From positions 256,001 to 320,000 of the forward strand of contig CAVVEU010000033.1 of assembly GCA_963747235.1 (NCBI GenBank): 64,000 nt of DNA. Reading direction: 5' to 3'. The position numbers were made by a program, and so were the translations under genes. Source of the DNA: an uncultured Candidatus Rokubacteria bacterium. GTDB taxonomy: Bacteria > Methylomirabilota > Methylomirabilia > Rokubacteriales > CSP1-6. The notes below the pieces were generated by a model. That model did no database searches. It saw only the letters and a list, made by a program, of their open reading frames with translations, and was not told the DNA's origin. Of this stretch, positions 1 through 64,000 are shown piece after piece (position 1 is the first letter of the stretch; the number at the start of each line of letters is the position of its first letter).

Positions 1-1210
1 AGCGCGGCCTTCCCCACCGTCGGCGAGAGCCTGGGTGGCGGCGAGCCCGACCGGCCCGAGATCGAGATCCCCATCGGCGCGATGCTGGGCTGGGGCGCCG
101 ATGTGCTGCTCGGCCGCAAGGCCGGCGACACCGTGCGCGATCTGCTGGGCGAGCCCCCGACGCCCGAGCGCCCGCTCGACCTGGCCGTGCTGACCGCCAT
201 GCGCGCGACCCCATCCCGGTCCGCGCCCGACGGACAGGTGCAGTTCCTCGATCGCTACGTGGAGAAGACGTTCCCGGCCGCGGATCTGGCGGACCTCGGC
301 GTGGCCTCGCTCGGCGTGCGCGCCCAGGTGCTCCGGGTGTCCTTGTTCGAGCGCTCGGCCCTGGCCGCGCTCGGCACGATCGTCGCGCCGCGGATCACGC
401 CGGAGCGCGCGATGGCGCAGGGGCTCTCCGCGCGCGGCTTCGAGCACGTGATCTACCGGCAGGTCCTCGGGCGCATCCTGAGCGTGATCTATTTCCCCTT
501 CTGGGTGGTGGAGCTCGCTCGGAATGCCGAGCGCTGGCTCACCGTCGTGGACGCGGTGGCCGAGAGCGTCGTGCAGCCGCGCGCGCCCCTGTCGCTCCGC
601 GAAGCCCTCGAGCGGCCCGCGAGCGACGAGCCGCGCACGGTGGGGCTCCGCCCACTGGTCTGCCCCAACTGCGGCTGGGCCCTGCCCGTCGAGCCCGACG
701 ACGTGATCTTCTTCTGCGGCTCCTGCCACCGGGCCTGGCAGATCCACGGCGTCGAGCTCGGCGACATGCCGCACGAGATCGCCGACACGCGGCCGGACGC
801 GGCGAACCCCGGCCCCGCGGCGGACGCGATCTACCTGCCGTTCTGGCAGCTCGATCCCGCGGGCGCGCCCGATGCGCCGCGCGCCTGGGCGCCCGCCTTC
901 CGCTACCGCCGGCTCAAGGCGCTGCACGACCTGGCCGCGCGGCTGACCGCCAAGCCGCCCGCGTACCGGCCGTGGACCGGCGAGCGCCCCGCCGCGCACG
1001 GCTGCTTCTACGACGCCGAGGACGCCGCGCTGCTCGCGCGCTTCGCGGCGGCGGGCCGGCGCCGGACGCCCCGCGAGGTGGCAGGCGGCCGCGGAGGCCG
1101 AGCCCGCGTTCACCGGCGCGCGGCTCACGTGGCTGCCGTTCCGGCGCGAGGCCCGGTCGCTCCTCGACCCGTCCACCGGGCTCGCGCTCCAGGAGGGACT
1201 CCTTGGCTAG
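1..1210 (+). CDS. Hypothetical protein with double CxxC zinc ribbon (5' partial; frameshift ~1080)
   Basis: Frame open from base 1; CPNC-x17-CGSC; high-GC3 reading resumes in another frame at ~1082 (QAAAEAEPAFTGARLTWLPF...EGLLG*, TAG 1208-1210). Confidence 0.6.
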
Positions 1211-1259
1211 ACGACGCGCGCAATCCCGCCGATCATGGAGCACCGCCGCGAGCACCGTC

Positions 1260-1712
1260 TTGAGCACCACTCCCGTCGCACGCGTGGTTCGCGTCACGCT
1301 GATCGTGGTGCTCGCCGTGGGGGTCTCCGTGGTGGGCTACCACGCGCTCCGCTTCGTGCGCTCCTGCGCCACGCTCGACGGCGCGCGCGAGGCGGTGGAG
1401 GCCCACGTCCGGGGCAAGCAGGTGCGGCGGATGGCGCGGGTGCTGAAGACCGCCGATCGGGAGATCCTGGCCGCGCGGACCGCGGTGCGGGTGACCGCGC
1501 TGACCTGCGGGCCGAGCCTGCTGGGCGGCATGACGTGCCGCACGCGCTACGTGGTCAACGGCCAGAGCGTGGGGATGGAGGCCAGCGACCACTACTTCCG
1601 GGTGGACTACTCGCTGCTGGCCGGCTGGCAGGCGACGAGCGTGACCGAGACGTCCGGGCTGCGCTACTCGCTCACGCCGTGCCGCTGCTCGTGGGCCGCC
1701 GACGGCCGATAG
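1260..1712 (+). CDS. Hypothetical membrane-anchored protein
   Basis: TTG start at 1260 within ORF 972..1712; N-terminal hydrophobic helix VTLIVVLAVGVSVVGY; several Cys. Confidence 0.55.
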   Translation: MSTTPVARVVRVTLIVVLAVGVSVVGYHALRFVRSCATLDGAREAVEAHVRGKQVRRMARVLKTADREILAARTAVRVTALTCGPSLLGGMTCRTRYVVNGQSVGMEASDHYFRVDYSLLAGWQATSVTETSGLRYSLTPCRCSWAADGR

Positions 1713-2326
1713 CCGCGCTCGCCGGGCCGGTCGCCGTGATTGGCGGCCGGCCGCGACCGCGGGTGCGCGCGTGGCTCGTGCCGCGCGGGCGCCCGGCCCC
1801 CGAGCCTGCGCGCCCAGTCCCCGTCGCGCTTCTTTGATCCGATAAGCGGGAACACTTCCCGCACCAGCCCCTCGTACTCCTCGACGGTGCGCCGGTAGAT
1901 GTCCAGCCCCGGCACCAGGTGGAGATCCAGCGTGCTGGGCGGCGCGGCCGGCGGCAGGATCGAGACGTGGATGGCCTGGAAGCACGAGCGGCCGAGCTCG
2001 GGCCGGTCCGTCACCAGGATCTCGTAGAGCTCCGGCCACTGCAGCGCCACCTCGGGCGAGCGCGCGGGCGTCTCGCGGCGGAGGTGGTCCTCCAGGTCGG
2101 CGCAGTACTTCACCTCGATGGCGAGCAGCAGGTACGAGCGGTGGCCCAGGCTCGGCTCGTCCAGCGCCTTCCAGACCACGAAGTCCGGCACGCTCTGGCC
2201 CGTGCGCATGAGCGCGGAGACCTGCGTCTCGCGCGCCACCCGCGCGACCATGTACTGCGCGCGCTTGAAGATGCCCTCGACCAGCGCCTCCGCCATCCGG
2301 CCCTTCAGCAGATTGATGTCGTCCAT
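1664..2326 (-). CDS. PD-(D/E)xK restriction-endonuclease-like protein
   Basis: KGRMAEALV helix, PDFVV and AIEVKY motifs. Confidence 0.6.
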   Translation of the reverse strand: MDDINLLKGRMAEALVEGIFKRAQYMVARVARETQVSALMRTGQSVPDFVVWKALDEPSLGHRSYLLLAIEVKYCADLEDHLRRETPARSPEVALQWPELYEILVTDRPELGRSCFQAIHVSILPPAAPPSTLDLHLVPGLDIYRRTVEEYEGLVREVFPLIGSKKRDGDWARRLGGRAPARHEPRAHPRSRPAANHGDRPGERGYRPSAAHEQRHGVSE

Positions 2327-2329
2327 GGC

Positions 2330-2750
2330 TCAGCGCTGCGCGTCCGAGATCCGGGTGGCCAGGGCCCGCAGCCGGTCGAGCGTCTCCGGGCGGAGCATCG
2401 CCGCGAAGCCGGCCGGATCGGACTTGGCGCGGTCGAGCGCCGCGCTGAGCTGCCGCGGGTCGCCGCCCGTGCTCCGCGCCAGGTCCGCGAAGACCTCGGC
2501 CGCGAGGCCGTAGACCTCCTGGGCGAGCTGGGAGGAGCCCGCCATGCCCTGGACCTGCCGGTCGACCGCCGCGGCGTTCGGGTCGGTGGCGAGGATCTGG
2601 CCCCGGGCCGCCGGGTCCGCCAGCATCCGGAGGGTCGCGGCGAGGGCCTCCGCGGCGGCCGGATCGAGCGTCTGCGCGGAGAGCGCAGGTGGCCGGGAGG
2701 ACGAGCAGGGACAGCGCGGCGAGCAAGGCGGTGGCGAGTCGTTTGATCAT
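2330..2750 (-). CDS. Hypothetical secreted alpha-helical protein (frameshift ~2690)
   Basis: Signal peptide MIKRLATALLAALSLLVLP joins ORF 2330..2626 after one frame change. Confidence 0.55.
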
Positions 2751-2882
2751 GCCGTCCGGAAGGAGCAAGAGTCGGACCACGCGCGGCGGCCCGCAATCAT
2801 GGAGAATTCCAGCGTTGGCCGCGGGCCGCCGGGAGCGAAGCTGACGGCCGGTGTCACGCCACGGCGCTTTCGTGGACACGGC

Positions 2883-2911
2883 TTGACCATCGGGCCCGGC
2901 CGGAGAATAAT
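2883..2911 (+). promoter_or_regulatory. Putative sigma70 promoter for the RidA gene
   Basis: TTGACC-N17-AATAAT, followed by GAGGAG RBS before ATG 2952. Confidence 0.45.
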
Positions 2912-2951
2912 CGCCGCGCACTTCCACCCCCAAGCGCGCGAGGAGAGCACG

Positions 2952-3437
2952 ATGCCCACAGCCGCTCATCGACCCGCAGCTCATCGAGAAGAGATCTGGG
3001 TCCCGGGCATGCCGGAGCCCATCAGCCACTTCGTCCACGTGGTCCGCGCCGGGCGGCTCGTCTTCGTCTCCGGCTGCGTGGCCAGCGACGCCCAGGGGCG
3101 CACGGTGGGCGGCAGCGACATCGTGGCCCAGACCCGCCAGGTCCACGAGAACATCAAGGGCTGCCTGGCCGCCGCGGGCGCCACCTTCGCCGACGTCTGC
3201 AAGGTGACCGTGTTCCTCAAGAACATCGCGCACCGGGAGGCGGTCAACACGGTGCGCAAGGAGTACTTCGGCAAGAGCCGGCCCGCGAGCACCCTCATCG
3301 AGATCTCGCAGTTCGTGCGCCCGGAGCTGCTCATCGAGATCGAGGCGACCGCGGTCCTGCCCGAGAAGAAGACGAGCGCGCCGCGGCGCAAGGCGCCCGC
3401 GAGCAAGCCGGCCCGGAAGGCGCGCCGCCGCCGCTGA
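2952..3437 (+). CDS. RidA/YjgF/Rid family protein with basic C-terminal tail
   Basis: VFVSG, VCKVTVFL, RPAST, LIEIEATA motifs. Confidence 0.9.
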   Translation: MPTAAHRPAAHREEIWVPGMPEPISHFVHVVRAGRLVFVSGCVASDAQGRTVGGSDIVAQTRQVHENIKGCLAAAGATFADVCKVTVFLKNIAHREAVNTVRKEYFGKSRPASTLIEISQFVRPELLIEIEATAVLPEKKTSAPRRKAPASKPARKARRRR

Positions 3438-3441
3438 GTGC

Positions 3442-5106
3442 TCAGCCGGCCGCATCGCGGGCCTGCTCGCGCAGCGCGCGCTTGAGGAGCTTGCCGGAGG
3501 CGGTCTTCGGCAGGGCGGGCACGAAGCGCACCGCGCGCGGCGCCTTGTAGACCGCCATCTGGGCGCGGCACCAGTCGACGATCTCGCGCTCGGTGACGCG
3601 GGCGTCCGGGTGCCGCACCACGAAGGCGAGCACGTCCTCGCCGCGGTAGGCGTCGGGCACGCCGACCACGCCCACCTCCGCCACCGCGGGGTGGCGGTAC
3701 ATGATCGCCTCCACCTCGGCGGGGAACACGCTGTAGCCCGAGGCCTTGATCATGTCCTTCTTCCGCTCCTCGATCGTGAAATAGCCTTCCTCGTCCGCGC
3801 GCCCGATGTCGCCGGTGCGGAGCCAGCCGTCCTGGATCGCCTCCGCGGTCGCGTCGGGCCGTCGCCAGTAGCCCTTGGTGACCATGGGCCCGCGGACGGT
3901 GATCTCGCCCGACTCGCCCAGGGGCAGCTCGGTCACGCCGTCCTCCAGGCTCACGATGCGCACGCCGGTGAACGGCAGCGGCACGCCGACCGTGCCGTAG
4001 CGCGGCCGGTGCGGCGGGTTCGAATGGCTGGGCGCGGTGGTCTCGGTGAGCCCGTAGCCTTCAATAAGTTGGTGCCCGGTGATGGCCTCCCAGCGCCGCG
4101 CGATCTCGGGCGGGACCGGCGCGCCGCCCGACGTGCAGAGCCGCAGCGAGCCCAGGTCGTACTCGGGCGTCTTCGGGTGGTTCACGATGGCCACGTTGAC
4201 GGTGGCGATCAGCGTGGTGATGGTGCAGCGGTGCTGCTGGATCGCCCGCAGCGCGGTCTCCACGTCGAAGCGGTGCAGCGCCACCAGGGTCGCGCCGGTG
4301 TAGGCCATCATGTTGAGCTGCACTTCCATCCCGGTGATGTGAAACCACGGGACGACGCCCAGCATCACGTCCGCCGGGGTGAACCCGAAGAAGGCGCGCA
4401 TCAGCTCGCAGTTCGCGGTGATGTTGCCGTGGGTCAGCTCGGCCCCCTTCGGCGCGCCCGTCGTGCCCGAGGTGTACTGGATCAGCGCGGTGTCGTGCTG
4501 GGCGCGCGGCTCCGGCGACTGCAGCCGGGCCGGCGCGGCCACGATCGCGGAGAAGGGCTCGACGCCCGCCGCGCGCCCTCCCACCGGGCCGGCCGGCTCC
4601 TCGAGGAGCGACGGGGGCAACGGCAGGCCCGGCGGCGCGGGCACGTAGTCGCGATAGGAGACCAGCGCGACCACCTCGACCGGCGTCTGCGCGCGGACCG
4701 ATTCGACGATCTCGCGGCCCGCGTGGGCGGCCACCAGCACCCGGGCGCCCGAGTCCTCCAGCTCGTGCTGGAGCTCGATGGCCTTGTGCATGGGATTGAG
4801 CGGCACCGTGATGGCGCCCGCCTTGAGCGCGCCGAAGTGCGCGATGGCGAACTGGGGGCAGTTCTCGAGATAGAGCGCGACGCGGTCGCCCGGCCCGATG
4901 CCGCGGGCGCGGAGCCAGCCCGCGAAGCGATCGCTCGCGTCGTCGAGCTCGGCGAACGTGATCGCGCGCCCGTAGAAGACGATGGCCGCCTTGCGCGGGG
5001 TGCGCGCCGCGTGACCCTGGAGGAAGGTGGTGATCGGCTCGCCGGGAAGCCGGATGCGGGCCTCGTCGAGGCCGGGCGGCCAGTGCTTCTGCCAGATCCG
5101 GTTCAT
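3442..5106 (-). CDS. Long-chain fatty acid--CoA ligase (AMP-binding)
   Basis: YTSGTTGAPKG, EGYGLTET, WLRTGDIG, PKTASGK motifs; ATG at 5106. Confidence 0.92.
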   Translation of the reverse strand: MNRIWQKHWPPGLDEARIRLPGEPITTFLQGHAARTPRKAAIVFYGRAITFAELDDASDRFAGWLRARGIGPGDRVALYLENCPQFAIAHFGALKAGAITVPLNPMHKAIELQHELEDSGARVLVAAHAGREIVESVRAQTPVEVVALVSYRDYVPAPPGLPLPPSLLEEPAGPVGGRAAGVEPFSAIVAAPARLQSPEPRAQHDTALIQYTSGTTGAPKGAELTHGNITANCELMRAFFGFTPADVMLGVVPWFHITGMEVQLNMMAYTGATLVALHRFDVETALRAIQQHRCTITTLIATVNVAIVNHPKTPEYDLGSLRLCTSGGAPVPPEIARRWEAITGHQLIEGYGLTETTAPSHSNPPHRPRYGTVGVPLPFTGVRIVSLEDGVTELPLGESGEITVRGPMVTKGYWRRPDATAEAIQDGWLRTGDIGRADEEGYFTIEERKKDMIKASGYSVFPAEVEAIMYRHPAVAEVGVVGVPDAYRGEDVLAFVVRHPDARVTEREIVDWCRAQMAVYKAPRAVRFVPALPKTASGKLLKRALREQARDAAG

Positions 5107-5141
5107 GGTCCCGGGCCGGATACTACACGCGCGACCCGCGT

Positions 5142-5170
5142 TTGACACGCGGGGAGCCGCCCGGTAGCAT
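5142..5170 (+). promoter_or_regulatory. Putative sigma70 promoter for the TonB receptor (near-leaderless)
   Basis: TTGACA-N17-TAGCAT ending 9 nt before ATG 5180; no SD. Confidence 0.55.
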
Positions 5171-5179
5171 CCCCCGACG

Positions 5180-7222
5180 ATGACGCGCCGGGGCCTCGTC
5201 GCGCTGATCCTGCTCGTCGTCGCCACCCCCGCGCGCGCGCAGGACGCCGAGCGGCTCGAGCCGGTGGTGGTGACCGCGACACGCACCGAACAGCGGCTCG
5301 GTGAGGCGCCGGCCAGCGTCAGCGTGCTCACCCGCGCGGACGTCAGCCGGACCGCGGCCCAGAGCCTCGACGATCTCCTGCGGCAGGTGCCCGGTTTCAG
5401 CCTCTTCCGCCGGTCTTCCAGCCTCGTCGGCCATCCCACGACCCAGGGCGTCTCGCTGCGGGGCATCGGCCCGAGCGGCGCCAGCCGCGCCCTCGTGCTG
5501 CTCGACGGCGTCCCCATCAACGATCCCTTCGGGGGGTGGGTGTACTGGGACCGAGTCCCGCTGCAAAGCATAGACCAGGTGGAGGTCGTGCGCGGGGGCG
5601 GCGCGAGCGTGTGGGGCAACTACGCGCTCAGCGGCGTGATCAACATCATCACGCGGCGGCCCACCGAGCGCGCCGCCTTCTTCGAGGGCAGCTACGGCAC
5701 CAGCGACACCCGGCACGCGGATCTGCTGCTGACCGAGGCGATCGGCCCCTTCCGCCTGAGCCTCGAGGGTACCTACTTCAAGACCGACGGCTACCCGGTG
5801 GTGAACGCCTCGCGCCGGGGGGCCATCGACGTGGACGCGGGCTCCGAGCACGTCACCTTCAACGGGCGCGCGGAGCTCGTCCTCTCGCCGGATCTCTCGG
5901 TGTTCGTGCGCGGGACCTACTACGAGGAGAGCCGGGACAACGGCACCCGGCTGCAGATCAACAACACCGACTCCGGCTCGTTCGCGACCGGGGTGCGCGC
6001 GCGCACCGGCGAGGGCAGCGAGTGGACCGGCACCGTCTTCGCCGACTTCCAGGCCTTCCGCAGCACGTTCTCCACCCAGGCCGCCGACCGCAACTCGGAG
6101 ACCCTCGCGCTGGACCAGCGGGTGCCGAGCACGTCGGTGGGCGCCGCGCTCTCGTGGAGCCGGACCTTCGGGGACCATCGGCTGCTCGCGGGGACCGACT
6201 TCCGGTGGATCGACGGGGAGACCGACGAGCGGGTCTACGTGGCGGGCAACTTCGCCCGCACGCGGGTGGCGGGCGGCGAGCAGCAGATCTACGGGCTCTT
6301 CGTGCAGGACGTCTACCGGCCCCTCCCCATGCTCGAGCTGGTCGCGGGCATCCGCGGCGACTACTGGCGCGCCTACGACGGCTTCCGGCGCGACACCCCG
6401 CCGCCCGCCGGCATCCCCGCCCGCCAGACCTACTCGGACATCGACCGCATCGGCGTGAGCCCGCGCGTCGCCGCGCTCGTGCACGCCACGCCCACCACCG
6501 ACGTGCGCGCCTCCGCCTATCAGGGCTTCCGGGTGCCGACGATCAACGAGCTGTACCGCGTCTTCCGCGTCCGCAACGACGTGACGGTGGCCAACGAGCA
6601 CCTGAAACCGGAGCGGCTCACCGGCGGCGAGGTCGGCGTGGAGCAGCGCTGGGGGCCGTTCACCGGCCGCGCGACCGCGTTCTGGAACGAGGTGGAGGAC
6701 CTGATCGCCAACGTGACCCTCACCAGCCGCCTGCCGGATTGCCCGGTGGGGACCACGTGCCGGCAGCGGCAGAACCTCGACCGCGCGCGCATCCGCGGCA
6801 TCGAGACCGAGCTCGAGGTGCGCCCGGCCCGCGACTGGAAGATCATCGCCGGCTACATCTTCACCGACACCACGGTGCTGGAGTCCCCGCAGCAGGTGGC
6901 CCTCGAGGGCAAGCGCCTGGCCCAGGTGCCCCGGCACGGCGCCTCCGTCACCGTGCGCTACGACAACCCCGCGCTCTTCACCGCGGCGGCCACCGTGCGC
7001 TTCGTGGGCCGGCAGTTCGAGGACGATCTCAACACGCTGCCGCTCGGCAGCTACGCGCTGGTGGATCTCTTCCTCTCGCGCCACCTCACCCGCTGGGCCG
7101 AGGTCTTCGTCGGCATCGAGAACCTGCTCGACACGACCTACAGCACCGGGCGCACCAGCGAGGGCGTCGTCTCCATCGGGGCGCCGTTCCAGGCGCGCGG
7201 CGGAGTGCGCTTGCAGTTCTGA
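5180..7222 (+). CDS. TonB-dependent outer membrane receptor
   Basis: Signal peptide, EPVVVTATR TonB box, plug motif IDQVEVVRGG...GVINIIT, C-terminal Phe. Confidence 0.93.
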   Translation: MTRRGLVALILLVVATPARAQDAERLEPVVVTATRTEQRLGEAPASVSVLTRADVSRTAAQSLDDLLRQVPGFSLFRRSSSLVGHPTTQGVSLRGIGPSGASRALVLLDGVPINDPFGGWVYWDRVPLQSIDQVEVVRGGGASVWGNYALSGVINIITRRPTERAAFFEGSYGTSDTRHADLLLTEAIGPFRLSLEGTYFKTDGYPVVNASRRGAIDVDAGSEHVTFNGRAELVLSPDLSVFVRGTYYEESRDNGTRLQINNTDSGSFATGVRARTGEGSEWTGTVFADFQAFRSTFSTQAADRNSETLALDQRVPSTSVGAALSWSRTFGDHRLLAGTDFRWIDGETDERVYVAGNFARTRVAGGEQQIYGLFVQDVYRPLPMLELVAGIRGDYWRAYDGFRRDTPPPAGIPARQTYSDIDRIGVSPRVAALVHATPTTDVRASAYQGFRVPTINELYRVFRVRNDVTVANEHLKPERLTGGEVGVEQRWGPFTGRATAFWNEVEDLIANVTLTSRLPDCPVGTTCRQRQNLDRARIRGIETELEVRPARDWKIIAGYIFTDTTVLESPQQVALEGKRLAQVPRHGASVTVRYDNPALFTAAATVRFVGRQFEDDLNTLPLGSYALVDLFLSRHLTRWAEVFVGIENLLDTTYSTGRTSEGVVSIGAPFQARGGVRLQF

Positions 7223-7632
7223 TGGGCCCGCTCCGCATCCGGCTGGGGCCGCTGACCTTCAGCGCGCGCTGGGAGGAGATCGCCGCGCCACGCACCTGCG
7301 CCGCCTTCCGCCGCCTCCTGCCCTACCGGCAGCGGATCATCCAGGCGCGCTGGAGCGGCGAGGCGGGCTGGATCCCGCTCGGCGAATTCGACCTGGGGGT
7401 GGGCGCGGAGCACGCGACGAGCGAGCCCGCGCCCGGCGCGCTGCTCTTCTATCCCGCCGGCGTCAGCGAGACCGAGATCCTGTTCCCGTACGGCGCCGCG
7501 CGCTTCGCGAGCGTGCACGGCCCGCTGGCCGGCAACCACTTCCTCACGATCGAGGAGGGCCGCGCGCAGCTCCCGGAAGTCGGACGGCTCCTCTGCTGGG
7601 AAGGCGCCCAGGACATCACCTTCGAGGCGTAG
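7222..7632 (+). CDS. DUF3830 family (cyclophilin-like) protein
   Basis: APRTCAAFRRLLP, ARWSGE, SETEILFPYG, AGNHFLTI, WEGAQDI. Confidence 0.8.
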   Translation: MGPLRIRLGPLTFSARWEEIAAPRTCAAFRRLLPYRQRIIQARWSGEAGWIPLGEFDLGVGAEHATSEPAPGALLFYPAGVSETEILFPYGAARFASVHGPLAGNHFLTIEEGRAQLPEVGRLLCWEGAQDITFEA

Positions 7633-8572
7633 CGACCGGGGCGCCGGTCGGCTCCGGCTTCGCGCGCCAGCTCCGCGCCAGCTCCTCGGCACGCACGAGC
7701 TGCTCGGGGTTGAGCTGAGTCTTGACCGAGTCCCGCGCCTGGCGCGCGGTGTCCGCCTCTCGGCCGAGGAGGCTCTGGGCCGCGACGCTGAACCACTGGT
7801 AGGCCCGCACCGGGTCGCGCGCCACGCCCTGGCCGTTGACGTAGCGCACGCCCAGGTTGAACTGCGCGAACGCCACGCCCTGCTCGGCGGCTCGCCGGTA
7901 CCACTTCACGGCCTCGACGTAGTCGCGGGTGACGCCGTCGCCGTTGGCGTAGCGTAGCCCGAGCTGGTACTGCGCGGGCGCGATCCCCTGCTCGGCGGCC
8001 AGCCGGTACCAGTACACCGCCTGCTGGGCGTCCTGGGGCACGCCCTCGCCGGTGGCGTAGCGCACGCCGAGCTGGTACTGGGCGGTGGCGCCGCCGCGAT
8101 CGGCCGCGCTCCGCAGCAGCAGCGCGTCGCGCGTGCCGCCCGGCGTGGGGAGCCGGCCCTCCGCGCGCAGCTCGTCGAGCGCGGCCTGGGCGGCCCGGTT
8201 GCCCCGCGCGGCGGCGCGGCCGTACCAGTCGGCGGCCTGCATGTCGTCCCGGTCCACCCCGCGGCCGTAGGCGTAGAGGAAGCCCAGGCGGAACTGGGCG
8301 TGCACGTCGCCCTGGAGCGCGGCGCGGCGATACCAGGCCACGGCCTCGGCGGGATCCGGCGGCAGGCCCTGCCCGCGCTCGTGCATGAAGCCCACGAGGA
8401 ACTGGGCCGCGGCGTCCCCGCCCTCGGCGAGCGGCTGCCACTCGCGGTAGGCGGTCGCGTAGTCGCCGCGGTCGTAGGCGCGGCGGCCGTCCTCGAACGT
8501 GGCGTGGGCGGGGGCCGCCGCCAGCAGGAGCGCGAGCGCGGCCAGCGCGAGGGCGGCGCGGCGGGGGCTTAC
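7616..8572 (-). CDS. Secreted Sel1-like repeat protein
   Basis: Repeated AQFxLGxxYxxGxGVxxDxxxAVxWYRxAAEQG units; signal peptide ending AHA; no canonical start codon found. Confidence 0.85.
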   Translation of the reverse strand, partial: VSPRRAALALAALALLLAAAPAHATFEDGRRAYDRGDYATAYREWQPLAEGGDAAAQFLVGFMHERGQGLPPDPAEAVAWYRRAALQGDVHAQFRLGFLYAYGRGVDRDDMQAADWYGRAAARGNRAAQAALDELRAEGRLPTPGGTRDALLLRSAADRGGATAQYQLGVRYATGEGVPQDAQQAVYWYRLAAEQGIAPAQYQLGLRYANGDGVTRDYVEAVKWYRRAAEQGVAFAQFNLGVRYVNGQGVARDPVRAYQWFSVAAQSLLGREADTARQARDSVKTQLNPEQLVRAEELARSWRAKPEPTGAPVATPRR

Positions 8573-8850
8573 TTCCAGCGCACCTGCACCTTGATCTTGG
8601 GGTACTCCGGCTCCTTGCCTTCCACGTCCACGATGCGGAGCACACCGTCGCTGCCCTCGAGCAACAGGTTGTTGTTCGAGAAGCCCACGAGCTTGCCCCA
8701 CGCCTTGGGGATGCCGACCTCGTACTTGGCGAGCGTCTGGGCGTCCACCGCGGCCGGGCGGAGCTGCCCCTGCCAGAGGTGGGCGGCGATGGCCACGAGG
8801 GCCAGGGCGATCACGGTGAGCACACTCTTCACGTAGCGATCGGCGAGCAT
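8569..8850 (-). CDS. Small exported hypothetical protein
   Basis: 93-aa ORF with GAGGA RBS and N-terminal hydrophobic helix. Confidence 0.7.
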   Translation of the reverse strand: MLADRYVKSVLTVIALALVAIAAHLWQGQLRPAAVDAQTLAKYEVGIPKAWGKLVGFSNNNLLLEGSDGVLRIVDVEGKEPEYPKIKVQVRWK

Positions 8851-8880
8851 GCGGTTCCTCCTCGGCGCCGGAGGCCGGCG

Positions 8881-9753
8881 CTAGAGCAGCCCGGGCACGA
8901 ACGCGTCGCGTCCCCGCACGTAGGTGGCCTGACGCTGGGCCGCGTTGCGGTTGATCAGCGGGCGCATGTACATGGGATGGGTCGCGCAGCGAACCTCGTG
9001 CTCGATCTCGGAGAGCTTCCCGCCGCTCTCCGGATCGGCGATGACCTGGAAGCGGTACTGATACGGATTGCTCTCCTCGGTCAGGAGCCCGTGCTCCACC
9101 AGCCAGGCGTGCGGGCCCGAGAAATCGGAGATGTAGACCGCGACGTGATGGCCGTCGTAGGGCGCGATGGCCGCGTCGGTCTCGCGGAACACCATCTCCT
9201 GCCGGTTGCCGACGCTGATGCGCGCGGCCATCCCGGCGTCGTCCTGGCTCACGGAGGCGGTCGCCTGGAGCGCGGTCTTGTAGAAGGACGCGATGCCCGC
9301 GGCGGCGCCGCGCGCCACCGGCACTTCCACGCGCGAGATGCCGAGCGTCATGTCGCCGTACTCGGGCGCGGGGCCCACGCAGCGGAACTGGTTGCCCCAC
9401 GGGCACGTCACCGCCACGTGCTTGTCGCGCATCTCGAAGGCGAACCGGGTGCCCGCGAGCGGCTCCCGCACCGCGGCCAGCCGCCGCATCAGCGCGTCGA
9501 GATCCGGCACCACCATCTCCACGTGGCCCTGCAGCACGTTCGGGGCGCCGGTGGGCAGGTGGAACTGGGTCTGCCCCGCGTTCGCCCACATGTTCTCCAC
9601 GCTCACCATCAGGTAGGGATCGCGCGTCAGCCCGAGCCCCGCGATGTAGAACAGCGTGGCCGCATGCTGGTCCGGCACCCGCACGTTCACGTGCTCCAGC
9701 AGCAAGATGTTGCCGAGATCCTGCTCCCGCCGATCGAACGTCATCCCCGCCAT
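8881..9753 (-). CDS. VOC/glyoxalase-like protein
   Basis: LEHVNVRV..FY..GLGL, HVEMVVPDL, CPWGNQF, HHVAVY: paired beta-alpha-beta-beta-beta pattern. Confidence 0.65.
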   Translation of the reverse strand: MAGMTFDRREQDLGNILLLEHVNVRVPDQHAATLFYIAGLGLTRDPYLMVSVENMWANAGQTQFHLPTGAPNVLQGHVEMVVPDLDALMRRLAAVREPLAGTRFAFEMRDKHVAVTCPWGNQFRCVGPAPEYGDMTLGISRVEVPVARGAAAGIASFYKTALQATASVSQDDAGMAARISVGNRQEMVFRETDAAIAPYDGHHVAVYISDFSGPHAWLVEHGLLTEESNPYQYRFQVIADPESGGKLSEIEHEVRCATHPMYMRPLINRNAAQRQATYVRGRDAFVPGLL

Positions 9754-9792
9754 GGCCCCGGCCCTCCCCGGCCTGGGGGCAAGCATACTATT

Positions 9793-10008
9793 TCAGCGGG
9801 CGACCCGCACCCCTGCATTCGGCGCCGCGACCACCGCGTCCGGCGCCAGCCAGTGCCCCAGCCGGATGAGGGCGGACCCGACCGCGGGGCCCACTCCGCG
9901 CGGGCCGATCCGGGCGGACTCGACCAGGGCCGGCCCGCGCGCCGGCCGCGCGCAGATCGGCCAGACGCCCGCGGCGATCTTCTCGATGGCGTACGTGTTG
10001 AAATCCAT
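9793..10008 (-). CDS. Small hypothetical protein (possible compensating indels)
   Basis: AGGAGAG RBS; MDFNTYAIEKIA...VGSALIRLGHWL. Confidence 0.6.
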   Translation of the reverse strand: MDFNTYAIEKIAAGVWPICARPARGPALVESARIGPRGVGPAVGSALIRLGHWLAPDAVVAAPNAGVRVAR

Positions 10009-10030
10009 GATGGCTCTCCTCTTCTGGCTC

Positions 10031-10435
10031 TCAGGCCGCCCGGCTGAGCCGGCCGGCCCCGCGGGTGGCGTCCGCCACCCGGCTCTGCTGCCACGGACGG
10101 ACCGCCTGCGGGATCAGGACCAGGCGCAGCCGCGGCGGATCCTGCCGGTCGAGCCGGCGGAAGACATCCTGGGTGAGCCGGGTGATGACGCCGACCATGC
10201 CCTCGCGATGGAGCGGCAGCCGCATCGAGACCGTCCACTCGCCGGTCAGGCTCCGGGTGACCTCGGGCGCCGCGGCGGCGCCCAGCTCGCGGTGGATGGC
10301 GTCGGTCAGCGCGATCTGACGCGCCACGCGCTCCTCGCGGCGCCGCTGGACGCGGCGACTCAGGTCGAGCAGGACCCACACGGCCAGGAATGGAATCAGC
10401 GCGATCATGATCGTGGTCTCCGTCTCCAGGCTCAT
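10031..10435 (-). CDS. Hypothetical single-TM protein
   Basis: GGAGGAG RBS before ATG 10435; TM IMIALIPFLAVWVLL followed by an Arg-rich stretch. Confidence 0.7.
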   Translation of the reverse strand: MSLETETTIMIALIPFLAVWVLLDLSRRVQRRREERVARQIALTDAIHRELGAAAAPEVTRSLTGEWTVSMRLPLHREGMVGVITRLTQDVFRRLDRQDPPRLRLVLIPQAVRPWQQSRVADATRGAGRLSRAA

Positions 10436-10474
10436 CGTTCTCTCCTCCGGTGGTGGCTGCCGTTTCTTCACCCC

Positions 10475-10507
10475 GTGAGACACCGGGGGCGAGACGGTGT
10501 GAAACGG
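10475..10507 (-). promoter_or_regulatory. Putative ECF-sigma promoter, copy 2 (target)
   Basis: Minus strand CCGTTTCACA-CCGTCTCGCCCCCGG-TGTCTCAC; same boxes and 15-nt spacer as copy 1. Confidence 0.7.
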
Positions 10508-10528
10508 CGGAGGACGGCGCGGGACTGG

Positions 10529-11494
10529 CTAGGCCGGGAGCGGATGCAGATCGGGCCGGCAGCTGGTGCAGGGCGCGAAGCCGGCGGCCTCGGCGACTTC
10601 CCGCGTCCCGAACAGCGTGAGCGTGGACATCGACATCGACGGGAGCGAGCCGCAGGTCGGCACGCAGTACTCGCGATCCCCGGTGACCATGGTGTACATG
10701 GCCTCGCGGTCCACCTTGAAGTCGTTCCGCGCCTCGACCGTCTTCACGCCCTCGACCGCGAGCAGGCGCTGCTTGAGATCCACGCGGCGGCCCGCGTAGC
10801 CGGTCAGCGCGCCCGAGCCGCCGATGACCCGGTGGCAGGGGATGACGATCGGCAGCGGGTTCCAGCGCAGCGCCTGCGCGACCGGGCGCACCGCGGAGGG
10901 CGCGCCGATGCGCGCCGCGATGCCCGCGTAGGAGGTGACCGCGCCGTAGGGCAGCGCGGCCGTCGCCTCGAGCACGCGCCGCTGGAAATCGCTCCGCATC
11001 CGGCGCAGGTCGAGCGGCCAGTCGAGCCGCGCGCGCCGGCCCTCGAGATACTCCACCAGCTCCGCCCGCAGCCCCTCGGTCGCCGCGCGGTCCTCGACCG
11101 CGTCCTCGCCCAGGAGCCGCCGCACGTGCGCGGACAGCGGGCCGTCCGCGGGCAGGTACTGCACGAGCGCCACGCCCTGCTCGGAGCGGCCGATGAGGAT
11201 GCGCCCCAGCGGCGACGCGAAGATCCCGAAGCCGACCATGCGCGAGCGCAGGTCCGAGAGACGCGAGGCGAGCTGCGCGCGCGCCAGCGTGGCGTCGTCG
11301 TCCGCGAGCGGCGCGCGCCGCAGCGTGCCCATCATGCCCTCCAGCGCGCGGTAGTGCGCGAGCTCGTCCCGGCAGAGCCGGCAACCGGCCACGTGCGCGT
11401 CGACGCGCCCGGCGGCGGCGGGTCCCGCCTCGCCCGCGGCGACGCTCAGGAGGTCCGGCTCGATGGCGCGGCAGAGGGGATGCTGAGGGCTCAT
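10529..11494 (-). CDS. Fusion: ZAS zinc anti-sigma domain + methylated-DNA--protein-cysteine methyltransferase + C-terminal Ada-type Zn domain (321 aa)
   Basis: C-x25-HVAGCRLC; FQRRVL..PYG..SY..IA, NPLPIVIPCHRV, LTGYAG..KQRLLAVEG; YCVPTC...EAAGFAPCTSCRP; ATGA overlap with the sigma gene. Confidence 0.88.
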   Translation of the reverse strand: MSPQHPLCRAIEPDLLSVAAGEAGPAAAGRVDAHVAGCRLCRDELAHYRALEGMMGTLRRAPLADDDATLARAQLASRLSDLRSRMVGFGIFASPLGRILIGRSEQGVALVQYLPADGPLSAHVRRLLGEDAVEDRAATEGLRAELVEYLEGRRARLDWPLDLRRMRSDFQRRVLEATAALPYGAVTSYAGIAARIGAPSAVRPVAQALRWNPLPIVIPCHRVIGGSGALTGYAGRRVDLKQRLLAVEGVKTVEARNDFKVDREAMYTMVTGDREYCVPTCGSLPSMSMSTLTLFGTREVAEAAGFAPCTSCRPDLHPLPA

Positions 11495-12018
11495 GACCGG
11501 GACTCCATTCCGAGCGGGAGATGACCGTCGAGGCCCCGCCGCACCTTGCGGAGGGCCTGGAAGACGTGGGCGCGGGCACTCTCCTCCGAGCAGGAGAGGC
11601 TCGCTCCGATCTCCGCGTATTCGAGCTCGTGCATTTTCCTCATGATGAAGGCCAGTCGCTGCTTGCCGGGCAACCCGCCGATCACCCGCTCCAACCGCTC
11701 GCGCGCCTCGTCGGCCAGCACCAGGCCGTCGGCCCGATCCGGCGCGTCCGGCCGCATTTCCATCGCCGCCGCCGCGTAGGCCCGGCGCCGGCGCCCCTGG
11801 GACCGGAAGTGATTGCGCCCGAGGTTCGTGGCGATCGTGAAGAGCCACGCGCGCACGTTCGAGCCCGGCGGCAGGGCGCGGTACGCCCGGAACGCGCGGA
11901 GAAAGGTCTCCTGCGAGAGATCGTCGGCGTCGCTACCCCGAGCCGTGATCCGCAGCAGGTACCGCCGGATCTCCGCGTGGTGGGCACCCACCACCGCCTC
12001 GAACGCGTCCTCTGCCAT
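11491..12018 (-). CDS. ECF RNA polymerase sigma-70 factor
   Basis: Region 2 DADDLSQETFLRAF...RAWLFTIATN; region 4 LPGKQRLAF...YAEIG.SL.CS..SARAHVFQAL; start 12018 (alternatives 12021, 12030). Confidence 0.92.
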   Translation of the reverse strand: MAEDAFEAVVGAHHAEIRRYLLRITARGSDADDLSQETFLRAFRAYRALPPGSNVRAWLFTIATNLGRNHFRSQGRRRRAYAAAAMEMRPDAPDRADGLVLADEARERLERVIGGLPGKQRLAFIMRKMHELEYAEIGASLSCSEESARAHVFQALRKVRRGLDGHLPLGMESRS

Positions 12019-12028
12019 CACTCTAGCC

Positions 12029-12061
12029 ATGAGACACCGCCGCCGGCCGGGTGTGAAACGG
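12029..12061 (-). promoter_or_regulatory. Putative ECF-sigma promoter, copy 1 (autoregulatory, leaderless)
   Basis: Minus strand CCGTTTCACA-CCCGGCCGGCGGCGG-TGTCTCAT, a few nt upstream of GTG/ATG 12021/12018; no SD. Confidence 0.7.
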
Positions 12062-12077
12062 CCCCCCCCGGCGCGCG

Positions 12078-13053
12078 CTAACCCCCTGTTCCGGCGCGCG
12101 TCTTGAGCGCAGCCGCCTGCTGCTCCCGGACGAAGCGGAGGGCGGTCACCGTGCTCACGGCCAGGCTCATGGCCACCGAGACCAGGAGGGTGGCCACCAG
12201 GGTCAGGAGCACCGCACGCTGGTTCTCGAGGATCTGGCGCACCGAGGCCGCGAAGACCAGGTCCACCTTGAGCGTGGGCATCACCGCCTGGGTGAGGAGC
12301 CACTCGTCGTCCTCGCCCAGGGTGACCAGGCCGTCGAATTGGCGCCGGCCCAGCCCCGCCACGAACGGGTGATTCTTCCAGTCTTCCTGGGTAAGCTGGC
12401 GGGTCTTCTGGTCCATGTAGATCGCCTGCTTGCCCGCGTCGATCATGATCAGCCAGCCTCCGGGGCCGACCTGCTCGATGGCCTCGATGGATCCCTGCAG
12501 CCGGATGCTCCCGATCAGGTAGGCGACGATCTGCTCGTCCAGCTTGATCGGCACCGCGGCGCCCACGATGAAATCGCGCGAGGCCCGGCCGAAGATGATG
12601 CCGGAGACGGCGGGCCCCTGCAGGCGAATGGCCTCCTGCAGCAGCGGCCGGTCCGCGTAGCGCAGCTCGAGATTGGACGGTGCCGTCCGGCCCGGTGAGC
12701 GGGCTGAACGCGAGCGGCCGGCCGTCGGGCGACACCACGAAGAGCGTCGGCATCTGCAGCATCGCCCGGATCGCGTCGATCTCGCGCTGCAGCGCGCGCG
12801 GCTCGTGCGAGGCCCAGCTCTGGGCGAAGTGGGCGGCGAGCGGGCCGAGGGCGGCGAGCTTGTCGCGCACCTGGGAGTCGGCCAGCCCCGCGAGCACGCG
12901 CACGATGTCCTGGCGCTGGGCGCGCGCGTCCCGGAGCGCCTGCGGCTTGAGCCGGAGCGTCCACGCGAGCCCCACCACCAGCAGGGCCACCACGGACACC
13001 ACCGCCCACGTGGAGAGAAGGAAGAACAGGTGCGACCAGCGGAAACCCGTCAT
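12078..13053 (-). CDS. Membrane protein with dCache-like periplasmic sensor domain and no output domain (frameshift ~12675)
   Basis: TM1 at N-terminus; YADRPLLQEAI..GPAVSGIIFGRAS..VGAAVPI..IVAYLIGSI Cache signature; TM2 then ~20-aa tail. Confidence 0.65.
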
Positions 13054-13088
13054 GGCGCCCCTCGTCATGGCGACAGATGATACCGCGC

Positions 13089-13117
13089 TTGACAGGGCCA
13101 GCGCCCCACCGCATCAT
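13089..13117 (+). promoter_or_regulatory. Putative sigma70 promoter
   Basis: TTGACA-N17-CATCAT upstream of the ADH gene. Confidence 0.4.
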
Positions 13118-13140
13118 CGGCCGCGCAGCCCGGTGTTTCA

Positions 13141-13175
13141 CCCCTCACCCTGCCCTCTCCCCTGAGGGGAGAGGG
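13141..13175 (+). repeat. REP-like hairpin, copy 1
   Basis: CCCCTCACCCTGCCCTCTCCCCTGAGGGGAGAGGG. Confidence 0.85.
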
Positions 13176-13193
13176 ATAAAGAAGGAGAATCCC

Positions 13194-14288
13194 GTGAAAG
13201 CCGCCGTCCTCTACAAGGCCAATACTCCGCTCGAAGTGGTCGATCTCGTCCAGGAGGGGCCGAAAGCCGGCGAGGCCCGCGTGAAGGTCAAGGCCGCGGG
13301 CATCTGCCACAGCGACTGGCACATCATGAACGGGGACTGGACGCCGCCCCTGCCGATGGTCCTGGGCCACGAGGCGGCGGGCATGGTCGAGGAGGTGGGC
13401 CCGGGCGTGACGAACGTCAAGCCGGGCGATCACATCATCTTCTCGTTCCGCCCGCAGTGCGGCCACTGCCTCTACTGCTCGATGGGCCGCTCCATCCTCT
13501 GCGACGGGCACACCTCGCCGCGCTGGGGCATGCTCGACGGCACCTTCCGGCTCAAGCGCAACGGGCAGGACATCTTCCAGATGGCGCGCATCGGGACGTT
13601 CTCCGAGCAGGTGGTGTGCCCGGCCGAGATGCTGGTGCCCATCCGCAAGGAGATGCCGTGGCCGCAGGCGGCGCTCATGGGCTGCTGCGTGCCCACCGGC
13701 GTCGGCGCGGTCACCCGCTGCGCGGAGGTGGAGGCGGGCGCCTCGGTGCTCGTCATCGGCTGCGGCGGCGTGGGGCTCAACGTGGTGCAGGGCGCGAAGC
13801 TGGCCGGGGCCGGCATCATCGTGGCCGCCGACCTGCTCGACAGCAAGCTCGCCTACGCCAAGGACTTCGGCGCGACCCACACCATCAACGCCAAGAGCGA
13901 GAACGTGGTGGACCGCGTGCGCGAGCTGACCCCGGGCGGCCGCGGAGTGGACTACGCCTTCGACGCCATCGGCGGCGAGGCCACCACGCTGCAGATCGTG
14001 GAGGCCATCCGGCCGGGCGGGACCGCGGTGATCGTGGGCATGGCCGCGCTCAACGTGCGCGCGCCGATCACGCCCTACAACATGGCGCTCCAGGAGAAGA
14101 CGATCAAGGGCACGATGTACGGCTCGGTACGCCCGAACATCGACTTCCCGAAGCTGGTGGATCTCTACCTCGCCGGCCGCCTCAAGATCGACGAGCTGGT
14201 AAGCCGCACCTATAAGATCGAGGACATCAACGAGGGCTTCACCGCGCTGCGGACCGGCCAGGTCGCCCGCGGCGTGGTCGTCTTCTGA
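13194..14288 (+). CDS. Zn-dependent alcohol dehydrogenase (class III-like)
   Basis: GICHSD, GHEAAG, CGHCLYC..C, GCGGVG; AAGGAG RBS and GTG start. Confidence 0.92.
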
Positions 14289-14321
14289 GAACGGTCGCCC
14301 AGGCGGCGGCCCGACTGCTGC

Positions 14322-15206
14322 TTGCGGTCGCTGGGGCGGTGGCTCAACCGCCGCCCCGGCGGCCCCATCGCCCCGCCCGCGCCGCTCGAGACGGTGCTGG
14401 TGGGCGACGACTCCCCCGCCGCGCTCACCCGCCTCCTCTGCGGCCGCGACAACGCGGCGCGGGAGACGGCCCTGCCTCGCTATCTCCAGTACCGCGGCAT
14501 CGCGTTCTCGCGCCATCGCTTCACGCGCCCCGAGGGCCGGGGCGACACCTTCGCGGTCGACCTCGGCGAGGGCCCGCGCGTGCTGGTGCTGTGCGCGCAT
14601 CACGACGCGGTCCCGGGCAGCCCCGGCGCCAACGACAACGCGGCCGCGGTCGGCATCCTGCTCCACCTGATCCCGCGTCTCCCGGCCCGGATCCCGCGCG
14701 GCTGGCGGGTGCGCCTGCTCTTCACCGCCGCCGAGGAGCTCGACTACCTGGGCGCGCGCGCCTACGTGGAGGACACGCCGCTCAGCGATGTCGCGGGCGT
14801 GCTGAGCCTCGAGCTGTGCGGCATCGGCGACACGGTGGCGCTCTGGGACGTCGAGGAGCCTACACCGTTCCTCGGTAGCGTGACGGGGGCGCTGGAGTCA
14901 GCCGGGATAGCCCGCTCTGCGGGCTACGTTGTGATCGGCCGCATCCCCGTCTTCGGCAGCGACCACCGGGCCTTCGCCGCCGCGGGCATCCCCGCCTACG
15001 GCTTCACCATGGTGCCGGCGGCCCACGCCGACGCGCTGCGCCGCTTCGTGCTGAGCCCGGTGCGCTCCAGCGTGCGGAGCCTCATCCGCCGCCCGCCCCC
15101 GTTTCACACCTACCACACGAGCGGCGACGCGCTCGAGACGCTCGAGCCCAACGCGCTCCACCGCGCCGCGGCCGCCCTCACCGCGATCGTCGCGGAGCTC
15201 GACTAG
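14322..15206 (+). CDS. M28 family metallopeptidase
   Basis: AHHD, GANDNAAAV, AEE, SDH, YHT..D motifs. Confidence 0.85.
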   Translation: MRSLGRWLNRRPGGPIAPPAPLETVLVGDDSPAALTRLLCGRDNAARETALPRYLQYRGIAFSRHRFTRPEGRGDTFAVDLGEGPRVLVLCAHHDAVPGSPGANDNAAAVGILLHLIPRLPARIPRGWRVRLLFTAAEELDYLGARAYVEDTPLSDVAGVLSLELCGIGDTVALWDVEEPTPFLGSVTGALESAGIARSAGYVVIGRIPVFGSDHRAFAAAGIPAYGFTMVPAAHADALRRFVLSPVRSSVRSLIRRPPPFHTYHTSGDALETLEPNALHRAAAALTAIVAELD

Positions 15207-15220
15207 GCATCCTCCGACGC

Positions 15221-16330
15221 TTAGGTGAGCGTCGCGAGCTTCTTCCGCTCGATCAGCGCGAAGTCGATCTGAGCGCCCAGGCCGGGCGCGGTGGGCGCCC
15301 GCACCATCCCGTGCGAGTCCACCTCGATGTCGGCGACGAGCCCGTACTTCTGCGCTTCCGCGGGCAGCAGCACCTCGAAGAACTCGCAGTTGCGGATCGC
15401 CATCGCCACGTGGAGGTTGGCCACGTTGTTGAGCGAGTTACCGCCGTGGTGGATCTCGAAGTTCATGTGGAAGCCCTCGGCGAGGTGCGCGGTCTTCACG
15501 AGCGCCGAGATGCCGCCCTTCACCGCCACGTCTCCCCGCAGATAGTCGGTCGCCCGCGCCACGAGCCACGGCGCGTAGGCGGTGAAGCCGCCCGGCACGT
15601 ACTCGGTGGCGAGGATCGGGATCGAGAGGTGCTGCTTGAGCTTGACGTAGTTGTAGAGGTCGTCGTCGGCCAGCGGGTCCTCGTACCAGTAGTAGCCGAG
15701 CCGCTCGACCGCGCGGCCCACCCGGATCGCGGCCGGGTAGTCGTAGGCCCACGTGGAGTCGAGCATCAGCGTGAAGGCGTCGCCCACCATCCCGCGCACC
15801 GCCTCGCAGATCTCGATGTCGAGCTTGGGTTCGGTCGGCGGGTGGATCTTGTAGGCGGTCCAGCCCTCGCCCTTGAACCGCGCCGCCTCCTCGGCGTAGG
15901 CCTGCTTGGACGGCAGCACCGCGGAGCTCGCGTAGGCGGGCAGCCGCTCCCGGTAGGAGCCGAGCAACCGGTGGATGGGCAGCCCGGTCACCTTGCCCGC
16001 GAGGTCCCACAGCGCCACGTCCACCGCCCCGATCGCGCGCCACGTGGTCTGGCGGCTGCGCGAGAGCAGGGCCTGGTAGAGCCGCTCCCGGTCCAGCGGG
16101 TCCTGGTCCATCACGAGCGGCTTGAGCGCGCTCATCAGCGACTCGGCGTCGTAGTTGGCGCCGCGGCTCGCCGAGCCCAGGAAGGCGTGGCCCTCCGCGC
16201 CCTCATCGGTGCGGAGCGTGAGCAGGCCGAGCTGGCTCTGGCCGCCGAACTTGCCGGTGTGCCGTCCGTAGGTGGTGGCGGGAATGTTGTCCCAGGCGAA
16301 CAGCGTGAGCGTGACGTCGGTGATCTTCAC
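15221..16330 (-). CDS. Mandelate racemase/enolase superfamily protein
   Basis: DVALWDLAGK..LP, YKIH, LMLD, WYEDP, ATE, APGLG. Confidence 0.9.
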   Translation of the reverse strand: MKITDVTLTLFAWDNIPATTYGRHTGKFGGQSQLGLLTLRTDEGAEGHAFLGSASRGANYDAESLMSALKPLVMDQDPLDRERLYQALLSRSRQTTWRAIGAVDVALWDLAGKVTGLPIHRLLGSYRERLPAYASSAVLPSKQAYAEEAARFKGEGWTAYKIHPPTEPKLDIEICEAVRGMVGDAFTLMLDSTWAYDYPAAIRVGRAVERLGYYWYEDPLADDDLYNYVKLKQHLSIPILATEYVPGGFTAYAPWLVARATDYLRGDVAVKGGISALVKTAHLAEGFHMNFEIHHGGNSLNNVANLHVAMAIRNCEFFEVLLPAEAQKYGLVADIEVDSHGMVRAPTAPGLGAQIDFALIERKKLATLT

Positions 16331-16361
16331 GAGGCTCCTCCCCTTCTGCTAGATTCTGGCG

Positions 16362-16676
16362 GTGGCTGCTCCACCTGTTCCGCGCGACGGCGTCGTCCGG
16401 CTCTTCCGCGACCGCGGAGGACGCAACGGCAAGACCGTGACCGTGATCCACGGATTACCCGAGCGCGGCCCCGCGCTCGACGCGCGCCTCTCCGAGATGA
16501 AGCGGCTCTGCGGCGCCGGCGGCACCCTGAAGGACGGCGTCGTGGAGATCCAGGGCGACCACCGGGAGCGCCTCGCCACGCGGCTGCGCGCGCTCGGCTA
16601 CACCGTGAAGCTGGCCGGCGGCTCCACCGCTACTCCACCTCCTTCAGGCGGAGGACTTCCGGGCGGCCCTCCATGA
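16362..16676 (+). CDS. yciH: SUI1/YciH family translation factor
   Basis: GGRNGKTVTVIHG, KRLCGAGGTLKDG.VEIQGDH. Confidence 0.85.
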   Translation: MAAPPVPRDGVVRLFRDRGGRNGKTVTVIHGLPERGPALDARLSEMKRLCGAGGTLKDGVVEIQGDHRERLATRLRALGYTVKLAGGSTATPPPSGGGLPGGPP

Positions 16677-16917
16677 ACTCGCCCATCTTCCGGCCCAGCG
16701 CCTTGAAGTAGTCGGCGGCGCGGTGCGCTTCCACCGCCGCCTGGTCCGCGTAGCGCTCCATGAACACGTAGGTCTGCGGCGCCTCACCGTGATGGAGCGC
16801 GTAGAGCCGGCAGCCCGGCTCGTTGGCATTGACCTTGGCCACCAATTCCTTGGCGACGGCCTCGAACTGCGACTCCATTCCCGGCTTCACCTTGATCGTC
16901 GCGACGACACCGAGCAT
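16630..16917 (-). CDS. Antibiotic biosynthesis monooxygenase (ABM) family protein
   Basis: IKVKPG..FE, NEPGC..Y, ERYADQAAVEAH. Confidence 0.85.
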   Translation of the reverse strand: MLGVVATIKVKPGMESQFEAVAKELVAKVNANEPGCRLYALHHGEAPQTYVFMERYADQAAVEAHRAADYFKALGRKMGEFMEGRPEVLRLKEVE

Positions 16918-17078
16918 CGGCAGCCTCCGGGCGGCGTGTCCGGATGGACACCCGCTGTTGATGAGATGACAACCTCCGGCCATCATGCGCCGAATTTTGT
17001 TGGTATTCGGGCCCCCATGGCCCCCGGCAACTGCGGCCGATATGAGCTATTTCAGCAGGTTAGAGGCAGTGTCACCTG

Positions 17079-17094
17079 TGGAACGCGTCTTGCT
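17079..17094 (+). promoter_or_regulatory. Putative sigma54 (-24/-12) promoter
   Basis: TGGAAC-N5-TTGCT (GG-N10-GC) in an AT-richer intergenic region. Confidence 0.6.
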
Positions 17095-17106
17095 CACCAG
17101 GCTTGC

Positions 17107-17508
17107 ATGAGAAATCGAGATCGCGTACACGGCCCCCGGGAGAGCGCAGCCAGGCAGCACGTCACCGATCCCCACCCTCCTGAGGTCCGCCGGAAGCGCG
17201 GCCGACCGAAGGGTAGCACCGGCATCAGCCGGCGCCATCCGGACTCGGTGCTGGCCGCCGAGATCGCCAAGTCGCCGCTCGCGACCGTCTACGCGAGCCA
17301 TGACGGCGAGCTCTACCACGCGATCTGCAAGCAGCCGCTCGAGTTCCAGGGCCGCCGCGCCCAGCTCGAGCTCGATTTCTACTGCCTGCGCTGCATGGAG
17401 CACGTCGCGCTCCCTCAGTTCGCGCTGAGCCGCATCCGCTTCGACCTCCCCCGGCCGACCGATGTCGACCTTCCGGAGTGGGCCACGAGCATCGTCGCCT
17501 ACCAGTAA
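17107..17508 (+). CDS. Hypothetical AT-hook + Zn-ribbon protein
   Basis: RKRGRPKGS; HAIC-x18-CLRC. Confidence 0.65.
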   Translation: MRNRDRVHGPRESAARQHVTDPHPPEVRRKRGRPKGSTGISRRHPDSVLAAEIAKSPLATVYASHDGELYHAICKQPLEFQGRRAQLELDFYCLRCMEHVALPQFALSRIRFDLPRPTDVDLPEWATSIVAYQ

Positions 17509-17609
17509 GCTCGTTCGCCTCTCTCCCGACTTTCGCTCAGGGCCCGGTCCAGCCGGGCCCTTTCCCGTCCCGTCCTCGCCATGGGATCATAGCCGCCACG
17601 GAGGCGGCG

Positions 17610-18414
17610 TTGAAGATCGAAATGGTCGAGGATCCCACCGACCCGCGCATCGCGGGATTTCGCGACGCGCGTGACGGTGAATTGCGGCGCCGCGAGGGCC
17701 TGTTCCTCGCCGAGGGCCGCCTCCTGGTTCGCCGCCTGCTCGCGACCCGCCGGTTCCCCGTCCAGTCCCTCCTGCTGACGCCGCCCGCGCTCGACGATCT
17801 CCGCGACCTGCTCGCCCGCGACGACTCGACGCCCGCCTACGTGGCCTCGGCCGAGACGATCCGCGCCATCGTCGGCTTCAAGTTCCACCGCGGCTGCCTG
17901 GCCCTGGGCGTGCGCGGCGAGCCCGTCGCGCCCGAGGCGCTCATGGACCCGGTGGGCCCGCGCACGCTGCTGGCGCTCGAGGGCGTGACCGATCCCGACA
18001 ATGTCGGCGCGATCTTCCGGAACGCGGCGGCCTTCGGAGTGGCCGGGGTGCTGCTGTCGAGCCACTGCGCCGATCCGCTCTACCGCAAGGCGATCCGCGT
18101 CTCCATGGGCGCCACGCTCGCGCTGCCGTTCGCGCAGGTGCCGGACTGGGCGGCCACGCTCGCGGCCCTGCGCCAGCGCCGGATACCGGCTGGTGGCACT
18201 CTGCCCCGGGGCGGAAGCGGAGGACATCGTCGAGGTGGCGGGCCGCGCGCCGCGCCGGCCGAGGCTCGCGCTCCTGCTGGGCGCCGAGGGCGCGGGGCTC
18301 AGCGATGCGACGCGGGCCGCCGCCGACGTCGAGGTGCGCATCCCGATGGCCGCCGGAGTGGATTCGCTCAACGTCGCGGCCGCCTGCGGCATCGCGCTCC
18401 ATCGCTTCGCATGA
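17610..18414 (+). CDS. TrmH/SpoU family RNA methyltransferase (frameshift ~18180)
   Basis: DPDNVGAIFRNAAAFG, LGAEGAGLS, IPM..VDSLNVAAA. Confidence 0.88.
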
Positions 18415-19117
18415 TCGCCATCGGCACGTCCGGCTACAACTATCCGGAGTGGCGCGGCTCCTTCTATCCGGAGAAGTTCCCCACCGGCAAGATGCTGCCC
18501 TACTATGCCGAGCGCTTCTCCACGGTGGAGATCAACTACACCTTCTACCGGATGCCCAATGCCAAGACCATCGCGGGCTGGGTCGCGGAGACGCCCGCGA
18601 GCTTCTCGTTCACGCTGAAGGCGCCGCAGCGGATCACCCACTTCGCGCGGCTACGCGAGATCGGCGATCCGCTGCGCTACTTCCTCGACACCGCGGCCGG
18701 CCTCGGGCCCAAGCTCGGCCCGGTGCTGTTCCAGCTCCCGCCCAACTTCAAGAAGGACCTGGCGCGGCTGGGCGGTCTGCTCGATCAGCTCCCCGCGGGC
18801 CTGCGCTGCGCGATGGAGTTCCGTCACGAGAGCTGGTTCGCGGACGACGTGTACGAGCGCCTGCGCGCGGCCAACGCCGCGCTCTGCGTGGCCGATACCG
18901 AGGAGGCCACCACGCCGGTCGAGGCGACCGCCGACTGGGGCTACCTGCGCCTGCGCGACCAGGGCTATACCGCGGCCGATCTCGAGGGCTGGGGCCGGCG
19001 GATCCAGGAGATGGGCGCGCGGTGGGGCGACACCTTCGTCTACTTCAAGCACGAGGAGGCCGGGACCGGCCCCGCGTTCGCCCGCCAGCTCCGGGAGCTC
19101 TCGACCCTGAGTCCTGA
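18411..19117 (+). CDS. DUF72 (YecE) family protein; 3' end uncertain
   Basis: IGTSGYNY.EW.G.FYP, VEINYTFY, FQLPP, EFRH.SW, YLRLR. Confidence 0.88.
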
Positions 19118-19124
19118 CCCGCCA

Positions 19125-19156
19125 CTCCTCACCGCCCTCTCCCTGAGGGGAGAGGG
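19125..19156 (+). repeat. REP-like hairpin, copy 2 (between convergent genes)
   Basis: CTCCTCACCGCCCTCTCCCTGAGGGGAGAGGG. Confidence 0.75.
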
Positions 19157-21792
19157 TTCTGGCGGGGCTCGATGCGCTCGAGGGCGGCGGCCATGTCGAT
19201 GCCGTCGCCCAGCACCGGCGTCAGCGGATCCGCCATCTTGTCGAAGCGCGACGGGCAGGGTCTTGAGCGTGAAGCGCGCCGGATCGAGGCGCGGCGTCAC
19301 CTCGCGCCACTCGAGCGGGCAGGAGGCGGGGGCGCCGGGCAGCGGCCGCAGCGAGTAGGGCGCGACGATGGTCTGGCCGTGGCCGTTCTGGCCGAAGTCG
19401 ATATAGACCTTGCCCCCGCGGATCGCGGAGCGGCCGGGCCACCGTCGAGATCTCGGGCTCGGCCTCCACGCCCATCACCGCGAGCAGCCGCGCGAAGGTC
19501 CGGCACTGCTCGTAGGTGTAGCGCGCGGCCAGCGGCAGCAGGATGTGCAGCCCGGTGGCGCCCGAGGTCTTCACGTAGCTCGGCAGCTCGAGCCGATCCA
19601 GGATGCGGCGCAGGGCGAGCGCGACGCGGACCACGTCGGTGAAGGGCGCGCCCTTGGGGTCGAGGTCGAGCACCAGCCAGTCCGGCCGCTCGAGCGACGG
19701 GACCCGCGACGCCCAGAGATGGATCGGGATCGCGCCGCTATTGGCCACGTAGCGCAGCATCTCGACGTCGTCCACGACCAGGTACGCGATGTCGCGCTCG
19801 GTGTCCCGCGAGTAGATGCGCTCGGTGCGCACCCAGGCCGGCGCGAAATCGGGCGCGTCCTTCTGGTAGAACGACTTGCCGGTGATCCCGTCGGGAAAGC
19901 GCGTGAGCACCAAGGGGCGGTCCCGGAGATACGGCAGCATCAGGGGCGCGACACGCTCGTAGTACGCGATCAGATCGCCCTTGGTGTAGCCCTCGGCGGG
20001 CCAGAATACCTTCTTGATGTTCGTTGGCTTGAGCCGGGGCTCTTCCTGCTCGAGCCCCCTCACCCTGCCCTCTCCCCCTCTCGGGGGAGAGGGAGCATCC
20101 GCTCTCACCCTCTCCCCTCGGCGGAGAGGGCAGGGTGAGGGGCGGCTCCTCCAGAGCTTCCTCCCGCCGGCACTCCAGCGGCTTCTTGTCGTCGCGCAGG
20201 CCGATGAACGTGGGGTGACGGAGGCCGCCGTCCTCGGTCCAGTCGGTGAAGCGCACCTCGGCGACGAGACGGGGCTCGACCCAGTGGTGGCCGCGGCCGG
20301 TCGGGATCGTGCCCGCGTCGAAGGGCGGGGTGGCGCGGGCGAGCGGGCGGAGCTTGTCCAGGATCGCCTCGAGCCTCGCGTCGTCGAAGCCGGTGCCGAC
20401 CTTGGAGACGTAGACGAGGCGCGGGGCGGAAGCGGGCCCTTCGTAGACGCCCAGATGCAGCGCGCCGAAGTGGCCGCGGGAGCCCTGGGGGTCCGTGTAG
20501 CCGCCGATCACGAACTCCTGGCGGCGCTGGCACTTGATCTTGATCCAGTCGCGCGTGCGCGCACCCGAATACACGCTCCGCGCCCGCTTGGCCACCATCC
20601 CCTCGAGGCGCTGCTCGGCGGCCAGCTCGAAGAAGGCCTTGCCCTCCTCCATGACGTGGTCGCCGTAGCGGACGGCGCCGAGCGACGGAACCAGCAGCCG
20701 CAGGCACTCCTTGCGGTCCACGAGCGGCAGCTTCCGCAGATCGCGATCGTCGAGCATCAGGCAGTCGAAGAACACGCCGATCGCGGGGCGCTGGACGGCC
20801 ATCCGCTCGATCTCGCGCAGATCGGTGAGCGCCATGCGCGGCTGCAGCCGCTGGAAGCTCGGACGCCCCGCGTCGTCGAGAGCCACGATCTCGCCGTCGA
20901 TGACGAAGGACTCCACGGGCAGCGCGCGCAGCGCGCGGACCACCTCCGGGTAGCGCGAGGTGGTGTCCTGACCGCTCCGACCGTACAGCTCGACGCGGTC
21001 CCCACGCCGCGAGGCGAGCACGCGCACGCCGTCGTACTTGATCTCGAAGAGCCAGGCCGGATCCGAGAACGGCTGCTCGGCGAGGGTGGCCAGCGTGAAG
21101 GGCTGGCGGCGCGCGGTCACCTCGCCGCGCGGCGCCTTCAACGCGTCGAGGCGCGCGCGGATCGTGGCGAGCCGCCCGGAGACGTTGGCCATCTCCTCGA
21201 CGGTGAGCCCGGAAAGCACCGACTGCGGGTAGCGCTCGGTCAGCTCGGCCGCGTCGGGCGGAATCGCGGCGCCGTCCGCCTTCTTCAGCAGCAGCCAGTC
21301 CTTGTCCTTGCCCGACATGCGGGCCAGCGTCCAGCGCCCGCGCATCTTGTGGCCGAAGATCTCCACCTCGAGCTTGCCGCGCGCGAGCTGCGTGAGCGGA
21401 TCCTCGGGCTTGGCGGACCGGTACCAGCCGCGGTCCCACACGATGACCGAGCCGGCGCCGTAGTTGCCGGGCGGGATCACGCCCTCGAAGTCGCCGTACT
21501 CGATGGGGTGGTCCTCGACGTGGACCGCGAGCCGCTTCTCCTCCGCGCGCAGGGACGGCCCCTTCGGCACCGCCCAGCTCTTCAGCACCCCGTCCATCTC
21601 GAGGCGCAGATCGTAGTGCAGCCGCCGCGCCGCGTGCTTCTGCACCACGAAGAGCCGGCCGCCGGTGGGCGGCCGCCCGCCGAAGGGCTCCGGCGTGCGC
21701 TCGGGGTCGCGCTTCTTGCGGTACGTGGTGAGCTCGGGCCCAATACGTCGCCCCTTCTTGCCGCGTGCACCACCATCCCGTGCGGTTGCCAT
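19129..21792 (-). CDS. ligD: NHEJ DNA ligase D (phosphoesterase-ligase-polymerase), frameshifts ~20100, ~19425, ~19250
   Basis: PE: VVQKHAARRLHYDLRLE..SWAVPKGP; LIG: EIKYDG, IDGEIV, EGMVAK, WIKIK; POL: TKGDLIAYY, RFPDG, DLDP, KTSG..GLH, KVYIDFGQN. Confidence 0.92.
20056..20142. repeat. Inverted pair of REP-like hairpins (copies 3+4) inside ligD
   Basis: 20056-20093 forward copy and 20108-20142 reverse copy. Confidence 0.85.
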
Positions 21793-21844
21793 CGGAGTCT
21801 TGGAGCATAACGGGGTGCGTGGTACTGTGCAAAGCCTCACGGCC

Positions 21845-22738
21845 ATGGCGCCTCATTCACTCGGATCCGGCACCATTTCCTTCGGGCTCGTCTCGATCCC
21901 GGTGAAGCTGTACACCGCCGCGTCGTCGGGCAGCGTGAGCTTCAACCTGCTGCACGCCAAGTGCGGCAGCCGGATCAAGCAGCAGACGTTCTGCCCGGTC
22001 GACAACGAGGTCGTCGAGCGCAGCGCGCTGGTCAAGGGCTACGAGTTCCAGAAGGACCAGTACGTGCGCTTCACCGACGAGGAGCTGAAGGCGCTGGAAG
22101 GCGAGTCCTCGAAGGTCATCGACATCGAGGAGTTCGTCCCCCTCTCCTCGGTGGACCCGATCTACTTCGAGAAGACGTACTACCTGGGGCCCGACAAGGG
22201 CGGCGAGAAGCCCTACCGCCTCCTCGCCGACGCGATGGCCAAGAGCGACAAGGTGGCGCTCGCCACCTTCGTCATGCGCGGCAAGGAGAGCCTCGTGCTC
22301 GTCCGCCCCGCGCAGGACGGGCTGATGCTGCACACGATGTACTTCGCCGACGAGGTGCGCGACTTCGGCGAGATCGAGAAGGGCAAGTCGGTGAAGCTCC
22401 GCGAGGGCGAGCTCGGCCTGGCCGAGCGGTTGATCGGCGAGCTCTCGCACGACCAGTTCAAGCCCGAGCAGTACCGGGACCAGTACCGCGAGCGGGTCCT
22501 CGACCTCGCGAACTCCAAGGTCGAGGGCAAGGAGATCACCGCGGTCGAGCCGGAAGCGCAGCGCGCCCAGGTCATCGATCTGATGGACGCGCTCAAGCAG
22601 AGCCTGGCCAAGCGGGCCGGCGCCGCGGCCGCGCAGCCCGCGGACAAGGCCGGCTCCCCGACCGCCAAGAAGCCCCCCGCGAAGGCGCCCCGCCGCGCCG
22701 CCGCACCGGACCGGAAGGCCCAGGGCGGCAGGAAGTAG
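21845..22738 (+). CDS. ku: NHEJ Ku protein
   Basis: GTISFGLVSIPVKLY, LVKGYE, DPIYFEKTYYL, VIDLMDALKQSL, basic tail. Confidence 0.95.
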   Translation: MAPHSLGSGTISFGLVSIPVKLYTAASSGSVSFNLLHAKCGSRIKQQTFCPVDNEVVERSALVKGYEFQKDQYVRFTDEELKALEGESSKVIDIEEFVPLSSVDPIYFEKTYYLGPDKGGEKPYRLLADAMAKSDKVALATFVMRGKESLVLVRPAQDGLMLHTMYFADEVRDFGEIEKGKSVKLREGELGLAERLIGELSHDQFKPEQYRDQYRERVLDLANSKVEGKEITAVEPEAQRAQVIDLMDALKQSLAKRAGAAAAQPADKAGSPTAKKPPAKAPRRAAAPDRKAQGGRK

Positions 22739-22855
22739 CGCGCCCCGCCGGACGGACCCGCCGCCTGCCGAAAAGTGGGCCGCGCGGGTGACGGGCGGCG
22801 TCAGGCTCCTGGGTTCAGCAGCTCGATTCCCCCGTTAATTCAGCTACTTCCGACC

Positions 22856-22871
22856 TGGCAACTGCATTGCA
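22856..22871 (+). promoter_or_regulatory. Putative sigma54 promoter
   Basis: TGGCAA-N5-TTGCA (GG-N10-GC). Confidence 0.6.
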
Positions 22872-22927
22872 CTGTCCTCGGTCATCGTAGCTCGCACTCC
22901 TACTTCCACATTCCCCGGGGGAGCAAG

Positions 22928-23194
22928 ATGATGAGGACGCTGATCGGCTGGACCGTGGGCGCCGCGTGCGCCACCTTGATCGTGAGCGGAGTCACCGCGT
23001 TGCCCGTGCAGGGTAACCAGGACGTGAAGCACGAGCGGAAGGACGTCGAGGCCTCGCGCCAGAAGCTTCGCGAGGCCTACAAGTCGGGTGACCCCGCCGC
23101 CATCAAGACGGCGCGCGAGAACTACCAGAAGGCCCGCAACGAGCCGTCGAAGGACAAGCGCGAGCGCCGCACCGGCGCTCCGGACCCGAAGTAG
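22928..23194 (+). CDS. Small secreted charged helical protein
   Basis: GGGGAG RBS; signal peptide; K/R/E-rich helix. Confidence 0.65.
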   Translation: MMRTLIGWTVGAACATLIVSGVTALPVQGNQDVKHERKDVEASRQKLREAYKSGDPAAIKTARENYQKARNEPSKDKRERRTGAPDPK

Positions 23195-23215
23195 CCCCGA
23201 CCGGAACCGGCCGGT

Positions 23216-24616
23216 CTAGACGTCGGCGGGGTGCCGCCGATGCCACTCGGTGGCCGCCTGGTAGGCGCGGGCGGCGGCCAGGATCGTGTTCTCCTCCCAG
23301 GCGCGCCCCATGAATTGCAGGCTCGTCGGTAGCCCGCGCGCGCCGAAGCCGTTCGGCACCGCCACCGCGGGCAGCCCCGCGCCGTTGCCGACCGCGCCCA
23401 TCACGTCCCGCGCGGTCCCCCGGATCGCGCTGCGCACCTCGCCCCCCAGCATCGCGGCCACCGTGGAGCGCCCGGGCGCCACCAGCGCGTCCAGCGAGGC
23501 CAGCACCCGATCGGCCTCGCGCGCCATCACGCCCCGCAGCCGCAGCGCCTTCAGGTAGTCCTTGGCGAGGATCGCGTCGCGCGCGTAGGCGGTGTAGCGG
23601 TCCTCCGGCGCGGTGAGCCCCGCGATGGCGCCGCTCTCGATCAGGTCCTCGAACGCGCTCGCCGCCTCGGCGAACAGGATGGTGCGCGTGATGTCGTCGT
23701 ACGGAAGATCCGGCAGCGCGACCTCCTCGACGGTGCCGAGCCCGCGCAGCACCTCGAGCGAACCCGCGAAGTTCTCCTTCACCGCGTCCTCGCAGCCGTC
23801 GGTGATGCCGCGCAGCACGCCGAAGCGGAAGCGCCGGCCGGCCGGATCGCCCGCGGCGTAGCGGTAGGGCCGGTCCACCGTGGTCGGATCGGCGGGGTCG
23901 CGCCCCGCGATGGCCTCGAGCACCAGGCCGCAGTCGTCCGCGGTGAGGGCGAGCGGGCCCAGCTTGTCGAGCGTCCAGCAGAGGGCCATCGCGCCGTGGC
24001 GGCTCACCCGCCCGTAGGTCGGCCGCAGGCCCGCGAGGCCGCAGTTGCCGGCGGGCGAGAGGATCGAGCCCCACGTCTCCGAGCCGATGGCGAACGGGAC
24101 GAGCCCCGCCGCGACCGCGGAGCCCGAGCCGCTCGACGACCCGCCGCTCCACGCCTCCCGGTTCCACGGATTCACGCCGGGCCCGGTGAACGCGGCATTG
24201 GGCTGGCGGTAGCCCATGCCGCCCGCCAGCTCCACCATCGCGAGCTTCGCGCAGAGCACCGCGCCCGCGGCCTCCAGCTTGAGGATGGCCGTCGCGTCGA
24301 AGTCGAAGCAGCGGTCCTTGAAGGGCGCGGCGCCCCACGTGGTCGGGATGCCGCCGGAGGTCGCGAGCAGATCCTTGGCGCCGTACGGGATGCCGTGCAG
24401 CGGGCCCCGGTAGCGCCCCGCCGCGATCTCCGCCTCGGCGCGCCGCGCCTGCTCGAGCGCGCGGGCGCGGGTGACCGTGACCACCGCGTTGTAGCGCGGG
24501 CCGAGACGCTCGAGCCGGTCGAGAAAGGTCTCGGCCAGCGCGACCGGGGAGAGGCGGCGGGTGCGGACGCCCTCCGCGAGCTGCCGCACCGGGGTGAAGA
24601 CCACGTCCTCGGCCAT
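23216..24616 (-). CDS. Amidase signature family protein (GatA-like)
   Basis: GIPYGAKD, GGSSSGS, GSETWGSI. Confidence 0.92.
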   Translation of the reverse strand: MAEDVVFTPVRQLAEGVRTRRLSPVALAETFLDRLERLGPRYNAVVTVTRARALEQARRAEAEIAAGRYRGPLHGIPYGAKDLLATSGGIPTTWGAAPFKDRCFDFDATAILKLEAAGAVLCAKLAMVELAGGMGYRQPNAAFTGPGVNPWNREAWSGGSSSGSGSAVAAGLVPFAIGSETWGSILSPAGNCGLAGLRPTYGRVSRHGAMALCWTLDKLGPLALTADDCGLVLEAIAGRDPADPTTVDRPYRYAAGDPAGRRFRFGVLRGITDGCEDAVKENFAGSLEVLRGLGTVEEVALPDLPYDDITRTILFAEAASAFEDLIESGAIAGLTAPEDRYTAYARDAILAKDYLKALRLRGVMAREADRVLASLDALVAPGRSTVAAMLGGEVRSAIRGTARDVMGAVGNGAGLPAVAVPNGFGARGLPTSLQFMGRAWEENTILAAARAYQAATEWHRRHPADV

Positions 24617-24828
24617 CACGGCTCCGCGCGATAGGCCGCGAAGGGCTGGGCGGGCTCGTCGGCGTTGGTGAGGCGCACCGCGCGGAGGGCGCGCGCGGCC
24701 TGCACGATCGCCTCGATCGAGGTGCGCACGCCCGCGAGCTGCTCGGCGTCCAGCCGGCTGCCGTACCGCTCGCGCACGAGCGCGAGCATGGTCTCCACTT
24801 CCGCGCGCACCACGTCGACGTCGCTCAT
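24616..24828 (-). CDS. Small GatC/AtzG-like amidase partner
   Basis: 70 aa ending L.NADEP..F, coupled to the amidase. Confidence 0.6.
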   Translation of the reverse strand: MSDVDVVRAEVETMLALVRERYGSRLDAEQLAGVRTSIEAIVQAARALRAVRLTNADEPAQPFAAYRAEP

Positions 24829-24840
24829 GCCGCCCGCATT

Positions 24841-25731
24841 CTAGCGGAGGCGCGGATCGAGCGCATCGCGGAGTCCGTCGCCCAGCAGGTTGAACCCGAG
24901 CACGGCCAGGAAGATGGCGAGTCCCGGCAGCGCGGCCACGTGCGGCGCCACGTTCATGTACTGCCGGCTGCTGGAGAGCATGCTGCCCCAGTCGGAGGTC
25001 GGCGGCTGGACGCCCAGGCCCAGGAAGGACAGCCCGGCCAGCGCGGTGATCATGCCGCCCACGTTGAGCGTGACCGCCACCACGATCGGGGCGAGGCAGT
25101 TGCGGAGCACGTGCGAGAGCGAGAGCCGCAGCTCGGAGAGGCCGAGGGCGCGCGCCGCCTCCACGTACTCGGTCTGCTTCACGGCCAGCACGGTGGCGCG
25201 CACGATGCGGCCGTAGAACGGGATGTTCACGATCGCGACCGCGACCATCCCGTTGACGAGGCCGGGGCCGAGCGTGGCGATGATCGCGATGGCGAGCAGG
25301 AAGTACGGGAAGGCCATCAGGGTGTCGATCGAGCGCATCACGACCTGGTCCACCCACCGGCCGACGAAGCCCGCGAGCAGCCCAAGCCCCGAGCCGGCCA
25401 CCGCGGCCAGCACGGTGGCGGCGAGGCCGACCACCAGGGACGTGCGCGCGCCGTAGAGCAGCCGGCTCAGGAGATCGCGGCCGAACTCGTCGGTGCCGAG
25501 CAGGTGCCCGGCGGTGAAGGGCCGGGCGAGCCGGCGCGCGGTGTCGATGGTGTCCGGATTGTGCGGCGCGAGCAGCGGAGCCAGCACCGCGGCGGCCCCG
25601 AGGGCTATCACCAGGACCAGGCCGAACACCGCGCTGCCGCTCTTGCGGAACATCCGCGCAACCTCGGCCAGGCCGGAGCGGCCCGCGGGCGCGAGGGCCA
25701 CCGCGCCGCGGCTCGTGGCCACGCTACTCAT
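24841..25731 (-). CDS. Peptide/nickel ABC permease (DppC-like)
   Basis: LGTDEFGRDLLSR, EYVEAARALG, GDGLRDALDP. Confidence 0.92.
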   Translation of the reverse strand: MSSVATSRGAVALAPAGRSGLAEVARMFRKSGSAVFGLVLVIALGAAAVLAPLLAPHNPDTIDTARRLARPFTAGHLLGTDEFGRDLLSRLLYGARTSLVVGLAATVLAAVAGSGLGLLAGFVGRWVDQVVMRSIDTLMAFPYFLLAIAIIATLGPGLVNGMVAVAIVNIPFYGRIVRATVLAVKQTEYVEAARALGLSELRLSLSHVLRNCLAPIVVAVTLNVGGMITALAGLSFLGLGVQPPTSDWGSMLSSSRQYMNVAPHVAALPGLAIFLAVLGFNLLGDGLRDALDPRLR

Positions 25732-26695
25732 AGCGGATGCGCGGGTCGAACACCGCGTAGAGCAGGTCCACGATCAGGTTCACCACCACGAAGGTGGTGG
25801 CGATCAGCAGCACGCCGCCCTGCACCAGCGGATAGTCGCGGGCCTGGATGGCGCGCACCATCATGGAGCCGAGCCCGGGCCACGAGAACACGGTCTCGGT
25901 CAGGATGGCGCCGCCGAGCAGATAGCCCACCTGCACGCCGATCACGGTGAGGATCGGGTTGAGCGCGTTCTTGAGCACGTGCCGCGCGATGACCGCCCGC
26001 TCCGCGAGGCCCTTGGCCCGCGCCGCGCGGACGTAGTCCTGGCGGATGATCTCGAGCACGCTCGAGCGGGTGAGGCGCGCCACCGCCGCCGCGGAGGCGG
26101 TGCCGAGGGTGATCGCGGGCAGCACGAGGTGCCAGAGCATGTCGGTGAAGCCGCCGCCGTAGGGCGAGAACATTCCTGCCGACGGAAACCACCGGAGCGA
26201 CAGGGCGAACACCAGGATCAGCATGATGCCGGTCCAGAAGACGGGCAGGCTCACGCCGGTCACCGCCACCGCCATGCTGAGCTTGTCGAGCCAGGAGTAC
26301 TGCCGGGTGGCCGAGACGATGCCCGCGGTCAGCCCGAGCGTCACCGCGATGGCGAGCGCGCCCGCGGTCAGGATCACGGTGGCCTTGAAGCGCAGCAGCA
26401 CCTCGGGCAGCACCTCGCGCCCGAGCGGGATGGAGCGGCCGAGATCGCCCTGGACCACGCGGCCCATCCACTGGAGGTACTGCAGCGCCACCGGCCGGTC
26501 CAGCCCGAGGTCGCGGCGCAGGCGCTCCACGTCTTCCTTCGTGGCCTGCGCGCCCAGCATGATGGCGGCCGGATCGCCCGGGGCCAGGCGCATCACCCCG
26601 AACACGAGCAGCGAGACCCCGACCAGGACGGGCAGCGCCAGCAGGACGCGGCGGACGACGTAGCCCTGGAGGCCCGCCCCTCCTACTGCAGCCAC
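25724..26695 (-). CDS. Peptide/nickel ABC permease (DppB-like)
   Basis: PGDPA, GDLGRS, DYVRAARAKGL, ETVFSWPGLG, DPRIR. Confidence 0.92.
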   Translation of the reverse strand: MAAVGGAGLQGYVVRRVLLALPVLVGVSLLVFGVMRLAPGDPAAIMLGAQATKEDVERLRRDLGLDRPVALQYLQWMGRVVQGDLGRSIPLGREVLPEVLLRFKATVILTAGALAIAVTLGLTAGIVSATRQYSWLDKLSMAVAVTGVSLPVFWTGIMLILVFALSLRWFPSAGMFSPYGGGFTDMLWHLVLPAITLGTASAAAVARLTRSSVLEIIRQDYVRAARAKGLAERAVIARHVLKNALNPILTVIGVQVGYLLGGAILTETVFSWPGLGSMMVRAIQARDYPLVQGGVLLIATTFVVVNLIVDLLYAVFDPRIRYE

Positions 26696-28239
26696 ACCTG
26701 CGTCAGCACCAGGTCGAAGTTCGGGTGGAGCTTGAACCCCTGCACGCGCTTGCGGTAGACGATGACCTGCTTGCCGTGGTCCACGAAGATCCACGGCGCG
26801 TCCTCCACCACCAGGCGCTGCGCCTCACGGTAGAGCGGGATGCGCTCCTTCTCCTCGATGGTGGTGCGGCCCTTCCGCAGCAGCTCGTCCACGCGCGGGT
26901 TCTGGTAGAAGCCCGCGTTGAACGCGGGCGGGAACCGGTCGGAGGACAGCAGCATGTACATCATGTGGTCGGGATCGCCGATGGACGGGTTCCAGGACAT
27001 CTCGGCCATGTCGGGCGCGTCGAGATATTTCTTGAGATAGGCGCCCCACTCCATGGTCTGGATCTTGGCGCGCACGCCCACCGCGGCCAGGTTCGCCTGG
27101 ATCACGGTGCCCATCTCGACGGGCGACTGCATGCCGGAGCCGGACTCGGGCACGTAGAAGGTCACGTCGAAGCCGCCGGCGAAGCCCGCTTCCTTCAGGA
27201 GCGCCTTGGCCTTCTCGGGATCGTAGGGATACCGGACGGTCTTGTCCTCGTGATACGGCCCGTACACCGGCGAGAGCGGCGTGGTCGCCACGATCGCGGT
27301 GCCCTTCAGGATGTCGCGGATGATCGCGTCCTTCTGCACCGCGTAGTTGAGGGCCTGGCGCACCCGCTTGTCCTTCAGCGCGGGGTGCCGGGTGTTGAGC
27401 GCCACGTACCAGACCGCGGAGGAGTTGGTCTCCGCCACCACCACGTCCGGGTCCTTGCGGAGATCGGCCAGGCTGTCCGGCGGCACGTCCATGGTCAGGT
27501 CGATCTCGCCGGTCTTGATCGCGGACAGCCGCGCCTGCGCCTCGATGATCGGCACGTAGATGGCCTGGCGGACCTTGGGCGCCCCGCCCCAGTACTGGTC
27601 GTTGCGCGCGAGCACCACGCGCACGCCCGGCTCCCACGTCTCGAGCTTGAAGGGTCCGGTGCCCACCGGGTGCTTCACGATGTCCTTGCCCCACTTCTTG
27701 AGCGCGTCCGGGCTGTAGATGTAGAGCGAGTGGTGCGCCAGGTACTGGAGGAACGGGGTCAGCGGCGCCTTGAGCCGGATCTGCACCGTGGTCGGGTTCA
27801 CCACCTCGACGCCCGCGACGTTGCCGAGAAAGCCCTTCACGTAGGGGTAGGTCCCGGTCGCGTAGAACGGCCCCTGGTCGTTGAGCTGCCGATCGAAGCA
27901 GAACTTCACGGCCTCGGCGGTGAGCGGGGTGCCGTCGTGGAACTTCACGTTCGGCCGCAGGTGGAAGGTGTAGGTGAGCCCGTCCTTGGAGATGTCCCAC
28001 GACTGGGCCAGCCCGGGAATGATCTTGTAGGTGCCGAGCTCCTGCGCGGTGAGCCCCTCGAACATGCGCTTGATGACGCGCGTGGAATTCAGATCGGTGA
28101 TCTGGGGCGGATCCATGGTGACGGGCTCGGCGAGCAGCCCGATCACCATCGCGTCCTTCGGCGGCGCGGCCGTCGCGGTGGACACGGCAACCATGGCCAG
28201 CAGCACCAACCCGATTCCCCACGCGCGGCGCTTCGACAT
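26683..28239 (-). CDS. ABC substrate-binding protein family 5
   Basis: Signal peptide; LAQSWDIS.DG.TYTFHLR.VKFHDG, PVGTGPF. Confidence 0.93.
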   Translation of the reverse strand: MSKRRAWGIGLVLLAMVAVSTATAAPPKDAMVIGLLAEPVTMDPPQITDLNSTRVIKRMFEGLTAQELGTYKIIPGLAQSWDISKDGLTYTFHLRPNVKFHDGTPLTAEAVKFCFDRQLNDQGPFYATGTYPYVKGFLGNVAGVEVVNPTTVQIRLKAPLTPFLQYLAHHSLYIYSPDALKKWGKDIVKHPVGTGPFKLETWEPGVRVVLARNDQYWGGAPKVRQAIYVPIIEAQARLSAIKTGEIDLTMDVPPDSLADLRKDPDVVVAETNSSAVWYVALNTRHPALKDKRVRQALNYAVQKDAIIRDILKGTAIVATTPLSPVYGPYHEDKTVRYPYDPEKAKALLKEAGFAGGFDVTFYVPESGSGMQSPVEMGTVIQANLAAVGVRAKIQTMEWGAYLKKYLDAPDMAEMSWNPSIGDPDHMMYMLLSSDRFPPAFNAGFYQNPRVDELLRKGRTTIEEKERIPLYREAQRLVVEDAPWIFVDHGKQVIVYRKRVQGFKLHPNFDLVLTQVWLQ

Positions 28240-28364
28240 GCGATCCTCCCTCGGAAGTGGTCCCGCCAAGTGCCCCGCATAGTGCCCCAAGGGGCGCGGC
28301 TTGGCAACGGCCTCGCGCGGGGCTAAGATCGCGGGGTCTCTCACCGAACCAGGAGGAACTCGAG

Positions 28365-29421
28365 ATGGCCAAGCGGATGCTCTTCATCGGCGCGGGTGCG
28401 ATCGGCAGCTACCTGGGCGCGTTCCTCGCGCGGGCCGGCCACGAGGTCACCCTGGTGGATCCGTGGCCCGAGCAGGTCGAGACTTTGAAGCGTCAAGGTA
28501 TCGCGGTCAGCGGCCCGCACGATCCCTTCGAGGCCAAGCCGGTCGCGATCCACGTGCACGAGCTGCAGCGCCTCGGCGTCCGACTTCGACATCGGGTTCA
28601 TCGCGATGAAGGCGTACGACACCGCGTGGGCCACCTGGATGGCGCTGCCCCATCTCAAGCCCGAGGGCTACCTGGTCTCCGCCCAGAACTGCTGGAACGA
28701 TCCGATCCTGGCGGGCATCGCGGGCGCGGAGCGCTCGGTCGGCCTCATCATGTCGAAGATCGGCGTCGCCCTCTGGAAGCCGGGCCAGGTGGAGCGCGGG
28801 ATGGAGAAGGGTCAGGGCGCCGGCCACGATGTCTTCCGCGCGGGCGAGCACGACGGGCGCATCACCGAGCGGGTCACCGAGCTGGCCGACATCATGAGCG
28901 TGGTGGACGGCGCGCGGCCCACCGACAACCTGTGGGGCGAGCGCTGGTCCAAGCTCTGCGCGAACTGCATGGGCAACCCGGTGCAGGCCATGACCGGCCT
29001 CGGCTCGGTCGAGATCGCCGAGCAGGCGCGCGGGCGCGAGATCACGATCCGCATCGCGCAGGAGTCCGCCGCGGTGGGGCTCAAGCTCGGCTACCGCATC
29101 CCCAAGTTCAACGGCCGCGAGGCCGAGCAGTGGGCGCAGGCCGGCCGCCCCGACGTGTACGGAGAGCTCGACGCCGCGCTCACCCCCAAGGAGGGCGGCT
29201 CCGCCCGCAACTGGCGCGCCTCGATGGCCCAGGACGCGATCAAGGGCCGCCGCAGCGAGATCGACTACATGAACGGGCTCGTGGTGGACAAGGGCCGCGA
29301 GGTCGGCGTGCCCACGCCGGTGTCGAGCGCGGTGGTCGCCCTGATGCGCGAGGTGGACGCGGGGACGCGGAAGCCGTCGCCGGAGCACATCGAGCTCGCG
29401 CTCAAGCGCGCCGGGAGCTGA
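28365..29421 (+). CDS. Ketopantoate reductase (PanE/ApbA) family protein (frameshift ~28580)
   Basis: IGAGAIG, KAYD, QN, WSKL..N, SMAQD..GRRSEIDYMNG. Confidence 0.85.
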
Positions 29422-29442
29422 CCCGGCGCGGGACTAGCCGGA

Positions 29443-30100
29443 TCAGCGGATCGGGGGCAGCTCGCTGACGCGGAGGTTGGTGAAGAGCACCTCCATGCCC
29501 CGCTGGTCCACGTAGAGCCCGAGCGTGCCGCTGGCCTCCGCGGCCAGCTCCGCGGTCGCCACCGGCCGGCCGTTGACGTAGGCCACGATGGACCGGTCGC
29601 GCAGCTCGACGGCCAGCGTGTTCGGGGCGCCGTACTCGGTCTTCACGCTCCGGGTCGCGGTGGGCGGCACCGGGTAGTTCCACTTCCCGCCGATCCAGCT
29701 CGCCACCCGGTAGGTCCCGTTGGCGGTGAGCCCGAACGTGGCGAAGGTGCGGTTGTCGGCCCCGCCGCGGCTGGCGAACATGAGCCCGAACGCGCCCTCG
29801 CGCGTGCCCTTGCGCAGCCGGGCGGTCACCTCGATGCGCACGCCGGCCGGGAACGACTCCGGGCGCACCGGACCGAGCAGGCAGGGGGCGGACGGCGCGA
29901 TGTTCTCGACGACCAGCCCCTCGTCGGCGTAGCCCGACCGGCAGATGGTGCCGGTGCCGGCCGCCCAGTTGCGCGGCGCGCGGAGCTCATCGTCGAAGAC
30001 CACGCGGGGGCCGGCGGCGATCACGGTGCGCGGCTCGGTCGCGGGCGCGCAGGCGGTGGCGAGCGAGCGCCAGCGCCAACGTCAGGACGAGCCGCGACAT
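29443..30100 (-). CDS. Putative lipoprotein with concanavalin/DUF1080-like beta-sandwich (frameshift ~30065)
   Basis: MSRLVLTLALA..LATAC lipobox; GLMF, NTLAVE...YVNG, GTLGL, FTNL. Confidence 0.6.
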
Positions 30101-30198
30101 CGATCGCCTCCAGGTTCGTGAGGGTGAGCACTGCTGGCCGTCGGCCACCTCATCTTTTACACTACACCGGCCTCTAACGACAACGAGGGGGTGGACCC

Positions 30199-31248
30199 AT
30201 GCGCGGCATCGTCTTCACGGGTAACCGGCAGCTCGAGCTCCGAGACTTCCCCGATCCGACGCCCGGTCCGGGCGAGGTGGTGCTGGAGATCAAGGCCTCC
30301 GGCATGTGCGGGAGCGATCTCAAGTTCTACCGCGCGGACGGCAACGAGACGGCCTCCCTCGGCCTGGGCGGCAGCGGCAAGAAGGTGATCGCGGGGCACG
30401 AGCCCTGCGGGGTGATCGCGGCGGTGGGCCCCGGGGTGCGCGAGACGGAAGGCCGCGTGGGCCAGCGCGTGATGAACCACCACTACGAAGGCTGCGGACA
30501 CTGCAAGCACTGCCGCGTGGGATGGTCGCAGCTCTGCAAGGCCGGCATCACCGTCTTCGGCGCCACCGGCGACGGCGCCCACGCGAAGTACATGAAGGTG
30601 CCCGCCCGCACCAACGTGCCCCTGCCCGACGAGCTCACCTTCGAGGAGGGCGCGGCGGTGTCCTGCGGCACCGGCACCGCCTACGGCGCGCTCAAGCGCA
30701 TCGACGTGTCCGGCCGCGACACCCTGGCCGTGTTCGGCCAGGGGCCGGTCGGCCTCTCCGCCACCATGCTGGGCGTGGCGATGGGCGCGCGCGTCATCGC
30801 GGTGGACATCGCGGCCGAGCGGCTGGGTCTGGCGAAGGAATTCGGCGCCGACGCGGTCGTCAACTCGCGCGAGACCGACCCGGTGAAGGCCATCATGGAT
30901 CTCACCCACGGCGAGGGCGCCGAGGCCACCATGGACTGCACCGGCCTGCCCGAGCCCCGGGTGGCCGCGGTGCGGAGCACCGCCACGTGGGGACGCATGT
31001 GCTTCGTGGGCGAGGGCGGCGCCACCTCCATCGACGTGAGCCGCGACCTGATCCGCAAGCAGCTCACCCTGGTGGCCTCGTGGACGTTCAGCAGCATGGG
31101 CCAGTGGGAGTGCGCGCGCTTCGTGGCCGACCGCAAGATCCCCCTCGGCCGGATCTTCACCGACCATTTCCGCCTCGATCAGGCCGCGGAGGCCTACAAG
31201 CGCTTCGACACGCAGACCACCGGCAAGGGCGTGTTCACCTCGTTCTAG
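30199..31248 (+). CDS. Zn-binding alcohol/sugar dehydrogenase
   Basis: GMCGSD, GHEPCG, CGHCKHC..C, GQGPVG. Confidence 0.92.
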   Translation: MRGIVFTGNRQLELRDFPDPTPGPGEVVLEIKASGMCGSDLKFYRADGNETASLGLGGSGKKVIAGHEPCGVIAAVGPGVRETEGRVGQRVMNHHYEGCGHCKHCRVGWSQLCKAGITVFGATGDGAHAKYMKVPARTNVPLPDELTFEEGAAVSCGTGTAYGALKRIDVSGRDTLAVFGQGPVGLSATMLGVAMGARVIAVDIAAERLGLAKEFGADAVVNSRETDPVKAIMDLTHGEGAEATMDCTGLPEPRVAAVRSTATWGRMCFVGEGGATSIDVSRDLIRKQLTLVASWTFSSMGQWECARFVADRKIPLGRIFTDHFRLDQAAEAYKRFDTQTTGKGVFTSF

Positions 31249-31265
31249 GATCCAGGAGACGCATC

Positions 31266-31820
31266 GTGCCCGACGTGAAGATCCTCGGCATTCCCGGCAG
31301 CCTGCGCCAGGCCTCCTTCAACCGCTTCGCGCTCCGCGCGGCCCAGGCGCTCCTGCCCCCGGGCGCGAGCCTCGACATCTTCGAGCTCGAGGGCATTCCC
31401 CCGTACAACCAGGACCACGAGAAGCAGCCGCCCGCCCGGGTGGTGGAGCTCAAGACCCGCGTGCGCGCGGCGGACGCGATCCTCTTCTCCACCCCCGAGT
31501 ACAACTACTCGATGCCCGGCGTGCTCAAGAACGCGATCGACTGGGCCTCGCGGCCCTACGGCGACAGCGCGTGGCAGGGCAAGCCGGTGGCGGTCATGGG
31601 CGCCTCGGTCGGCATGCTGGGCAGCGCGCGCGCCCAGTACCACCTGCGCCAGTGCTTCATCTTCCTCAACATGCACGCGGTCAACCAGCCGGAGGTGTTG
31701 ATCGCCAACGCGGCGCAGCGCTTCAACGAGCAGGGCGAGCTGACCGACGAGACTTCAAGAGAGTTGATCCGGAAGCTGCTGGCGGAGCTGGTGGCCTGGA
31801 CGGCGCGGCTGAAGAGCTAG
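31266..31820 (+). CDS. NADPH-dependent FMN reductase (ChrR/YieF-like)
   Basis: GSLR..SFN, TPEYNYSMPGVLKNAIDW, RAQYHLRQ. Confidence 0.92.
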   Translation: MPDVKILGIPGSLRQASFNRFALRAAQALLPPGASLDIFELEGIPPYNQDHEKQPPARVVELKTRVRAADAILFSTPEYNYSMPGVLKNAIDWASRPYGDSAWQGKPVAVMGASVGMLGSARAQYHLRQCFIFLNMHAVNQPEVLIANAAQRFNEQGELTDETSRELIRKLLAELVAWTARLKS

Positions 31821-31821
31821 A

Positions 31822-32139
31822 CCGGAAGGCCTGGGGCAGCAGGAACGCGAGCAGGATCACGGTGCGGCCCGCGAAGCGCAGCCGCGCCAGCGCGTAGCCG
31901 AGCGGCACCGCGAAGAGCAGGCGCCAGCAGCGGTCACGATCACCGCGACGATCAGGCCGGTGTAGAGCGGATCGAGGAAATCGCCCGTGAGCATGCGCGC
32001 CCAGTAGCGGCAGCCCGAACCGCTGGGGCCACGGGCTCGGATAGGTCCACCGCTCCGCGAAGGACCAGACGCCGAGGCTCAGCAGCGGGCCCAGGATGAA
32101 GAAGGCGGCCAGCGCGAGCGTGGCCGCGCGCACCGTCAT
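31822..32139 (-). pseudogene. Truncated PotC-like ABC permease (N-terminal ~105 aa only)
   Basis: WSFAERWTYP..P, VPLGYALAR.RFAGR..LLPQAF, then runs into the stop of the convergent gene; no EAA loop. Confidence 0.7.
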
Positions 32140-32174
32140 GGCGCCGATGGACCGGGCGGGCTCGATCACGCGCG

Positions 32175-32937
32175 CTACCGGGTCAGCCGGCGCACGTACA
32201 CGAGCGCGGCGCCCATGGCCAGGAGGTAGGCCACCACGCCCAGCGCGGAGGCGGTGGCGAAGTCGCCGTGCTGGCCGTAGCGGTAGTAGACGTCGATCAT
32301 CAGCATCTGGGGGCCGCCGCCGCGCCCCATCATGAGCGGGATCGAGAACGAGGCCAGCATCGAGGAGAAGATCAGGATGCCGGTCACCGCGAGGGCCGGC
32401 GCGGCCATCGGCACCAGGATGTCGCGGGTGAGCCGGCCGGTGGAGGCGCCGAGCTGGCGCGCGGCCTCGAGGTAGCGAATCATCGGTGCCGCGGAAGGCG
32501 CCCAGCAGCAGCAGGGCGGCGAGCCCGAGGTGCTTCCAGGCGAGCGCGGTGGCGATCCCCGCCCACGACGACGAGAACGACGGCACGTACGGGCTCCAGA
32601 ACACGCGCAGCGCGTGGCCCACCACCACGAAGGGCACGAACAGCGGAACCTTCAGGAGGAACTCGACCGGCCCGAAGGCGCGCAGGCGGAGCCAGCCGCA
32701 CACCGGGATCGCGAGCGCGAAGGTGAGCGCGGTCCCCGCCGCCGCGACCCCGACGGTGTAGGCCACGTCCCGCGCGTAGAGGCTGGCGACCGTCCCGTAG
32801 TTCGCGAGCGTCCACTGCCCCTCGCGCGTGAAGCTCGCCACCACCGAGGCGCCGAGCGGCCAGAGGAAGACCGCCGCGAGCACCGCGAGGGCGGGGGCGC
32901 AGAGCGCCCCCCACAGCAAGCGCTCGGCCAGGGTCAG
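32175..32937 (-). CDS. PotB-like ABC permease (frameshift ~32483)
   Basis: TLANY, PLFVP, LEAARQLGAS, several TMs. Confidence 0.85.
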
Positions 32938-34064
32938 CGGACGATCTCCTCGTACGCGAGGCTGATCAGGTCGTGGTACTCCTTGATCGGCATCTGGCGC
33001 GAGTAGCGCGCGAGATCCTGCGCGCTCACGCCCGCGAAGAGCAGCTCGCGGCTCTTGGCGTTGATGAGCGGCAGCACCTTCTCCGGGTCCACGCCCGGGT
33101 ACCAGCCGAACTGCTCGACGATCGCCTTGGCCTGCACCTCCGGCGTCGCGATGTAGTCGATGTAGCGCACCGCCGCCTCCCGGCTGGCCGCCTCGCGCGG
33201 CACCACCAGGTAGAGCGGATAGATCGGCAGCCCCGGGGCGGGCAGCACCGGCGTCACCGCCGGGTCCATGCGCCCCTCGTTCTTCCAGGCCACGAGCTGG
33301 TCGATCCACACCGCGCCCATCCAGATCTCGCCGCGGTTGAGCGCGTCCAGCGTGCCCGCGTTGCCGTTGGTGATCGTCGCCTGCTTGTTGAAGTCGCGCA
33401 GCGCGGTGATCGCCTCGCGGATCGCCGGCTCCTTGCTCTTGTCGAACGGCCCCTGGGTGAGCTCCTTGTAGAGCCCGGTCTTCCAGTAGACCCAGCCCAT
33501 GGTGAAGCCGACGCCGCTCACTCCGCCCTTGATCCCGTTGTAGCCGAAGCGACCGGGGTTGGCCTTCACCCACGCGGCCAGCTCGTCGAAGGACTTCGGC
33601 GGATTGGCCACCTTGGACGGCACGTAGGCGACCGCGATCTGGTTGTGGAACATCGGCACCACGTAGCCGTCCACGTTGACGCCGAAGGCCTCCTTCACCT
33701 CCGCGCCCTTCACGAGCGCCGCGTTCTTCATCTGCGGCACGAAGCGGTGGAGCAGCCCCTCCTTCACCATCTGCGAGGCCACCGCCATGCTCACGAGCGC
33801 CACGTCGAGGTCCCAGGGCTTGCGGCCGGTGTCGGCCTGGGCTTTGATCTTGGTGTAGATCGCGCGGCTGGCCGGCTCGCCGGTGCCGGTGCCGACCACG
33901 TTGATCTCCACGTCCGGGGCGGTGGCGCGGAAGCCGGGTCCGAGGAGGGTCTTGTGGACCTCGACCACGTTGACGTCGGCCCCGATGGCGACGTTGAGCC
34001 GGGTGGCCGCGGACGCGGGGACCACCAGGGCCAGCAGCACGGCGAGCACGGTTCGCAGCAGCAT
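32934..34064 (-). CDS. ABC substrate-binding protein (PotD/YnjB-like)
   Basis: Signal peptide; PKSFDELAAWVKANPGRF.Y; LNRGEIW. Confidence 0.85.
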   Translation of the reverse strand: MLLRTVLAVLLALVVPASAATRLNVAIGADVNVVEVHKTLLGPGFRATAPDVEINVVGTGTGEPASRAIYTKIKAQADTGRKPWDLDVALVSMAVASQMVKEGLLHRFVPQMKNAALVKGAEVKEAFGVNVDGYVVPMFHNQIAVAYVPSKVANPPKSFDELAAWVKANPGRFGYNGIKGGVSGVGFTMGWVYWKTGLYKELTQGPFDKSKEPAIREAITALRDFNKQATITNGNAGTLDALNRGEIWMGAVWIDQLVAWKNEGRMDPAVTPVLPAPGLPIYPLYLVVPREAASREAAVRYIDYIATPEVQAKAIVEQFGWYPGVDPEKVLPLINAKSRELLFAGVSAQDLARYSRQMPIKEYHDLISLAYEEIVR

Positions 34065-34082
34065 CGTGGACTCTCCTCTCGT

Positions 34083-35115
34083 TCAGGCCGCCGGGTACAC
34101 GCGCACGCGATCCGGCGGAACGGTGATGGTGACGGGGCCGGGCGGCGCCGGAGCGGGCCCGTCCACCATGAGCACGGCCGCGCCCACCCGCACGTAGTGC
34201 CGGTAGTACGCGCCGAGAAACAGGCTTTCCTCCAGCGTGCCCGCGAGCGCGGGCGCCCCACCCGCCGCGCCGGCGAGGCCGAGATCGGACGAGCGCAGGA
34301 TCACCAGCACGGGCCCGCGCGCGGGGCCGCCATAGGGCAGGCGCTGGCCTTCGAGATGCAGCGCGCCCGACTCGGCGCGGGCCTCCAGCCGGTTGCCCAC
34401 GCCCAGGAAGTCGGCGACGAACTCGGTCGCGGGCTCGAGATAGACCTGCTCCGGCGTGCCCGCCTGCGCGACGCACCCCACGGTTCATCAGCACCACGTG
34501 ATCCGCGATGGCCAGCGCCTCTTCCTGATCGTGGGTGACGTAGATGGTGGTGATGCCCACGCGCCGCTGCAGGCGCCGCACCTCGACGCGCAGGCGCTGG
34601 CGGATCTTGGCGTCGAGATTCGAGAGCGGCTCGTCGAGCAGGAGCACGCGCGGCTCCACCACGATGGCCCGCGCGAGCGCCACCCGCTGCTGCTGGCCGC
34701 CCGACAGCGCGGCCGGCTTGCGGCGCGCGGTCGCCTCCACGTCGCCGATCTCCACGAGGGCGAGCGCCTCGCGCACCCGGCGCGTGATCTCCGCCGCGGG
34801 CACCCGCTTGAGGCGCAGGCCGTACGCGACGTTGTCGAACACGGTCATGTGCGGCCAGAGCGCGTAGCTCTGGAAGACCATCGCGGTCCCGCGCTGCTGC
34901 GGCGGCAGTGCGGTGACGTCGGCGCCGTCGAAGCGGATGGCCCCCGCGTCCACCGACACGAAGCCCGCGATCGAGCGGAGCAGCGTGGTCTTGCCGCAGC
35001 CGGAGGGCCCGAGGATCGCGGTCAGGCGACCGGAATCGAAGTCGAGCGAGACGGAACGGAGCGCCTCGACTGCACCGTAGCGCTTGGAGACGGCCGAGAC
35101 GCTGACGCGAACCAC
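34083..35115 (-). CDS. ABC ATPase (PotA-like; frameshift ~34480)
   Basis: GPSGCGKT, LSGGQQQR, LLLDEP, VTHDQEEA, C-terminal TOBE. Confidence 0.92.
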
Positions 35116-35182
35116 GCGGGGAGGCTAGCACGCGCCCGCGCGAGGGGTCAACGACGCGCGGGTTACGACGCGGACGCGCCGG

Positions 35183-35704
35183 CTACGCGAGCCAGCCGCG
35201 GTGGCCGCGGCCCGCCCGTCGCGCCGCGCGCAGGGCGCGCGCCACCGCGTCCTCGGGCGTGCGCGCGGTGAGCAGCGGCACCCGGCGGCCGTCGGGCTGG
35301 GCGAGGCGCCACGTGCCGAGGCCCACCACCGGGCGGCCGAGCTTGAGCGCGAGCGCGATCTCGGAGAGCGTGCCGTAGCGGCCGCCGATCGCGATGACCG
35401 CGTCGCTCGAGCGCACCAGGATCACGTTGCGCGCCTGGTCCATGCCGGTGACGATCGGGATCCCGACCCAGCGATTGGCGTCGCGCGCCTCGAAGCCGGG
35501 CAGGAGCCCGACCACGGTGCCGCCGGCCCGCGTCGCGCCACGCGAGGCCGCCTCCATCACGCCGCCGAGGCCACCGCACAGCAGCACCGCGCCCGCCTCC
35601 GCGATGGCGCGGCCGACCCGCTCGGCGAGGGCGGCCACCCGGCGCGAGCAGACCCCCTCGCCGATCACGCCCACGTGGAGGCCGGCGCGCGCCGGCCTCG
35701 TCAG
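35183..35704 (-). CDS. TIGR00725/LOG-like Rossmann-fold protein
   Basis: GVIG, CGGLGGVMEAA, TGMDQARN, GG.YGTLSEI. Confidence 0.85.
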   Translation of the reverse strand: MTRPARAGLHVGVIGEGVCSRRVAALAERVGRAIAEAGAVLLCGGLGGVMEAASRGATRAGGTVVGLLPGFEARDANRWVGIPIVTGMDQARNVILVRSSDAVIAIGGRYGTLSEIALALKLGRPVVGLGTWRLAQPDGRRVPLLTARTPEDAVARALRAARRAGRGHRGWLA

Positions 35705-36789
35705 GCCTCGACCCGCTGCCAGCCGCCCTCCGTGAGCGAGCGCAGCACCGCGTCCAGCACGAGCTGGGCGGCGACGCCGTCCTCGAGCGTGGGCGACGGG
35801 CTCTCGCCCTTCTTGATGCCCTCGAGGAAGCGCTTCACCAGCGGCGCGATGGTGGCTTTCCCGGTGACCTCCATCTGGTCGCCTTCGCCGGCCGAGCGCG
35901 GCAGTCCCGCGGTGATCGGAACCGGCTGCAGCGTGCCGCTCGCCCCGGCCGCGCGCAGCTCGCCCACGTACCACTTGGGCTTCTCGCGGTCGAGCCGGTA
36001 GACGAGCGAGCCCTGGCTGCCGTAGGCCTCCAGGAACGACTCGTTCGCCCCGCGGGCGGCGCGGCTCACCGAGAACGTCACCTGCCCGCCGGAGACCAGC
36101 TCGCCCATCACGCTGCAGAAGTCCTCCGCGTCGGTCGGCTTGCCGCCGGGCGCGTTGCGGGTCGGATAGGCCACGCCGGCCTGCGCGGTCACCCGCGCGA
36201 ACTCGCCGAAGTGCCAGCGTATGAGGTCGATCACGTGCACGCCCATGTCGCCCATGGCGCCGTGGCCGGCCTGGGCGCGGTCCATCCGCCACGTCACCGG
36301 CGCGGACTCGTCGGCCCAGCGCGCCCCGAGCCAGCGGCCCCCCGCGTGGAAAAGCCGGCCGACCGCCCCCGCTTCCACCAGCGAGTGGAAGCGCTGCATG
36401 GCCGGGATGAAGCGCCAGTTGAACGAGGTCATGGCCACGCGCTGCGCGCGGCGGGCCGCCTCGACCATGTCGCGACCCTCGGCCGCGGTCATTGCGAGCG
36501 GCTTCTCGCAGAGGACGTGCGCGCCCTGCTCGAACGCGCGCAGCGCGATCTCGCGGTGCAGGTTGGGCGGCGACGCGATCACCACGATGTCCGGCTTGGC
36601 CTCCTCGAGCATCCGCTCCCATCGCTCGAAGACGCCGGGGACGTTGTAGCGCTCGGCGATCGACCGGGCGGTCTCCTGGTTCCGCTGGCAGACCGCCACC
36701 ACCTCGCAGCCGTTGGCCTGAAACGCCGGAATGTGGGCGCGGCCGAAGCCGAGCCCGACGATGCCCACGCGATGCTTCTTCCGAGCCAT
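35701..36789 (-). CDS. Gfo/Idh/MocA oxidoreductase
   Basis: GIVGLG, HVLCEKP, DMGVH.ID. Confidence 0.92.
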   Translation of the reverse strand: MARKKHRVGIVGLGFGRAHIPAFQANGCEVVAVCQRNQETARSIAERYNVPGVFERWERMLEEAKPDIVVIASPPNLHREIALRAFEQGAHVLCEKPLAMTAAEGRDMVEAARRAQRVAMTSFNWRFIPAMQRFHSLVEAGAVGRLFHAGGRWLGARWADESAPVTWRMDRAQAGHGAMGDMGVHVIDLIRWHFGEFARVTAQAGVAYPTRNAPGGKPTDAEDFCSVMGELVSGGQVTFSVSRAARGANESFLEAYGSQGSLVYRLDREKPKWYVGELRAAGASGTLQPVPITAGLPRSAGEGDQMEVTGKATIAPLVKRFLEGIKKGESPSPTLEDGVAAQLVLDAVLRSLTEGGWQRVEA

Positions 36790-36881
36790 GCGTCGTCGGT
36801 CCTTTCGTCCGCGGATTTCCCTTCCCCCGCGGATTGGGTTACAGTCGGCCCCATCCTAACCGCAGCCCAGAGGAGGCCTCA

Positions 36882-38521
36882 ATGAAGGCGGTCACCGCAG
36901 TTGCCGAGATCCTGAAGCGCGAAGGTACCACTTTTCTGATCGGCTATCCGGTGAACCCGATCATCGAGGCGGCCGCCCAGGCCGACATCCGCACCATCAT
37001 CGTGCGCCAGGAGCGGACCGGGCTGCACATGGCGGACGCGGTGAGCCGCATCACCTCCGGCCAGAAGATCGGCGTGTTCACCATGCAGCACGGGCCCGGA
37101 TCGGAGAACGCCTTCGGCGGCGTGGCCCAGGCCTACGGCGACTCGGTGCCGATCGTGGTGCTGCCCGGCGGCTACCCGCGCCGCATCACCAATATCCCGC
37201 CCAACTTCAACTCGTTCATCAACTACCGCAACGTGACCAAGTGGTGCGAGCAGGTCATCATGGCCGACGCGGTGCCCGACGCGATGCGCCGGGCCTTCAC
37301 CCAGGTGAAGAACGGCCGCCCGCGGCCGGTCCTGGTGGAGATTCCCGTCGACGTCTACCAGGAGGAAGTGCCCGAGCCGCTCAACTACAAGGTCACCCCG
37401 CGCACGCGGGTCGCCCCGGATCCGGACGCGGTCACCGAGGCCGCGCGCATGCTGGTGGAGGCGGAGCGGCCGGTGATCTACGCGGGCCAGGGCGTGCACT
37501 ACGCGCGCGCGTGGCAGCAGCTCCGCGAGCTGGCCGAGCTGCTCGAGGCGCCGGTCACCACGAGCCTCGAGGGCAAGAGCGCGTTCCCGGAGAACCACCC
37601 GCTGTCGCTCGGCTCGGGCGGCCGCTCGATCCCGAAGACGGTGCACGAGTTCCTCAAGAACTCCGACGTGATCTTCGGCATCGGCTGCAGCTTCTCGACC
37701 ACGAACTACGGCGTCACGATGCCGAAGGGCAAGACCATCATCCATTCGACCATCGACGTGGCCGACCTCAACAAGGACATCGTGGCCGAGCACGCGGTGA
37801 TCGGCGACGCGGGCCTCGTGCTGGAGGCGCTGCTCGCCGAGGTGCGCGACCGCCTGAAGGGCAAGCCGCGCGGCCGCGAGGCCGAGGTCACCAAGCAGAT
37901 CGCCACCATGAAGGGCGAGTGGCTCGCCCAGTGGATGCCCAAGCTGACCGCCAACGACAAGCCGCTCTCGCCCTACCGCGTGATCTGGGACCTGCTCCAC
38001 ACGGTGGACGTGGCCAACACCATCATCACCCACGACGCGGGCAGCCCGCGGGACCAGCTCTCGCCCTTCTGGGAGAGCACGCATCCCGCTCACCTACATC
38101 GGCTGGGGCAAGACCACCCAGCTCGGCTACGGCCTGGGCCTGGCGATGGGGGCCAAGCTCGCCAAGCCGGAGTCCCTCTGCATCAACGTGTGGGGCGACG
38201 CGGCCATCGGCTTCACCGGCATGGACTTCGAGACCGCGGTGCGCGAGCGCATCCCGATCCTGTCGATCCTGCTCAACAACTTCTCGATGGCCATCGAGCT
38301 GCCGATCATGAAGACGGCCACCGAGAAGTACCGCTCCACCGACATCAGCGGCCACTACGCGGACATGGCGAAGGCCTTCGGCGGCTACGGCGAGCGCATC
38401 ACCGAGCCCGGGCGAGATCATCCCCGCGCTCAAGCGCGGCATCGCCAAGACCCGCGACGGCGTCCCGGTCCTCCTCGAGTTCATCACCGAGAAAGAGATC
38501 AACTTCTCGATCTTCAAGTAG
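36882..38521 (+). CDS. Thiamine-pyrophosphate-requiring enzyme, acetolactate synthase-like (frameshifts ~38090, ~38412)
   Basis: RQER..MAD, HGPG..N, GRPRPVLVEIP, WGDAA...NN TPP motif. Confidence 0.9.
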
Positions 38522-38543
38522 CCGGCTCCTCCCCTTCCCTCCA

Positions 38544-38579
38544 CCCTCTCCCCTCCGGGGAGAGGGCAGGGTGAGGGGG
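38544..38579 (-). repeat. REP-like hairpin, copy 5
   Basis: CCCTCTCCCCTCCGGGGAGAGGGCAGGGTGAGGGG (reverse orientation). Confidence 0.85.
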
Positions 38580-38605
38580 TGCTCGACAACCATGGCCGCC
38601 AACGC

Positions 38606-39120
38606 ATGACCGCCCTCACCTATCGCTCCCCGAAGACGGACGTGCGCCCGAGCCCGATCCACGGCAAGGGCCTGTTCGCGAGCCGCCCCATCGCGAGGGG
38701 CGAGATCGTCGCGGTCAAGGGCGGCCACGTCCTGACCGCGCCCGCAGTGGGCCGCGCTCGAGCCGGCGCTGGGCCCGGCCGACATCCAGATCGCCGAGGA
38801 CCTGTTCATCGCCCCCGTGACCCAGGCCGAGCGCGACGGCAACATGCTCTACACCAACCACTCCTGCGACCCCAACCTCGCCCTCCAGGGCCAGATCGTG
38901 CTGCTCGCGATGCGGGACGTCGCGCCCGACGAGGAGCTCACCATCGACTGGGCGACCACCGACGACGGCGACCACCAGATGGCGTGCCGCTGCGGGAGCG
39001 CCCGCTGCCGGGGCACCATCACCGGCAAGGACTGGATGAAGCCGGAGCTACAGGAGCGGTATCGCGGGCTGGTTCTGCTGGTTCCTCCAGCGGAAGATCG
39101 ACGCGGCGTCAACGCGATGA
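38606..39120 (+). CDS. SET-domain protein with post-SET Cys motif (frameshifts ~38745, ~39068)
   Basis: SPIHGKGLFA, NHSCDPN, EELTIDW, CRCGSARCRG. Confidence 0.85.
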
Positions 39121-41090
39121 GCCGGCATCTCACGGCCCGGGCCGCGCTCGGCATCCTCGTGCTGCTGGCCGTCGGCTGTCTCCCTGCCGTTCGTCGGGAG
39201 CCGGAGGTCCGCGGAGACTGGCCCGCCTACGGCAACGACGCGGGGGGCAGCCGCTATTCACCCCTGGCCCAGATCGACCGGGGGAACGTCGGGCAGCTCG
39301 GGGTGGCCTGGACGTATCGCACCGGCGAGGCCGACGACACGAGCCCGGCGCGGCGGCGCTCCGCCTTCGAGGCCACGCCCATCGTGGTGGACGGCACGCT
39401 CTTTCTCAGCACGCCCTTCAACCGCGTGATCGCCCTCGATCCCGAAACCGGCCGGGAGCGCTGGGTCTACGACCCGCGCGTCGACCGGACCCGGTTCTTC
39501 GCGCTCGTCACCTCGCGCGGCGTCTCCACCTGGCTGGACACGAGCCGCCCGGCCGGCCAGGCATGTCGCCGGCGCATCTTCGTCGCCACGATCGATGCCC
39601 GCCTGATCGCGCTCGACGCCGAACACGGCGCCCCCTGTGGCGACTTCGGCCGGGATGGGACGGTCGAGCTCAAGGAGGGAATCGCGCCCGATCCGTATCT
39701 CCGGTGCTGCTATCAGGTGACCTCGCCGCCCGCCGTCATCGGCTCGCTCATCGTGGTCGGCTCGACGATCGGCGACAACATCACCACCGGGATAGCACGG
39801 GGCATCGTCCGCGCGTACGACGCGCGCACCGGAGCGCTCCGATGGACCTGGGATCCGATCCCGGCGGACGCCACCGATCCGGCGGCCGCCACCTGGGGTG
39901 CCGAGAGCTGGCGTCGCACCGGCGCGGCCAACGCCTGGGCGCCGATCTCCGCCGACCCGGAGCGTGGCCTCGTCTTCGTGCCGACCAGCAGCCCGAGCCC
40001 GGACCACTACGGCGGGGAGCGGCTCGGCGCGAATCTCTACGCGAACTCGGTGGTGGCGCTGCGCGCCGAGACCGGGAAGGTCGTCTGGCACTTCCAGGTC
40101 GTCCACCACGATCTCTGGGACTATGACGTCCCGGCCCAGCCGACCCTGCTGACCTTCACCCGGAATGGCGCCGGCATCCCGGCGGTGGCGGTCGCGACCA
40201 AGATGGGCCATCTGTTCGTGCTCGATCGCCGGACGGGCACGCCGCTCTTGCCCGTCGAGGAGCGGCCCGTCCCGAGGAGCACGGTGCCCGGGGAAGAGGC
40301 CGCCCCGACCCAGCCGTTCCCCGTTCGTCCGGGCCCCCTCATGCCGCAGCGCCTGACCCCGGACGACGCGTGGGGCGGGACGCCGGGCGACCGCGCTGCG
40401 TGTCGCGACCGCATCGCCAAGCTTCGCTCGGAAGGCATCTTCACGCCTCCGAGCCTGGAGGGCAGCGTCGTCTTTCCCGGACTCGGCGGCGGCATGCACT
40501 GGGGCGGCCTGTCCCACGATCCGATCCGCGGCCTGATCATCGTCAACACGACGCGGCTGGCGTTCATGGTCCAGCTCATCCCCCGCGCCGAGTACGCCGC
40601 GGCCCGGAACGCCGCGGGCGTGATGGGACGAAGGGGAGAGTTCGCGCCCCAGCTCGGCACGCCCTACGGGATGTACCGCGAGCTCCTGCTGTCGCCCTCC
40701 GGGCCATGCAACCCGCCGCCCTGGGGCGCCCTGGCCGCGGTGGACCTCGCCAGCGGCGGGGTCCGCTGGGAGGTGCCGCTCGGCACCATCCCCCAGATGG
40801 CGGCCATCGCCGAGTCGGCGTCCTGGGGATCGCCGAACTTCGGCGGCGCGGTGACCACGGCGGGGGGCCTCGTGTTCATCGCGGCGGCGCTGGACCCCCG
40901 GATCCGCGCCTTCGACGTGGAGACCGGCAAGGAGCTGTGGAGCGCCGCGCTGCCCGCCGGCGGTCAGGCCACCCCGATGACCTTTCAGCTCGGCCCGGGC
41001 CGGAAGCAGTTCGTCGTCATCGCCGCCGGAGGCCACGCGTCGATGCGCACGCCGATGGGCGACTCGGTCGTCGCGTTCGCCTTGCCATGA
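39117..41090 (+). CDS. PQQ-dependent glucose/quinate-type dehydrogenase (exported, possible lipoprotein)
   Basis: RYSPLAQI..NV, FEATP, HHDLWDYD, PPWG, TAGGLVFI, ATPMT; LAVGC lipobox. Confidence 0.9.
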   Translation: MSRHLTARAALGILVLLAVGCLPAVRREPEVRGDWPAYGNDAGGSRYSPLAQIDRGNVGQLGVAWTYRTGEADDTSPARRRSAFEATPIVVDGTLFLSTPFNRVIALDPETGRERWVYDPRVDRTRFFALVTSRGVSTWLDTSRPAGQACRRRIFVATIDARLIALDAEHGAPCGDFGRDGTVELKEGIAPDPYLRCCYQVTSPPAVIGSLIVVGSTIGDNITTGIARGIVRAYDARTGALRWTWDPIPADATDPAAATWGAESWRRTGAANAWAPISADPERGLVFVPTSSPSPDHYGGERLGANLYANSVVALRAETGKVVWHFQVVHHDLWDYDVPAQPTLLTFTRNGAGIPAVAVATKMGHLFVLDRRTGTPLLPVEERPVPRSTVPGEEAAPTQPFPVRPGPLMPQRLTPDDAWGGTPGDRAACRDRIAKLRSEGIFTPPSLEGSVVFPGLGGGMHWGGLSHDPIRGLIIVNTTRLAFMVQLIPRAEYAAARNAAGVMGRRGEFAPQLGTPYGMYRELLLSPSGPCNPPPWGALAAVDLASGGVRWEVPLGTIPQMAAIAESASWGSPNFGGAVTTAGGLVFIAAALDPRIRAFDVETGKELWSAALPAGGQATPMTFQLGPGRKQFVVIAAGGHASMRTPMGDSVVAFALP

Positions 41091-41566
41091 AAGCCTCCAC
41101 CATCGTGGCGACGGTGGTCGGGATCGCCGTCGGCGTGTACTCCGGCATGCATCTCCTCATCCCCCTGGCCCTCACCGGCCTGGCCTGGTGGGCGGGGCGG
41201 AAGCTCTTCCCGGAGCGCTCACGCGGCTACGTGGCCGCCGCCGCGGTGCAGGCCGGTCACCTGCTGTGGATCGCGGTCGGCCTGATCGTCATCGGCGCGC
41301 TGACCGTGGATCTCGTGGACATCGCGATCCTGCTCGTCGGCGTCGCCTGGCTGCTCCTGCGGCCGGGCCTGGCGCCGGTCATCGTGCTCACGATCTACCA
41401 GGCGCTGGCGCTGCTCATCAACCTGTTCGCCTTCCTCAGCTTCCCGATCGGCCACAACCTGCACCGGGCCCTGCTCGTGCACATCATCTGGCGCGGCCTG
41501 GCATTGATCCTGATGTGGCGCGCCCACCACAAGGCCGCCGGGCTCCACGAGTCCGCCGCGTATTGA
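41087..41566 (+). CDS. Hypothetical integral membrane protein
   Basis: Multiple hydrophobic segments; ATGA overlap. Confidence 0.7.
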   Translation: MKASTIVATVVGIAVGVYSGMHLLIPLALTGLAWWAGRKLFPERSRGYVAAAAVQAGHLLWIAVGLIVIGALTVDLVDIAILLVGVAWLLLRPGLAPVIVLTIYQALALLINLFAFLSFPIGHNLHRALLVHIIWRGLALILMWRAHHKAAGLHESAAY

Positions 41567-41601
41567 CAGCCGCCCGCGCCGTGTGGTCTGGTGAAGCGCC
41601 C

Positions 41602-42082
41602 ATGGGCGCCCCAGGTTTTCCGATCGAGTCCATCTCGCGCGGCGCAGCGTTGAGCCGGGCGGTTCTCTTCGCGATCCTCGCCGGCGTGTCGGCCGCCACC
41701 TGGACGATCTGCCTGAAGCTGGCCTCCACGAAGATCACCCCGGCGCTGGGCGCGCTGGTCATCACCACCGGCGCCCTCGTGGTCAACGCCGTCGTCATCC
41801 TGGCCACGCGGGCCACACGGACACGAGATCGTCTGGAGCCGCGAGGCGCTGTGGCTCATGGTCCTGGCCGGCGTCGCCGCGGCCGGGGTGGACATCTTCG
41901 GGCTCCTCGCCTACGACCGGGGCCTGAAGGTGACGTCGTCGTTCTTCATCGGCGGCACCTCCACCGTGCTCGTCCTGCTCGCCGGCTTCCTGCTGTTCCA
42001 GGAGCCGTTCACGTGGATCCGTCTGGTGGCGATCGCCATGATCGTGGGTGGCTCGCTGCTGCTGCAGGCGCAGGGCGGATGA
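41602..42082 (+). CDS. EamA/DMT-like small transporter (frameshift ~41820)
   Basis: Five TM segments; LLFQEPFT..LVAIAMIVGG..LL. Confidence 0.7.
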
Positions 42083-42809
42083 CGCGGCGTTCCTCGAAGG
42101 CACGGACGTCGCCCGGAGCTTCGGCGGCCTCCGCGTCCTGACGCGCGTGAGCTTCGCGGTCGCCGAGGGCGAGATCGTGGCGCTCATCGGGCCCAACGGG
42201 GCCGGCAAGACGACGCTGTTCAACCTGATCAGCGGGCTGCTCCGGCCCTCCGCGGGCTCCATCCGTCTGGGCGAGCACCGGATCAGCGCGCTGCCCGCCT
42301 ACCGGATCGCGCGGCTCGGCCTCGGGCGCACCTTCCAGACCCCGCGGCCGTTCCTCGACCTGACCGCCGCGGAGAACGTGGCCGCCGCCGCGCTCTGGAG
42401 CGAGCGGCCGGGCGGCACGCCCGCCGAGCTGCTCGCGCTCGTGGAGATGGACGAGCACGCGACGGTGCCCGCGCGGCGGCTCACCGGCGGCCGGCGCAAG
42501 CTGCTCGAGCTGGCGATGGCCCTGGCGCTCCGGCCGCGCATCATCCTGCTCGACGAGCTGCTGGCCGGGCTCACCCCCACCGAGGGGGCGCGGGCGACCG
42601 CAATTCTGAGGAACATCCGCGACGAGCGCGGGGTCGGATTGTTCTGGGTCGAGCACGTGATGAAGGCCATCATGGAGACGGCGGAGCGGCTCATCGTGCT
42701 CCACCACGGCGAGGTCATCTGCGAGGGGCCGCCCGCGGCGGTCTCGCGCGATGCCCGGGTTCTCGAGGCGTATCTCGGCGAAGCACCCCCAATGGCGAGG
42801 AGGCCATGA
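42079..42809 (+). CDS. livG: Branched-chain amino acid ABC ATPase
   Basis: GPNGAGKTT, GRTFQ, LLDE, VEH.M. Confidence 0.88.
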
Positions 42810-44024
42810 ACATGAGCATGCGCAGACGGCAGTTCCTCAAGACGGCGGCGGCGGGCGCGGCCACGGTTCCCCTCCTGCGGACGCGCGCGCGCGCCCAGGC
42901 GAAGCCGATCCGCATCGGCTACACCATGTCGGCGACCGGCCCGTACGCGGTGGGCGCCGGCATCACCCAGGCCCCGAACTACACGCTGTGGCAGGACCAG
43001 GTCAACGCCCAGGGCGGCCTCGCGGTGAAGGGCGAGGGGCGCCGGCCGATCGAGTTCGTCACCATCGACGACCGCAGCGAGATCGAGACCGCGGTGCGCT
43101 TCTACGAGAAGCTGGCCACCGACGACAAGGTGGACCTGCTGCTGCCCCCGTGGGGCTCGGCGATGAACTTCGCGATCGGCGCCGGTGGCCGGCAAGTACG
43201 GCTACCCGATGATCGGTCCCACCGCCATCTCCGGGAAGTTCAAGGAGCTGGCGCTGCCCTACTTCTACACGATGCTGGTGCAGCCCGCGCCGCAGATGCA
43301 GGCGGTGGCCGCCTTGCTGCAAGGACCTGCGCGACCAGGGCAAGATCAAGAAGGTCGCGGTGGCCTACGTCAACGATCTGTTCGGCATCGAGCTGAACGC
43401 GGCCACCGGCCCCGCCTTCAAGGCGGCCGGCCTCGAGGTGGTGGACACCAAGAGCTATCCGCTGGGCGCCAAGGATCTCTCCCCGGTGCTCAAGGGCTTC
43501 AAGGACGCGGGCGCCGACGCCTTCGTCGGACTGACCTACCCGCCCGACAACATCCTCGTCACCTCCCAGGCCAAGGAAGTGGACTGGAACCCGGCCGTCT
43601 TCTTCACCGGGGTGGGCACCGCGTTCCCGTTCTACCGCGACCGGTTCAAGGGCGCGGAGGGCGTGATGGGCATCGCGGGCTGGAACCCGAAGGTGAAGTA
43701 TCGCGGGGGCCAGGGAGTACTTCGACGCGCACGTGAAGAAGCACCAGAAGGAGCCGGACCGCTGGGCGAGCGCCTTCGCGTACGCGTCGCTGCAGATCCT
43801 GGAGCGCTGCGTGGGCGAGGTCGGCCTCGACCGGCCGAAGATCAAGGCCATGCTCGACGCCACCGAGTTCTCAGACGGTGGCCGGGCCGATCAAGTTCGT
43901 CAAGGGCGAGAACGTGGCCACCCCGGGCATCGTCGGGCAGTGGCAGAAGAACGAGTTCGAGCTCGTGTGGCCCAAGGCCTCGTCCACCGGGGCCGCGGTG
44001 GTGCCGAAGCCGGCCTGGGCGTGA
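42806..44024 (+). CDS. Branched-chain amino acid ABC substrate-binding protein, Tat signal (several frameshifts)
   Basis: RRRQFLK; IRIG..SATGPYA; DDRS; QWQ..ELVWP. Confidence 0.82.
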
Positions 44025-44900
44025 CGCTCTCGCCCACCCTGCTGCTGGACGTCGTGGTCGGGGGATTCACGACGGGGGGCATCTACGCCCTCGTCGCCCT
44101 CGGCCTCAATCTCCAGTACGGCCTCATGCGGGTGCTGAACGTGGCGCACGGCGAGTTCCTGATGCTGGGCGCCTACGTCACGTTCTCGCTGCACACCGGC
44201 TGGGGCGTCAACCCGCTGCTGACCCTCTTGATCACGGGCCCGACGGCCTTCGTCGTCGGGCTCGTGCTGCACCGCCTGCTCTACGCCCCGCTGCTGGCCG
44301 GCGAGGCGGCCGAGAGCCTCGAGTCGCGCTCGCTCCTGCTCTCCTTCGGCCTCATGTTCGTGATCCAGAACGCGGCGCTCCTGATCTGGAGCGCGGATCT
44401 CAAGGGCTACAGCTATCTCGCCATCCCGCTGCGGTGGCTCGGCACCGTCTTCCCCGCCAACCGCGTCCTCGCGGCCGCGATCGCCCTCGCCCTGGGCGTG
44501 GCCTTCTACCTCTATCTCCGCTACAGCCTGACCGGCAAGGCGGTGCGCGCCCTGATGCAGGAGCCGGAGGGCGCGCAGCTCATGGGCATCCAGACCTCGC
44601 GGATCCACGGCGCTCTGCTTCGGCGCGGGCATCGCGATGTCCGCGGTGACCGGCTCGCTCGTCAGCATGCTGTTCGAGCTGACGCCGTTCATGGGCCTGC
44701 CCTACACGGTGACCGCGCTGGTCGTCGTCATCCTGGGCGGGCTCGGCAACATGCTGGGCTGCCTCATGGCGGGGCTGCTGCTGGGCCTGGTCGAGACCGC
44801 CGGCGTCTACCTCGCGTCCTCCGACATCCGGCTGATCTCGTCCTACGCGGTGCTCTCGCTGATCCTGGTCCTCAAGCCCTCGGGCCTCTTTGGCCGCTAG
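44021..44900 (+). CDS. livH: Branched-chain amino acid ABC permease (frameshift ~44610)
   Basis: YALVALGL, NVAHGEF, VILGGLG, KPSGLFG. Confidence 0.88.
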
Positions 44901-45780
44901 GGTCGCCGGCGCCGCCCTCGGCGCGGCGCTGCTCGTCGCGCCGTACGTCCTGCCGACGTACTATCGCTCGCTCGCGCTCGCCATCCTGGCCGACGTGGCC
45001 CTCGCGGTCTCGTGGGCCTTCTTCTCCGGCCCCACGCGCTATCTCTCGCTCGCCACCGGCGCCTTCTTCGGCGCCGGCGCCTACACCACCGCGGTGGTGA
45101 TGGCGCGGCTGCCGTGGCCGCTGCCGGTCGTGGCCGCCGCCGCGGTCGCCGCCGCCATGGCGCTGCTGGTCGGCACGCTGGCGCTGCGGCTGCGCGGGCC
45201 CTACTTCGCGATCTTCACCTTCGGCCTGGCCGAGCTGGCCAAGCACACGCTGATCTGGTACGAGACCGGCGTCACCGGCACCGTCGGCCGCCTGCTCCTC
45301 AGCCCGCCCGACGCGGTGACGCTCTACTACACGGTGCTCGGCGTGGCCGCGGTCGCGGTGGCGATCGCGGTGTGGCTGCCGCGCGGCCGCTGGGGCATCG
45401 CGCTGGTGGGCATCGGCGCCGACGAGGAGCGCGCGGAGACGCTCGGCATCGACACCACGCGCATCAAGATCACCGTCTTCGCCCTGAGCGCCGCGGTCAT
45501 GGGCGCGGTGGGCGGCGCGATGGCCCCGCGCTGGACCTATCTCGACCCCCAGGTCTTCAACCCGCTCGTGTCCTTCCAGACCGTGATCATGGCCCTGCTC
45601 GGCGGGGCGACCACCGTCATCGGCCCGGTGCTGGGCGCGGTCTTCCTGGGCATCCTCTCCGAGACGCTGCTGCTGCAGTTCCGCTACGTCTACATGCTGA
45701 GCCTGGGGCTCGTGCTGATCGCGGTGGTGCTGCTGCTGCCGTCCGGCCTCGCGGGGCTGCTCCGCCGGCGGCGCGCGTGA
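44890..45780 (+). CDS. livM: Branched-chain amino acid ABC permease
   Basis: LRLRGPYFAI, DEERAETLGI, LLGG..GPVLGA, PSGL. Confidence 0.88.
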   Translation: MAARVAGAALGAALLVAPYVLPTYYRSLALAILADVALAVSWAFFSGPTRYLSLATGAFFGAGAYTTAVVMARLPWPLPVVAAAAVAAAMALLVGTLALRLRGPYFAIFTFGLAELAKHTLIWYETGVTGTVGRLLLSPPDAVTLYYTVLGVAAVAVAIAVWLPRGRWGIALVGIGADEERAETLGIDTTRIKITVFALSAAVMGAVGGAMAPRWTYLDPQVFNPLVSFQTVIMALLGGATTVIGPVLGAVFLGILSETLLLQFRYVYMLSLGLVLIAVVLLLPSGLAGLLRRRRA

Positions 45781-45880
45781 ACGACGGGAGAACCTGCCGC
45801 ACAACCCCCGCTGGCTTGCCACTCATCGCTCCCGACGCTATAGTCGGCGGTCAGACGCCAGTCAGGGGAAGGACGACGCA

Positions 45881-46031
45881 ATGCCCTACATCTCCAAGAC
45901 ACCGACGCCCCCCTACTACACGGTCGTATTCACCTCCATCAACGCCGACGTCGATCACACCGAGCACGTCGAGATGTTCGAGCGCCTGGTGCAGCGTGCG
46001 GCAGCCTACGACGGATATCTCGGACTACTGA
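45881..46031 (+). pseudogene. Truncated ABM-type monooxygenase (N-terminal ~50 aa)
   Basis: AAGGA RBS; TP.PPYY.V.FTS ... GYLG, then similarity stops. Confidence 0.55.
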
Positions 46032-46049
46032 CCCGGGGGAGGGTGCGCC

Positions 46050-46604
46050 ATGTTCGATGTGGACCGGTTCATTGCCGACTGCCGCGTAGCCGGCGCTGCG
46101 AACGGGTCTCCGGGAGTGCTTGAAGTCGTCGCGAGAGCGGTCACCACTCCCTCGGAGATTCTGAAGACGCTCGGGGAACCGCGCCGGGCAGGGCTCCACG
46201 TGGTCTTCCGATCGCCCGAGCTCACGATCCTCAACGTCGTTTGGGGGCCGCGCATGTGCCAGCTCCCCCACAACCACGAGATGTGGGCCGTCATCGGCAT
46301 GTACACGGGCCGCGAGGACAACATTTTCTGGCGGAGGGTGCCGAGCGCTCCCGATGGACGAATCGAGGCTGCCGGGGCCAAGGCGCTAAGCGACCGTGAC
46401 GCCGCGCCCCTCGGGCCCGACATCATTCACTCGGTGGTCAATCCGCTCAAGCGGATGACCGGGGCGATTCACGTCTATGGCGGCGATTTCTTCGCGGTCC
46501 CGCGCAGCGAATGGGATCCGGAGCACCTCGTAGAGCAGGCCTTCGACATCGACAGGGCGTTGGCGCTCTTCGAGGAGTCCAACCGTCTGTATCCCTCGCC
46601 GTAG
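46050..46604 (+). CDS. Cysteine-dioxygenase-like cupin metalloenzyme
   Basis: PHNH.MWA, IHSV.NP, AIHVYG; visibly more A/T-ending codons than neighbours. Confidence 0.75.
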   Translation: MFDVDRFIADCRVAGAANGSPGVLEVVARAVTTPSEILKTLGEPRRAGLHVVFRSPELTILNVVWGPRMCQLPHNHEMWAVIGMYTGREDNIFWRRVPSAPDGRIEAAGAKALSDRDAAPLGPDIIHSVVNPLKRMTGAIHVYGGDFFAVPRSEWDPEHLVEQAFDIDRALALFEESNRLYPSP

Positions 46605-46605
46605 C

Positions 46606-46971
46606 GTGGAGGTCGCGCAGGTGAATTCGGTCAATCTCGACGCGAAGCTGGCCACGTTCAAGGACCACTGGCAGCCGCGCACCATCGGCCAGTTCAACGG
46701 GCACGACCTCATGGTGGTCAAGGCGCAGGGCGAGTTCGTCTGGCACAAGCACGACGACACCGACGACTTCTTCCTCGTGCTCAAGGGACATCTGACCATC
46801 GAGCTGCGCGACGGCAACGTCGAGCTGGGCCCCGGCGAGCTCTTCGTCGTGCCCAGGGGCGTGGAGCACCGGCCGGTGGCGAAGGAGGAGGTCCACATCC
46901 TGCTGATCGAGCCCGCCGGCACGCCGAACACCGGCGATCCCGCCACCGCGGCGGCCCGCCGGGTCATCTAG
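46606..46971 (+). CDS. Cupin domain protein
   Basis: FVWHKH..TDD.F.V, VPRGVEHRP. Confidence 0.88.
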   Translation: MEVAQVNSVNLDAKLATFKDHWQPRTIGQFNGHDLMVVKAQGEFVWHKHDDTDDFFLVLKGHLTIELRDGNVELGPGELFVVPRGVEHRPVAKEEVHILLIEPAGTPNTGDPATAAARRVI

Positions 46972-46990
46972 GCGCGCCGAGGGCCACGCC

Positions 46991-47380
46991 ATGGCGATAC
47001 GCATCGTGCGACTCGGGACCCCGCGGCACGCGGGCGAGGGCCTGCGCATCGGCACGGTGCGCCGGCCGCCGCGCGGCGTGCGCAAGACCGACTACGCGAA
47101 GCGGGACTTCTACGACGTCTGGCTGCCCGAGCTGGCGCCCACCGCGCCGCTCGTCTCCTGGGCGCTCTCGAAGCCGTTCACGCCCGCGCGGTGGGCGAGT
47201 TACGCGCGCCGGTACCTGCGGGAAATGCGCGAGCCGGCGGCCCAGCGGCAGATCGCGCTGCTCGCCGCGCTGTCCGCCCGGACCGATTTCTCGGTGGGCT
47301 GCTACTGCGAGGACGAGAGCCGCTGCCACCGCTCGCTCCTGCGGGAGCTGCTGATCGAGCACGGCGCGAAGGTCGTCTGA
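46991..47380 (+). CDS. DUF488 family protein
   Basis: RRPPRGV.K, WLPELAP, CYCEDE..CHR. Confidence 0.85.
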   Translation: MAIRIVRLGTPRHAGEGLRIGTVRRPPRGVRKTDYAKRDFYDVWLPELAPTAPLVSWALSKPFTPARWASYARRYLREMREPAAQRQIALLAALSARTDFSVGCYCEDESRCHRSLLRELLIEHGAKVV

Positions 47381-47526
47381 CGCTGCCTCCCGCGGAGGCA
47401 GCGGGGCCCGCGCTGCCTGGTCCGCGGGCGCAATCGCGGCGCATCGCGCCCGCGTGGCCCGCGGCCGATCGCCGCAAGTAGCCGCCGCGCTTCGCTGAAT
47501 TCCCTCACGCTCGCGACACGCGCCAC

Positions 47527-47542
47527 TGGCACGTCCTCTGCA
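47527..47542 (+). promoter_or_regulatory. Putative sigma54 promoter
   Basis: TGGCAC-N5-CTGCA (GG-N10-GC). Confidence 0.55.
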
Positions 47543-47634
47543 GCCTCGAGTCACGAGCAATTCATCGCGTCGTCGCGAAATCCGGAGCGCCGTCGCCGTA
47601 CGATGACGGCGCTCTTTCTTTTGGGGAGGAACCG

Positions 47635-48141
47635 ATGGGCAAGCAAGACGGCAGCACGGTACTGCGGACGAGCCTCGCCGCCGGCCTGATCGGACTCGGG
47701 CTCGTGGCCGCGGTCATGGAGGTGCAGGCGGATCTCACGCCGCTCGAGACCCGGCGGGCGACGCTTCGGCTCCAGTTCGACACGCGGTGGCGCGTGCACG
47801 TCGGAACGCTCGACCAGGCGCTCGCGCGGCACGACGTCAGCGCCGCGGTCGGGGCGTGGCACGACGCCTACGGCGCCGCCCTCGCGAGCCGCGGCTGGGA
47901 GGGCATGCTCGCGGTGGGCGACGCCTTTCTGCGGATCGGCGCCGAAGCGGGCACCGTGAGCGGCTCGCGCTCCAACGCGCGACAGGCCTATCTCAACGCG
48001 CTCATCCGGGCTCACCGCGATGGCTCCCTGGACGGCCTGCGACGGACGGCCGCCGCGTTCGAGGCCCTGGGCGACCACGCGGTGGCGACCCACTGCCGGC
48101 GCGTCGCCGACGAGCTGGCGGCCAACCGGAAAGGACTCTAG
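47635..48141 (+). CDS. Hypothetical helical protein with N-terminal TM/signal
   Basis: GGAGG RBS; 168-aa ORF. Confidence 0.7.
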   Translation: MGKQDGSTVLRTSLAAGLIGLGLVAAVMEVQADLTPLETRRATLRLQFDTRWRVHVGTLDQALARHDVSAAVGAWHDAYGAALASRGWEGMLAVGDAFLRIGAEAGTVSGSRSNARQAYLNALIRAHRDGSLDGLRRTAAAFEALGDHAVATHCRRVADELAANRKGL

Positions 48142-48144
48142 ACC

Positions 48145-48555
48145 ATGATCCAGAAGCTGGCCCTGATCGCGCACGACCACAAGAAGGTGGACCTCGTCGC
48201 GTGGGCGACATTCAACCGCGACACCCTTGCCGCGTTCCCGCTCATCGCCACGCGGCACACCGCCCGGCTCGTGCGGGACAAGGTCGGGCTGGAGATCGAG
48301 GAGCTCCTGAGCGGACCGGAAGGCGGGGACGCCCAGATCGCGGCGGGCGTCGCCATGCGGGAGATCGACGCGGTGTTCTTCTTCGTCGATCCGCTCTTCG
48401 CCCAGCCGCACGATCCCGACATCCGCGCGCTGCTCCGGGTGTGCAATGTCCACAATGTCCCGGTGGCGACCAACCTCGCCACCGCCGATCTCATCATCGC
48501 CGGCCTTCCCTCCTGCACCGGCGTCCCGGTCCCCGCCCGCGTGACCGCACGCTGA
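48145..48555 (+). CDS. mgsA: Methylglyoxal synthase
   Basis: ALIAHD.KK, SGP.GGD.QI, FF.DP..PHDPD, ATN.ATA. Confidence 0.9.
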   Translation: MIQKLALIAHDHKKVDLVAWATFNRDTLAAFPLIATRHTARLVRDKVGLEIEELLSGPEGGDAQIAAGVAMREIDAVFFFVDPLFAQPHDPDIRALLRVCNVHNVPVATNLATADLIIAGLPSCTGVPVPARVTAR

Positions 48556-48611
48556 CCGGGGTTGTCCCCGTCCGGGCAAACGTGTAGCCTCGGGGCCCGG
48601 AGGGAGCAGCC

Positions 48612-48905
48612 ATGTTCGCACGACTCGGTGCCTGGCAAGGATCCGCCGAGGAGCTGGAGCGGTGGATCGAGCGCGCCCGCGATCACGTCAAGCCCAGCAT
48701 TCGAGAGGACGCGGGCCTCAAGGCGGCCTACTGGCTCGCCGACCGCGCGGGCGGCAAGGGCCTGATCGTCACCTTCTGGGAGAGCGAGGAGGCGATGCGG
48801 GCGAGCGAGGAAGCGCGCCGGCGCCGCCAGGCCGCCACGTCGGCGGCCACCGGCGCCCAGGTGACGACCGAACGGTACGAGATCGTCGACACACTCGTGA
48901 TGTGA
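48612..48905 (+). CDS. Small ABM-like dimeric alpha+beta barrel protein
   Basis: MFAR...DR..GK...TFWESEEAM.AS...YEI. Confidence 0.7.
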   Translation: MFARLGAWQGSAEELERWIERARDHVKPSIREDAGLKAAYWLADRAGGKGLIVTFWESEEAMRASEEARRRRQAATSAATGAQVTTERYEIVDTLVM

Positions 48906-48922
48906 CTCCAAAGGAGGAGCGC

Positions 48923-49813
48923 ATGAAGTACGGCGTGGTACTTCCCATCTGGCAGCTCACGATAGCGGAAGCGGCATCGCTGGCGACGCGCGCGGAGGAG
49001 CTGGGGCTGGACGGCGTGTTCGTCCCCGACCACATCCTGGCCAAGCCCGCCACCACCCAGCACTACGGCGGCCACTGGCCGGACCCCTTCGCGCTGCTCG
49101 CCTTCCTCGCGGGGCGCACGACGCGGATCAGCCTGGGGGCCAGCGTCATCGTGCTGCCCTACCGCAACGCGCTGGTCGCGGCCAAGTCGGCGGCCACCGT
49201 GGATCAGGCCTCGGGCGGCCGGTTCATCTTCGGCGTCGGCGTCGGGTGGGACGAGGCCGAGTTCGTGGACCTGCGCCTGCCGTTCCGCCAGCGCGGGCAG
49301 CTCAGCGACGACTACATCCGCGCCATCAAGGCCGCCTTCGCGGCCGACATCCCGCAGTACAACGGCAAGTACGTGAGCTTCTCGGGCGCCACCTTCTCCC
49401 CGCGGCCGGTTCAGCGGCCGCATCCGCCCATCTGGGTGGGCGGCTCGCCCGGCGCGGTCTCGGGGCCGGCGGTGCGGCGCTGCGCCGAGCTGGGCGATGT
49501 CTGGCATCCCCTCGCGCTCGGGCTCGACGAGATCGAGAAGGGCTACGCCACGCTGCGCGACCTGGCCAGCCGCACCGGACGGCGCGACGCGCTCGGGCTC
49601 TCGCCGCGCAACATGCTCGACCTGACCGACACCCCCAAGGGCGCCGGCCGCGCCGCCTTCCAGGGCTCGGTCGCCGAGGTGGCCGGGGACATCAAGCGCG
49701 TGCAGGGCATGGGCGCGGCCTGGATGACGTTCGACCTGCCGCGCGAGGGCATTCCCGCGATGGTGCGCGCGATGGAGCGCCTGGCCAAGGAGGTCAAGCC
49801 CGCCGCGGCGTGA
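48923..49813 (+). CDS. LLM-class flavin/F420-dependent oxidoreductase
   Basis: AEELG.D..FVPDH, DP..LA.LA, SGGR...GVG.GW, PPIWVGG. Confidence 0.9.
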   Translation: MKYGVVLPIWQLTIAEAASLATRAEELGLDGVFVPDHILAKPATTQHYGGHWPDPFALLAFLAGRTTRISLGASVIVLPYRNALVAAKSAATVDQASGGRFIFGVGVGWDEAEFVDLRLPFRQRGQLSDDYIRAIKAAFAADIPQYNGKYVSFSGATFSPRPVQRPHPPIWVGGSPGAVSGPAVRRCAELGDVWHPLALGLDEIEKGYATLRDLASRTGRRDALGLSPRNMLDLTDTPKGAGRAAFQGSVAEVAGDIKRVQGMGAAWMTFDLPREGIPAMVRAMERLAKEVKPAAA

Positions 49814-50270
49814 TCGCGCTGCGGGACGCGCAGCCGACCGATCGCGCCGGGATCGAGGCGGTGACGCTGGCCGCCTACGAGCAGTACGCGGCGACGCTCG
49901 GGGCGGCGCTCTGGGGCGTGTACCGGCAGAACATCGTGGCCACCCTGGCCGCAGCGAAGCCGGGCGAGCAGATCGTGGCCGAGGACGGCGGCGCGATCGT
50001 GGGCGGCGTGCTGCTCTACCCCGCCGGCGCCGTGATGGGCGAGCCGGGCACCGGCAAGGCCGTGACGCTCACCTGGCCGGAGGTCCGCCTGCTTGCGGTG
50101 TCGCCGGCTTCCCGGGCCGGCGGGGTCGGCCGCCGGCTGATGGAGGAGTGCATCCGGCGCGCGCGCGCGGGAGCGCGGCGGACGCTTCGCCCGCCGACAT
50201 GATGGGCCCGCATGGCCCTTACGAGCCAAGGGGTTCGGCGGGCGCTCGAGCCGACCTCGCCCTGCGCCGG
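49810..50270 (+). CDS. GNAT acetyltransferase, C-terminus degenerate
   Basis: EVRLLAVSP..R..GVGRRLM.ECI; after ~50170 only broken remnants (DMM, MAL, GF). Confidence 0.7.
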
Positions 50271-50272
50271 GC

Positions 50273-50292
50273 TCCCGCTGAGGGGAGAGGGA
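50273..50292 (+). repeat. Partial REP-like hairpin, copy 6
   Basis: TCCCGCTGAGGGGAGAGGG right arm between convergent genes. Confidence 0.5.
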
Positions 50293-50298
50293 GAGCGG

Positions 50299-51126
50299 TC
50301 ACTTGAGGGAGGTGAAGGTGAAGGCGCGGACGATGTGACGCTGGGCCACCACGAACACCAGGAGCACCGGCGCCACCACGAACATGCTGCCCGCCATGAT
50401 GATGTGCCAGCGCGCGCCGGTCCCCTCCTCCCGCAGCATCGACACGCCCACCGGCAGCGTGCGCACCGCGTCGGTGGTGGTCATCACCAGGGGCCAGAAG
50501 AAGTCGTTCCAGTGATACACCACGCTGAACAGGGAGAAGGCCACCACCGCCGGCTTCGCCATCGGCACCATGAGCCGGAAGATGATCGTGAAGAGGCCCG
50601 CCCCGTCCACCCGCGCCGCGTCCACGATGTCGTCGCTGATCTGCATGAAGGCCTCGCGAATCAGGAAGGTGCCGAGCGCGGAGACCGCGTAGGGCAGCAC
50701 CAGCGCCGCGTAGGTGTTCACGAGGCCGAGATGCGAGAACAGGATGTAGAGGGGCACGAAGCGGACCTGGGGCGGCACGATCAGGCAGGCCATCACGATC
50801 ACGAAGCAGAGATCGCGGCCGGGGAAGCGCAGCTTGGCGAAGGCGTAGGCGGCGGTGCACGCGAAGAAGAGCTGCAGGACCAGGATCGCGACGGTCTGGA
50901 TCACGTTGTTGACGAAGAACCGCAGGAACGGGCCCGACTGCCACGCCTTCGCGTAGTTGTCCCACCGGGGCGGATTCGGAAGCAGGGTGGGCGGGAACCG
51001 GGTCACGTCCGGCAGATCCTTGAGCGAGGTCGCGACCATCCAGAGGTAGGGGCCCACCTCCACCGCGGCGACGAGCACGAGCCCCACGACGGTCAGCCAG
51101 CGGACGAGCGGATTCGGGTGGCTCAC
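50299..51126 (-). CDS. Carbohydrate ABC permease (UgpE-like)
   Basis: AAYAFAKL.FPG, DAARVDGA, WNDFFWPL. Confidence 0.9.
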   Translation of the reverse strand: MSHPNPLVRWLTVVGLVLVAAVEVGPYLWMVATSLKDLPDVTRFPPTLLPNPPRWDNYAKAWQSGPFLRFFVNNVIQTVAILVLQLFFACTAAYAFAKLRFPGRDLCFVIVMACLIVPPQVRFVPLYILFSHLGLVNTYAALVLPYAVSALGTFLIREAFMQISDDIVDAARVDGAGLFTIIFRLMVPMAKPAVVAFSLFSVVYHWNDFFWPLVMTTTDAVRTLPVGVSMLREEGTGARWHIIMAGSMFVVAPVLLVFVVAQRHIVRAFTFTSLK

Positions 51127-52004
51127 GTGGTGTACTGCACGCGCCGGCGGAAGACGAGCCACTGGCCGAGCGTCAGCAGCAGGATGAGCGCGAAGAAGAC
51201 CACCACCGCGGCCGAGGCCCGGCCGAGCCGGAAGTACTGAAAGGCCTGCTCGTAGATGTAATAGACGTAGATCATCGTCGAGGTGATGGGCCCGCCCTGG
51301 GTCATGATCTTGACGATGTCGAAGCCCTGGAAGCTCGCGATCGTGAGCGTCACCACCAGGAACAGCGTGGTGGGCGAGAGCAGCGGCCAGGTGATGAAGC
51401 GGAAGCGCTTCCAGCCGGTGGCCCCGTCCAGCGCGGCCGCCTCGTAGAAGTCGCTCGGGATCGCCTGGAGCCCGGCCAGGTAGATCACGAGCGGGTAGCC
51501 GACGGTCTTCCACACCGTGACCAGCACGAGCGTCCACAGCGCGACCGACGGGTTGCCCAGCCAGTTCACGGACGGCAGGCCGACCAGGCGCAGGCCGTAG
51601 GTGACGAGGCCGTACTGCGGATCCAGCATCCAGATCCACAGCAGCGACACCGCGACCCACGAGACGATGTACGAGGAGAAGATGCAGGCCTGCAGGCCCG
51701 CGCCCAGACGGCTCCGGTCGTTCAGCAGCAGCGCCAGGCCCAGCCCGAGGCCGAGGGCCAGCAGCACGACCCCGCCCGAGTAGCAGGCGGTGTTCACCAG
51801 CACCTCGCCGAACTCGGGCGACCAGAGCTCGCGGTAGTTGGCGAGGCCCACGTAGCGCTTCGGGGTCATCAGGTCCCACTCGAAGACGCTCACGTAGGCG
51901 GAGTACGCGACGGGGTACAGATAGACGAGCCCGAAGAGCGCCAGGGAGGGCGCGACCAGCGCGTACCCCAGCCAAGCGTCTCTCCGGGCCCGCCGCGAGG
52001 CCAC
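51123..52004 (-). CDS. Carbohydrate ABC permease (UgpA-like)
   Basis: VGLANY, AGLQ.IP..YEAA.LDGA, MTQGGP. Confidence 0.9.
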   Translation of the reverse strand: MASRRARRDAWLGYALVAPSLALFGLVYLYPVAYSAYVSVFEWDLMTPKRYVGLANYRELWSPEFGEVLVNTACYSGGVVLLALGLGLGLALLLNDRSRLGAGLQACIFSSYIVSWVAVSLLWIWMLDPQYGLVTYGLRLVGLPSVNWLGNPSVALWTLVLVTVWKTVGYPLVIYLAGLQAIPSDFYEAAALDGATGWKRFRFITWPLLSPTTLFLVVTLTIASFQGFDIVKIMTQGGPITSTMIYVYYIYEQAFQYFRLGRASAAVVVFFALILLLTLGQWLVFRRRVQYTT

Positions 52005-53290
52005 TACTTGTCGTGCTTGCCGATGATCTCGTTCGCCTTCTGCTCGGCGGTGGTCATGATCTCGGCGGACGTCTTGACGCCCAGCACCGCGGCCTCCAGA
52101 TTCGGCTGGATGACCTCACGCTGGATGTCGAACAGGGCGGGCGAGAACGGGAAGCGCTGCGCGGTCTTGAGCTGGTCGAGCGCGACTTTGTAATTTGGGT
52201 TGTCCTTGTAGAAGGACTGCATCGCGGGCGAGTTGATGGCGGACAGACGCACCGGCATGTACCCGGTGGCTTTCGAGAGCGAGATCGTCTGCTCGGGGTC
52301 GGTCATCCACTTGATGAAGGCCCAGCCCGCTTCCTTCTGGGCCGCCGGCGTATCCTTCAGCAGCACGAAGTAGGTGCCGCCGGTCGGCACCGCCGCCTTC
52401 GCCTTCGCGGGAAGGAAGGCGGTGCCCACCTTGAACTTGGCGTTCTCGGTCATGTAGTTCAGGAACGCGGTCGAGGTGAAGATCATGCCGACGCGCTGGT
52501 TGATGAAGTCGGTGTTGGCGACCTCCCAGGCGCTGTAGTCCTTGCCCGGGGGCTGCTTCATGGTCTTGTCCTTGTTCACCAGGTCCACCCAGAACTGGAG
52601 CGCCTCCTGGCCCTTCTCACGGAACGCGGCCTTCTTGCCGTCGGGGGACATCAGGGTCCCGCCCGCCTGGTGGAGCAGGCCGTACCAGAACCACCAGTCC
52701 ACCGGCACCTCGAAGCCGTACACCTTCGTGTCGCTGCCCTCGCGCACCGTCAGCTTGCCCGCGGCCGCGCGCAGCTCGTCCCAGGTCGCCGGCACCTTCA
52801 CGCCCTTCGCGGCCAGCATGTCGGCGTTGTAATAGAGGATGGGCGTGCTGCGAAAGAACGGCAGCGCGAAGAGGGGCGCCGCCGGCTTGCCCAGGTAGTC
52901 GAAGTAGCCGGCCTGGGTGAGGCCGGGCACGAAGTCGGCGAGGTCGGTGCCGTTCGGCCCCTTGGCGAACTCCTCCATGCTGTCGAGCATCCCGGCCTGC
53001 CACAGGTTGGGCAGCGCCTCGCCCACCACGTGGAACGCGGCCGGCGCGGTCTTGGTGATGGCGGCCGCGCGGATCTTGGCGAGGGCCTGGAAGTAGTCGC
53101 CCTGGAACGTGCCCTCGATCCGGTACTTCGACTGCGATTCGTTGAACTTCTTGATGTGGGCCTCGGTGACCTCACGGTTCTTGCCGCCGAACGAGTACCA
53201 GAACTGGGCGACGATGGGATCCGCCGCCAGCGCGGTCCCGGCCCAGCCGAGCACCACCGCCGCGAGCATGCCTGCCAGCATCCGCTTCAT
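52004..53290 (-). CDS. Carbohydrate ABC substrate-binding protein (UgpB-like)
   Basis: FNESQ...F.G.Y, LPF..STPILYYN, TGYMPV. Confidence 0.88.
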   Translation of the reverse strand: MKRMLAGMLAAVVLGWAGTALAADPIVAQFWYSFGGKNREVTEAHIKKFNESQSKYRIEGTFQGDYFQALAKIRAAAITKTAPAAFHVVGEALPNLWQAGMLDSMEEFAKGPNGTDLADFVPGLTQAGYFDYLGKPAAPLFALPFFRSTPILYYNADMLAAKGVKVPATWDELRAAAGKLTVREGSDTKVYGFEVPVDWWFWYGLLHQAGGTLMSPDGKKAAFREKGQEALQFWVDLVNKDKTMKQPPGKDYSAWEVANTDFINQRVGMIFTSTAFLNYMTENAKFKVGTAFLPAKAKAAVPTGGTYFVLLKDTPAAQKEAGWAFIKWMTDPEQTISLSKATGYMPVRLSAINSPAMQSFYKDNPNYKVALDQLKTAQRFPFSPALFDIQREVIQPNLEAAVLGVKTSAEIMTTAEQKANEIIGKHDK

Positions 53291-54312
53291 GACGTCCCTC
53301 CTTTGGGGGTGAAGCAGGCCGCGGTGAGCTCGCGCTCGACGTCGCGCCCGCCGTAGACGATGCGATGCAGGGCGCGCAGCAGCGGCACGCCCCCGACCTT
53401 CCTCTCGCGCGCGAACCGCCAGCACCAGCGGATCGCCGCGTAGCCTTCCGTCAGCTCGTCCCGGTCCCGGAGGGTGGCCACCACGTCCTTCGTGGATCGC
53501 CCCGACCCGCGCAGCTCGCCGAAGATGCGATTGCGCCCGGCCATGCCGGTCACGTGCAGGTCGCCGGCGCCGCCCAGCCCGTACACGGTCCCGGGCCGCA
53601 TGCGCACGGTGCGCCCGATCCGGACGATCTCGCGCAGCGCCTGCGTGTAGAGCGCGGACTTGGTGTTGTACATCGCCTCCGCCCGCCCCGCCGCCACGAG
53701 GCCGTCGCAGAGCCCGATCGCGATCGCGTAGGCGTTCTTGAGCGCGGAGCACAGCTCGAGGCCGCGCTGGTCCGCGGTCTCCTCGACGCGATAGTACGGC
53801 GTCTCGAGCCAGCGGCGGAGGCGGCCGCGCAGGGCCGCCCGCGGCGAGGCGTACATCACCGCGGTGGGCACGCGGCGCGCCAGCTCCAGCGCCTTCGACG
53901 GCCCGCCCACCGTGACGATGGCGAGCCCGGTGGCCGCCGCGATCGCCTCGGAGAGCGTGACCGCCCGGCCCCGGCTCGCGGCCAGCCCCTTGGAGACACT
54001 CAGCACCGGCACGCCGGGCGCGAGGTGGCGGGCCGCGCGCGCGAGCACCGGGATCGCTCCGTCGGAGGTGACCGCGTTGACGACCAGCTCGGCGCCCGCG
54101 AGGGCGCGCGGCAGCTCGGTGGAGTCGAACACGGTCACCCCCGGGGGCAGGGCCATGCCGAGCTTGGGATGCTTGCCGCCCGCCCGGACCGCCCCGATCA
54201 GGCGGTCGTCGAGATGGGTGCCCCAGAGCGCGACGGCGTGACCGTTGTCGGTCGCGGGCACGGTGAGGGCCGCGCCCATGAAGCCCGCCCCGAGGATCGT
54301 GACCCGCGCCAT
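53287..54312 (-). CDS. NAD(P)H-dependent glycerol-3-phosphate dehydrogenase family (GpsA-like)
   Basis: ILGAG.MG, SKG, GGP, ALKN.YAI, G.GDL.VT..GRN, EG. Confidence 0.85.
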   Translation of the reverse strand: MARVTILGAGFMGAALTVPATDNGHAVALWGTHLDDRLIGAVRAGGKHPKLGMALPPGVTVFDSTELPRALAGAELVVNAVTSDGAIPVLARAARHLAPGVPVLSVSKGLAASRGRAVTLSEAIAAATGLAIVTVGGPSKALELARRVPTAVMYASPRAALRGRLRRWLETPYYRVEETADQRGLELCSALKNAYAIAIGLCDGLVAAGRAEAMYNTKSALYTQALREIVRIGRTVRMRPGTVYGLGGAGDLHVTGMAGRNRIFGELRGSGRSTKDVVATLRDRDELTEGYAAIRWCWRFARERKVGGVPLLRALHRIVYGGRDVERELTAACFTPKGGTS

Positions 54313-55775
54313 CAGGCGATCCGCCGCAGCGCCGGATAGAGCTGCCGGCGCGCGTCGAGCAGCGTCGCGTAGGTCGCCGCGCTCGCCGCGTCCGGCACGT
54401 GGCGCACGAGGGCGCCGCGCCAGCGCCGCGCCGCCTCCACCCCCGGGAGCAGGCCCACCGCCATGCCCGCGAGCAGCGCGCCGCCCGCGGGGGCGCCCCC
54501 GCCGGCGGGCACGTAGTGGAGCGGCACCCCGAGCGCGTCGCACAGGATCTGCCGCCACACCGCGCTGCGCGCGCCCCCGTTCACCGTGATGACCTCGCGC
54601 AGCCGGGGGCCGCTCTCGGCCGCGATCTCCGCGCAGTGGCGGAACGAGACCGCCACCGCTTCCAGCACCGCGCGGTAGAGGTGCCCGCGCCCGTGCGCGA
54701 GGGAGAGGCCGACGAACGCCCCGCGCGCGCCCGCGTCCCACACCGGCGTGCGCTCGCCCTGGAGATAGGGCAGGAGCCGCAGGCCGTCCGCGCCCGCCGG
54801 GGCGGCGGCCGCCTCGGCGTCGAGCGTCTCGAAGGCGGCGCCGGGGGCCGCCACCGAGCGGAACCACTCCTGCAGCGCGCCGGAGAGCGTGCCGCCCAGG
54901 GCGAGGAATCGATCACAGCCGACGTGATGCGAATTGATCAGCCGGGTGTCGAAGTCGGGAGCGTCGAGCGGCATGATCAAATTGCCCGCGGTGCCCAGCA
55001 TGAGGCAGGCCTCGCCCGGCTCGCTCACTCCCGCCGCGAGCGTGGACGCGGCGAAGTCCGCGCCCCCCACCGCGACCGGCGTCCCCTCGCGCAGGCCGGT
55101 CTCGCGCGCGGCGGCCGCGGTCACCCGCCCGGCGATGGCGTGGCTCGGCCGGATCTCGGGGAGCCAGGCCGGATCCACCCCCATGCGCGCGCACGTCTCC
55201 GCCGACCACGCGCGGGCCCGGCAATCGTAGAGCGGCGCGCAGAGCGCGGCCGAGGAGTAGTCGGTCACGCGCGCGCCGGTGAGACGGAGCACCGGGTAGC
55301 TGTGGGACTGGAGGATCGTGACCGGGCGCTCGAAGTGGCCGGGCTCGTGGCGCCGGAGCCAGGCGAGCTTGGGCCCGAGATAGTAGGCGTGGAACCGGTT
55401 GCCCGCGATTCGCTCGCCCTCCGGACCCACGCGCGCGGCGAGCGGCTCCACCTCCGCCTCGCTGCGCACGTCGAGCCACAGGATCGCGGGACGGAGCGGC
55501 CGGCCCGCGTCGTCCACCAGCAGCAGGGTCGGCGCCTGGCCGGTGATCGCGATGCCGTCGATGCGCGCGGGGCGGGCCGCGTCGGCGAGCGCGCGCAGGA
55601 TGCGGCACGTGGCGGTCCACCACACCTCCGCGTCGGCCTCGGCCCAGCCGGGACGGGGCACGTCGTGCCGGTAGGCGATCTCGGTCGCGGCGACGCGGCG
55701 GCCGTCCACATCGTAGGCTGCGCCCTTGGCGGAAGACGTGCCGATGTCGACACCGACGACGACGGAGGTGGCCAT
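54312..55775 (-). CDS. FGGY-family carbohydrate kinase (xylulokinase-like)
   Basis: GVDIGTSS.K, AILWLD.R, LPYL.GER.P, GGARS..W.Q. Confidence 0.9.
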   Translation of the reverse strand: MATSVVVGVDIGTSSAKGAAYDVDGRRVAATEIAYRHDVPRPGWAEADAEVWWTATCRILRALADAARPARIDGIAITGQAPTLLLVDDAGRPLRPAILWLDVRSEAEVEPLAARVGPEGERIAGNRFHAYYLGPKLAWLRRHEPGHFERPVTILQSHSYPVLRLTGARVTDYSSAALCAPLYDCRARAWSAETCARMGVDPAWLPEIRPSHAIAGRVTAAAARETGLREGTPVAVGGADFAASTLAAGVSEPGEACLMLGTAGNLIMPLDAPDFDTRLINSHHVGCDRFLALGGTLSGALQEWFRSVAAPGAAFETLDAEAAAAPAGADGLRLLPYLQGERTPVWDAGARGAFVGLSLAHGRGHLYRAVLEAVAVSFRHCAEIAAESGPRLREVITVNGGARSAVWRQILCDALGVPLHYVPAGGGAPAGGALLAGMAVGLLPGVEAARRWRGALVRHVPDAASAATYATLLDARRQLYPALRRIA

Positions 55776-55840
55776 GGAGCCGGGCCATTATACGGGAAGC
55801 GCGCTTGCCCGGTTCGTGGCACTTCTGCTACAAGGAGTCG

Positions 55841-57140
55841 GTGACCACCCCGCCGCTCCTGATCATGCTGAGCATCGACGGCCTGCGGGCCGACTACGTG
55901 GACGACGCGACCCTCCACCTGCCCGCGCTGCGCGGGCTGATGGCCCGGGGGGCGCGCGCCACGCGCATGGCGCCGATCTTCCCGACCGTCACCTGGCCGT
56001 GCCACACCTCGATCGTCACCGGCGTCTCGCCCGCCCGCCACGGCATCCTCGGCAATCTCGTGTTCGACCGCGCGAGCGGACGGCCCGTCGAGCACTACGG
56101 CGACCGCACCGGCGCGCCGGTGCTCGCGCCGACCCTGTGGGACCGCCTGCACGCCCGCGGCGAGCGCACCGCGGGCGTGTGCTGGCCGAAGACCCGCGGA
56201 GTGGCCGCGGTGGCCGACAACATCCCCGAGTTCTACGAGCAGGAGCTGTTCGAGGAGTACGCCTCGCGCCCGCTGTGGACGGAGCTGGCCACCAAGGGCC
56301 TGCCGGTGCACCGCTACGGGCCGTGGAGCAAGCAGCACCCGCTCGGGCCCATGCAGGACTGGCTCTCGCTCGAGTCGGCGCGCCACATCCTGGCGGTGCG
56401 GCCGCCGCGGCTCCTGCTGCTGCACTTCCTGACGCTCGACTCCTTCCAGCACGACCACGGCATCGGGAGCCCCGAGGCGCGCTGGGCGCTCCTGCAGATG
56501 GACGCGCTCCTCGGTCGCCTGCTCGACTCCCTCGCCGAGCTGGGTCGGCTCGAGACCACGACCCTGATGGTCTTCGGCGATCACGGCTTCGTGGAGGTGA
56601 CGACGACCCATCACCTCAACCAGCTCCTCCGCGAGGAAGAGCTTCTCGAGGTGGATGGCGGCGGGCAGATCACGCGCCGCCAGGCGTGGGCCGCGGGCAA
56701 CGGCGGCTCCGCGCACGTCTACGTGCTCGACGGCGCGCCCCGCACCACGGTCGATCGCCTCGCGGAGCGATTCGGCGCGCTGCCCGGCGTGAGCGTGCTC
56801 GGCCCCGACCGCTACACCCGGATGGGCCTGCCCGCGCCGGCGCCGGGCTCGATGCAGGGCGACCTGATGCTCACCGGGGACGACGGCATCCTCTTCACCG
56901 GGCATCCCACCCCCGAGGCCGCGGCGCGCCGCGCCGGTGCTCCTCGCCGCCCACGGCCACGCACCCTCGCTGCCCAAGCTGAATGCCGCGTTCCTGATGG
57001 CGGGCCCCGGCGTGCGCGAGGGCGTGACGCTCGACGCGGTATCGATGCTCGACCTGGCCCCGACCGCCGCGCGCCTGCTCGGCGTGGACCTTCCGGGCGC
57101 CGAGGGCCAGCCGCTCGCCGGCGCGCTCGCCGCCCGGTGA
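55841..57140 (+). CDS. Alkaline phosphatase superfamily nucleotide pyrophosphatase/phosphodiesterase (frameshift ~56930)
   Basis: SIDGLR, FPTVTWP.H.S..TG, D..H..G, GDHG, HG, DLAPT. Confidence 0.85.
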
Positions 57141-57917
57141 AGGGCCTCCTGATCGCGGCGGGCCGGGGCCAGCGGCTCATGCCGCTGACCGACAACGTGC
57201 CGAAGTGCTATGCCCCCATCGGCGGCCGGCGCATCCTCGACTGGTGCGTGGAGGCCCTCGGCCACGCGGGCTGCCGGGACATCGTGTTCATCGGCGGCTA
57301 TCGCATGGAGCGCGTGCAGACCGAGTACCCGCGCTTCCGCTTCGTGCACAACCGCGACTGGGAGCGGAACAACATCCTGCTGTCGCTCTTCAGCGCGCGC
57401 GCCGAGATGACGGGCGGCTTCGTGTCGAGCTACGCCGACATCCTCTACACGCCGGACGCGGTGCGCCGCCTGGTGCGTCACCCCGCCGACATCGCGCTGC
57501 TGGTGGACACCGACTGGCGCGCGCGCTACCGGCCGCGCACCCAGCATCCGGAGTCCGACGGCGAGAAGGTGCGCCTGCACGGCGGACCGGATCACCGCGG
57601 TGGGCCGCCGCATCCCGCCCGACGAGGCGCCCGCCGAGTTCACCGGCGTGGCCAAGTTCAGCGCGGCGGGGGCCCGGCTCCTCCTCGAGCACTTCGATCG
57701 CGCGCGCGCCCGGTTCGACGGCCGCCCCTTCGGCAACTCGCCGAGCTTCCAGCGCGCCTACCTGATCGACCTGCTCCAGGCCATGCTCGCCGACGGCGTC
57801 CCCATGCACGCGGTGGAGACGTTCGGGGGCTACTTCGAGGTGGACACCACCGAGGACCACCGGCTGGCCTCGCGCGACTGGGACGTGTCGCGCCGCCGGG
57901 CCGCGCGCGGCCGATGA
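57137..57917 (+). CDS. LicC/PntC-like cytidylyltransferase (frameshift ~57590)
   Basis: IAAG.G.RL.PLT..PKC, NNILLSL, YADI, EVDT.ED. Confidence 0.82.
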
Positions 57918-58960
57918 GCCTGCCGCGGTTCCCCGCGTCGGTGGTGGGGAGCATGCCGCGCTCCGACTTCGTGCGCGATCTGCTCGATCGGCCCGAGACC
58001 GACCCGTCGCGGGCCGCGCTCATGGACGCGGCGGTGGGCTACGTGGTCGCGCTGCAGGAGGCGGCCGGCATCGACGTGATCTCCGACGGCGAGTGGCGGC
58101 GGCGCTCCTACATCGGCGTCATCGCGGAGATCATGCACGGCTTCGCGCGCGAGACGCGCGACGGGCTCTCCTGGCACACCGTGGTCGAGCCCATGACGCC
58201 GCGGCGGCCGGGCCTGCTCGGCGAGGAGGCCCGCTTCCTGGTGGGCCGCACGCGGCGGGCCACCAAGGTGGCCCTGCCCTCGCCGTACCTCCTCGCCCAG
58301 CGCATGTGGGATCCGGAGCGATCGCGCGCGGCGTACCCGACCCGCGAGGCCTTCATGCGCGCGCTGGTGCCGGTGCTTCGCGGCGAGCTCCTCGCGGTGA
58401 AGGCCGCCGGCGTCACGGTGGCCCAGTTCGACGACCCCCACCTGTGCCTGCTCGTGGATCCGAAGGTGCGCGCGGGCTTCGCCGATCCCGACGCGGAGGC
58501 CGCGCTCTGCGTGGACCTGCTCAACGAGATCGTGGCGGGCGTGGACGGCATCGGGACCGCGGTGCACCTCTGCCGGCGGAACAAGGCGCGCCAGGGCTGG
58601 ATCGGCGAGGGCGGCTACGACCCGATCCTGCCGTTCCTGCGCCGCCTCGACGTCCGGCAGTACGTGCTCGAGTTCACCATTCCCGTCGCGGGCGACTTCG
58701 CGGTGCTCCGCCAGCTCCCCGACGACCGGCAGATCGGGCTCGGCTGCGTGGACTGTCGCGGCGCCCAGATCGACACGCCGGAGGCCATCGCGGACCGGGT
58801 CGGCCAGGCCCTCCGCCACGTGGACGCGGAGCGCCTGTGGCTCAACCCGGATTGCGGATTCGCGCCGGGGAGCGCGGCCGACATCCCGATCGACGAGGCC
58901 TACGCCAAGCTCCGCAACGAGGCGGCGGCGGCCGAGCTGCTCCGCGCACGCCACCGCTAG
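57914..58960 (+). CDS. Cobalamin-independent methionine synthase II family (catalytic domain only)
   Basis: VVGS.PR, ISDGE.RR, HLC, LEF, NPDCGF. Confidence 0.88.
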   Translation: MSLPRFPASVVGSMPRSDFVRDLLDRPETDPSRAALMDAAVGYVVALQEAAGIDVISDGEWRRRSYIGVIAEIMHGFARETRDGLSWHTVVEPMTPRRPGLLGEEARFLVGRTRRATKVALPSPYLLAQRMWDPERSRAAYPTREAFMRALVPVLRGELLAVKAAGVTVAQFDDPHLCLLVDPKVRAGFADPDAEAALCVDLLNEIVAGVDGIGTAVHLCRRNKARQGWIGEGGYDPILPFLRRLDVRQYVLEFTIPVAGDFAVLRQLPDDRQIGLGCVDCRGAQIDTPEAIADRVGQALRHVDAERLWLNPDCGFAPGSAADIPIDEAYAKLRNEAAAAELLRARHR

Positions 58961-59769
58961 CGCGGCAGCGCGGCGGGCAGGTCGTAGGGCGGCGACACCA
59001 GGAGGATCAGGCGGTCGACGCCGACGCGCTCGAGGCGCGCGCGCTCGGGCGCCTCGGGGCGGAGCCACCGCGCGCTCAGACCCGCGAAGACGCTCACGCT
59101 GAAGCGCTTGGGATCGCGGCCCGACGCGGCGTGCGCCTCGCGCGCCACGCGGGCCAGCTCGGCCAGATCCGGGTGCATCGCCTGGGTGTTGAAGCCGTCG
59201 CCGTAGCGCCCCGCGATGCCGGCCATGCGCGGGCCGAAGCCCGCGATGATGATGGGCGGCGGCGGATCCGGCCGCAGAAACCCCGACGGCCGATCGAGCC
59301 GGAACTGCGCGCCCACGAAGCTCGAGTCGTCCCCGGTCCACAGGCGACGGAGCACCTGCGCGGTCTCGGCCACCCGCTCGGCGCGCACGCGATCCGGCGA
59401 GACCTCCATGTTGAGCGCCTCCTGCTCGCGCGCGTACGACATCGACCGCGTGGCGCCCGCGCCCAGGCCGAGGAGCAGGCGCCCGCCCGAGACCTGCTGC
59501 AGCGTGGCCGCCATGTTGGCGAGCAGGCCGGGATGCCGCAGGCCGGTGTTGAGCACGAGCGGGCCCAGCGTGAGGCGCCGCGTGGCCTCGGCCAGCGCGG
59601 TGAGCGTCGTCCACGCTTCGGGCACGCCGGCCTCCGCGCGCTCGTCGGGATCGCGCAGGTGATCCCAGGTCCAGAGGCCGTCGAAGCCGGCCTCCTCGGC
59701 GGCGAGCGCGGCCGCGCGCATCTCCGCGTAGCGGGCGCCGACGGGAATCAGGAGCAGATCGATCTTCAT
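58957..59769 (-). CDS. LLM-class flavin-dependent oxidoreductase
   Basis: AEEAGFD.LW..DH, EAWTTL.ALA, SGGRL.LGLGAG. Confidence 0.88.
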   Translation of the reverse strand: MKIDLLLIPVGARYAEMRAAALAAEEAGFDGLWTWDHLRDPDERAEAGVPEAWTTLTALAEATRRLTLGPLVLNTGLRHPGLLANMAATLQQVSGGRLLLGLGAGATRSMSYAREQEALNMEVSPDRVRAERVAETAQVLRRLWTGDDSSFVGAQFRLDRPSGFLRPDPPPPIIIAGFGPRMAGIAGRYGDGFNTQAMHPDLAELARVAREAHAASGRDPKRFSVSVFAGLSARWLRPEAPERARLERVGVDRLILLVSPPYDLPAALPR

Positions 59770-59772
59770 GGA

Positions 59773-59807
59773 CCCCTCACCCTGCCCTCTCCCCGGAGGG
59801 GAGAGGG
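59773..59807 (+). repeat. REP-like hairpin, copy 7
   Basis: CCCCTCACCCTGCCCTCTCCCCGGAGGGGAGAGGG, directly before the ATG of the LLM gene. Confidence 0.85.
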
Positions 59808-59809
59808 GG

Positions 59810-61141
59810 TTAGCGGATGGCGATGATCGGGACCGCGGACATGCCGGGCACCAGGAGGTGCTGGGCGTTCTCGCCGCGCTCGAACACGAGCTTGACCGGC
59901 ACGCGCTGCACCACCTTCACGAAGTTGCCGGTGGCGTTCTCGGGCGGCAGCAGCGAGAACACCGCGCCGGAGCCGGCCTGGATCGAATCCACGCGCGCCT
60001 TGAAGGTCTTGCCCGGGTAGGTGTCCACCGTGACGGTGGCGCGCTGGCCCGGGCGCACGTGGGTCAGCTCGGTCTCCTTGTAGTTGGCGACGACCCACAC
60101 GTCGTCGAGATCCACCACCGCGAGGAGCGACTGCCCCACCGACACCACCTGGCCCATCTCCACCGACTTGCGGCTCACGCGGCCCGGCATCGGCGCGCGG
60201 ATCGTGCAGTAGACCAGGTTCAGCTCCGCCTGCGCCAGGTTGGCGAGGGCCTGGGCGAGCCGGCCCTGCCCCGCCTCCACCTGGGCCTGGCGCTGCCGCA
60301 CCTGCTGGCGCTGGCTGCGCGCGTTCTGGAGCGACGCGCGGCTCTCGTCCACCCGGCTCACCGACTGGCGGATGGCGGCCTGCTGGGTCCGCAGCGACGC
60401 CTCGGCCTGGACGACCTCGCTGCGCGCCTGATCGAACCGCTTGCGGGCCGCGTCGAGCACCGCCTCCGCGGTCTTGAACGTGGCGTCCGCGTGCTCCCAC
60501 TCCTGCTGCGCGACCAGGTTCGCCTTCACCAGCGACGCCATGCGGTCGCGATCGTTCTTGCTGCGCTCGTAGTCGGCCTGCGCGGCGCGCACCGACGCGT
60601 CGGCCGCCGCCACCGCGGCCTGCTTGGCCTGGAGCACGCCGCGACGCTCGTCCAGATCGTGCCGCGCCATCTCGGTGCCGAACTGGGTGGCCCCGAGCGC
60701 GGCGTCCGCCTGCTGGACCAGGCTGCGGGTGGATTCATCGGTCAGCGGCACGCCCGCGACCGCGGTCTCCAGATCGCCCTTGGCGCTCGCGACCGCGGCG
60801 CGCGCCTGCGCCACCGCGACCTCGTAGTCGCGCGGATCGAGGCGCACCAGCACCTGGTCCGCCTTCACGTCCTGGTTGTCGTTGACGAGCACCTCGACCA
60901 CGATGCCCGGAATGCGCGCGCTCATGGGCGCGATGCGGGCGGTGATGTACGCGTCGTCGGTGGAGATGTGGTAGTGCCAGTAGTAGAGCAGGTAGCCCGA
61001 GTAGCCGGCCAGGCCGAGCACCACCACCACGATCGCGAGGAGGAGATAGCGGCGGCGCGGCGGCCCGTCCTGATAGGTCGAGAACCGGGCGCGCAGCCGC
61101 CCGGATATTCCCTCCTGGTCCAGGTCGGTCATTGGTTTCAT
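59810..61141 (-). CDS. emrA: HlyD/EmrA-family membrane fusion protein
   Basis: STDDAY, ANYKET.L, FSLLPPENATGNFVKVVQRVPV. Confidence 0.9.
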   Translation of the reverse strand: MKPMTDLDQEGISGRLRARFSTYQDGPPRRRYLLLAIVVVVLGLAGYSGYLLYYWHYHISTDDAYITARIAPMSARIPGIVVEVLVNDNQDVKADQVLVRLDPRDYEVAVAQARAAVASAKGDLETAVAGVPLTDESTRSLVQQADAALGATQFGTEMARHDLDERRGVLQAKQAAVAAADASVRAAQADYERSKNDRDRMASLVKANLVAQQEWEHADATFKTAEAVLDAARKRFDQARSEVVQAEASLRTQQAAIRQSVSRVDESRASLQNARSQRQQVRQRQAQVEAGQGRLAQALANLAQAELNLVYCTIRAPMPGRVSRKSVEMGQVVSVGQSLLAVVDLDDVWVVANYKETELTHVRPGQRATVTVDTYPGKTFKARVDSIQAGSGAVFSLLPPENATGNFVKVVQRVPVKLVFERGENAQHLLVPGMSAVPIIAIR

Positions 61142-61144
61142 GCT

Positions 61145-61175
61145 TATAATGGCGGGCGGCACCGATCCCCGTCAA
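61145..61175. promoter_or_regulatory. Overlapping divergent promoter region
   Basis: TATAAT on + at 61145-61150; TTGACG on - at 61170-61175. Confidence 0.4.
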
Positions 61176-61178
61176 GCA

Positions 61179-62771
61179 ATGGCAGACGAGAACCCGCCGA
61201 CCGCCCCGCCCGCGGACGCCGCGGCCGAGTGGCGCCCCCGCTCGAGCCCGGTGCTCATCGCGATCTCCGTGATGCTGGGCACCTTCATGGAGGTGCTCGA
61301 CACCTCGGTCGCGAACGTGGCGCTGCCCCACATCGCGGGCAGCCTCTCGGCCACGCCCGAGCAGGCCACCTGGGTGCTCACGAGCTACCTGATCTCGAAC
61401 GCCATCGTGCTGCCGGTCACCGCGTGGCTCAGCGCCGCGTTCGGCCGCAAGCGCCTCCTGCTCACGTGCATCGTCATCTTCACGCTCGCCTCCGCCGCGT
61501 GCGGGGCCGCCATCAGCCTCGAGATGCTGATCCTGGCGCGCGTGATCCAGGGCATCGGCGGCGGCGCGCTCCAGCCGATCGCCCAGGCGATCCTGCTCGA
61601 GAGCTTCGACCCGTCCCGGCGGGGCCGCGCGATGGCCGCCTACTCGATGGGGGTGATCGTGGCGCCCATCATGGGCCCCACGCTCGGCGGCTGGATCACC
61701 GACAGCTACTCCTGGCGGTGGATCTTCTACATCAACCTGCCGGTCGGCTTCCTCGCCCTCGCGATGACGCAGACCTTCATCGAGGACCCGCCGTATCTCC
61801 AGCGCACCACGCTGCGCCGCATCGATTACTGGGGGCTCGCGTTCATGGCGATCTCGCTGGCCACGCTCCAGCTCGTGCTCGACAAGGGCCAGCAGGACGA
61901 CTGGCTCGCCGCGGTGTGGATCCGCTGGGTCCTCACCCTCTCCGCGGCCGCGATGGTGATCTTCGTCGTGCGCGAGCTGACGACGGACGAGCCCATCGTG
62001 AATCTGAGAATCCTGAGCGACCGCAACTTCGCGATCGGCACGCTCCTGATCACCGCGATGGGCATCGTCCTCTACGCCACCACCGCGATGCTCCCGCTCT
62101 TCCTCCAGACCCTGCTCGGCTATCCCGCGCTCGAGGCCGGGCTCGCGATCAGCCCGCGCGGCCTGGGCGCCCTGCTCGCCGCCATCACGGCGGGCCGCCT
62201 CATCGGCGTGGTGGATTCGCGCCTGATCGTCTCGGCCGGCTTCGGCCTGCTCGCGCTGTCCGGCATCTGGCTGAGCCGCCTCACCTTCGACGTGGCGTGG
62301 TCGAACATCGCGCTGGTCACCTTCGTGAACGGCCTCGCCAACCCCCTCATCTTCATCGCGCTCTCCACCATGTCCTTCGCCACGCTGCGGCGCGAGCAGA
62401 TGGGCGGGGCCACCGGCATCTACAACCTGATGCGCAATCTCGGCGGCAGCATCGGCATCTCGATGGCCACCACGCTCCTGGCGCGGCGCGCGCAGGTGCA
62501 CCAGAACGTCATGGTGGCGAAGATGACGCCCTACGACCCGGTCTACCAGCAGCGGCTGGAAGCGCTCCGGAAGGTGCTGACCCCCAAGGTGGGGGCGACC
62601 GCGGCCGCGCAGCAGGCAGTCGGCATCCTCTACAAGACGCTGGTGGCGCAGGCGACGCTACTGGCGTTCGTGGACAACTTCCGGCTGATCACGGTGCTGG
62701 CGCTCTGCTGCATCCCGCTGGCGGTGTTTCTCAGGCGCGCGCGAGCGCGACCGGCGCCCGGCGCGCACTGA
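61179..62771 (+). CDS. emrB: DHA2-family MFS efflux permease (EmrB)
   Basis: FMEVLDTSVANVALPHI, WVLTSYL, GPTLGGWITD..SWRWIFYINLP. Confidence 0.92.
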   Translation: MADENPPTAPPADAAAEWRPRSSPVLIAISVMLGTFMEVLDTSVANVALPHIAGSLSATPEQATWVLTSYLISNAIVLPVTAWLSAAFGRKRLLLTCIVIFTLASAACGAAISLEMLILARVIQGIGGGALQPIAQAILLESFDPSRRGRAMAAYSMGVIVAPIMGPTLGGWITDSYSWRWIFYINLPVGFLALAMTQTFIEDPPYLQRTTLRRIDYWGLAFMAISLATLQLVLDKGQQDDWLAAVWIRWVLTLSAAAMVIFVVRELTTDEPIVNLRILSDRNFAIGTLLITAMGIVLYATTAMLPLFLQTLLGYPALEAGLAISPRGLGALLAAITAGRLIGVVDSRLIVSAGFGLLALSGIWLSRLTFDVAWSNIALVTFVNGLANPLIFIALSTMSFATLRREQMGGATGIYNLMRNLGGSIGISMATTLLARRAQVHQNVMVAKMTPYDPVYQQRLEALRKVLTPKVGATAAAQQAVGILYKTLVAQATLLAFVDNFRLITVLALCCIPLAVFLRRARARPAPGAH

Positions 62772-62773
62772 TC

Positions 62774-63619
62774 CTACTTGGTGGGCTTGGCCGCCTCGGA
62801 TTCGAACTTGGAGAAGGTGGACAGCGCGCTGAGCGACTGCACGCCGGTGAGGCGCTCGGCGCCCATCACCCAGGTCGGGAAGATCTTCACCCCCGCCTTC
62901 TCGCACAGGTCCGGGCGGCCGTTGACCGTGTCCGCGGCGCACTCCACGTAGGGCACGTCCTTGGCCGCGTCGCCGAAGAGCGCCTTCTGCTCGGCGCAGT
63001 GCGGGCACCAGTGGGCGCCGTACATCACCGCGCCCTTCTCCCGCAGGTGCCGCGCCAGCGCGCCCTCGAAGCCGGCGGCGCCGCCGGCCGGCATCGCGAA
63101 GATGAAGGCGGCGCCGAGCGGCGCCAGGATCGCCGCGGCCAGCGCGCCGGGCACGAGCGCCGAGAGCTTCCGGCGGCCCGGCAAGGTGGCGCGCCGGCGG
63201 AGCAGCACCAGCAGGATGGCCACCGCGATCGCGCCCGAGGCCAGGCAATACGCGCAGGTGGCGTGGATGACGAGCACCGAGACCGCGGTCAGGTAGATCG
63301 AGACGCCCACGCCCGCGGCGGCCAGGTAGAAGGTCCAGGTCCAGCGCGCCGCGGTGAGCCCGAGCGCGGCCAGCGCTCCGATCGCCGCGTACATCAGCAC
63401 GCCCCAGAGCGCGGTCGGCACCCAGAGGAGCGTGCCGTAGCGGCTCCCCTGCACGATGTCGCATCCGCTCCCGGACAGGCAGAAGGCGGCGTTGCCGCCC
63501 AACCACTTGAGCCAGGTGAGGTAGGCGGCGATGGCGAAGCCGGCGGCGGCCAGGCCCAGGATCAGGACGTCGGGCCGGGCGGGGGCCACGGGGGTAACCT
63601 CGCGTTTTCGTGCGGCCAT
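62774..63619 (-). CDS. Vitamin K epoxide reductase (VKOR) fused to thioredoxin-like domain
   Basis: C-x5-CD.V..S.Y, CAYC, then YGA.WCPHC..QK.LFG and FPTW. Confidence 0.9.
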   Translation of the reverse strand: MAARKREVTPVAPARPDVLILGLAAAGFAIAAYLTWLKWLGGNAAFCLSGSGCDIVQGSRYGTLLWVPTALWGVLMYAAIGALAALGLTAARWTWTFYLAAAGVGVSIYLTAVSVLVIHATCAYCLASGAIAVAILLVLLRRRATLPGRRKLSALVPGALAAAILAPLGAAFIFAMPAGGAAGFEGALARHLREKGAVMYGAHWCPHCAEQKALFGDAAKDVPYVECAADTVNGRPDLCEKAGVKIFPTWVMGAERLTGVQSLSALSTFSKFESEAAKPTK

Positions 63620-63713
63620 ATCGGACGTAACAGTACCACAAGGCCCGCCGGGGGCCGCCGGTTGGACACCCGGATTGCGCCGGCGCGGGCAGGGGCGCTA
63701 CGCTAGCGGGACC

Positions 63714-64000
63714 ATGTTCCCACTCCCGCCCCTGACGGATGAGCAGCGCTCGGTGATCGATCGCGTGGCGACCCTCTCGCGCGAGCGCTTCGCGCCGCGC
63801 GCGGCCCGGTACGACGCCGACTCCACGTTCCCGTACGAGAACTACGCGGACCTGCACGCGGCCGGCCTCTTCGCGCTCACCGTCCCCCGCGAGTACGGCG
63901 GGGTCGGCGCCGATCCGGTCACCTACGTGCACGCCCTGCGCGAGATCGCCAAGGGCTGCTCGGCCACCGCGCTCACCTTCAACATGCACTCGACGGTGAC
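63714..64000 (+). CDS. Acyl-CoA dehydrogenase (3' partial)
   Basis: LTDEQ..FAPRA..D...FP, VPREYGG.G, SATAL..NMH. Confidence 0.85.
   Translation, partial: MFPLPPLTDEQRSVIDRVATLSRERFAPRAARYDADSTFPYENYADLHAAGLFALTVPREYGGVGADPVTYVHALREIAKGCSATALTFNMHSTV

Follow-up and report, generated by a model that had tools for sequence, protein, structure and literature searches.

ECF sigma factors are major signalling devices of bacteria, and for many of their groups, including the MGMT-linked group ECF122, the input is unknown. In the pairs of a zinc anti-sigma (ZAS) factor and an ECF sigma factor, such as RsrA-SigR, ChrR-SigE and RslA-SigL, a soluble anti-sigma factor with a C...HxxxCxxC motif is co-transcribed with its sigma factor from an autoregulated promoter. 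In E. coli Ada, whose domains stand in the order AdaN-AraC HTH-MGMT, Cys38 accepts the methyl group from methylphosphotriesters. In alkylated alkyltransferases the N- and C-domains no longer pack together, and the protein unfolds and becomes degraded. According to the neighbourhood description in a 2022 review (PMC8999054), which summarises the ECF classification of Casas-Pastor et al. (2021), ECF122 has conserved 6-O-methylguanine DNA methyltransferases nearby, lacks a cognate anti-sigma factor and works by an unknown mechanism, and the example given there is from Cellulomonas.

We examined a locus of a soil bacterium, in which an ECF sigma gene is followed by one gene for a three-domain repair fusion, with all features on the minus strand of the window, that is, the whole stretch of 64,000 nucleotides analysed here (Table 1). 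The observation reported in a first-pass annotation of this DNA was confirmed as a whole: the TGA of the sigma gene and the ATG of the fusion share the ATGA at 11491-11494, in agreement with the ORF coordinates (sigma end 11491), and the ZAS motif, the PCHRV and the Ada Cys4 motif are all read in the one intact frame of 321 aa. The sigma start proposed there also agrees with a conserved ATG at 12018-12016 (MAEDAF...), which is kept across the loci of relatives; another in-frame ATG lies upstream at 12030 and is absent in some of them. The sigma protein scores 61.6 bits with Sigma70_r2, 45.1 bits with Sigma70_r4_2 and 85.9 bits with TIGR02937 for sigma70-ECF (cut-off 42.9), and no NCBIfam equivalog model reaches its cut-off on it. 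With regions 2 and 4, no further sigma region and a length of 175-179 aa, within the range of about 170-200 aa usual there, it belongs to the ECF class.

Table 1. Features of the sigma-fusion locus (positions in the window)
Feature	Position	Strand	Basis
Promoter-like motif 1, GTTTCACAC-N12-GGTGTCTCA	12030..12059	-	11 nt before sigma ATG
ECF-type sigma factor, 175 aa from conserved ATG	11491..12018	-	Pfam, TIGR02937, conserved start
Fusion gene, 321 aa plus stop	10529-11494	-	Single ORF
Class-I-like zinc anti-sigma domain (putative), fusion residues 1-88	11231..11494	-	zf-HC2 below cut-off, invariant ligands, fold prediction
MGMT N-terminal (ribonuclease-like) domain, residues 89-165	11000..11230	-	Methyltransf_1N, Foldseek
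MGMT catalytic and DNA-binding domain, residues 166-251	10742..10999	-	DNA_binding_1, TIGR00589, fold matches
Ada-N-type Cys4 zinc domain, residues 252-321 plus stop codon	10529..10741	-	Ada_Zn_binding, alignment with 1adn
Promoter-like motif 2, GTTTCACAC-N12-GGTGTCTCA	10476..10505	-	24 nt after fusion stop, upstream of small membrane-protein gene
Small protein, 134 aa, hydrophobic N-terminal stretch	10031..10435	-	Synteny in 29/30 loci, thirtieth locus cut off

The N-terminal part of the fusion carries C8-x25-H34-x3-C38-x2-C41, which is the ZAS motif, and these four ligands are invariant in 28/28 family members. The zf-HC2 profile (PF13490) gives 18.9 bits on residues 8-42, under the Pfam cut-off of 22.2, and this shortfall counts against the switch that we propose below; the same profile reaches E<=0.01 in 23 of the 28 members (best 9.7e-07). 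Helices are predicted at residues 6-19, 25-37, 39-60 and 68-85, giving a four-helix model. When the sigma factor was co-folded with residues 1-90 of the fusion, the score was 0.76 (runs 0.76, 0.74 and 0.76) against 0.14 for the best control; 58 of 80 solved complexes and 2 of 110 mismatched pairs attained this mark. The runs share at least 82% of their contacts, with a partner pLDDT of at least 83; the predicted contacts join sigma residues 7-47 and 109-173 to partner residues 12-20 and 47-83, among which L75 and L79 are invariant and R59 is nearly so. This result may reflect likeness to solved ZAS/ECF complexes rather than showing binding by the window's own copy. The idea that the N-terminal domain binds the sigma factor as an anti-sigma domain, already put forward from the sequence, thus finds its support in two predictions, the four-helix model and the co-fold.

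In the MGMT part, Methyltransf_1N (PF02870) covers fusion residues 90-163 with 24.5 bits (cut-off 21), DNA_binding_1 (PF01035) covers residues 169-250 with 97.1 bits (cut-off 27), and TIGR00589 gives 92.3 bits (cut-off 46.4). Foldseek aligned 163-173 columns to whole Ogt/Ada-C structures, with 1sfe (E. coli Ada-C; E 1.9e-10, TM-score on target 0.80), 4zye, 4wxd and others as the top fold matches. The active-site motif is P219-C220-H221-R222-V, and Y189, R203, N212, PCHR and E248 are invariant in the 28 members; Y189, R203, N212 and E248 are taken as the equivalents of human Y114, R128, N137 and E172. Human R128, C145 and N137 are named in PMC4605297. The fusion therefore possesses what marks the Ogt/MGMT group, namely PCHR with the conserved Tyr, Arg finger, Asn hinge and Glu, the profiles and the two-domain fold, and its MGMT part matches solved active alkyltransferases; stoichiometric alkyl transfer from DNA is its putative activity.

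At the C-terminus, Y276-C277-VPT-C281 and P308-C309-TS-C312-RP form an Ada-type zinc motif, whose four cysteines are invariant in the 28 members. Ada_Zn_binding (PF02805) covers residues 265-315 with 31 bits (cut-off 23; profile positions 16-65 of 65) and is matched by 28/28 members. Among the four profiles named in the first-pass annotation, DNA_binding_1, Methyltransf_1N and Ada_Zn_binding thus lie above their cut-offs and zf-HC2 lies below. The equation of the CxxxC...CxxC with the E. coli Ada site held for the cysteines themselves, since phmmer aligned the C-terminal 73 aa with N-Ada10 (1adn) at E 0.0011 with all four Cys matched, but not for the exact spacing: the second and third cysteines are 27 residues apart in the fusion against 26 in Ada, and the 1adn alignment shows a one-residue gap. 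Foldseek matches of this domain are weak (1u8b, E 0.57, prob. 0.75; 1zgw, E 0.64, prob. 0.72). Neither HTH_18 nor HTH_AraC, as an Ada-type activator would carry, was found in the fusion at E<=1.

A motif with the consensus TTTCAC-N15-G(G/T)GTCTCA stands before the sigma gene and again behind the fusion gene, and may represent an ECF -35 element (TTTCAC) and -10 element (GTCT). If it acts as a promoter, the short distance between motif 1 and the sigma ATG implies a leaderless or near-leaderless mRNA. The window contains two exact copies, with 0 expected from shuffles, and the whole 5.57-Mb genome contains four; a reversed control motif had no sites in any of 41 genomes. Among relatives, the strict motif was found upstream of the sigma gene in 25/28 and downstream of the fusion in 21/29, and a relaxed pattern in 28/28 and 29/29, respectively, with 0/30 in intragenic control stretches. 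The strict motif is present in only 20 of the 41 family genomes, which counts against the switch.

The genes behind these motifs form a candidate regulon. Its presumed first member behind motif 2 is the 134-aa protein, in which a putative membrane segment was read by eye; this protein has no match in Pfam or NCBIfam, and the Atlas clusters closest to it consist of hypothetical proteins from Methylomirabilota/Rokuibacteriota. The other two sites in the window genome precede a pair of genes for an ABM-like and a DUF2652 protein, and a DUF1706 (ClbS-family) gene with an overlapping MGMT paralogue. At eleven loci in other genomes of the family, the other motif sites precede DUF2652 (5), DUF1706 (3) and DinB_2 (2) genes. 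The DinB_2 matches score 40.9 and 49.1 bits, and MST matches score 21.1 and 23.3 bits, under the cut-off of 27. DUF1706 includes, according to a statement in PMC10693628, ClbS, a detoxifier of the DNA alkylator colibactin. Of the four loci with DUF1706, only one has a second MGMT behind it, and this gene seems to be frameshifted towards its 3' end. Most members, such as DUF2652, the ABM-like protein and the small membrane protein, are uncharacterised, and no AlkA, AlkB or AidB is found in the motif-defined regulon; all these points count against the switch.

Our main proposal, which we hold with about even confidence, is an autoregulated switch at this locus: alkyl transfer would make the anti-sigma protein unstable and thereby free the sigma factor. 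At rest, sigma regions 2 and 4 would be clamped by the N-terminal zinc domain with its four predicted helices, and the ATGA overlap suggests translational coupling that supplies sigma factor and fusion in near-equal amounts. Contigs from RNA libraries, which come from relatives, bridge the two genes; these contigs may be DNA carry-over, and this counts against the switch. On damage, the MGMT domain would take the alkyl group from O6-alkylguanine onto Cys220, by which the protein becomes irreversibly modified, and the Ada-type zinc domain may likewise take the methyl group of a methylphosphotriester onto the Cys277-equivalent. Helix 4 of the anti-sigma domain is predicted to run directly into the MGMT N-domain, and we therefore propose that destabilisation of the latter, or the ensuing proteolysis, releases the sigma factor. 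Free sigma factor would then transcribe from the TTTCAC-N15-G(G/T)GTCTCA promoters its own operon, yielding new sigma factor and new repair protein/anti-sigma, as well as the small membrane protein, the ABM-like and DUF2652 pair, and the ClbS-family gene with the second MGMT. Once the lesions are cleared, unmodified fusion would build up and recapture the sigma factor.

In 30 loci from 30 Methylomirabilota genomes, the sigma gene and the fusion are present in all 30 and the small gene in 29, and the 4-nt overlap of sigma and fusion is kept in 25 of 29 assessable loci. Twelve motif residues of the fusion are invariant in 28/28 aligned homologues at 59-93% identity, and, by a count made by hand, 123 of the 200 further genomes sampled from the phylum have a long match (E<=1e-55). 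The claim of a three-domain architecture linked to an ECF sigma factor was upheld by the Pfam matches, these invariant residues and the 30/30 sigma-fusion synteny. The pairing reaches far outside this phylum: an ECF sigma gene lies directly upstream of MGMT on the same strand in 48/80 genome loci, usually with a 4-nt overlap and mainly in Actinomycetota and Chloroflexota with some other phyla, and also in 57/57 assessable metagenome loci. At least four phyla of soil bacteria have kept the sigma-MGMT pair. In a sigma tree, a 97* branch sets off a side that holds the window's family together with MGMT-linked sigma factors from several phyla. This fits one origin of the MGMT-linked sigma factors but does not show it; the outgroups number only 8, and two paralogues on long branches join the same side, which counts against the switch.

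This distribution bears directly on an explanation that we consider unlikely, in which the zinc site itself is the sensor. Oxidants or soft electrophiles would attack the thiolates of the C8/H34/C38/C41 site, zinc would be lost and the sigma factor freed as in RsrA/SigR, while the MGMT-AdaZn part would be a fused effector outside signalling, which arose as a row of sigma, anti-sigma and ogt genes became sigma and anti-sigma-ogt. Neighbouring operon genes commonly fuse; zinc cysteines that never vary are just as compatible with direct thiol sensing as in RsrA, whose ligands (C11, H37, C41 and C44) have the same spacing, which counts against the switch; and the DinB-superfamily genes of the regulon fit thiol and electrophile detoxification. 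However, HxxxCxxC is found in only 1 of the 48 sigma-linked genome loci (L072) and in only 2 of the 80 metagenome loci, or 2 of the 57 that were assessable; most sigma-MGMT pairs lack the motif, and the constant partner of the sigma factor across phyla is MGMT and not the zinc site. Zinc is, moreover, merely structural in many ZAS proteins, and a zinc sensor leaves without explanation the retention of the catalytic PCHR in 80/80 metagenome MGMT loci and in all 28 members.

The alkylation-driven release may be extended, tentatively and with less than even confidence, to a multi-phylum ECF class that takes in ECF122 and related systems of Actinomycetota, Chloroflexota, Methylomirabilota and other phyla; here MGMT would be the anti-sigma factor and its irreversible, one-shot alkyl transfer the signal. 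The short N-terminal extensions of sigma-linked MGMTs align with the LRxxP-plus-helix-4 segment of the window protein, and such a segment, abutting the alkyltransferase N-domain, would hold the sigma factor. The lesions would be counted stoichiometrically, one repaired lesion freeing one sigma factor and yielding one replacement protein. The window protein would be the most elaborate form, which adds a zinc clamp on sigma region 4 and, with its Ada zinc domain, a second lesion input for phosphotriesters. Where the partner carries no anti-sigma domain, MGMT may be no more than the chief target gene of the sigma factor, and this counts against the switch.

We likewise give a low probability to the view that MGMT is a cargo, in which the N-terminal domain holds the sigma factor and release comes from a protease, a partner, the small membrane protein or the growth phase, the sigma factor serving for expression of the repair protein together with some detoxification genes; in an alternative form, the module is driven mainly by operon transcription. 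It would suit this view that the regulon members are mostly uncharacterised, that a conserved small membrane protein lies directly behind the operon under its own motif copy, and that ECF122, in the review's summary, is filed without a recognised anti-sigma factor and with its mechanism unknown (PMC8999054). Against it, the 4-nt overlap and the predicted 1:1 binding are the pattern of a sigma/anti-sigma pair, and a soluble anti-sigma domain has an obvious built-in signal when its fusion partner is a suicide enzyme of a kind known to become unstable through its own reaction. Very improbable, finally, is a non-covalent tethering in which MGMT and AdaZn, sitting on damaged or any DNA, pull the anti-sigma domain off the sigma factor or compete with it sterically, so that lesion recognition and not alkyl transfer is the signal: both repair domains are DNA-binding folds and methylation raises the DNA affinity of N-Ada, but no contact of the repair domains with the sigma factor was seen, the co-fold covering residues 1-90, and such binding gives neither memory nor a stoichiometric read-out.

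The release of the sigma factor by alkyl transfer offers a testable mechanism, in which a suicide repair enzyme would double as an anti-sigma factor and its consumption would both report alkylation and order replacement. If this is true, it would explain why sigma and MGMT genes stay paired in at least four soil-bacterial phyla, and a sigma-sequestration design would join the adaptive response, which has so far been known through Ada-type DNA-binding activators. Sigma factor, anti-sigma factor and defined promoter would then make a compact orthogonal biosensor of alkylation damage, and DUF2652, ClbS-family and DinB-family genes would be tied to alkylation or electrophile stress. If the mechanism extends across phyla, the adaptive response of bacteria to alkylation would gain a third design, one built on a sigma factor, and MGMT would be the first anti-sigma factor inactivated by its own catalytic turnover.

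In comparing the locus with known systems, we found in the literature searched no characterised example of a sigma factor with an anti-sigma/MGMT/Ada-zinc fusion, and to that extent the first-pass annotation, which knew of none, is borne out; the linkage of an ECF sigma factor with MGMT, however, is already catalogued as ECF122 in the review's summary (PMC8999054). The likeness to ECF122, an ECF sigma gene adjoining a 6-O-methylguanine DNA methyltransferase gene, rests on the neighbourhood description in that review. What sets the window's partner apart is a full putative zinc anti-sigma domain, a further zinc domain of the Ada type and a Methylomirabilota host. The promoter-like sequences also differ in the -10 region, being CTCAC-N16/17-CGTT at the other sigma-MGMT loci (34/48) and TTTCAC-N15-GKGTCTCA in the window, with a -35-like TCAC in common.

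Proteins in which an Ada-type zinc domain stands C-terminal to MGMT also exist alone (P0173, P0185, P0186, P0194 and P0257), without the anti-sigma domain of the window fusion, and so does a paralogue on contig C40 of the window genome; many metagenome forms related to P0192 are nevertheless sigma-linked, by way of a short N-terminal extension. The same genome keeps canonical AdaN-HTH_18-AlkA_N-HhH-GPD genes (HTH_18 74 bits), so that the alkylation response already has a conventional controller there, which counts against the switch. On these two grounds we rejected the earlier suggestion that the fusion is a rearranged Ada with an anti-sigma domain replacing the HTH activator. Because MGMT-AdaZn without an anti-sigma domain occurs in the genome and elsewhere, the fusion looks like an anti-sigma domain added to a pre-existing MGMT-AdaZn repair protein.

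With E. coli Ada, as well as AdaA/AdaB and AdaA-AlkA, the fusion shares a Cys4-zinc domain of the methylphosphotriester type, a PCHR alkyltransferase and, as proposed here, the control of its own synthesis by a suicide repair protein. Unlike Ada, it has no AraC-type HTH and a reversed order, MGMT then AdaZn, and its output would be sequestration of an ECF sigma factor in place of DNA-bound activation of sigma70 promoters. With the ZAS/ECF pairs, it shares the soluble C...HxxxCxxC domain, the predicted four-helix grip on sigma regions 2 and 4 and, judged from gene order and motif, co-transcription from an autoregulated promoter. It departs from the RsrA-SigR type in its zf-HC2 match below the cut-off, in the absence of the zinc motif from most related sigma-MGMT pairs, and in the two DNA-repair domains borne C-terminally, to which the proposed signal would belong: alkyl transfer to a distal domain, and not chemistry at the zinc site.

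The genes under study lie on the minus strand of the window, whose G+C content is about 72%, and the ATG of the fusion gene shares an ATGA with the TGA ending the ECF sigma gene. The first-pass annotation had described the fusion protein as a zinc anti-sigma (ZAS) domain followed by an Ogt/MGMT alkyltransferase and a C-terminal Ada-type zinc domain (AdaZn); this description and the overlap proved correct by Pfam, NCBIfam and the ORF coordinates, as did the sigma start at 12018. Neither Pfam nor NCBIfam gave an equivalog-level name for the sigma factor. In an alignment of 28 homologues with 59-93% identity, all residues of three sites are kept: C8, H34, C38 and C41 of the zinc anti-sigma motif; Y189, R203, N212, P219-C220-H221-R222 and E248 of the alkyltransferase; and C277, C281, C309 and C312 of the Ada-type zinc site.

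Coordinates of the features discussed (window positions unless a contig, C, of the same genome or a compared locus, L, is named)
Feature	Position	Strand	Details
ECF sigma gene	11491-12018	-	regions 2 and 4 only (Pfam)
Fusion gene	10529-11494	-	321 aa; TIGR00589, 92.3 bits (NCBIfam)
zf-HC2 in fusion	residues 8-42		18.9 bits, under cut-off 22.2 (Pfam)
Methyltransf_1N in fusion	residues 90-163		24.5 bits, cut-off 21 (Pfam)
DNA_binding_1 in fusion	residues 169-250		97.1 bits (Pfam)
Ada_Zn_binding in fusion	residues 265-315		31 bits, cut-off 23; profile positions 16-65 of 65 (Pfam)
Small protein gene	10031-10435	-	134 aa
Motif copy 1	12030-12059	-	stops 11 nt short of sigma ATG
Motif copy 2	10476-10505	-	24 nt past fusion stop
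Third genome site	C4:94135-94163 (L001:4170-5131)		before ABM-like 115-aa gene and overlapping DUF2652 gene (93.4 bits)
Fourth genome site	C8:497804-498786 (L057, L149)		before ClbS-family DUF1706 gene (32.1 bits; L057:1567-2016)
Upstream ORF	12680-13068	-	hydrophobic N-terminus; no Pfam match
Upstream ORF	12078-12566	-	hydrophobic C-terminus; no Pfam match
Downstream gene	8881-9786	-	
Downstream gene	7616-8560	-	
RNA-library contig X15 record 2	10556-11893		bridges sigma-fusion junction
RNA-library contig X16 record 16	11385-12165		bridges sigma-fusion junction
RNA-library contig X17 record 20	11093-11554		bridges sigma-fusion junction
Two AdaN-HTH_18-AlkA_N-HhH-GPD genes	C19:23363-23557, C24:2546-2740 (L142, L143)		near-identical

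A search of 5.8 billion proteins found more than 100 full-length homologues of the fusion, 64-93% identical, and those with a named source belong to metagenome-assembled genomes of Methylomirabilota/Rokuibacteriota. In a sample of the phylum, whose tallies include five unpublished genomes, some match was present in 186 of 201 genomes and a long match (E<=1e-55, counted by hand from the table) in 123 of the 200 other genomes; domain-only matches there stay at 1e-30 or weaker and never reach the long-match threshold. By family, long matches occurred in 102 of 125 f1 genomes, 15 of 16 f2 genomes and 6 of 15 f10 genomes, and none was found in the small-genome families f5-f7 and f9 of the 201 sampled genomes.

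The sigma gene lies directly 5' of the fusion in all 30 loci examined from 30 genomes, with the 4-nt overlap in 25 of the 29 assessable loci, and a small protein with a hydrophobic N-terminus then follows in 29 of the 30. For this small protein, the Atlas search gave phylum-restricted hypothetical clusters only. In six loci (L003, L005, L006, L015, L018 and L026) a further short ORF, which encodes a hydrophobic stretch, stands directly behind motif copy 2 and before the small gene. Of the two genes further downstream on the same strand, one appears by eye to encode a signal peptide and Sel1-like repeats, and the other a 301-aa protein with faint glyoxalase-family matches only (E 0.004). The two ORFs upstream of the sigma gene are in different frames, and a frameshift may have divided a single membrane-protein gene into these two; the one nearer to the sigma gene is kept in 15 loci (the window and 14 of the 29 others), all of the same genus. 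Four RNA libraries among the sequencing runs yielded contigs that resemble the window at 90-99% and span most of the sigma and fusion genes. The three that bridge the junction come from relatives, possibly with DNA carry-over, and are uninformative on starts, strand and level; one of them extends beyond the putative promoter. These libraries leave positions 10370-10443 and the greater part of the small gene uncovered, a gap from which we draw nothing.

The AlphaFold2 model of the fusion (pLDDT 81, pTM 0.65) begins with four helices (6-19, 25-37, 39-60 and 68-85), followed by two MGMT domains and a small beta-rich C-terminal domain, and helix 4 of the anti-sigma domain runs without a break into the MGMT N-domain. 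The best Foldseek matches were E. coli Ada-C (1sfe, E 1.9e-10) and then other solved alkyltransferases; the first outside the MGMT/ATL family were the N-Ada/DNA complexes 1u8b (E 0.57) and 1zgw (E 0.64), which at ranks 43-44 are by themselves too weak to count. When sequences were compared, the last 73 residues matched N-Ada10 (1adn) with E 0.0011, all four cysteines being in register.

Binding of the anti-sigma domain to the sigma factor is predicted by co-folding of the sigma alignment with fusion residues 1-90, the only part of the alkyltransferase proteins covered, which scored 0.76, 0.74 and 0.76, the best of three controls reaching 0.14. Among solved complexes 58 of 80 attained the mark, and among mismatched pairs 2 of 110; since ZAS/ECF complexes have already been solved, a pass expresses likeness to these complexes rather than proof of binding by this copy. 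The runs share at least 82% of contacts, with a partner pLDDT of at least 83. On the sigma factor the predicted interface comprises residues 7-47 in region 2 and 109-173 in region 4; on the fusion it comprises helix 1 and residues 47-83, of which L75 and L79 are invariant and R59 nearly so.

The window contains two copies of the sequence GTTTCACAC-N12-GGTGTCTCA, against 0 expected by chance. Across the whole 5.57-Mb genome its core, TTTCAC-N15-G(G/T)GTCTCA, matches four sites, and the reversed core had 0 in any of 41 genomes. A relaxed form precedes the sigma gene in 28 of 28 relatives and follows the fusion in 29 of 29, compared with 0 of 30 intragenic controls; the strict form had no site in 21 of the 41 family genomes, which does not mean absence because relaxed variants exist. 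The 17-nt spacing from TTTCAC to GTC agrees with that of ECF promoters. No Shine-Dalgarno sequence is visible between the -10-like element and the conserved sigma ATG (12030-12018), and with so short a stretch between the two, the sigma gene would have a leaderless or almost leaderless mRNA. Motif copy 1 is overlapped by an in-frame ATG, at 12030, that is missing from some relatives.

Elsewhere in the genome, the ABM-like gene at the third site has sub-threshold Pfam matches only. At the fourth, a second MGMT gene starts in overlap with the stop of the DUF1706 gene, an arrangement present in one of four DUF1706 loci, that of the window's genome. PF01035 is matched by this MGMT over positions 1-70 of 81; the C-terminus is out of register and the 3' end appears frameshifted, for which a frameshift, a pseudogene or a mistake in assembly may account. 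In other family genomes the motif precedes DUF2652 (5 loci: L032, L046, L048, L052 and L055), DUF1706 (3) and DinB_2 (2) genes. At L015, it is the sigma locus itself that is followed downstream by a stretch resembling by eye the DUF2652 N-terminus. DUF1706 includes ClbS, a protein that acts on the DNA alkylator colibactin by opening its cyclopropane (PMC10693628). The motif thus outlines a putative regulon that would be small and self-inducing, leaning to alkylation/electrophile defence; AlkA, AlkB and AidB were not among its motif-defined members.

The pairing of sigma factor and MGMT extends beyond the phylum. Of 1.84 billion cluster representatives scanned, 61 matched at E<=1e-30, and three architectures are seen among these: the triple fusion ZAS-MGMT-AdaZn (e.g., P0130, P0134, P0142, P0192 and P0216), ZAS and MGMT without the Ada domain (11 sequences of the alignment A3), and MGMT and AdaZn without ZAS (e.g., P0173, P0185 and P0186). 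In named genomes (L062-L141), an ECF sigma gene lies directly upstream on the same strand, often with a 4-nt overlap, in 48 of 80 MGMT loci, a set which was queried with A3, represents MGMTs in general because of its selection by the active-site pattern NP..PCH, and is also biased by ranking against P0243. The 48 loci belong mostly to Actinomycetota (Solirubrobacterales, Acidimicrobiia, Gaiellales and Mycobacterium sp.) and Chloroflexota, and their MGMTs are about 200 aa long with an N-terminal extension of 40-55 aa; HxxxCxxC was found in one of the 80 (L072, Dehalococcoidia), which is among the 48. In metagenome loci akin to P0192, a distant triple fusion, PCHR and the cysteines of the Ada site are present in 80 of 80, the sigma gene is upstream in 57 of 57 assessable loci, and HxxxCxxC occurs in only 2. 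The short N-terminal extensions align to the LRxxP-plus-helix-4 segment of the window's fusion, where many of the predicted sigma contacts lie. CTCAC-N16/17-CGTT, which has a -35-like element related to that of the window motif and a different -10, stands at the sigma start in 34 of the 48 sigma-linked genome loci versus 0 of 48 controls, suggesting that these pairs, like that of the window, form leaderless, autoregulated operons. A sigma tree by a quick method had 60 rows: 9 of the 26 sigma factors of the alignment A2 and 43 of the 48 linked ones, chosen for matching at least 130 profile positions, and, as the only outgroups, 8 paralogues of the window's own genome. The window family and the 43 linked sigma factors fell on one side of a branch marked 97* and six paralogues on the other, the two long-branch paralogues grouping with the MGMT-linked sigma factors; the tree is compatible with one origin of the latter and does not show it. 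Across phyla, the comparative pattern favours MGMT as the functional partner of the sigma factor, since the latter is always accompanied by a catalytically intact MGMT and seldom by the zinc motif.

Alkylated alkyltransferases are permanently inactive and destabilised via the connection of their N- and C-domains, and their degradation is known in human cells, in archaea and in vitro (PMC4605297). Because of this destabilisation and the continuity of helix 4 with the MGMT N-domain, we hold a mechanism driven by alkyl transfer likeliest, with about an even chance of being right. An alkyl group transferred onto C220, and perhaps onto the Ada site too, would unfold the fusion or tag it for proteolysis; the sigma factor thus set free would induce the operon again, and newly made fusion protein would close the loop. 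A direct thiol switch, in which the zinc site itself releases the sigma factor, is unlikely in view of the rarity of the zinc motif beside sigma genes in other phyla. That MGMT is merely cargo and the signal an unknown one is just as unlikely. Non-covalent tethering to DNA we regard as very improbable.

With release by alkyl transfer as the preferred mechanism, the locus can be compared with known systems. The observation, architecture and sigma linkage reported by the first-pass annotation stood, and its view of the fusion as a replacement of the Ada design did not: canonical AdaN-HTH_18-AlkA genes are retained in the same genome, and therefore the sigma module is an addition to the Ada system. 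The two copies, on different contigs, could reflect either a genuine duplication or contig redundancy in the assembly (contamination 4.9%), and the genome also has a plain Ogt and an MGMT-AdaZn paralogue. The annotation had also known of no characterised example. Our search, with most subscription journals outside it, found no paper describing an anti-sigma/MGMT fusion or testing an ECF-MGMT pair; the pairing itself, however, is catalogued as ECF122. Among the papers searched, a 2022 review (PMC8999054) is the only one to link ECF sigma factors with MGMT; it places this group with those that lack a cognate anti-sigma factor, gives 6-O-methylguanine DNA methyltransferases as its conserved neighbours and its mechanism as unknown, and cites a Cellulomonas example. 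Nothing on this appears in the main text of PMC7826278, on ECF classification, or in that of PMC7406223; the description of ECF122 is presumably in the supplement of the former, where a zinc finger or anti-sigma role may already be noted. The locus, which shares the neighbourhood of sigma factor and MGMT with ECF122 and coexists with a canonical Ada system, is a new, more elaborate form of this catalogued yet unexplained pairing, for which it supplies a testable mechanism.
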